This document shows, one piece after another, positions 1 through 6,801 of a DNA stretch of 6,801 bases (positions within the stretch are counted from its first letter, which is position 1; each line of letters opens with the position of its first letter). Location of the stretch: IMG/VR virus record IMGVR_UViG_2547132272_000022. The stretch is one strand, 5' to 3'. A program made the position numbers and the translations under genes. The DNA is from a virus. Taxonomy: Duplodnaviria > Heunggongvirae > Uroviricota > Caudoviricetes. Under the pieces are notes generated by a model. It saw only the letters and a list, made by a program, of their open reading frames with translations. It searched no databases and was not told the DNA's origin.

Positions 1-446
1 CCGATCTAAACTGCCTCTCCGTGGTTCAGTATGCAGTGGATGTTCTCGAAGTTGAACATATTATTATTTGTGGCCACTATGGTTGCGGCGGCGTGCAAGC
101 TGCTGTTGAAAACCCGGAACTGGGGCTTATCAACAACTGGCTGCTGCACATCCGCGATATCTGGTTCAAACATAGCTCATTGCTCGGCGAAATGCCGCCG
201 GAACGTCGTCTGGATACCCTGTGCGAACTGAACGTAATGGAACAGGTATATAACCTGGGTCACTCCACCATTATGCAATCAGCGTGGAAACGCGGGCAGA
301 AAGTCACCATTCACGGCTGGGCTTACGGCATTCACGACGGCTTACTGCGTGACCTGGATGTCACAGCCACCAACCGCGAAACCCTGGAGCAACGTTACCG
401 CCACGGGATTTCCAACCTCAAGCTGAAGCACATCAACCACAAATAA
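1..446 (+). CDS. can: Beta-class carbonic anhydrase, 3' portion only (5' end lies upstream of the window; reading frame enters at nt 3)
   Basis: The open frame runs from the window edge to TAA at 444..446. The translation (...[31 protein letters not shown]...LKHINHK) matches the C-terminal part of E. coli Can as I recall it, with a few substitutions. Homology is by memory, not computed. Confidence 0.93.
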
Positions 447-455
447 ATTCGCTAT

Positions 456-476
456 GCCGGATGCAACACATCCGGC
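456..476. terminator. Hairpin between the convergent can and hpt genes; probable bidirectional terminator
   Basis: Perfect 8-bp stem gccggatg (456..463) / catccggc (469..476) with a 5-nt loop, sitting 10 nt after the can stop and 10 nt after the hpt stop. There is no strong U-tract on either side, so efficiency is uncertain. Confidence 0.5.
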
Positions 477-486
477 AAATCCGCAC

Positions 487-1023
487 TTACTCGTCCAGCA
501 GAATCACTTTGCCGATATACGGCAGATGGCGGTAACGCTGTGCGTAATCAATACCGTAACCCACCACAAACTCATCCGGGATCGAGAAACCGATAAATTC
601 TACCGGGACGTTCACTTCACGGCGGGACGGTTTATCCAGCAGCGTACAAATCGCCAGCGACTTCGGTTCGCGCAGGCTTAAGATTTCACGCACTTTCGAC
701 AGTGTATTACCCGAGTCGATGATATCTTCAACAATCAGCACGTCCTTGCCACGGATATCTTCATCCAGATCTTTGAGGATTTTCACATCACGGGTGGTGG
801 ACATGCCGCTACCGTAGCTGGAGGCGGTCATAAAGTCGACTTCATGAGATACCTGAACTTCACGGCACAGGTCCGCCATAAACATAAATGAGCCACGCAG
901 CAGGCCTACCAGCACCATATCGCTGCCGCTGTCTTTGTAACGCTCAGTAATCTGACGACCCAGTTCGGCGATACGCGCTTTAATCTCCGCTTCGGGGATC
1001 ATTACTTCTACATAATGTTTCAT
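487..1023 (-). CDS. hpt: Hypoxanthine phosphoribosyltransferase
   Basis: 178-aa ORF, near-identical to E. coli Hpt as recalled. It carries the PRPP-binding motif [16 protein letters not shown] at 1021..1023 (minus strand), stop TAA at 487..489. Confidence 0.96.
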
Positions 1024-1217
1024 CTATCAAATAACCAATTGATTATTAATGAAATAACCATCATTTTTCATGCTTAAAAAAACAATATTGATACACCGAT
1101 TGATACACAAACAGAGAACGGCACAAAAAAAATGACAGAAAACAAGAGAACAACAAATTGAGTCGGGATTGTACCCGATCCCATAAAAGCTCACTAACGC
1201 TTTTAATGTATCTTTGT

Positions 1218-1261
1218 TGTAGACACAGAGTAATTACTCGCCTATCCTCACTGTAGACACA
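1218..1261. promoter_or_regulatory. Two direct copies of TGTAGACACA immediately upstream of the antitoxin gene; candidate autoregulatory operator
   Basis: TGTAGACACA occurs at 1218..1227 and 1252..1261, the second copy ending 25 nt before the antitoxin ATG. The role is inferred from position only; type II antitoxins commonly bind repeats in their own promoter. Confidence 0.35.
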
Positions 1262-1285
1262 CAATAGATACAGGAGTTAACCCAC

Positions 1286-1534
1286 ATGCGCACACAGGTT
1301 GTATTGCAAAAATGGGGTAACAGCATTGCCCTTCGACTAACGGGAAACCTTAAAACCGTTCCGGGTTTTTCAGTGGGTGATATCGTCAACGTTGAAATTA
1401 GTGAAAAGGGGCTTTTTGTAGAAAAGCCTGCACGCCGTCGCCTGAGTGAAGCCGAATTACTCGCCGGGATAACGCCAGTTACAGCGCACGCGGACGAAAT
1501 TGCCACCCCATTCAATGAGGAGGTTGATTACTGA
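1286..1534 (+). CDS. MazE/PemI/ChpS-family antitoxin (AbrB/SpoVT-type fold)
   Basis: 82-aa ORF with RBS caggag 8 nt upstream of the ATG. The N-terminal KWGNS...R signature and overall pattern resemble MazE and ChpS. Its TGA stop overlaps the start of the next gene (TGATG at 1532..1536). Confidence 0.85.
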   Translation: MRTQVVLQKWGNSIALRLTGNLKTVPGFSVGDIVNVEISEKGLFVEKPARRRLSEAELLAGITPVTAHADEIATPFNEEVDY

Positions 1535-1878
1535 TGTTTGTACCTAAGCGTGGTGATATTTGCTGGCTGGATTTTGAGCCGCAGAAAGGAAAAGAGATCG
1601 GAAAGTATCGCCCGGCACTCATACTATCCCATGAGCAATATAACCGACTCACCGGGCTTGTCATATGCTGCCCCATAAGTACGAGCATACGAAATGCTCC
1701 CACAGAAGTTCCGGTAACAAATCTGGACGCCCCCAGCGTGGTAGCAACCACACTCATTCAAACCCTTGACTGGCGTCAGCGGAAAGCGCGCTTAATCACA
1801 GAGGCAGAAGATGGGGTATTTAATGATGTGCTTGAAAGAGTCATTACCCTGATTGGTGGAGAGCATCTGCTTAAGTAA
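1534..1878 (+). CDS. MazF/PemK/ChpB-family toxin (putative sequence-specific endoribonuclease)
   Basis: 114-aa ORF with RBS gaggagg 9 nt upstream. The translation aligns by eye with E. coli MazF (P.RGDI.W.DF.P.KG.E....RPALILS...YN..TG...CP.ST), and start/stop coupling with the upstream antitoxin is typical of type II TA operons. Confidence 0.88.
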   Translation: MFVPKRGDICWLDFEPQKGKEIGKYRPALILSHEQYNRLTGLVICCPISTSIRNAPTEVPVTNLDAPSVVATTLIQTLDWRQRKARLITEAEDGVFNDVLERVITLIGGEHLLK

Positions 1879-1881
1879 AAG

Positions 1882-1899
1882 GAGGGCTGAGAAGCCCTC
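1882..1899. terminator. Hairpin between the convergent toxin gene and gene B; possible bidirectional terminator
   Basis: Perfect 7-bp stem gagggct (1882..1888) / agccctc (1893..1899) with loop gaga, 4 nt after the toxin stop and 22 nt after the gene B stop. Flanking U-tracts are weak. Confidence 0.4.
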
Positions 1900-1921
1900 A
1901 ACGTTACCAGAAATTTCCTTG

Positions 1922-3193
1922 CTATTCTTTCCAGTCAATCCCATCCAGTAAGCACCCTGCCTCATATTGCCCCACCACCCAGTCAAGGTTACAGGACTCA
2001 TAGAACGCGAGGCGATTATACTGAGGCTCGTTTTTTACCAGGCCACGAACGGAACCACGCTGCCAGTACAGACACAGATTGGCAAGAGGTGTGATCAATA
2101 CAGCATTGTCCGGGAAAAATGGAACGGTTACAGCCGGGAGATTCCCCAGAACGGGATTTTTAATGATTTCCTCGTTAAGCAAAATTTCCTGATTCATCTG
2201 CGATGGATCAAGACGGTTTATCAAAGGCCATTGTTTACGGACCAGCGTATTGTGACTGCATACGGCCACAATGCCTTCCTGCCACTGTTCATCAATCATG
2301 GATTGCCAGGCATCCAGAACGAGCGCATCTATCGTATGGTGTGTACCGCGTGTATTACTTTTCGGTGATGAAACAGAAAGGCCGCTGATAACCCTTCCCG
2401 CCGCTTCATTTCGAAACTTCTGCAACCAGCCCACGCCGCAATCGTCACGCCCCGGATATGTTTTAGGGTCAGATTCGGCGGCATAATGTGTGCCGTTAAA
2501 ACCAATCTGAATTAAATCCAGCCATTTCCGGCGTTCAAAAGCGGCCCGCGCACTTCCTTCAAGGCCGTTTGCGGATGCGTGAGCATCGGCATTGTCGTAG
2601 CTCAACGCAAAATCAAAATTAACCTGCTCGCAGCGGTAGCCCCTTGAAACCAGTGAATGCGCCTGTAGTGGCGAACGGCGCTCGTGAGGTGGCGATGTAC
2701 GTGCCAACGGCCCCGAAGCGTCTACCAGCACAACCCGACCTGATATATCCGTAACAGGCACGGGCGTTATTTCAGCAAGGAAATTTGCCTGCCATCCACT
2801 GGCAAGCGTTGCACTCTGGCGGGGAACGGGTTCAACTTCTGACGAATAGCGCGCAGTGTCACCGGAAAAGTGCAAATCCTTCGGATGTTTTCCGGTTATC
2901 GACTCGATAGCGCAATTGAAAACCATCTGAGCCTGTTGATTTCGTTGTGATACAACAGAATCAGCAGTGCAATTATAACGCTCAATGCCGTCGTTATTAC
3001 CCCCACCGCTTGCAGTATGCAGGGTGTGAAGCTCAAGCTCACGCTCCAGTTTTTGATATTCATTGTCCAGCGCGCGACGCGTCTCATCGCTTATGCTTGC
3101 TGTGTTTGCTTTCAGGCGATTCCGGGACATTAATCCCCTGAGTCGGCTCACTATATCAGCGCCGTGCAAATGTGGAGTATTCAGACCGCCCAT
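1922..3193 (-). CDS. Hypothetical protein B (423 aa), distal gene of the two-gene operon; function unknown
   Basis: Long uninterrupted minus-strand ORF. The ATG at 3191..3193 overlaps the TAA stop of gene A by one base (TAATG), a classic translational-coupling arrangement. I recognise no Walker, nuclease, HEPN, reverse-transcriptase or nucleotidyltransferase motif by eye. An in-frame ATG further upstream (3334) would add 47 aa but overlaps gene A by 142 nt. Confidence 0.7.
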   Translation of the reverse strand: MGGLNTPHLHGADIVSRLRGLMSRNRLKANTASISDETRRALDNEYQKLERELELHTLHTASGGGNNDGIERYNCTADSVVSQRNQQAQMVFNCAIESITGKHPKDLHFSGDTARYSSEVEPVPRQSATLASGWQANFLAEITPVPVTDISGRVVLVDASGPLARTSPPHERRSPLQAHSLVSRGYRCEQVNFDFALSYDNADAHASANGLEGSARAAFERRKWLDLIQIGFNGTHYAAESDPKTYPGRDDCGVGWLQKFRNEAAGRVISGLSVSSPKSNTRGTHHTIDALVLDAWQSMIDEQWQEGIVAVCSHNTLVRKQWPLINRLDPSQMNQEILLNEEIIKNPVLGNLPAVTVPFFPDNAVLITPLANLCLYWQRGSVRGLVKNEPQYNRLAFYESCNLDWVVGQYEAGCLLDGIDWKE

Positions 3194-3903
3194 TACTGCC
3201 ACCCCCGGCAGAGTTCTCTGCCCTCCGCAAGGTCGCGCATTTTTTCTGGATTCTGTCGCGCCGCGCTCCATTGTACAGGTGAAGGGGCGTTCCTGATTGC
3301 GCGGCTTACCGAATCCGGGAGTTTCTCCGGGCAATAACGCAGCGGGCTGGAGGTGTCGCTTTCGGTATCGTTAATCCGGCCGCGAATCATCCCGACACTT
3401 TCAGCAGTATCTGTCGCTTTCAGTGTTTCGCATATTTTCTTTTCTGCGTTATACAGCGGCTGGCCAAGCAGCTCACATAAACCACGAATCAATAACAGAG
3501 CAGGGGTCAGCTCGTTAATCAGTTCGGGAAGTGCTTTTGCAAATATCTCTGCCCGCAACTTATTATCAATGCTTTCGTAAGCACAACCAGCCTCTGCCGC
3601 GTTATAACGACACTCCAGTAGCCTGATGCGCGCCTCATCATGCAGCACCCGCAGACGCTCAAGATTTTCTCGCGCCACACCCGCCTGAATGGATAATTTC
3701 GCGGAGGCTTCCGTTTTTACGCCCAGCGCAGACAGGATTGAGTTCTGCCAGTCACGATCGAGAGATTCCAGCTCCCCTTTCGTCTGTTCGATAGTTGCTT
3801 CCAGATTGGTGATTAATGATTCCTGTTCACTGAGTTTTGCCATGGCTGCATCAAACTGTGCTTTACATACCTGATGTTCGGCGCTTGCCTGAGTTATATC
3901 CAT
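3193..3903 (-). CDS. Hypothetical protein A (236 aa), predicted helical and coiled-coil-rich N-terminal half; function unknown
   Basis: Minus-strand ORF with RBS caggag 6 nt upstream of the ATG at 3901..3903. The N-terminal ~100 residues are rich in E, L, A, K and R in a heptad-like pattern. No catalytic motif recognised. Confidence 0.72.
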   Translation of the reverse strand: MDITQASAEHQVCKAQFDAAMAKLSEQESLITNLEATIEQTKGELESLDRDWQNSILSALGVKTEASAKLSIQAGVARENLERLRVLHDEARIRLLECRYNAAEAGCAYESIDNKLRAEIFAKALPELINELTPALLLIRGLCELLGQPLYNAEKKICETLKATDTAESVGMIRGRINDTESDTSSPLRYCPEKLPDSVSRAIRNAPSPVQWSAARQNPEKMRDLAEGRELCRGWQ

Positions 3904-4068
3904 TATTTGCTCCTGTAATACATTTTTTTACTTACGCCGATTTTTTCCATATTGCGTAATACATTCCAGCCGATTTTGTTCTCGTAATACGCTCACAATA
4001 CTGTTGTATTACGCTTTCTTATATCGCGGGTGTTAAATCCCGGCATAAACAATCAGGGAGGCAACACG
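3904..4068. promoter_or_regulatory. Divergent intergenic control region between gene A (-) and the small RHH-like gene (+), containing several copies of a CGTA-N-TACG palindromic motif
   Basis: GTAATAC occurs at 3915..3921, 3956..3962 and 3984..3990, and GTATTAC at 4006..4012. The copies at 3984 and 4006 form an inverted repeat. Promoters for both divergent units must lie here; exact -35/-10 boxes are not assigned. Confidence 0.4.
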
Positions 4069-4302
4069 ATGAAAAAACAAAAGAAAATGCGATGCGTATT
4101 ACGCTGTATTCGTATCCCGCACGAAATCGACCATAAAATAAATCAGATATGTCAGGACAGAGAGATGAACTACTCCCAGTGCGTCAGAATGTTTATCAGT
4201 CAGGGAATTAAGGCCGGGGAAACGCAGGAAGAAGACTGCAACGGGCGCAATGTAGCGGGGGATGTGTGGGCCTGGGCAAATGACCAGAACCACACGACGT
4301 AA
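4069..4302 (+). CDS. Small putative DNA-binding protein (77 aa), possibly ribbon-helix-helix type
   Basis: ATG at 4069 is preceded by a strong RBS agggagg (4055..4061). The N-terminus MKKQKKMRCVLRCIRIP (basic, then alternating hydrophobic residues) followed by two predicted helices fits an RHH/Arc-like pattern. This is my reading of the sequence, not a computed fold. The track ORF begins at 4030 but lacks an RBS there. Confidence 0.45.
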   Translation: MKKQKKMRCVLRCIRIPHEIDHKINQICQDREMNYSQCVRMFISQGIKAGETQEEDCNGRNVAGDVWAWANDQNHTT

Positions 4303-4352
4303 TACAGAAATAACGCAGCCGGTCACACTCGCTGGCTGTGTTATACAAATCA

Positions 4353-4535
4353 CTATGAAGTTTTCGACTTCCTGCGCTTAGTAATGCGTACAAACGACTC
4401 AAGCGTACAAAAACAAGCCCCACACTCAATATTATTGCACTGGTAATACGTTCTGTAGATGTTTTGTTCGTGTTCTTCCAACGAACGACCACGGGTGCGG
4501 GCTGAAGCGCCACAGGCCGGGCAAGGGAAAGACAT
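4353..4535 (-). CDS. Ogr/Delta-family zinc-finger protein (phage P2 late-gene activator homologue), 60 aa
   Basis: Translation MSFPCPACGASARTRGR...YYQCNNIECGACFCTLESFVR matches the Cys4 architecture and spacing of P2 Ogr (CPLC...HQCQNVNCSATFITYESVQR) as recalled. RBS aagaggag lies 6 nt upstream, and a perfect TATAAT -10 hexamer lies on the minus strand at 4570..4575. Confidence 0.75.
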   Translation of the reverse strand: MSFPCPACGASARTRGRSLEEHEQNIYRTYYQCNNIECGACFCTLESFVRITKRRKSKTS

Positions 4536-4897
4536 ATCACGCTCCTCTTACTGGTGTGAAATTTAACCTATTATATCTTCTGCCGCCCCCTCTGGCTGTA
4601 TCAAATAAACCCGCAGCAGTCGCCGCGTATTACGCACGGGCGCGCCGTTCCCATGCTCACTCGTCACATTCCCCGTATCAGTTCTCTCTTGCCGTAAGAA
4701 CGGCTCTGGCTGGCGATAAAACTAACCCGGTCGGGGCATTCCCGCAGCCTTTAGCGAAAATGTAATTTACCCCCTGAAACGCGTGCTGTTCCCCCGTCAC
4801 CTGCGCGCGAAAAACTCACCGTTTTTTGTGCACGCACGAAATCGCCCTCCGGGCGCGCCAGTACTGGGCCGGATGGGCAAAAAGTTACTCTAAAAAA

Positions 4898-4924
4898 TTG
4901 TGCAAATTTGTGCACTTTTGTGCA
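4898..4924. repeat. Three direct TTGTGCA repeats at an exact 10-bp period
   Basis: TTGTGCA at 4898..4904, 4908..4914 and 4918..4924, with a fourth TTGTGCAC at 4826..4833. The 10-bp spacing puts the copies on one helical face, as expected for cooperative protein binding. Confidence 0.6.
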
Positions 4925-5151
4925 GATGAACAATAGCGTCAAAAAGAGTGCTTTTGAGAGATTTTTTATGGCAACTGCGCCGCGTGTATTACGTTTTTTA
5001 CCATCCCCGCCGCGCATGTACATACTTCATTTTTCTGCCAAACAACAGGGCAACTCCCCGTGACTGACAGCCCCCAAAAAATCAATGATTGATGTTGCAT
5101 TTTTGTTAGAGGTCAGGCCAGTTGTTTTGGGGCTCTGCCTCATAATCCGGT

Positions 5152-5184
5152 GGGGGGTGCGCAAAGCGGTTACAACGGTTACAA
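5152..5184. repeat. Left arm of a 33-bp perfect inverted repeat
   Basis: ggggggtgcgcaaagcggttacaacggttacaa (5152..5184) is the exact reverse complement of 5433..5465. Confidence 0.9.
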
Positions 5185-5432
5185 CAGTCAAAAACACCAC
5201 TTAACAACATGATTTTAATGGATATTGTTTGTAACCGCTTTGCGGTTACACTGCGGTTACAACGGTTACAGGTTTAAAAAAGCACTTTATTATCAATCAA
5301 TTAAAAACTTAACCTGTAACCGCCTGTAACCTAACAAAACGGTTACATGTAACCGCGTTGTAACCGCTTTTGTAACTCATCCGACCAGTTATAATATATT
5401 GATATATAATACAAAAATAAGTAATTCTAAAT

Positions 5433-5468
5433 TTGTAACCGTTGTAACCGCTTTGCGCACCCCCCCCC
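5433..5468. repeat. Right arm of the 33-bp perfect inverted repeat, ending in a C9 homopolymer
   Basis: ttgtaaccgttgtaaccgctttgcgcac followed by nine C (5460..5468). The left arm has only six G, so the homopolymer is 3 nt longer on this side. Confidence 0.9.
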
Positions 5469-5722
5469 AAACTTTAGCGCGACCCTTTAAAATGTTAATT
5501 AAACTCACTTGCTCTGTCTCATTCTCATTAACTCTCTATGATTAAAATGTATCTCGTCATTATTTGACTCTTTCTGATAATCAGGGGAGGGAGAGCAAAA
5601 AAATTGATGGCGACACCGCTGCAATATGGCCACCATTGCATTGCTGTTACCGTTGGTTCTGGCCAACAAAAAAGGCCAGTGGAAAACTGACCTCTTTTGC
5701 TGTGAATGTGGCGTTCTGCGGG

Positions 5723-6724
5723 TTACTCTGCTGGTTCTTTTTGTTCAGTGAATGCTATGTTAGCTATCGGGTTAAACCTCATGGCATCTGCCAGATAGTC
5801 GGGAGAAAAATGCGCATAAGTCATCGTTTGCTGAATAGTGGCATGGCCCAGAATCCGTTGCAGGGTAACGATGTTTCCCCCGTTCATCATGAAATGCGTG
5901 GCGAACGTATGACGCATCACATGAGTCGCCTGCCCTTTTGGCAAATCAGGCTTCACCTCCTGGAGGATCTCGCGAAACCGGAGATAATCGACCTCGTACA
6001 GCGGCCCAGTTCGGCAGGTTTTAATCAGCGAGAGCACAGCATCAGACACCGGAACCGAACGGGACTTCCCGTTCTTGGTGTTGAAGAACGTCACGCGATT
6101 ACCGACGATATGCTCCCCGCGTAATTCCGTCGCCTCACCCCACCGCGCCCCCGTGGAGAGACACAGAATGGCGACACGACGCGCATCACCTTCGAGTCGC
6201 TCAAGAAGCCGCTCAATCTCATCATCAGAAAGAAAGGCCATCTCTGTATTCTGAATTTTTAGCTTACGTATACTGCGCACGGGGTTCGGGTTGTGAAAGA
6301 CCCCTGCTTCAATCAACACCGTGAACATGGTAGACAGAACGCATAAGTCACGATTAATACTGGACGGCATTAATCCGGCCTGTAATTTCTCTGACCGATA
6401 CTCAAGCATAAATTTTCGCGTCATCTGGTTGGCGCGCGGATCTCCCATTTCACGAATCACTTTCTCCAGCCGGATCCTGTAGGTATCGCCGTAAGCCTGA
6501 TTACACCCGTCAAGCATCCACCATGTATCAAGCAACTCTGATAATCGCCGCCGATCAGCAGGTTTAGCTAGCCATGGGTTATTATGGAAATTCTGCAAAA
6601 CATATTGTTCGAACTTCTCTGCACTTCCTTTCCTGGTAAAAATTTTACGTATCCGTTTGCCGTATGTCCCTTGCGGCCTGATATCTAGCAACCATCTTCC
6701 ATCATCCATCTTTCTAATCGACAT
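5723..6724 (-). CDS. int: Tyrosine recombinase / phage integrase, P2 Int-like
   Basis: The translation aligns along its length with phage P2 integrase as I recall it (MSIRKMDDGRWLLDIRPQGTYGKRIR vs P2 MAIKKLDDGRYEVDIRPTGRNGKRIR; ILCLSTGARWGEA; catalytic HxxR in VMRHTFATHF and the Tyr region LQRILGHATIQQTMTYAHF). I place the start at ATG 6722..6724, which has RBS aaggagag 9 nt upstream and matches the P2 Int N-terminus. The track ORF extends 12 codons further to 6760 without an RBS. Confidence 0.93.
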   Translation of the reverse strand: MSIRKMDDGRWLLDIRPQGTYGKRIRKIFTRKGSAEKFEQYVLQNFHNNPWLAKPADRRRLSELLDTWWMLDGCNQAYGDTYRIRLEKVIREMGDPRANQMTRKFMLEYRSEKLQAGLMPSSINRDLCVLSTMFTVLIEAGVFHNPNPVRSIRKLKIQNTEMAFLSDDEIERLLERLEGDARRVAILCLSTGARWGEATELRGEHIVGNRVTFFNTKNGKSRSVPVSDAVLSLIKTCRTGPLYEVDYLRFREILQEVKPDLPKGQATHVMRHTFATHFMMNGGNIVTLQRILGHATIQQTMTYAHFSPDYLADAMRFNPIANIAFTEQKEPAE

Positions 6725-6801
6725 ACTTAAGATCTCTCCTTGTAACTGAATATCCGGCATTTCAGCACTTCCGGCTCTCTGGCCTCGGCTACTCCTTTTC
6801 C

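Follow-up and report, generated by a model that had tools for sequence, protein, structure and literature searches.

The P2/P4 pair is the textbook example of molecular piracy, and P4-like satellites are carried by a large share of the Enterobacterales. The locus described here raises the question of what kind of element brings an integrase and a late activator, both resembling those of P2, to the vicinity of the E. coli hpt gene. A sequence-only reading of the window (the whole stretch of 6,801 nt that was analysed; Table 1) had left the choice between a small satellite-like integrative element and a rearranged prophage remnant. Sequence comparisons suggest that the window probably contains, on the hpt side, 5.8 kb of a P4-related satellite of P88-like phages with a full length of 13 kb, one which would redirect capsid assembly.

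Table 1. Features of the 6,801-nt window, in order of position
Feature	Position	Strand	Remarks
can	21-446	+	partial
hpt	487-1023	-	
attL core, 24-bp direct repeat	1000-1023		CATTACTTCTACATAATGTTTCAT; hpt codons 1-8
Left arm of the element	1024-1285		DNA now upstream of hpt
MazE/MazF-type toxin-antitoxin cargo	1286-1534 and 1534-1878	+	
Bidirectional terminator	1882-1899		
Major capsid paralogue, satellite-type, 423 aa	1922-3193	-	Phage_cap_P2 E 3.5e-72
Putative distant Sid homologue, 236 aa, all-helical	3193-3903	-	fold and profile likeness
Operator-like motif, seven exact copies	3955-4993		GTATTACG/CGTAATAC
P2/P4-type late-promoter activator dyad, TGT-N12-ACA class	3980-3997	-	TGTGAGCGTATTACGAGA, one mismatch
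Ribbon-helix-helix-like (RHH) regulator, 77 aa	4069-4302	+	divergent from the sid-like operon
Ogr/Delta-type zinc-finger late activator, 60 aa	4353-4535	-	PF04606 E 3.3e-11
cos-like block	4759-4925	-	common to P88-like (Xuanwuvirus) P2-family phages
Iteron-rich origin or crr-like region	5149-5468		ca. 14 GGTTACA units
Orphan tyrosine integrase int2, 333 aa	5723-6724	-	Int_N and Phage_integrase domains
Alpha-like primase-helicase, 3' end	6727-6801	-	889 aa in the full element

Foreign DNA had been suspected where K-12 has a short intergenic region, and K-12 indeed carries nothing but a 205-bp hpt-gcd spacer at this position. Every feature named in the earlier reading was recovered at the coordinates given for it. 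Alignment to K-12 places the left breakpoint at 1023/1024, the foreign DNA occupying window positions 1024-6801. The element does not lie beside hpt, as first described, and is instead inserted within the first 24 nt of the gene, which it supplies with a replacement start. The attL copy of the repeat turns Thr4 of Hpt into Tyr, and CATTACTTCTACAGTATGTTTCAT is found both at the K-12 empty site and at attR (L001 25990-26013); when the three are compared the flanks part ways right outside the repeat. A hpt-borne relative in Salmonella has an identical att core. Extension of the sequence rightwards revealed the far end and its direct repeat, giving a full element of 12,990 bp between the two 24-bp copies; the tRNA target that had also been envisaged was not found at the hpt insertion site. 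The enzyme of integration is a P4-type integrase (403 aa, Arm-DNA-bind_3 and Phage_integrase domains) which adjoins gcd outside the window, while the P2-like integrase, taken earlier for the end of the island, is internal. In the left arm are TTGATACAC repeats at 1088-1096 and 1100-1108; the same pair adjoins the terminal integrase (L001 25845-25866) and is also present in the Salmonella element, and these are likely the arm sites of this enzyme. A weak sigma-70-like match is located on the minus strand of the arm (1071-1042).

The island genes were found in 57 of 5426 complete E. coli genomes (ca. 1%), so that they are accessory, as predicted, rather than present at this position in all Escherichia. 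The satellite backbone also occurs at tRNA-Arg with another terminal integrase, and the order primase-int2-origin-cos-ogr-sid-like-capsid-like is kept at hpt, at tRNA-Arg and at further sites in other genera. Near-identical backbones occupy different att sites with different integrases, and relatives are known from five genera. The junction of a separate prophage was sought between 4536 and 5722; since the gene order is kept across sites and genera and one 24-bp repeat brackets the whole 13 kb, none lies there. Two tandem elements joined at 4536-5722 were likewise ruled out by the conserved gene order at differing sites. The view of the island as a satellite-like integrative element and not the end of a P2 prophage is borne out by the same repeat and gene order.

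The island is not devoid of structural-gene homologues. Its unknown operon encodes a paralogue of P2 gpN and a probable Sid homologue, the stop codon of the sid-like gene overlapping the start codon of the capsid gene. The capsid paralogue consists of a gpN-like HK97-fold core, an N-terminal extension of ca. 110 helical or disordered residues which may resemble a fused scaffold, and a truncated C-terminus. Residues 110-419 match the gpN chain 7jw1_A (E 1e-54), while the AlphaFold2 model is poor (pLDDT 59). The protein passes the cut-off of its Pfam domain but scores 133.8 bits against a cut-off of 219.65 for the NCBIfam equivalog TIGR01551, and is therefore a homologue rather than an equivalog. 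It falls into a clade of its own made up solely of satellite proteins, with 42-52% identity inside the clade and 33-41% to phage capsid proteins. Searches of Pfam, PHROGs, NCBIfam, PADLOC and PDB sequences with the 236-aa protein gave no usable match; its likeness to Sid is recognizable by fold and profile only, which suggests a distant homolog. The synteny of the operon is kept in five lineages.

A decayed or rearranged P2-like prophage remnant contributing capsid, ogr and int beside an unrelated integrative island would explain why these three have P2-family homologues. Of the P2 genes only N, ogr and int are represented; Q, P, O, M, L, the tail genes, A and B are absent. Against it, the identity of the capsid paralogue to any phage gpN is no more than 34-38% and its clade is a separate one of satellites only; the gene order is kept across genera and att sites; every tested gene of the element is under purifying selection (dN/dS 0.14 for the capsid gene); and the 13 kb lie between the two copies of one direct repeat. 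The remnant half of the earlier reading is effectively refuted.

The predicted late activator is confirmed as a member of the Ogr/Delta family (43.4 bits against a PF04606 cut-off of 26.3), the CxxC...CxxxxC of its zinc finger aligning with P2 Ogr and P4 Delta. The protein of the ETEC1748 copy is identical although the synonymous divergence is 0.05. No exact TGT-N12-ACA occurs in window 3850-5200; the late-promoter site was found by aligning relatives and allowing one mismatch, which in TGTGAGCGTATTACGAGA is AGA for ACA. The centre of this dyad is 85 bp upstream of the sid-like ATG. Perfect TGT-N12-ACA sequences are present at the homologous spot 92 bp upstream in the Salmonella element and 81 bp upstream in the L012 element, P4 having its Psid sites at distances of 81 and 43 bp; relatives from Klebsiella and Erwinia show a still weaker dyad. 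Overlapping both the dyad and the ogr upstream region is GTATTACG/CGTAATAC, present in seven copies against 0.14 expected (0 of 200 shuffles reached seven) and clustered in the corresponding intergenic regions of the Salmonella element. This is a putative operator. The divergently transcribed 77-aa protein has weak matches to RelB/DinJ, VapB and ORF56 (CopG-type; E 0.007-0.03), and a gene for 59-77 aa has the same place and orientation in L003, L006, L010 and L012.

The link to a helper comes from the cos-like block, which was found solely through comparison with a P88-like prophage. The P2/P4 cohesive-end 19-mer is absent from the element at up to three mismatches, and BLAST of the P2 and P4 cos flanks against it gave chance 11-mers only. 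The block contains four or five TGCACAA repeats and, at 4783-4801, GGTGACGGGGGAACAGCAC, which agrees with the P2 19-mer at 14 of 19 positions. It is 81% identical over 171 bp to prophage vB_EcoM-569R5 (E 4e-37) and matches 32 phage records, every identified one belonging to the P2 family (Peduoviridae). In P88_4B11 it spans the ends of the record and is ca. 290 bp away from the portal gene, the place that cos occupies in P2. A further cos-like locus is present in 39 of 56 satellite genomes against 1107 of 5370 others (odds ratio 8.8), figures which are uncorrected for clonality and in which such loci could be other satellites; in strain E9, the genome nearest to the window, a second locus was not found. 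At 13.0 kb the element is ca. 0.36 of a 36-kb helper, a ratio equal to that of P4 to P2. On this evidence we consider it likely that the element is a satellite of P88-like members of the P2 family.

The repeats near the integrase are better interpreted as a predicted replication origin, which co-varies with the primase, than as an att site: GGTTACA units in both orientations surround an AT-rich centre and are bounded by a 36-nt inverted repeat (97% complementary) flanking 248 bp. Arrays of the same kind come after the primase gene in Salmonella (GGTGTAACA, without an internal integrase) and Klebsiella (GTGGGAACA), and the crr of P4 has the same place after alpha. The 889-aa primase-helicase contains Toprim_2/3 and a weak DUF5906 match, its relatives showing Zn_Ribbon_Prim, Toprim_3 and DUF927. 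No match to PF03288, the Pfam domain defining P4 alpha, was detected in it, and tblastn against P4 alpha gave a 27-aa match only.

The internal integrase, int2, is P2-like as claimed, being 51% identical to P2 Int and 85% (83% at the nucleotide level) to the Int of a P2-like prophage; prophages with int2-like integrases belong to the same phage group as the cos-block matches. The ogr and int2 genes had been noted to lie ca. 1.2 kb apart with nothing structural or replicative between them. The gap is 1187 bp and holds no credible gene, but the putative origin lies within it. As also noted, the layout is unlike that of P2: the region shares homologs of Int and Ogr with the P2 int-attP-ogr region, but in P2 these genes converge on attP, whereas here both are on the minus strand with the cos-like block and origin between them and a P2-type attP absent. 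Behind an AAGGAG ribosome-binding site, two bases separate the stop codon of alpha from the ATG of int2, an arrangement indicating translational coupling. The catalytic residues are intact and dN/dS is 0.07-0.09. The int2 allele has been swapped (55% amino acid identity) inside otherwise ca. 98% identical satellites, the limits of the swap being 5954-6674. We had expected the allele to be that of the resident prophage integrase in the same genome; it occurred in two places in just 11 of 354 genomes.

The position of an intact tyrosine recombinase gene, maintained by purifying selection, 254 bp from the 36-nt inverted repeat brings to mind an invertible DNA switch, or a second attP for integration at the helper attB. 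Both are highly improbable and were rejected. The Salmonella relative has the inverted iteron layout without an internal integrase; three compared E. coli copies are colinear over the segment, with no inversion; the int2 alleles swap while the downstream DNA remains ca. 98% identical; and no cognate phage attP was found beside int2, homology to P2 and P2-like prophages ending inside int, short of attP.

Beyond the window the element carries AlpA, C4-RNA/Icd immunity and the remainder of the alpha-like primase. We applied the seven-marker definition of P4-like satellites used by SatelliteFinder (Moura de Sousa and Rocha). The terminal tyrosine integrase with att repeats, Delta/Ogr (PF04606) and AlpA/Vis (PF05930; L001 23113-23433, E 3.3e-7) were detected. 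In no island protein did Psu (PF07455) give a Pfam match (hhalign E 0.11), and its place after sid is taken by the capsid paralogue. A search for Epsilon/Ash (PF10554) at E ≤ 0.01 gave no match in the hpt element of E. coli; the Klebsiella and Erwinia relatives have this domain, as does L012. With three of the seven markers scorable in the hpt copy, it has probably gone uncounted in published censuses. Upstream of an icd-like gene lies a C4 RNA (RF01695; 72.8 bits, gathering score 45), accompanied by isrK and a1/b1 targets, and the Erwinia relative has the P4 epsilon-type "Derepression" and orf106-type DUF5375 domains. Identity to P4 proteins is very low (Int 22%; Vis 32%, to orf88), and P4 Sid, Psu, Delta and epsilon have no BLAST match in the element.

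Like P4, the element has a size of 11-13 kb, an Arm-DNA-bind_3 terminal integrase, an AlpA/Vis regulator, C4/CI-type antisense RNA immunity with icd, a Toprim and SF3-helicase primase followed by an iteron region, an Ogr/Delta activator, a TGT-N12-ACA-class late promoter, a putative Sid-family protein, a cos apparently copied from a P2-family helper, and cargo hotspots. Neither possesses packaging, tail or lysis genes; terminase, portal, tail, lysis, protease and head-tail connectors were neither annotated nor detected in the 13 kb. It differs in that a gpN paralogue follows the sid-like gene and Psu is lacking, the activator is a separate single-finger gene outside the operon, Sid is visible by fold and profile only, the terminal integrase and att are on the AlpA side rather than beside crr, cos is of the P88 type rather than the P2/P4 19-mer, and an extra P2-type integrase follows the primase.

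These comparisons suggest the following scheme. In a lysogen a repressor that binds GTATTACG, probably the RHH protein, would sit on the late promoter. When a helper is active, Ogr/Delta-type activators of the helper or the satellite would fire this promoter and the two-gene operon would yield a Sid-like external scaffold and the satellite-specific gpN paralogue. Together they would build, or bias assembly towards, small capsids fitting 13 kb, which would be completed with the portal, protease/scaffold, terminase, tails and lysis functions of the helper, the satellite genome being packaged via its own cos site. With a Sid-compatible capsid protein of its own, the satellite may gain independence from, or resistance to, variants of the helper capsid that have ceased to respond to Sid. 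Finally, int2 would be produced along with the primase, its most likely role being an action in trans on the att sites of the helper; this is the weakest step.

The predicted toxin-antitoxin module is also present: its toxin matches PemK/MazF (PemK_toxin E 4e-25) and the RefSeq annotation agrees. The slot is variable: Erwinia has GmrSD there together with a type I restriction-modification system, and another E. coli element has hok. HicAB is also among the toxin-antitoxin and defence cargo of neighbouring slots in this satellite family. Such neighbours could mean that the element is itself an interference or defence island whose capsid and Sid-like proteins poison the capsid assembly of incoming P2-family phages, with packaging rare or never occurring. 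Both proteins are predicted to act on capsid assembly, the genome nearest to the window is without a helper-type cos locus, and P4 Sid and SaPIbov5 Ccm strongly inhibit helper growth (PMC6893505). We regard this explanation as unlikely, however, since a conserved helper-type cos block, a replication module and one-third of the helper size are expected only if the element is packaged, and the near-identical backbones at different att sites, together with the relatives in five genera, point to ongoing horizontal transfer. Piracy and interference are, moreover, compatible with each other.

Redirection of capsid size by a capsid homologue has a precedent in SaPIbov5 Ccm, which becomes part of small capsids while remaining dependent on the helper capsid protein, and possibly in PmCI172 (PMC6893505, PMC6092414). 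Like Ccm and the capsid homologues of PmCI172 and EcCICFT073, the gpN paralogue is a diverged HK97-fold relative of the helper capsid protein within a module for helper exploitation. Here, in contrast, P2-type myoviruses of Enterobacterales would serve as helpers, and the paralogue has a putative Sid-type external scaffold as its partner, under predicted Ogr/Delta late control. The capsid-forming PICIs (cf-PICIs) resemble it in making at least part of their own capsid, but encode capsid, portal, protease, connectors, TerS and TerL, while the element has only the capsid paralogue and the scaffold-like protein.

Searches of the literature brought up no account of a P4-like satellite that has a gpN homologue or an internal P2-type integrase. 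It is possible, and we propose it tentatively, that the element belongs to an undescribed lineage of P2-family satellites which, where P4 remodels the capsid protein of the helper by means of Sid and Psu, has passed to providing a Sid-matched one of its own, and which has a trans-acting, often exchanged orphan integrase expressed with the primase. If so, the satellite would be immune to "sir"-type escape mutations of the helper, and int2 might, for example, excise non-inducible P2-like prophages or control their integration, a new class of satellite-helper interaction. Nothing in current satellite biology accounts for an orphan, allele-swapping integrase of helper type. A lineage with a capsid paralogue in place of Psu, a Sid recognizable at the level of fold and a P88-like helper would escape marker-based counts. 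The element rewrites the promoter and N-terminus of a housekeeping gene, hpt, and in livestock-associated ETEC and STEC it brings along toxin-antitoxin and defence cargo that can be exchanged. Standing between P4, which has no capsid gene, the Ccm-type PICIs and the capsid-forming PICIs, such a lineage would show how the redirection of capsid size has evolved.

The genes of the window were called from a six-frame ORF list coupled with a Pfam scan, and both agree with the features listed in the sequence-only reading; its observation of an Ogr-like gene and an integrase beside hpt is therefore correct. What it took for an unknown operon was misjudged, since the operon holds a homologue of the P2-family major capsid protein, the start of which is overlapped by the stop of a gene for a 236-aa (Sid-like) protein. 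Neither the ORF list nor Pfam revealed a credible gene in the 1187-bp gap between ogr and the integrase. RefSeq places a 90-aa "hypothetical protein" in this gap, over the cos-like block described below; it matches no family and is probably spurious.

Strain E9 is the best E. coli match to the window (99.3% identity), and its alignment identifies the window as the left portion of an insertion which separates hpt from gcd, where K-12 has a spacer of only 205 bp. The element, 12,990 bp long, is integrated in hpt at its 5' end, and the opening 24 nt of the hpt coding sequence stand in one copy at each element end. The first eight codons of hpt and its whole promoter region (window 1000-1075) have been exchanged for element DNA, and through the element-supplied start Hpt carries Thr4Tyr, a change which is identical in the Salmonella relative. 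Transcription of this housekeeping gene must come from an element-borne promoter, for which a weak sigma-70 match is the candidate. Just within each element end lie pairs of the repeat TTGATACAC, present too in the Salmonella relative at hpt, which are read as putative arm sites for the terminal integrase.

Beyond the window the element encodes the primase (889 aa; Toprim), four small ORFs, an Icd-like protein, AlpA, a 352-aa protein and the terminal integrase. Searches of Pfam, NCBIfam and PADLOC gave no match for the 352-aa protein, which is encoded between AlpA and the terminal integrase and is conserved at lengths of 210-352 aa. Among the members with their integrase end captured, a gene stands at the equivalent position in L010/L011 and L012, and probably in L006. 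Upstream of icd, Rfam identified a C4 antisense RNA (72.8 bits versus a gathering score of 45), together with isrK and a1/b1 targets; this set is a P1/P4-type RNA immunity system.

Features of the element and its relatives (window positions unless a locus is named; L001 is the locus with the full element)
Feature	Position	Strand	Remarks
can, 3' part	21-446	+	
hpt	487-1023	-	
Left copy of 24-nt repeat	1000-1023		CATTACTTCTACATAATGTTTCAT
Candidate hpt promoter	1071-1042	-	weak sigma-70 match
MazE/MazF pair	1286-1878	+	PemK_toxin, E 4e-25
P2-family major-capsid homologue	1922-3193	-	423 aa; PF05125, E 3.5e-72
Sid-like protein	3193-3903	-	236 aa; no family match in Pfam scan
Dyad upstream of sid-like gene	3980-3997		TGTGAGCGTATTACGAGA
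77-aa gene, divergent	4069-4302	+	
Ogr/Delta zinc finger	4353-4535	-	PF04606, E 3e-11
90-aa RefSeq ORF	4751-5023		
cos-like block	4759-4925		
Iteron array	5149-5468		bounded by repeat arms 5149-5184 and 5433-5468
P2-type integrase (int2)	5723-6724	-	Int_N and Phage_integrase
Primase, last 25 codons	6727-6801	-	
C4 RNA, isrK, a1/b1 targets	L001 22619-22826		
352-aa gene	L001 23553-24611		
Terminal integrase	outside window		403 aa; Arm-DNA-bind_3; adjoins gcd
Right copy of 24-nt repeat	L001 25990-26013		CATTACTTCTACAGTATGTTTCAT; the K-12 sequence
Copy of strain ETEC1748	L014 11365-23875		
Erwinia cargo	L010 12109-21308		GmrSD and type I restriction-modification system with AAA_13
Salmonella cargo	L006 7031-7987		HicAB and MazE-like gene
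E. coli cargo	L012 12034-12174		hok/gef

Of 5426 complete E. coli genomes, 57 carry the sid-like/capsid-like/ogr module, and 48 E. coli genomes contain 80% or more of the window. In strain ETEC1748 the same backbone, from MazEF through the primase and Icd, occupies a tRNA-Arg site next to yfdC; its terminal integrase is a different one, and the 352-aa gene is missing. The element is accessory and mobile. Decayed copies also occur: in K_EC180 (L016) a deletion joins ogr to int2, while in TK3046 (NZ_AP044762.1) IS100 (istA/istB) interrupts the region of the capsid paralogue. The neighbourhoods of five lineages share one gene order: integrase, unknown, AlpA or HTH, (Ash), small ORFs, primase, an optional P2-type integrase, iterons, optional cargo, Ogr, small divergent gene, a protein of ca. 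240 aa, capsid homologue, optional cargo and att. The Erwinia element adds a P4 epsilon-type Derepression protein and DUF5375 between the small ORFs and the primase. Exchangeable cargo fills two slots, one following the capsid paralogue and the other the primase, which resemble the P4 defence hotspots in behaviour. Within E. coli, dN/dS values of 0.14 (capsid-like), 0.25 (sid-like) and 0.07-0.09 (int2) indicate purifying selection.

The likeness to P4 extends to integration, AlpA, C4-type immunity, a primase with iterons, late control of the Ogr/Delta type, a probable member of the Sid family, a cos-like block of helper type and slots for cargo. The two have almost no sequence in common, and several formal markers of P4-like elements (Psu, epsilon and PF03288) are not found. 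From this anatomy we infer a satellite mechanism, packaging included. According to PMC8628076, P4-like elements have very little in common with phages. Earlier examples of satellite capsid paralogues are SaPIbov5 Ccm and those of PmCI172/EcCICFT073 (PMC6893505, PMC6092414); the capsid-forming PICIs go beyond a capsid paralogue in that they encode whole heads. Neither a P2-family satellite that carries a gpN paralogue nor one that carries an internal integrase of helper type is described in the searchable literature, which includes the censuses of P4-like elements (PMC8628076, PMC10085698, PMC13586616).

The capsid homologue falls in a clade whose members, 393-497 aa long, occur in E. coli, Salmonella, Klebsiella, Erwinia, Pectobacterium and Symbiopectobacterium and are 42-52% identical to it, as against 33-41% for genuine phage capsid proteins. 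It has 34-35% identity to P2 gpN and to P88-like gpN alike, which share 41% identity with each other, and at 134 bits it falls below the NCBIfam equivalog cut-off of 220. The clade is set apart by 70-150 additional residues at the N-terminus, comprising two conserved helices and a low-complexity linker that varies, by a shortened loop at the surface, by the motif DCGVGW and by truncation of the C-terminus.

When 1.84 billion representatives were searched exhaustively with HMMER, just 25 relatives of the 236-aa protein came to light. AlphaFold2, supplied with a six-sequence alignment, produced a confident all-helical model (pLDDT 90.9), for which the top Foldseek match among 350,542 PDB chains was P4 Sid (7jw1_E, E 0.096) and the second P4 Psu (3rx6, E 0.14), both weak. 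A 17-sequence profile of the relatives aligned colinearly with residues 30-140 of P4 Sid (E 6.4e-6, probability 85%), a conserved W...GGV motif lying inside the alignment, and gave no alignment with Psu (E 0.11). With moderate confidence we regard the protein as a distant Sid homologue, which would act as an external scaffold.

At the position ahead of the sid-like gene that corresponds to the window dyad, TGT-N12-ACA dyads without mismatch (TTGTTGT...ACAACAA) are present in the elements of Salmonella and L012; their centres lie 92 and 81 bp from the ATG, respectively. The window dyad has one mismatch and is centred 85 bp before the ATG, compared with 81 and 43 bp for the Psid dyads of P4. The motif GTATTACG/CGTAATAC occurs seven times within 3955-4993 (0.14 expected), clustering around the divergent promoters as well as ahead of ogr, and one copy falls within the late-promoter dyad's spacer; the Salmonella element has it in the same positions. 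The 77-aa protein has weak ribbon-helix-helix matches and is a candidate repressor which may bind these sites.

Over 171 bp the cos-like block shares 81% identity (E 4e-37) with an intergenic stretch of the P2-like prophage vB_EcoM-569R5. It matches 32 phage records, mostly P88-like (Xuanwuvirus), and every identified one is of the P2 family. In P88_4B11 it straddles the ends of the linear record ca. 290 bp from the portal gene, exactly the position of cos in P2. The block holds repeated TGCACAA units, and 14 of 19 positions at 4783-4801 match the P2 cohesive end. It is present in 1163 of the 5426 genomes. At least one further copy was found in 39 of 56 listed satellite-bearing genomes versus 1107 of 5370 others, an odds ratio of 8.8 (Fisher p 6e-15) which ignores clonality and takes every block match as an extra copy, although such copies could belong to other satellites. 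Satellite-bearing strains with a second cos-like locus include STEC379 and JP538; strain E9 has no further copy.

The iteron array, read as a replication origin, comprises ca. 14 GGTTACA units in both orientations, bounded by a 36-nt inverted repeat (97% complementary). The origins of the Salmonella and Klebsiella elements are likewise mirror-symmetric, their arms measuring 65 and 77 nt, and have equivalent arrays of other unit sequences after the primase gene. That the arrays might be integrase sites was rejected because they co-vary with the primase, as does P4 crr, and are present in the Salmonella element, which has no internal integrase.

The int2 gene is intact, and its translation is coupled to that of the primase. 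Its product is 85% identical to Int of P2-like prophages beside dmsA, and the copy in the Klebsiella satellite is 80% identical to P2 Int itself. Homology to the phages ends within the gene, short of attP. Its central 720 bp (5954-6674) are a recombination hotspot: between hpt satellites ca. 98% identical elsewhere this part is swapped for an allele of 55% protein identity, with the downstream DNA unchanged, and synonymous divergence is 0.59 at int2 versus 0.07 in the capsid-like gene. The alleles each resemble the integrase of a different P2-family phage, and the matching phage allele is usually absent from the same genome. Int2 is therefore an orphan gene, often exchanged and under selection, beside which no cognate site lies. 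The most economical proposal is that it would act in trans on helper att sites.

Follow-up and report, generated by a model that had tools for sequence, protein, structure and literature searches.

A coupled gene pair encoding a distant Sid-like protein and a diverged P2-family capsid protein homolog, a probable capsid-morphogenesis operon of a P4-like satellite

In the paradigm established with P4 the satellite has no shell protein of its own, and the gpN capsid protein of the helper is reshaped by Sid. The core set of P4-like satellites comprises integrase, Psu, Delta, Sid, AlpA, epsilon/ash and alpha (PMC13586616). The C-terminal helix of Sid touches the 'sir loop' of gpN (residues 183-224), and the sir mutations in gpN map to residues 184, 206, 207, 217 and 221, three of which (184, 207 and 221) are direct Sid contacts (PMC7552001). 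Ccm of SaPIbov5 is a satellite capsid homolog with a delta domain and takes the pentamer positions in a T=4 shell (PMC8569155). The cf-PICIs carry a full head and packaging set of 11 core components, among them a head-tail adaptor, a head-tail connector and the large terminase, and the same paper reports that Salmonella and Escherichia have distinctive P4-like subfamilies, 'Type C', from which two core genes are missing (PMC10085698). A P4-like satellite with its own capsid gene is not described in the literature searched, which included the surveys of P4-like elements.

The window (the whole stretch of DNA that was analysed, 6,801 nucleotides long, from the IMG/VR virus record IMGVR_UViG_2547132272_000022) contains, in this order, the 3' end of can, the hpt gene and an inserted element in which two genes, here called A and B, lie one behind the other. 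We consider it likely that these genes form the late capsid-morphogenesis operon of a 13-kb P4-like integrative satellite of the P88-like (Xuanwuvirus, P2-family) temperate phages. This reading is based on the family assignments of the two proteins, the architecture of the element, the conservation of the genes and the selection acting on them, the cos-like and promoter-like DNA held in common with the phages, and the co-occurrence with P88-type cos sites. The features of the pair are the following:

3193..3903, minus strand: gene A (ORF A), 236 aa, all-helical; a distant Sid-like protein with the Sid/Psu fold that may serve as an external scaffold or size determinant of the capsid
1922..3193, minus strand: gene B (ORF B), 423 aa; a diverged homolog of the P2-family major capsid protein (gpN-like, HK97 fold), extended at the N-terminus by about 80 aa
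3191..3195, minus strand: TAATG stop/start overlap coupling A to B, by direct reading of the sequence
1882..1899, minus strand: terminator-like hairpin of putative function between the convergent B and mazF genes, from a consensus scan

An earlier reading made from the sequence only had described two co-oriented, coupled ORFs with TAATG at 3191-3195, and this is borne out by the letters themselves, the stop codon of A (TAA, 3195-3193) and the start codon of B (ATG, 3193-3191) having one base in common. By sequence reading A has the Shine-Dalgarno sequence AGGAG 8 nt upstream and that of B is G-rich, while the hairpin at 1899-1882 begins 23 nt past the stop codon of B. In six lineages the junction of A and B is tight, the genes overlapping by at most 8 nt or being separated by at most 19 nt.

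The same reading had placed neither protein in a family, which still holds for the annotation of A but no longer for B. The profile searches that it had proposed assign B to a capsid family with confidence. The protein matches Pfam PF05125 (Phage_cap_P2) with E=2.5e-72 and 244.2 bits against a gathering cut-off of 27, residues 132-419 aligning with profile positions 38-327; it also matches PHROG 70 (major head protein) with E=1e-76 and 7jw1_A, the P2 gpN chain of the P4 procapsid, with E=1.2e-54 (residues 110-419 of B on 24-340 of gpN). The RefSeq name of B is already P2-family major capsid protein. Against the NCBIfam equivalog TIGR01551 it scores 133.8 bits, below the cut-off of 219.65; on these profile scores B is a member of the P2 family but not an equivalog of the canonical phage gpN. 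No capsid gene among 50,697 phage records exceeds 39% identity to B, and the P88 capsid protein is 35% identical. A homolog search with B gives 269-387 bits within its own clade and canonical P2-type capsid proteins start near 200 bits. The clade is a separate one of 390-497-aa proteins found in Escherichia, Salmonella, Klebsiella, Erwinia and Pectobacterium, and in a neighbour-joining tree it is monophyletic with respect to the capsid proteins of P2, P88, KSP20 and other phages. Judged from these sequence comparisons, the clade is satellite-specific and old.

With P2 gpN and P88 gp26, B has in common the Pfam family and the core, including residues that are invariant across the alignment. It differs from them in the N-terminal extension, which is absent from gpN, in a 'sir loop' that is 7 residues shorter than that of gpN, in the lack of the gpN C-terminal tail, in its score below the equivalog cut-off and in its position away from portal, terminase and scaffold genes. 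In the loci compared across genera no portal, terminase, scaffold-protease or small terminase gene was found beside B within the element. An AF2 model of B (pLDDT 72) has extension helices at residues 11-29 and 36-61, a disordered linker at 60-81 and a gpN-like core, with a secondary structure consistent with P2-family capsid proteins. The Pectobacterium homolog is without the N-terminal helices. An origin of the extension as a fused C-terminal scaffolding domain of gpO was considered and set aside, the resemblance to P2 gpO being weak (BLASTP E=1.1). A fusion of the separate 78-aa ORF found in one related locus (L017) was rejected as there is no similarity, and none was found between the extension and the scaffold-protease of P88. 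The VEP motif is conserved in B (SEVEP, around residue 119). Taken together with the maturation cleavage of gpN, which we take to occur after residue 31 with the VEP motif adjoining, this suggests that the protease of the helper could remove the whole extension in the fashion of a delta domain.

Gene A has no family annotation in Pfam, PHROG or NCBIfam. No match to Sid is obtained with phmmer and the profile of the A family reaches Sid with E=0.22; aligned family against family with hhalign, the match is a remote one of about 100 collinear columns, with a probability of 85.8% and E=5.4e-6. The order of helices in A is that of the Sid/Psu fold, namely a long coiled-coil stem, then short helices and then a C-terminal helix, and the best conserved part of the A family is its C-terminal end. 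A has in common with P4 Sid (PDB 7JW1; PMC7552001) a length of about 240 aa, an all-helical Sid fold and a conserved C-terminal end, although the two are only remotely related in sequence. The alternative once offered for A, a helical scaffold-like protein of a phage satellite, agrees with this distant likeness to Sid and with the P4-like element around it.

Other searches with A defined the limits of the family. The Psu model PF07455, to which P4 Psu itself scores 295 bits, matches none of 15 A-family members at E up to 1, and a four-sequence A alignment compared with P4 Psu by hhalign gives a probability of 0.05%. A gpO-type scaffold was also considered as a candidate and rejected, there being no Phage_GPO or PHROG match. 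No match was obtained with phmmer against the sequences of solved structures, and a BFVD fold search returned generic helical matches only. A word-indexed homolog search found only near-identical E. coli proteins, the wider family coming from an exhaustive HMMER search. The IMG/VR matches of A are provirus predictions in isolate genomes and as such are silent on packaging. In neither A nor B was an enzymatic or effector domain detected with the Pfam, PHROG, NCBIfam and PADLOC profiles.

In the alignment with 7jw1_A three or, with 206 counted, four of the five sir positions of gpN are changed in B, including 184, 207 and 221, whereas the P88 capsid protein retains M184, Y207, A217 and L221. Because of these changes and of the shortened sir loop, A may be tuned to B. 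The identities of A and of B across islands co-vary (r=0.94), A being the faster-evolving of the two.

Among 5,426 complete E. coli genomes the pair was found in 57, and 56 of these carry it at full length. Four genera have a capsid homolog with an A-like gene immediately upstream; the co-occurrence and adjacency that had been put forward as a check are both present. Even A-like genes of only 24-26% identity are followed by a P2-family capsid gene, one exception being a locus interrupted by a transposase. Both genes are under purifying selection. The dN/dS ratio is about 0.3 for A; for B it is 0.06-0.24 over the whole gene and 0.04-0.13 within the capsid core, the N-terminal extension being under weaker constraint than this core.

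The surroundings of the pair are those of a P4-like element, and the window contains the following parts of it:

1000..1031, no strand assigned: left attachment repeat, overlapping the first hpt codons; its partner is 12,990 bp away beside gcd, outside the window
1286..1878, plus strand: MazE/MazF-like type II toxin-antitoxin pair (Pfam and NCBIfam), terminal cargo of the element
4353..4535, minus strand: Ogr/Delta-type zinc-finger late activator (PF04606, E=3e-11), 39% identical to P4 Delta over the N-terminal half of the latter
4069..4302, plus strand: antisense ORF of 77 aa, lying between ogr and A and conserved in a six-island alignment, with the RHH-like motif LRxIRIPHELDxxI..YSxCV

In the closest complete genome (locus L001) the insertion spans hpt to gcd and is bounded by a 32-bp direct repeat (D3) at 9000-9031 and 21990-22021, which gives an element of 12,990 bp. 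The repeat codes for MKHYVEVM in the copy by the element and for MKHTVEVM in the distal remnant. The element starts with a P4-type integrase (Arm-DNA-bind_3 and Phage_integrase), a 351-aa protein of unknown function, AlpA, an Icd-like gene and small ORFs, continues with an 888-aa toprim primase-helicase, a second integrase of the Int_N type (in the window) and a non-coding region, and ends with Ogr/Delta, the 77-aa antisense ORF, A, B and MazEF. The toxin-antitoxin, Ogr/Delta and integrase genes previously noticed beside the pair were recovered by Pfam as PemK/MazF, Ogr_Delta and Int_N plus Phage_integrase. The 'P2-type integrase' is indeed present in the window but is an internal gene, while the integrase that tracks the site is of the P4 type and lies outside the window.

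The same order (integrase, AlpA, primase, a variable slot, Ogr/Delta, the small antisense ORF, the A-like gene, the long capsid homolog and the end of the element) recurs at the same hpt site in Salmonella and near rpoD-dnaG in Klebsiella, and is also found in Pectobacterium and two more lineages of E. coli. The variable slot is taken up by HicAB, AIPR, DUF4238 or the second integrase. Strain ECCNB12-2 carries the same element, including MazEF, at tRNA-Arg with a different P4-type integrase; the element is for this reason a mobile unit whose outer integrase tracks the integration site. The 77-aa ORF has weak CopG/RelB matches only (Pfam and NCBIfam), and its position and strand are identical at all loci compared; from its motif it is a possible regulator. 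Of the P4-like core, the P4-type integrase, AlpA (Phage_AlpA) and Delta (Ogr_Delta) are all present. The primase-helicase has the same domain order as P4 alpha (zinc ribbon, toprim and P-loop helicase), with BLASTP similarity over short segments only (E=2e-4). Psu is absent from every locus compared. No Phage_ASH or Derepression domain was detected in this copy, such domains being found only in three of its relatives (L004, L010 and L006).

P2 late promoters and P4 Psid have a TGT-N12-ACA-like dyad as the activator site for Ogr/Delta. Two non-coding features of the window bear on expression and packaging:

3974..3997, minus strand: putative Ogr/Delta-dependent late-promoter activator box upstream of A, TGT-N12-AGA followed by ACAAAA
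4771..4948, minus strand: putative P88-type cos packaging site, with the 19-mer GGTGACGGGGGAACAGCAC at 4783-4801 and four TGCACAA boxes

The activator-box dyad is the sole strongly conserved block upstream of the A-like genes. It is exact (TGT-N12-ACA) in loci L002 and L010 and keeps 5 of the 6 positions elsewhere; upstream of A in the window the exact form is absent and the 5/6 version is what is found. The late promoter region of P88 has the same box, TCTGGCCGTTTTCTTACAACAAAAG. Because the box upstream of A fits the P2 late-promoter and P4 Psid pattern, A-B is probably a late operon, and by analogy the box would be bound by the Ogr/Delta protein.

The cos-like site lies upstream of ogr in a block of about 180 bp that is non-coding and contains the invariant sequence GCGCGCAGGTGACGGGGGAACAGC. 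Its TGCACAA boxes are at 4826-4832 and 4898-4924, the last three being 10 bp apart. Across genera the identity of the block is 70-80%; that of the A proteins is about 30%. At E up to 1 the window gave no match to Rfam, and the conserved block is for that reason not a known RNA. A P2/P4-type cos was sought in the element and gave no match, and the P88-type site was taken instead. The block is 78-82% identical to a non-coding site of Escherichia phage P88 and its relatives (Xuanwuvirus, Peduoviridae), which is located about 300 bp past the end of the portal gene, as cos is in P2, and all elements of the block are common to both. Of the bases in the 19-mer at 4783-4801, 14 of 19 agree with the P2 cohesive end GGCGAGGCGGGGAAAGCAC. 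From the identity of about 80%, the common elements and the placement beyond the portal gene we infer that the block at 4771-4948 is the cos site of the satellite and that P88-like phages are its helpers. Prophages of this kind, recognised by the presence of both cos and portal, were counted in 1,091 of the 5,426 E. coli genomes (about 20%). At least one extra P88-type cos site is present in 39 of 56 satellite genomes against this 20% background (odds ratio 9, p=4e-15, with kinship among the genomes ignored). E. coli JP538 and STEC379, for example, carry the element and have two cos-type sites each, the second of which may belong to a prophage. The length of the element is 0.36 of that of the P88 genome and P4 is 0.35 of P2, a ratio that fits the relationship between a T=4 and a T=7 shell.

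Like P4, the element is an integrative satellite that measures about 12-13 kb and encodes an integrase of the P4 type, AlpA, a primase-helicase and an Ogr/Delta activator; its putative cos site is copied from a P2-family helper, and its presumed late operon lies behind an activator box of the helper type. It differs in that cos and the promoter box match P88-type phages and not P2, and in that the replication protein is weakly similar to P4 alpha. Moreover, the late operon of P4 is sid-delta-psu, whereas here there is a single Sid/Psu-fold gene without Psu and Delta is a separate upstream gene. P4 has no capsid-protein homolog at all, whereas the operon partner of A is the capsid homolog B.

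The closest functional precedent for B, by analogy, is Ccm of SaPIbov5. Both are diverged satellite homologs of the HK97-fold capsid protein of the helper (24% identity for Ccm and 35% for B) and both have an extra N-terminal domain, and Ccm redirects the helper capsid to a small T=4 shell (PMC8569155). The host phylum, the helper family and the satellite family are different, and Ccm works without a partner, whereas the gene for B is coupled to that of a Sid-like scaffold. With the cf-PICIs the element has in common a satellite-encoded major capsid protein and less reliance on the helper capsid; it carries only the capsid homolog and the scaffold-like protein, and no portal, protease, terminase or connector gene.

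The capsid-morphogenesis reading can be put together as a sequence of events. On helper infection or induction the Ogr/Delta-type activator of the satellite or of the helper would switch on the helper-type late promoter upstream of A, and A and B would be co-produced through translational coupling. B would be a capsid-shell subunit of the gpN/HK97 type, and A an elongated helical Sid-fold protein placed on the outside of the capsid hexamers, leading to a small shell, probably T=4. Such a shell would accommodate the 13-kb satellite genome and shut out the 36-kb genome of the helper. The terminase, portal, protease and tails of the helper would then package the DNA through the P88-type cos site of the satellite and finish the particle. 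In this scheme we infer the redirection of capsid size by A-B; A may bind either B or the capsid protein of the helper, and B might build the whole shell or, as Ccm does, take only some positions, the pentamers or the hexamers. The extension of B may likewise act as a removable delta-like scaffolding domain.

More tentatively, these elements could be a class, so far undescribed, of 'half capsid-forming' P4-like satellites, in which a shell made of their own B, self-scaffolded by a removable delta-like domain, is surrounded by a cage of the co-evolving Sid-like A, and only the portal, protease, terminase and tails are taken from P88-like helpers. This is a possibility that we favour less than not. 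If it were true, 'sir'-type capsid mutations of the helper could no longer block size redirection, and A would be an unduplicated, ancestor-like form of the Sid/Psu fold.

The pair might alternatively serve interference or defence first, B being a dominant-negative 'poison' capsid subunit. Assembling jointly with A and the capsid protein of a P2-family phage that enters the cell, it would abort the capsids of that phage or give them the wrong size, so that the host population would be protected and transfer would be secondary or absent. The divergence of B from every phage capsid protein and the altered sir positions, which include the Sid-contact residues, would suit such a role, as would the further defence-type cargo of these elements (e.g. 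MazEF, HicAB and AIPR), and helper suppression also results from size redirection by P4 and Ccm (PMC7552001, PMC8569155). However, PADLOC, proposed earlier as a check for a defence system, gave no match for B and for A only a marginal 12.5-bit coiled-coil match to JetC, and the helper-type cos and late-promoter box are kept in all islands, which is sensible only if the element is packaged. Since it leaves this conserved cos site and box unexplained, a poison capsid is insufficient by itself, and we regard it as unlikely to be the primary function; the data do agree with such a role, which probably exists side by side with transfer.

It is very improbable that A-B is the functionless leftover of the O-N (scaffold-capsid) genes of a decayed P2-like prophage. 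B is a homolog of the P2-family capsid protein and is preceded by a gene where O precedes N in P2, but A has no similarity to gpO (no Phage_GPO match and no match to a solved-structure sequence) and the extension of B is dissimilar to the P88 scaffold-protease. In addition, both genes are intact in nearly all of the genomes that carry them and are under purifying selection, and a compact architecture without other morphogenesis genes is conserved across genera in a clade that is old and monophyletic; this explanation is already largely refuted. Equally remote is a two-gene anti-phage defence system unrelated to capsid assembly, the kind of cargo first suspected from the integrase-bearing island, the adjoining toxin-antitoxin module and the lack of a family annotation for A, which is effectively refuted by the homology results, B being a capsid protein by three libraries and a solved structure, A having the Sid fold and neither protein carrying an enzymatic or effector domain.

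The gpN-family capsid protein, the Sid fold and the P4-like layout are all of known kinds, and what appears to be new is their combination and the helper lineage. The family may correspond to the unexplained 'Type C' P4-like subfamilies (PMC10085698). For annotation, gene A could be renamed from 'hypothetical protein' and the gene call at 4751-5023, which overlaps the cos block, could be dropped. With one capsid homolog and one Sid-like gene, the A-B family would stand between P4, which has no shell protein, and the cf-PICIs with their full head, and would unite the use of an external scaffold, as in P4, with that of a capsid homolog, as in SaPIbov5 Ccm. It would also extend the Sid/Psu fold to elements outside canonical P4, a question left open in PMC7552001. 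The P88-like phages, present as prophages in about a fifth of the complete E. coli genomes, are pointed to as helpers of a satellite lineage, and the family may offer a tractable system for the study of how satellites evade the capsid-resistance mutations of their helpers.

The MazE/MazF-like gene pair is satellite cargo and not a chromosomal neighbour, since it moves with the P4-like element to a different chromosomal site in strain ECCNB12-2 (L014). The element is inserted in the 5' end of hpt, with an attachment repeat at 1000-1031, and supplies a replacement hpt start (MKHYVEVM), the native one (MKHTVEVM) being left as a remnant adjoining gcd. A second flanking repeat of 24 bp was found at 1085-1108, with an offset that is not collinear with the first. 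The features considered here are as follows.

1286-1878: MazE/MazF-like pair, at the cos-distal end of the element
4069-4302, plus strand: 77-aa ORF antisense to the late genes, with the RHH-like motif LRxIRIPHELDxxI..YSxCV
4751-5023, minus strand: RefSeq "hypothetical protein" of 90 aa, overlapping the conserved cos-like non-coding block
5157-5457: AT-rich stretch (GC 0.36-0.43) flanked by the second integrase and the cos block, with five copies of GGTTACAAC
5723-6760, minus strand: second tyrosine recombinase (Int_N and Phage_integrase domains), separated by 2 nt from the primase-helicase gene upstream of it

E. coli and Klebsiella islands retain the second recombinase; others have HicAB or AIPR genes in its place. 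The integration site tracks the outer P4-type integrase and not this enzyme, for which multimer resolution is one possible role. Of the five 9-mers in the neighbouring AT-rich stretch, three are direct and two are inverted; they might serve as iterons of an origin or as arm sites for a recombinase. The other islands do not conserve GGTTACAAC at the corresponding place.

The 90-aa RefSeq call is probably spurious, because the region it covers is conserved across genera at the DNA level and most related loci have no called gene there, short hypothetical proteins being annotated over the corresponding region in phage P88 and in L003. The antisense ORF is kept in both position and sequence in 6/6 islands compared and reached no family threshold when set against protein families. 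It may regulate the divergent promoter of A, the Sid-like putative scaffold gene, and B, which encodes the P2-family capsid protein homolog.

Escherichia coli TK3046 (NZ_AP044762.1) is the sole genome in which the A-B pair is not full length. There the window match overlies an IS100 (IS21-family) element, and positions 845-1982 are the only part of the A-B query to align in a single piece, so B appears to be interrupted. A predicted protein of 534 aa (P0012), in which Toprim domains are joined to part of B with 98% identity, is probably a chimera produced by the assembly or gene calling of a short-read contig.

The B homolog of Pectobacterium (L006, 10001-11083) is called as a 360-aa protein without the conserved N-terminal helices. 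Therefore, unless its start codon was mis-called, the N-terminal extension of B is not universal in the clade. In the distant lineage L017 (249-3028) the A-like gene has after it an unrelated ORF of 78 aa and a capsid gene. The latter, at 350 aa, is of canonical length and holds a basal position in the phage clade. A small ORF with a Terminase_5 domain is found nearby. This locus may represent a satellite with different equipment.

Follow-up and report, generated by a model that had tools for sequence, protein, structure and literature searches.

A Delta/Ogr-type zinc-finger gene and probable late activator in a P4-related satellite that carries its own capsid gene

Introduction

P2-family phages and their P4-type satellites encode zinc-finger activators related to P2 Ogr and P4 Delta, and the Delta of the retronphage phiR73 is a single-domain protein. 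The P2 late promoters are Ogr-dependent and share the consensus TGT-N12-ACA, while Ogr itself has its four cysteines spaced as CX2C-X22-CX4C (PMC3931495). For P4-like satellites we use the definition given by Moura de Sousa and Rocha (PMC8628076, PMC10085698).

Here we describe an ogr/delta-like gene in a 6,801-nucleotide stretch of DNA (the window). A sequence-only reading of the window had taken it for a stand-alone, orphan gene in an island. It belongs instead to a ~13-kb P4-type element sited between hpt and gcd, of which the window is the left third. We consider it likely that the gene encodes a Delta/Ogr-type late activator of this P4-related satellite, whose helper is most likely a P88-like (Xuanwuvirus) phage of the P2 family.

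Results

Judged by its profile matches, the 60-aa ORF is a genuine Ogr/Delta zinc-finger gene (Table 1). Its product matches the Pfam family Ogr_Delta (PF04606) with an E-value of 3.3e-11 and a score of 43.4 bits, above the gathering score of 26.3, and the match spans residues 5-51, so that the 47 model positions are almost fully covered. This HMM search bears out the family assignment of the sequence-only reading. PHROG 603 ('transcriptional regulator') is also matched, and RefSeq already names the product an 'ogr/Delta-like zinc finger family protein' (WP_001756195.1). The four cysteines (C5, C8, C33 and C38), the predicted zinc ligands, align with those in P2 Ogr, P4 Delta and P88 Ogr, and P6, R15, Q32, N35, F42 and E46 are likewise invariant in this alignment. 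The spacing had been likened to that of P2 Ogr, which holds for the presence of four cysteines but not for their exact spacing, as the central loop is X24 rather than the X22 of P2; X24 is also found in P88 Ogr and in the Salmonella satellite homologue. The product scores 29.8 bits against the NCBIfam Ogr equivalog PRK09678 and fails its cut-off of 116, and is therefore a member of the family but not an Ogr orthologue. We looked for a solved structure for the Ogr/Delta family and found none. The gene is intact in all seven aligned E. coli variants, among which five codons vary synonymously only and two change the amino acid conservatively, a purifying-type pattern.

Table 1. Features of the window, with positions counted from its first nucleotide.
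Feature	Position	Strand	Remarks
mazE/mazF-type toxin-antitoxin pair	1286..1878	plus	element end, accessory cargo
Gene B, P2-family major capsid homologue	1922..3193	minus	423 aa; Pfam PF05125, E 3.5e-72
Gene A, Sid-like	3193..3903	minus	236 aa, predicted all-helical, apparent distant Sid/Psu homologue
Divergent promoter region	3904..4068		between Sid-like and RHH-like genes
GTAWTAC boxes in divergent region	3915, 3956, 3984, 4006		four copies
Candidate TGT-N15-ACA dyad	3977..3997		central; on the Sid-sense strand TTGTGAGCGTATTACGAGAACAAAA
RHH-like gene	4069..4302	plus	77 aa; divergent from Sid-like gene, convergent with ogr
Hairpin between convergent RHH-like and ogr genes	4310..4344		probable terminator for both
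ogr/delta-like gene	4353..4535	minus	60 aa, ATG start, CX2C-X24-CX4C zinc finger, basic C-terminal tail
Shine-Dalgarno AGGAG	4542..4546	minus	6 nt ahead of ogr ATG
-10 hexamer TATAAT, putative ogr promoter	4570..4575	minus	34 nt 5' of ATG
GCGTATTACGC box	4625..4635		~55-60 bp 5' of ogr -10
Probable cos cohesive-end core GGTGACGGGGGAACAGCAC	4783..4801	minus	cos-like region ~4765..4924
Iteron-type replication origin	~5150..5470		many GGTTACA/TGTAACC copies round AT-rich core
Second tyrosine recombinase, P2/P88 type (Int_N + Phage_integrase)	5723..6760	minus	directly downstream of primase gene

The putative ogr promoter had been described as a TATAAT -10 without a good -35, and the sequence agrees. 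The hexamer 17 bp 5' of the -10 is CAGCCA (3/6 matches to a -35), inspection of the sequence revealed no usable -35, and TTGATA, 23 nt 5' of the -10, was rejected because its spacing is too long. The TATAAT would place the ogr transcription start near 4563. The -10 is constant in the seven E. coli variants and the -35 region differs between strains; the Salmonella relative has TATGAT at equal spacing, ~33 nt from the ogr start. The GCGTATTACGC box is also unchanged in the seven variants, although 4576..4700 as a whole has 21 variable positions out of 125. The sequence layout makes a one-gene transcription unit plausible for ogr, because the gene is convergent with a plus-strand gene and a hairpin and U-rich tract lie between the two. 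RNA folding of the plus strand of this hairpin gave -20.9 kcal/mol (z -4.2), and the minus-strand hairpin is weaker and is followed by UUAUUUCUGUAUU, the U-rich tract. Another hairpin (4612..4627), 5' of the ogr promoter, was no better than shuffled sequence.

The whole element carries a P4-type integrase (403 aa, with Arm-DNA-bind_3 and Phage_integrase domains), an AlpA-type regulator (106 aa, matching Phage_AlpA and PHROG 2790), an Icd-like gene, an 889-aa primase-helicase with zinc-ribbon, Toprim and Walker-A regions, a second integrase, an origin, cos, ogr, the RHH-like gene, the Sid-like gene, a capsid gene and MazEF. Similarity between the primase-helicase and P4 alpha is local and weak, and the two therefore appear analogous rather than orthologous. 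Between the primase and the Icd-like gene lie small ORFs, none of which had a PHROG or Pfam match (E <= 0.001) that would mark the helper-derepression gene epsilon (ash); a divergent epsilon analogue may be among them. The iterons of the origin can be compared with the annotated iterons of P4 ori/crr. The second integrase, whose RefSeq start is at window position 6724, shares ~83% nucleotide identity with the integrase of P88-like phages. In relatives, the end equivalent to that with mazEF holds other toxin-antitoxin pairs. This unit is also present at a second chromosomal site, and the module has 57 carriers (~1%) among 5426 complete E. coli genomes. An Rfam search of the window identified no RNA family, and PADLOC returned no significant match for the module proteins, the sole match being JetC on gene A (12.5 bits, E 0.0058).

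Late morphogenetic genes had been reported as absent from the window, and the A-B operon had been read as possible island cargo. Both points need revision: gene B encodes a P2-family capsid protein and lies 1.2 kb from ogr, and gene A appears to be a distant homologue of Sid and Psu. Within the gene A family, 5 of 13 members match phrog_6165 (best E 8e-5), and an hhalign comparison of gene A with P4 Sid gave an E-value of 6e-5 and a probability of 64%. An AF2 model of gene A built from the 13-sequence alignment had a pLDDT of 93.6 (the model from the single sequence, at 49, was unusable), and its top two fold matches in the PDB were P4 Sid (7jw1_E) and P4 Psu (3rx6), both weak with an E-value of 0.12. 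Together, the profile and fold matches suggest that gene A is a probable capsid size or decoration factor. No second Sid/Psu-family paralogue was found in the element, and viral contigs searched with distant gene A homologues gave no matches. Gene B is 35% identical to the P88 capsid protein and falls short of the TIGR01551 equivalog cut-off, and ~120 aa at its N-terminus are non-homologous. A scan of genome contigs with the capsid protein picked up a single close relative, the other matches being ordinary P2-like prophages.

The cohesive-end core GGTGACGGGGGAACAGCAC is identical to the P2/P4 cos GGCGAGGCGGGGAAAGCAC at 14 of 19 positions. The P2 cos 19-mer with up to three mismatches is absent from the window, and this homologue, with five mismatches, was located by alignment. 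The cos-like region shares ~83% identity with the portal-proximal part of P88-like phages. On this similarity the core is probably a P2/P88-type cos site, at which cleavage would be predicted to leave a 19-nt overhang, and the homology of core and flanks links the satellite to its likely P88-like helper. The search found only one matching place in E. coli E9, and therefore detected no resident P88-like helper there.

The divergent promoter region is the best-conserved segment of the alignment of E. coli variants, with 5 of its 165 positions variable. The dyad in it fits TGT-N15-ACA, or alternatively TGT-N12-AGA (one mismatch to TGT-N12-ACA), and is centred 83.5 bp away from the start codon of the Sid-like gene. 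In each of the six elements compared, a dyad of the form TGT-N12-ACA or TGT-N15-ACA lies 81-88.5 bp 5' of the Sid-like ATG, and the dyad of the Salmonella relative L024, TGTTCTGGCTGCTCTCTCACAACAAAAG, is a near match to TGTTCTGGCCGTTTTCTTACAACAAAAG from the P88 terminase/scaffold (P/O) intergenic region. The layout resembles that of P2 pP/pO in having a single activator site with the same geometry; the P2 record places one central activator site between divergent pP and pO, ~55 bp from each start site. This makes the dyad a candidate target site for the Ogr/Delta protein. The bare pattern is poorly informative, as the window has six copies of TGT-N15-ACA where 1.8 would be expected, and P88 has it at chance level. 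The only exact TGT-N12-ACA in the window is an unrelated site inside the can gene, and there is none near any promoter. A correlation between loop length (X24 or X22) and dyad spacing (N15 or N12) was considered and rejected: phiT5282H has X22 yet a P88-type element, and the P88-like phage PhiR44_2 has X24 yet does not conserve the left TGT half-site of the dyad.

The RHH-like protein matches CopG, Arc, RHH_9 and NikA weakly and always below threshold, and its orthologues at the same position in Salmonella and Pectobacterium share the motif R..R(I/V)PH..D. The window holds 11 GTAWTAC boxes where 0.57 would be expected; nine lie inside 3915..4992, and a single further copy is found in the remainder of the element. 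Relatives from Salmonella and Pectobacterium also have the box core clustered round the ogr, Sid-like and RHH-like genes. One box overlaps the dyad in E. coli and in Pectobacterium. P88 holds two boxes against ~4 expected, neither at a late promoter, and the box is therefore not a helper late-promoter element. On the simplest reading, the boxes round the module serve as operators for the neighbouring RHH-like protein, which is a candidate for binding them.

Relatives of the element retain the gene. Salmonella L024 has an intact 69-aa Ogr_Delta gene at the equivalent position, and in Pectobacterium relatives one or two Ogr_Delta genes adjoin the Sid-like gene, even where the second integrase is absent. 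E. coli and Salmonella share the gene order cos-ogr-RHH-Sid, the -10 element and the ribosome-binding site. In Salmonella L020 all boxes are retained and ogr carries a nonsense codon, so that maintenance, at least, does not require ogr. The Ogr proteins have diverged (22-51% identity) and vary in loop length; the beta-strand motif of the RHH-like protein is kept across the three genera.

Discussion

The integration, replication, packaging-site, Sid-like and capsid genes around it indicate that ogr is the satellite's own delta equivalent. P4 Delta had been invoked as an analogy; the family likeness holds, and the relationship goes further than analogy. Modelled on P2 Ogr and P4 Delta, the 60-aa Cys4 protein would bind a dyad centred near -55 of promoters that have no -35, and would recruit RNA polymerase there, presumably through contact with its alpha subunit. 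One probable target is the satellite's own divergent region, where activation would drive the Sid-like and capsid operon and, in the opposite direction, the RHH-like gene; the other would be the late promoters of the helper phage. The gene itself would form a separate one-gene unit beside cos, outside the sid operon, with a -10-only promoter. The A-B operon had already been suggested as a target, which appears likely, and regulatory cross-talk with P2-family helper phages is a reasonable idea.

In an alternative arrangement, the zinc-finger protein would target the GTAWTAC (CGTAWTACG) boxes instead of the dyad, regulating its own gene and controlling the module, with some other task left to the RHH-like protein. 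The strong local enrichment of the boxes, their clustering at the same three genes in Salmonella and Pectobacterium, the invariant box 5' of the ogr -10 within variable flanks and the box-dyad overlap would all fit. However, the box is a 9-bp palindrome of the kind usual in RHH operators, the RHH-like protein keeps its beta-strand motif in all three genera while the Ogr proteins diverge and vary in loop length, every box persists in Salmonella L020 despite the ogr stop codon, and P88 shows no box enrichment. We therefore regard this arrangement as improbable, and assign the boxes provisionally to the RHH-like protein and the dyad to the Ogr/Delta protein. It is more improbable still that ogr is a passenger or relic without a role in the life cycle, captured with a fragment of a P88-like prophage that also supplied the integrase and cos. 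Its closeness to a cos region and an integrase with ~83% DNA identity to P88-like phages, its place outside the Sid-like operon and the Salmonella pseudogene would accord with capture. But with the neighbouring DNA at ~83% identity and the protein itself at no more than 51% to P88 Ogr, ogr is not a recent co-capture; in addition, the gene outlasts the second integrase in Pectobacterium, the E. coli variants are intact with mostly synonymous changes, and the -10, ribosome-binding site and gene order are conserved between E. coli and Salmonella.

We give a similarly slim chance to an orphan Ogr-like regulator in an island that is not a satellite, through which infection by a P2-like phage would trigger unrelated A-B cargo, for instance in defence. 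The A-B operon is probably a target of the ogr/delta-like protein, and the capsid homologue, divergent and with a foreign N-terminus and toxin-antitoxin neighbours, may interfere with the helper or act as a decoy against it. Against this, the element is fully equipped as a satellite, with genes for replication and integration and a packaging site, and PADLOC gave no significant match on the module proteins. With gene A Sid/Psu-like and gene B a capsid protein, the operon appears morphogenetic rather than unrelated cargo. A late activator serving a satellite thus remains our preferred role for the gene.

The ogr gene alone is ordinary and already annotated, and the original observation by itself therefore adds little. 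The satellite variant is mildly novel in its stand-alone delta, small RHH-like gene, clustered GTAWTAC boxes and own capsid gene, and the context is the more useful result: a small family of P4-related satellites with the late activator uncoupled from the sid operon. Tentatively, and with more doubt than confidence, we suggest that these elements, which occur in E. coli, Salmonella and Pectobacterium, are a branch of P4-type satellites not described before. Their late module would combine a Delta-like activator that stands alone, a Sid-like protein, an RHH-like repressor acting on GTAWTAC operators and, in the E. coli and Salmonella members, a divergent P2-family major capsid protein of the satellite's own. 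If so, the satellite would build or re-size capsids partly with its own coat protein and not only with the helper's, and the Delta-like gene would be the switch linking this own-capsid strategy to a P88-like helper. Confirmation would extend the P4 model, in which the helper's coat protein is taken and Sid re-sizes the capsid, towards the capsid-forming strategy known to date from cf-PICIs, and the 165-bp divergent promoter with two small regulators would offer a simple reporter system for how satellites sense P2-family helpers.

Among known activators, P4 Delta is likewise a satellite-encoded Cys4 zinc-finger protein whose gene adjoins a sid-family gene and cos in a P4-type element, and by analogy with it the present protein should act on the late promoters of the satellite and of the helper alike. 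The product is 35% identical to the N-terminal repeat of P4 Delta. However, P4 Delta has 166 aa in two tandem Ogr-like repeats, whereas our protein is a single X24 domain, and P4 delta lies within the sid-delta-psu operon (Psid), whereas our gene is its own unit, convergent with the RHH-like gene. P2 Ogr, with which 186 B and PSP3 Pag are grouped, belongs to the same Pfam family, has the same Cys4 arrangement and a similar size, and has a promoter of its own, like the putative one here; for P2 ogr the record annotates both a -35 and a -10. It differs in being phage-encoded, in its length (72 aa) and in a C-terminal tail that the satellite product lacks; the two proteins are only 32% identical, and the TGT-N12-ACA site of P2 contrasts with the satellite's candidate TGT-N15-ACA or TGT-N12-AGA.

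The closest phage homologues, at 51% identity and also with X24, are the Ogr proteins of P88-like peduoviruses (Xuanwuvirus). These phages share with the satellite the homology of cos region and integrase and a late-promoter element, TGTTCT-N12-ACAA. In P88, ogr comes after the tail gene D, where the late region ends, and it faces attP, whereas in the satellite it lies between cos and the Sid-like operon. We found no P4-like element with a capsid gene described in the literature searched, and this absence is no proof. The element has in common with P4-like satellites an integrase, AlpA, delta, a distant Sid/Psu-family gene, a primase-helicase and a P2-type cos, as well as a size of ~13 kb and an enterobacterial host. 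It differs from them in having no detectable epsilon (ash), only one Sid/Psu-family gene, a delta outside the sid operon and a primase that does not appear to be an orthologue of P4 alpha, and it adds a P2-family capsid gene of its own, a second, helper-like integrase and the RHH-like gene with its boxes.

Family membership of the ogr-like protein

The product of the ogr-like gene matched nearly the whole of the Pfam Ogr_Delta model (PF04606) with 43.4 bits (E 3.3e-11; gathering score 26.3) and also matched PHROG 603, 'transcriptional regulator'. This profile search bears out the Ogr/Delta family assignment made in the sequence-only reading. The NCBIfam Ogr equivalog gave 29.8 bits for a cut-off of 116, and on these profile scores the protein is a member of PF04606 but not an Ogr orthologue. 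In an alignment with P2 Ogr, P4 Delta, and the homologue from P88 (one of the P88-like phages, which are P2-family peduoviruses), C5, C8, C33, and C38 are invariant, as are P6, R15, Q32, N35, F42, and E46. The P2 Ogr Cys4 spacing ascribed to the protein in the sequence-only reading held for the four aligned cysteines but not for the loop between the cysteine pairs, which spans 24 residues, as in P88 Ogr, rather than the 22 residues of the P2 Ogr motif, CX2CX22CX4C (PMC3931495). By analogy, the gene would act in the manner of P4 Delta or P2 Ogr. It is an ordinary gene with an existing RefSeq annotation ('ogr/Delta-like zinc finger family protein'). Across the seven E. coli variants compared, the ORF has five codons with synonymous changes only versus two conservative replacements.

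The element around the ogr-like gene

Window gene content was annotated using Pfam and PHROG scans. The E. coli E9 sequence (NZ_CP104500.1) matches the window with 100% identity; there, the element goes on with a Toprim primase-helicase of 889 aa, a number of small ORFs, an Icd-like gene, an AlpA-type regulator, a protein of 352 aa, and, adjoining gcd, a P4-type integrase (Arm-DNA-bind_3). It covers approximately 13 kb between hpt and gcd. Strain ETEC1701 carries the same unit at another chromosomal site, and a 911-bp regulatory stretch is found at an identity of at least 96% in 57 of 5426 complete E. coli genomes. The sequence-only reading was largely right in its observation and right in its family call, but its picture of an orphan gene in an island, with no late morphogenetic genes in the window, is wrong. 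The window holds a P2-family major capsid gene (gene B), and we consider it quite likely that the element is a P4-related satellite, with the ogr-like gene as its delta-type activator and a P88-like phage as its helper.

Coordinates of features in the window and in other sequences (L001, L003, L020, L022, and L024)
Feature	Position	Strand	Description
can, hpt			chromosomal genes in the window
Imperfect direct repeat	1085..1110; L003 8802..8828		ATATTGATACAC-N-(G)ATTGATACAC
MazE/MazF pair	1286..1878		E. coli MazEF toxin-antitoxin
Toxin-antitoxin, Salmonella	L020 12099..12654		MazE/PemK + RelB/ParE
Toxin-antitoxin, Pectobacterium	L022 8328..9035		HTH/ParE
Gene B	1922..3193 (RefSeq start 3193)	-	P2-family major capsid protein, 423 aa (PF05125, E 3.5e-72)
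Gene A	3193..3903	-	236-aa helical protein; directly upstream of, and translationally coupled to, the capsid gene
Candidate dyad	3974..3999	A-sense	TTGTGAGCGTATTACGAGAACAAAA
RHH-like gene	4069..4302		77 aa, divergent from gene A
ogr-like ORF	4353..4535	-	ATG start, 60 aa, MSFPCPACGASARTRGRSLEEHEQNIYRTYYQCNNIECGACFCTLESFVRITKRRKSKTS
Very probable cos core	4783..4801	- (4801..4783)	GGTGACGGGGGAACAGCAC
Second tyrosine recombinase	5723..6760; L001 10694..11695		P2-type Int_N domain
Salmonella ogr comparison	L020 9374..9582; L024 3373..3582

The second integrase, of P2/P88 type, is approximately 83% identical in DNA sequence to the integrase of P88-like phages. It lies downstream of the primase gene, 3 bp away, and accompanies the P4-type integrase located at the opposite end of the element; Salmonella relatives have it too. 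Copies of an imperfect direct repeat lie upstream of hpt and beside the P4-type integrase and may mark attL and attR, although the copy of the element at the other chromosomal site aligns only from approximately window position 1201 onwards.

The probable cos site and replication origin

Region 4765..4924 and the portal-proximal part of P88-like phage genomes share approximately 83% identity, and a tblastn search with the annotated 90-aa ORF matched that part of P88. The core sequence GGTGACGGGGGAACAGCAC agrees with the P2/P4 cohesive end GGCGAGGCGGGGAAAGCAC (P2 and P4 records) at 14 of 19 positions and is very probably, judging by this likeness, the cos site of the satellite. A RefSeq 'hypothetical protein' ORF (4751..5023) overlaps the cos region and is probably not a real gene. 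A short way downstream of the primase and the second integrase, at about 5150..5470, dense copies of GGTTACA/TGTAACC flank an AT-rich core; this array looks like the satellite's iteron replication origin, similar to P4 ori/crr.

Gene A and the capsid gene

An exhaustive HMMER search identified 20 relatives of gene A, mostly of about 240 aa and with 24% to 40% identity. PHROG 6165, the family containing P4 Sid and Psu, was matched by five of 13 aligned family members (best E 8e-5), and hhalign gave a collinear match between the gene-A alignment and P4 Sid (E 6e-5, probability 64%). For an AF2 model built from the alignment (pLDDT 93.6), the best two of 350,542 PDB chains were those of procapsid P4 Sid (7jw1_E) and of P4 Psu (3rx6), each a weak match (E 0.12), as expected for long helical proteins. 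Taken together, the PHROG, hhalign, and fold matches make gene A a likely distant relative of Sid/Psu, which would make the A-B operon (genes A and B) a capsid-morphogenesis operon. The satellite capsid protein is 35% identical to P88 N and has a non-homologous (foreign) N-terminal region of about 120 aa.

Related elements in Salmonella and Pectobacterium

The genomic context of distant gene-A homologues from Salmonella and Pectobacterium revealed elements of the same architecture. The Salmonella order is a cos-like region, ogr, a convergent RHH-like gene, a Sid-like gene, the capsid gene, and a toxin-antitoxin pair (RelB/ParE). In Salmonella L024 the Ogr_Delta gene is intact and encodes 69 aa, with 51% identity to the E. 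coli protein, and in Salmonella L020 codon 6 of ogr is changed from GAA to TAA, an in-frame stop (CP*C). The Pectobacterium elements have neither a capsid gene nor the second integrase and carry one or two 81-83-aa Ogr_Delta genes adjoining the Sid-like gene. Since the Ogr/Delta gene is kept in relatives from both genera, it counts among the conserved parts of this satellite family, like delta in P4-like satellites (PMC8628076). A different toxin-antitoxin pair is located at or near the end of the capsid module in each relative, which suggests that this end is a variable cargo slot.

Expression and candidate targets of the ogr-like gene

An AGGAG motif lies 6 nt 5' of the ogr-like ATG, and TATAAT (the reverse complement of 4570..4575) lies 34 nt upstream of it. 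This -10 hexamer and the lack of a good -35, both noted earlier, were confirmed: CAGCCA stands at 17-bp spacing, and the TTGATA 23 nt from the -10 is too distant to serve. Among the seven E. coli variants the -10 is invariant and the -35 region variable. In Salmonella, TATGAT is found equally far from the ogr start, likewise with no -35 at usable spacing, and a hairpin with a T-run lies directly upstream. A 14-bp hairpin between the convergent RHH-like and ogr-like genes folds with -20.9 kcal/mol (z -4.2) on the plus strand and is weaker on the ogr strand, where a U-rich tract follows. The best reading is that the ogr-like gene is a separate one-gene unit with an activator-dependent or weak promoter.

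In the P2 record a single activator-binding site (3057..3087) lies midway between the divergent pP and pO starts, about 55 bp from each, a layout shared by the 165-bp stretch that separates gene A from the RHH-like gene. The dyad in this stretch reads as TGT-N15-ACA or, with one mismatch, as TGT-N12-AGA, and the centre of the N15 form is 83.5 bp from the gene A start codon and some 82 bp from that of the RHH-like gene. Each of the five relatives carries a dyad of the form TGT-N12-ACA or TGT-N15-ACA, located 81 to 88.5 bp upstream of the Sid-like gene, the L020 form (9905..9925, TGT-N12-ACA) being 3 bp shorter than that of L024 (TGT-N15-ACA). The L024 dyad is TGTTCTGGCTGCTCTCTCACAACAAAAG, and the P88 terminase/scaffold (P/O) intergenic region has TGTTCTGGCCGTTTTCTTACAACAAAAG; ...CT-N-ACAACAAAA is common to a second P88 late region and phiT5282H, and PhiR44_2 does not preserve the left half-site. 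By itself, TGT-N15-ACA is not a rare pattern. GTTCT-N12-ACAA, a pattern partly derived from the same sequences, occurs once in the window, at the dyad (0.06 expected), and in P88 at two late intergenic regions. Among the seven E. coli variants the A/RHH intergenic region is the most conserved segment (5/165 positions variable, versus 12/154 in adjacent coding sequence). Read with caution, this sequence evidence makes the A/RHH intergenic region a likely target of the ogr-like protein, with the dyad as its candidate site.

A second motif, GTATTAC/GTAATAC, is approximately 20-fold enriched, the window holding 11 copies where 0.57 would be expected. Nine of them fall within 3915..4992, and the remainder of the element contributes a single further copy. 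The A/RHH intergenic region accounts for four boxes, including one within the dyad; the RHH-like gene has one near its start and one at its stop, and others are found inside ogr, upstream of its -10, and beyond cos. Of these, the one upstream of the -10, GCGTATTACGC (4625..4635), is the same in all seven variants, amid 21 variable positions of 125. Seven core copies cluster around the module in Salmonella (L020 8859..9939) and five in Pectobacterium (L022 9167..9973), with none elsewhere in 20.8 kb of the latter. The core CGTAWTACG is kept though the relatives' RHH-like proteins are only 19% to 32% identical and their Sid-like proteins about 24%. P88 shows no GTAWTAC enrichment. The RHH-like gene keeps its position and the motif R..R(I/V)PH..D in the relatives, and its product has CopG, Arc, RHH_9, and NikA matches, all sub-threshold. 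The boxes are probably operators of this RHH-like protein, the likeliest repressor to bind them; the zinc-finger protein is the alternative binder.

Comparison with P4-like satellites

We regard the satellite variant around the ogr-like gene as moderately interesting and open to direct test; no description of P4-like elements of this make-up was found in the papers searched. The element shares with P4-like satellites an integrase, AlpA, delta, and a very probable cos, and it carries a likely distant Sid/Psu-family gene and a primase-helicase. It differs from them in that no epsilon gene was detected and only one Sid/Psu paralogue is present, and from P4 in that its primase is not orthologous to alpha and its delta equivalent sits outside the sid operon. 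P4 is without a capsid gene, whereas the E. coli satellite encodes its own divergent P2-family capsid protein and adds a second, helper-like integrase.

Follow-up and report, generated by a model that had tools for sequence, protein, structure and literature searches.

Which process uses a 320-bp DNA segment that contains no annotated gene and carries thirteen GGTTAC hexamers between long inverted repeats, and to which of its neighbouring genes does it belong? The segment lies in a 6,801-nt stretch of caudoviricete DNA (IMG/VR record IMGVR_UViG_2547132272_000022), which was analysed at its full length and is called the window in the following. A preliminary description, made from the letters of the window, had noticed the array beside an integrase gene and had left three readings side by side: an attachment site of that integrase, an iteron origin with A+T-rich unwinding elements, or a MITE-like inserted element.

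In this study, we compared the array and its neighbouring genes with relatives gathered from IMG/VR, GTDB genomes and public assemblies. The evidence comprises the anatomy of the array, its exclusive and position-bound association with a Toprim gene in widely separated hosts, concerted switches of its iterons and a fold match of the gene product. Judged by these sequence comparisons and a structural model, the 320-bp unit is very probably the vegetative replication origin (oriV) of a P4-like satellite, which would be read by the satellite's own primase-helicase.

Architecture of the hexamer array

The array is bounded by a 36-nt inverted repeat whose arms (5149-5184 and 5433-5468) are 97% complementary. 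Direct reading of the sequence gives 33 perfectly complementary nucleotides within them (5152-5184 against 5433-5465), which confirms the perfect 33-bp repeats reported earlier and extends them to 36 bp. GGTTAC or GTAACC occurs 17 times in the window, compared with 2.56 ± 1.55 times in 200 dinucleotide shuffles (maximum 8). Thirteen of the 17 hexamers, in both orientations as previously described, are found within 5168-5449, with a chance expectation of about 0.1 (0.12) in 317 bp. The array and the genes on its Toprim side comprise the following features (position, strand, description):

5149..5468, no strand: whole origin-like unit with 13 GGTTAC iterons, three A+T-rich spacers and two IHF-consensus sites
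5149..5184, plus: inverted-repeat arm distal to the Toprim gene, with G-run, TGCGCAAAGC and iteron pair 5168/5177 (9 bp apart)
5168+, 5177+, 5231-, 5244+, 5255+, 5264+: hexamers of the first half
5231..5269, no strand: inner iteron cluster distal to the Toprim gene, with 5231(-), 5244(+), 5255(+) and 5264(+) at 9-13 bp spacing
5291..5303, plus: central IHF-consensus match TATCAATCAATTA near the dyad centre, a putative binding site
5316-, 5326-, 5341+, 5349-, 5360-, 5435-, 5444-: hexamers of the second half
5316..5377, no strand: inner iteron cluster on the Toprim side, with 5316(-), 5326(-), 5341(+), 5349(-), 5360(-) and a degenerate GTAACT at 5372-5377
5385..5432, no strand: candidate DNA-unwinding element, 83-93% A+T
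5392..5404, minus: second match to the IHF consensus, TATCAATATATTA, within the stretch richest in A+T
5433..5468, minus: inverted-repeat arm on the Toprim side, with iteron pair 5435/5444, then GCTTTGCGCA and C-run
5723..6724, minus: internal P2-type tyrosine integrase, annotated with 333 aa (ORF to 6760), Pfam Int_N and Phage_integrase
6727..6801, minus: last 24 codons of the 889-aa Toprim primase-helicase (proposed initiator), including the PEVLKCRIF strand with residue 877

The hexamers are grouped as pairs or triplets with a spacing of 9-13 bp and face mostly inward in the two halves of the array. Recurring GGTTACAACGGTTACA units were found at 5168-5183 and 5255-5270, with an inverted copy at 5434-5449, and a perfect head-to-head palindrome CGGTTACATGTAACCG is located at 5340-5355 inside the inner cluster on the Toprim side; both elements agree with the preliminary description. 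The A+T-rich stretches noticed there are real as well. In 30-bp windows, the A+T content reaches 83-93% at 5390-5430 and 77-80% at 5190-5220 and 5270-5300. The A+T-rich stretch is on the Toprim side of the array, with the same polarity across the loci read. IHF-consensus matches number three in the 6.8-kb window, compared with 0.38 expected, and two of the three are inside the array.

This organization is shared by related arrays. Comparison of 14 of them, each oriented on its own Toprim gene, revealed a common plan that starts with a G-run, a (T)CGGAAA-like spacer and an iteron pair, followed by an A+T-rich stretch. Then come an inner cluster with a head-to-head pair, an IHF-consensus match and an inner cluster of opposite orientation, and the plan ends with a spacer, an inverted iteron pair and a C-run. 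The starting elements, i.e. G-run, (T)CGGAAA-like spacer and iteron pair, are also present in L031, L036, L099, L120, L163, L164 and L166. Positions 5231..5269 are conserved in the alignment of the related arrays. An IHF-consensus match at offset 181-192 was detected in nine of the 14 arrays, and the match at 5392-5404 occupies the same place in the loci L001, L002 and L004; L120 contains a similar one.

As to the description of the segment as ORF-free, RefSeq annotates none across the array, and the only overlap is by mechanical ORFs of 48-57 aa. An Rfam search of the window yielded nothing reaching the gathering score, and the P2 cos sequence, searched at up to three mismatches, gave no match.

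The satellite island and its two integrases

The window is identical in sequence to DNA of E. coli TUM1881, where it is part of an island of about 13 kb between hpt and gcd. The island is a P4-like satellite. From gcd to hpt, it carries a P4-type integrase beside gcd, an HTH regulator, an Icd-like gene and several small ORFs, then the genes for an 889-aa toprim domain-containing protein and a 333-aa phage integrase, the array, an Ogr/Delta-like gene, and genes for a coiled-coil 236-aa protein, a P2-family capsid protein and a MazEF-like pair.

The description of the array as lying next to the integrase gene was thus right as to adjacency and needs correction as to the integrase. This enzyme is not the terminal integrase of the island; it is a second, internal one of P2 type, 47-57% identical to the integrases of the P2-like (pro)phages L006 and L038, and the primase-helicase gene follows immediately beyond it. 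Its catalytic set (R, K, HxxR, H, Y) is complete in sequence.

Association of the array with the Toprim gene

The array was found in 66 of 5426 complete E. coli genomes, and the Toprim gene (at least 80% coverage) likewise in 66; all E. coli loci that were fetched contain both. The array is always chromosomal with one copy per genome, and its best match is a single collinear piece; searches for the opposite orientation with megablast and blastn revealed no inverted segment. An apparent second match place per record arises because the two inverted-repeat arms also match one another. The match spans 80% or more of the query in 65 of the 66 genomes, the array being intact and internal to the integrated island. 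Plasmid and phage collections searched with the array gave no match.

These data bear on the reading as a MITE-like insertion and on the related one as an operator array for an Ogr/Delta-like or RHH-like regulator. Both would fit the terminal inverted repeats and the regulatory-looking intergenic position beside an Ogr-like gene. However, each of the 66 E. coli genomes has one copy, at a constant place relative to the Toprim gene, the plasmid and phage collections contain none, and the neighbours besides the Toprim gene are completely different between loci. A single-copy, chromosomal, Toprim-linked array removes the MITE reading, and an insertion or operator of this kind is extremely unlikely.

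The spacing between gene and array differs in a simple way. In nine loci (L005, L031, L040, L099, L120, L162, L163, L164 and L166), the array starts 170-390 bp past the Toprim stop codon. This short spacing is seen in relatives from Salmonella, Pectobacterium, Comamonas and IMG/VR contigs, which have no integrase gene between the two. In loci with a 1-kb integrase gene between the two, it starts 1278-1340 bp past the stop codon, and the distance of about 1.28 kb in the window is therefore due to the intervening 1-kb P2-type integrase gene.

The preliminary description had proposed a genome search for the unit with and without the integrase, and this search recovered the array without integrase, beside the Toprim gene. 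In L031, L099, L162, L163 and L166, no integrase is encoded within 4-5 kb of the array and the Toprim gene. The satellites L162, L166 and L163 from Salmonella and Pectobacterium thereby kept the array without an internal integrase. In L031 from Comamonas halotolerans, the Toprim protein is only 41% identical, and its gene is directly followed by a GGTTAC array of 11 hexamers that again has a G-run and a C-run at its ends; an integrase homologue was not found within 5 kb. The integrase of L005 is encoded on the opposite side of the array, and that of the phage-like loci L040, L120 and L164 is 2-6 kb off, beyond the Toprim gene. Apart from the Toprim gene, the neighbours of the array differ completely among these loci.

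Going by this linkage, the array belongs to the Toprim primase-helicase gene and not to the integrase. The link is not universal in the Toprim family, since the P2-like (pro)phages L006, L007, L037, L038 and L165, with Toprim proteins of 37-51% identity, have no GGTNAC cluster within 4-6 kb. In all satellites with an internal integrase, the integrase gene is directly adjacent to the array, on either of its two sides, which would allow the enzyme a secondary function there.

A 317-bp segment with long inverted repeats beside a tyrosine recombinase is also the classic layout of a fimS-type invertible switch, which the neighbouring enzyme would flip to change the expression of the flanking genes. 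A promoter and terminator scan, otherwise uninformative, gave weak promoter-like matches inside the segment that would suit such a switch. However, the segment is a single collinear piece in 66 of 66 E. coli genomes (these are assemblies, in which a rare inversion within a culture could be missed), the same inverted-repeat-flanked unit occurs without a recombinase nearby, and in the loci read, the A+T-rich stretch has a constant orientation with respect to the Toprim gene. Because no inverted copy was seen, the switch gains no support, and we consider it scarcely credible.

Concerted switching of the iterons

In some relatives the hexamer itself has changed throughout the array. GGTCAC replaces GGTTAC in L004 (9 copies), L015 (10 copies) and L120 (7 copies), with a few sites degenerated. 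The spacers of L004 (STEC313) and L015 can still be aligned despite the GGTCAC hexamers, and L120 switched in a lineage independent of these two. The iterons of L163 and L164 are CGTTAC or TGTTAC. L164 has tandem arrays of two iteron types behind a single Toprim gene. Pattern scans of IMG/VR and metagenomes for further GGTCAC arrays delivered many arrays and no new Toprim-linked ones; L206 proved to be the same contig as L015, and a loose array pattern gave mostly chance single matches.

The changes in the hexamer were compared with those in the two candidate binding proteins. In the integrase alignment, zero columns separate the GGTCAC loci from the GGTTAC loci. L001 and L004 have different iterons and integrases of 95% identity, while L001 and L002 have the same iterons and integrases of 59% identity; overall, integrases of 52-59% identity share an iteron and integrases of 93-95% identity occur with different iterons. 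In the Toprim protein, 23 columns separate L004 and L015 from the GGTTAC loci, 17 of them within residues 693-877. After addition of L120 and further loci, positions 821 and 877 were left, both in the C-terminal winged-helix-like region of the primase-helicase. At residue 877, every GGTCAC locus has T, and the remaining loci have V, I, Q or S (V877T). On the same strand, R879 is found in both CGTTAC lineages and also in L031, which has GGTTAC iterons. The covariation of residues 877, 821 and 879 is suggestive only, because the GGTCAC and CGTTAC classes comprise two independent lineages each.

The reading of the array as arm-type or accessory sites of an attachment site, or as a different target for recombination by the P2-type integrase, e.g. 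a site for resolving multimers, has to be weighed against these results. P2 has the gene order ogr - attP - int, which the order ogr - array - int resembles, the catalytic set of the integrase is complete, and its gene abuts the array in every satellite carrying that integrase. However, arrays occur without a nearby integrase (L031, L099, L162, L163, L166) or 2-6 kb away from one (L040, L120, L164), the change from GGTTAC to GGTCAC is tracked by no integrase residue, and integrases of merely 52-59% identity share one iteron type. The array is moreover not split into attL and attR in 65 of 66 E. coli genomes, and the island has its terminal P4-type integrase beside gcd. The related phage ESSI2_ev239 has six GTCCACA repeats downstream of int, at the attP region, and the P2 arm-type motif TGTGGACA/GTCCACA is absent from the window. 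The attachment-site reading of the preliminary description is therefore not upheld, and we regard a recombination target of either kind as very improbable. Based on the comparison of loci, we read the P2-type integrase as a cassette inserted between rep and ori and not as the array-binding protein; positioned between the primase-helicase gene and the proposed origin, it is probably a passenger.

The 889-aa primase-helicase

Pfam detected in the 889-aa protein the Toprim domain and a weak match to DUF5906 (D5-like P-loop) only. Its sequence relatives in phage records, obtained by tblastn, are primases of the P2-like phages phiCTX, Dobby, RSY1 and ESSI2_ev239, and the Toprim primase family comprises 855 relatives at E <= 1e-10 among the candidates scored.

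For structural comparison, an AlphaFold model with a mean pLDDT of 85.8 was built using 39 homologues. The modelled C-terminus consists of a helical bundle followed by a winged-helix-like beta-alpha-alpha-beta-beta unit at residues 813-883. The best Foldseek matches against the PDB were the SCCmec Cch helicase 5dgk (E 3e-14) and SaPIbov1 Rep 8tch (5e-11), followed by SaPI5 PriRep5 and Rep1-dsDNA (7ola, 7pds), and DnaG matches the Toprim part. These matches were taken at the level of the whole model, and the winged-helix assignment comes from the C-terminal layout of the model. A PDB sequence search with the 889-aa protein gave no match, the relationship being at the fold level only. In our reading, the protein combines a zinc ribbon, a DnaG-type Toprim primase, an initiator-helicase like Cch and SaPI Rep, and a C-terminal winged-helix-like domain.

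Comparison with known replication systems

The C-terminal winged-helix domain of SaPI Rep, a self-loading helicase, binds penta- or hexanucleotide iterons, and the SaPI origin has 6-12 of them immediately downstream of rep with an A+T-rich region between, at least two on each side and in opposite orientation (PMC9371898). The array matches nearly every point of this description. Compared with the SaPI/PICI replication modules (Rep or Pri-Rep of SaPI1, SaPIbov1 and SaPI5) and the related Cch, the predicted protein fold agrees, Cch, SaPIbov1 Rep and PriRep5 being the best matches, and as in PriRep5 a primase is fused to a helicase in the 889-aa protein. Hexanucleotide iterons occur just past the rep ORF (170-390 bp in the nine loci) and flank A+T-rich DNA (at most 93% A+T), the terminal pairs are mutually inverted, and the host element is again a phage satellite. 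Unlike in the SaPI/PICI systems, the primase is of the DnaG/Toprim type with a zinc ribbon, the 13 iterons are slightly above the published 6-12, and the unit has long terminal inverted repeats with G- and C-runs as well as a central IHF-consensus site whose position is conserved. Further differences are the Gram-negative host, the P2-like phages that serve as helpers of the satellite, and the integrase gene that stands between rep and ori in the island.

The second system for comparison is P4 itself. In the P4 record, the 300-bp crr immediately follows the alpha primase gene and contains 10 octamers TGTTCACC/GGTGAACA in both orientations, with pairs 9 bp apart. It is built of two direct 120-bp repeats, and a second octamer cluster at ori is 4.5 kb away from crr. 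The island shares with P4 the satellite life-style and P4-type integrase, Icd-like and Ogr/Delta-like genes, and the 889-aa protein has the domain order of alpha with zinc ribbon, Toprim, P-loop helicase and C-terminal DNA-binding region. In BLASTP, short collinear patches are the only similarity to alpha (Walker A with E 2e-4, Toprim with E 0.004), and P4 is absent among the 40 phage records matched by tblastn with the 889-aa protein. Homology to P4 alpha was considered and rejected; the protein belongs to the phiCTX/RSY1/ESSI2-type primase family and is only remotely similar to alpha. The P4 type I octamer TGTTCACC has zero occurrences in the window, and the iteron is GGTTAC(A) and not GGTGAACA. 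Unlike the two separate P4 elements ori and crr, a single dyad-symmetric element is present: the 24-kb locus L001 has only one hexamer cluster, and elsewhere in the 13-kb island there are just isolated single hexamers. Given the weak similarity to alpha, the absence of the octamer and the single cluster, the element would therefore work in a P4 ori/crr-like manner outside the P4 family.

This comparison raises the alternative that the array is a cis-acting enhancer like P4 crr, bound by the same primase-helicase, with synthesis starting elsewhere in the island. P4 needs both ori and crr as separate elements, and the array takes the crr-equivalent position after the primase gene. However, no second GGTTAC cluster exists anywhere in the 13-kb island, the array itself holds the 83-93% A+T stretch together with IHF-consensus sites, and the structurally related SaPI Rep proteins use a single origin at the equivalent position. 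We rate the enhancer as quite unlikely compared with a complete origin.

Compact origins in which clustered iterons are combined with an IHF site and an A+T-rich unwinding element are also known from theta plasmids, e.g. the gamma ori of R6K and pSC101. Replication of these plasmids is initiated by a small Rep protein, which recruits DnaB and DnaG from the host, whereas the proposed initiator of the satellite carries its own helicase and primase.

Independent support for an origin comes from arrays of GGT(T/A)AC that were selected in IMG/VR by the pattern alone. In eight loci, such an array lies at the 3' end of an unrelated gene for a primase, primpol or helicase:

L046 and L095: NrS-1-like primpol and DUF5906
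L078: DUF3854 and DUF5906
L064: Toprim_3
L139: D5_N and Pox_D5
L158: Prim-Pol and AAA_25
L151: VapE
L138: 1094-aa protein whose C-terminus matches an HMM of the C-terminal region of the Toprim protein

With the HMM of the C-terminal 200 aa, L138 (E 7e-7) was the sole match among these unrelated primase-helicases, and no common motif was recognized by eye; a common DNA-binding domain across the families is therefore unsupported.

Proposed function of the array

The origin reading of the preliminary description, an iteron origin with A+T-rich unwinding elements, is thus the one favoured by the linkage to the Toprim gene, the architecture and the fold match. According to this model, derepression of the satellite would lead to synthesis of the 889-aa primase-helicase, whose C-terminal domains would bind the GGTTAC hexamers. 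Hexamer pairs 9-11 bp apart would place neighbouring domains about one helical turn from each other, and the bound hexamers would point in opposite ways in the two halves of the unit. IHF would bend the centre of the unit, and the gene-proximal stretch with 83-93% A+T would melt. Two helicase rings might then load themselves, the Toprim domain would prime and the host polymerase would extend, so that initiation would presumably be bidirectional.

Two further readings, taken together, are more speculative and appear unlikely, if less so than the enhancer. The first is that GGTNAC arrays represent a portable origin 'code', in which the hexamer arrays may be combined with a short C-terminal strand (PEV-L/I-KCW, positions 877 and 879) that apparently reads them. 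The second is that the integrase may act at or next to the origin, e.g. by resolving multimers or by linking replication to recombination with the helper. If true, changes of single residues could re-tune the origin code, P2-like helpers and their satellites could exchange it, both could share or escape each other's replication initiators, and the tandem arrays of two types in L164 would be the footprint of such an exchange.

Relevance for phage satellites

Rep-proximal iteron origins of phage satellites were already known. The literature searched for GGTTAC iterons and for origins of P4-like satellites contains no description of this element, so that the origin would be new for the Toprim family as far as this literature goes; within the same literature, the earlier remark that no protein is known to bind GGTTAC also holds. 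A probable function can thereby be assigned to an unannotated, highly structured 320-bp element that is present in about 1% of complete E. coli genomes, and a tempting but wrong annotation, the array as attachment site of the neighbouring integrase, is corrected. The natural variants GGTTAC, GGTCAC and CGTTAC, together with one or two co-varying residues, would offer a ready system to study how the specificity between initiator and origin evolves. The iteron variants would also be informative about the ways in which satellites evade cross-talk with the replication of their helper phages or take advantage of it.

Genes of the island beside the proposed origin

Several features of the P4-like satellite accompany the proposed replication origin, the array of 13 GGTTAC hexamers. 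Unless marked L001 (the 24-kb locus), coordinates refer to the window.

1286-1878 (+): AbrB/MazE-like antitoxin and PemK/MazF toxin pair, at the end of the island nearest hpt
1922-3903 (-): P2-family major capsid gene (annotated 423 aa) and upstream 236-aa coiled-coil protein
5723-6724 (-), corresponding to L001 12624-13625: internal P2-type integrase (Int_N)
L001 19521-20732: P4-type integrase (Arm-DNA-bind_3), at the gcd end of the island

The toxin-antitoxin pair lies where P4-like satellites have their variable anti-phage 'hotspot', and Hok/Gef, YoeB/YefM or ParE-like pairs were found at the corresponding hpt-proximal position in the related loci L004, L005, L160, L163 and L166. Where P4 carries psu and sid, the island has the capsid gene and the coiled-coil protein, a pair that relatives in Yersinia and Salmonella also have (L160, L166). 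It is possible that the satellite makes or remodels its own capsid.

Of the two tyrosine integrases of the island, the internal P2-type enzyme shares 47-57% identity with integrases of P2-like phages and prophages. In most satellites its gene is placed between the rep gene and the origin, in L005 it lies on the opposite side of the origin, and the Salmonella and Pectobacterium relatives are devoid of it. This integrase could be a resolvase, act on the helper phage or be a passenger.

Repeats and a possible cos site beyond the proposed origin

Three copies of TTGTGCA(C) are located near one another at 4897-4925 (GTGCAAATTTGTGCACTTTTGTGCAG) and may mark an operator or promoter region in the interval that separates the origin from the Ogr-like gene; similar TGCAC-rich repeats are present at the equivalent place in the related locus L036 (~9350-9560). 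On the minus strand, positions 4783-4801 match the P2/P4 cohesive-end sequence at 14 of 19 nucleotides, a weak resemblance counted by eye, and L036 has a closer one, GGCGAGGCGGGGGAAC, ~600 bp past its array. The stretch at 4783-4801 may represent the cos site of the satellite.

Array ends and arrays in other genomes

Both outer ends of the array (5149-5160 and 5457-5468) carry a conserved run of 6-9 G (or C), separated from the first iteron pair by a (T)CGGAAA-like spacer. Such ends were also detected in L036, L099, L120, L163, L164 and L166, and even in Comamonas (L031). Viral and metagenomic contigs commonly carry dense GGTTAC, GGTAAC or GGTCAC arrays (IMG/VR loci L046, L064, L078, L095, L138, L139, L151 and L158; metagenomic loci L278, L292, L341 and others). 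The arrays whose neighbours were inspected, those of the IMG/VR loci, follow the 3′ ends of primase or helicase genes that are unrelated. In metagenomes, GGTCAC arrays reach up to 27 copies.

In L164, a Providencia P2-like prophage, three origin-like arrays follow a single Toprim gene in tandem (6790-7560). One is a partial array of GGTTAC and another a complete array of CGTTAC; the remaining one, again of GGTTAC, is almost the same as the L099 array. This arrangement looks like the footprint of origin-cassette exchange.
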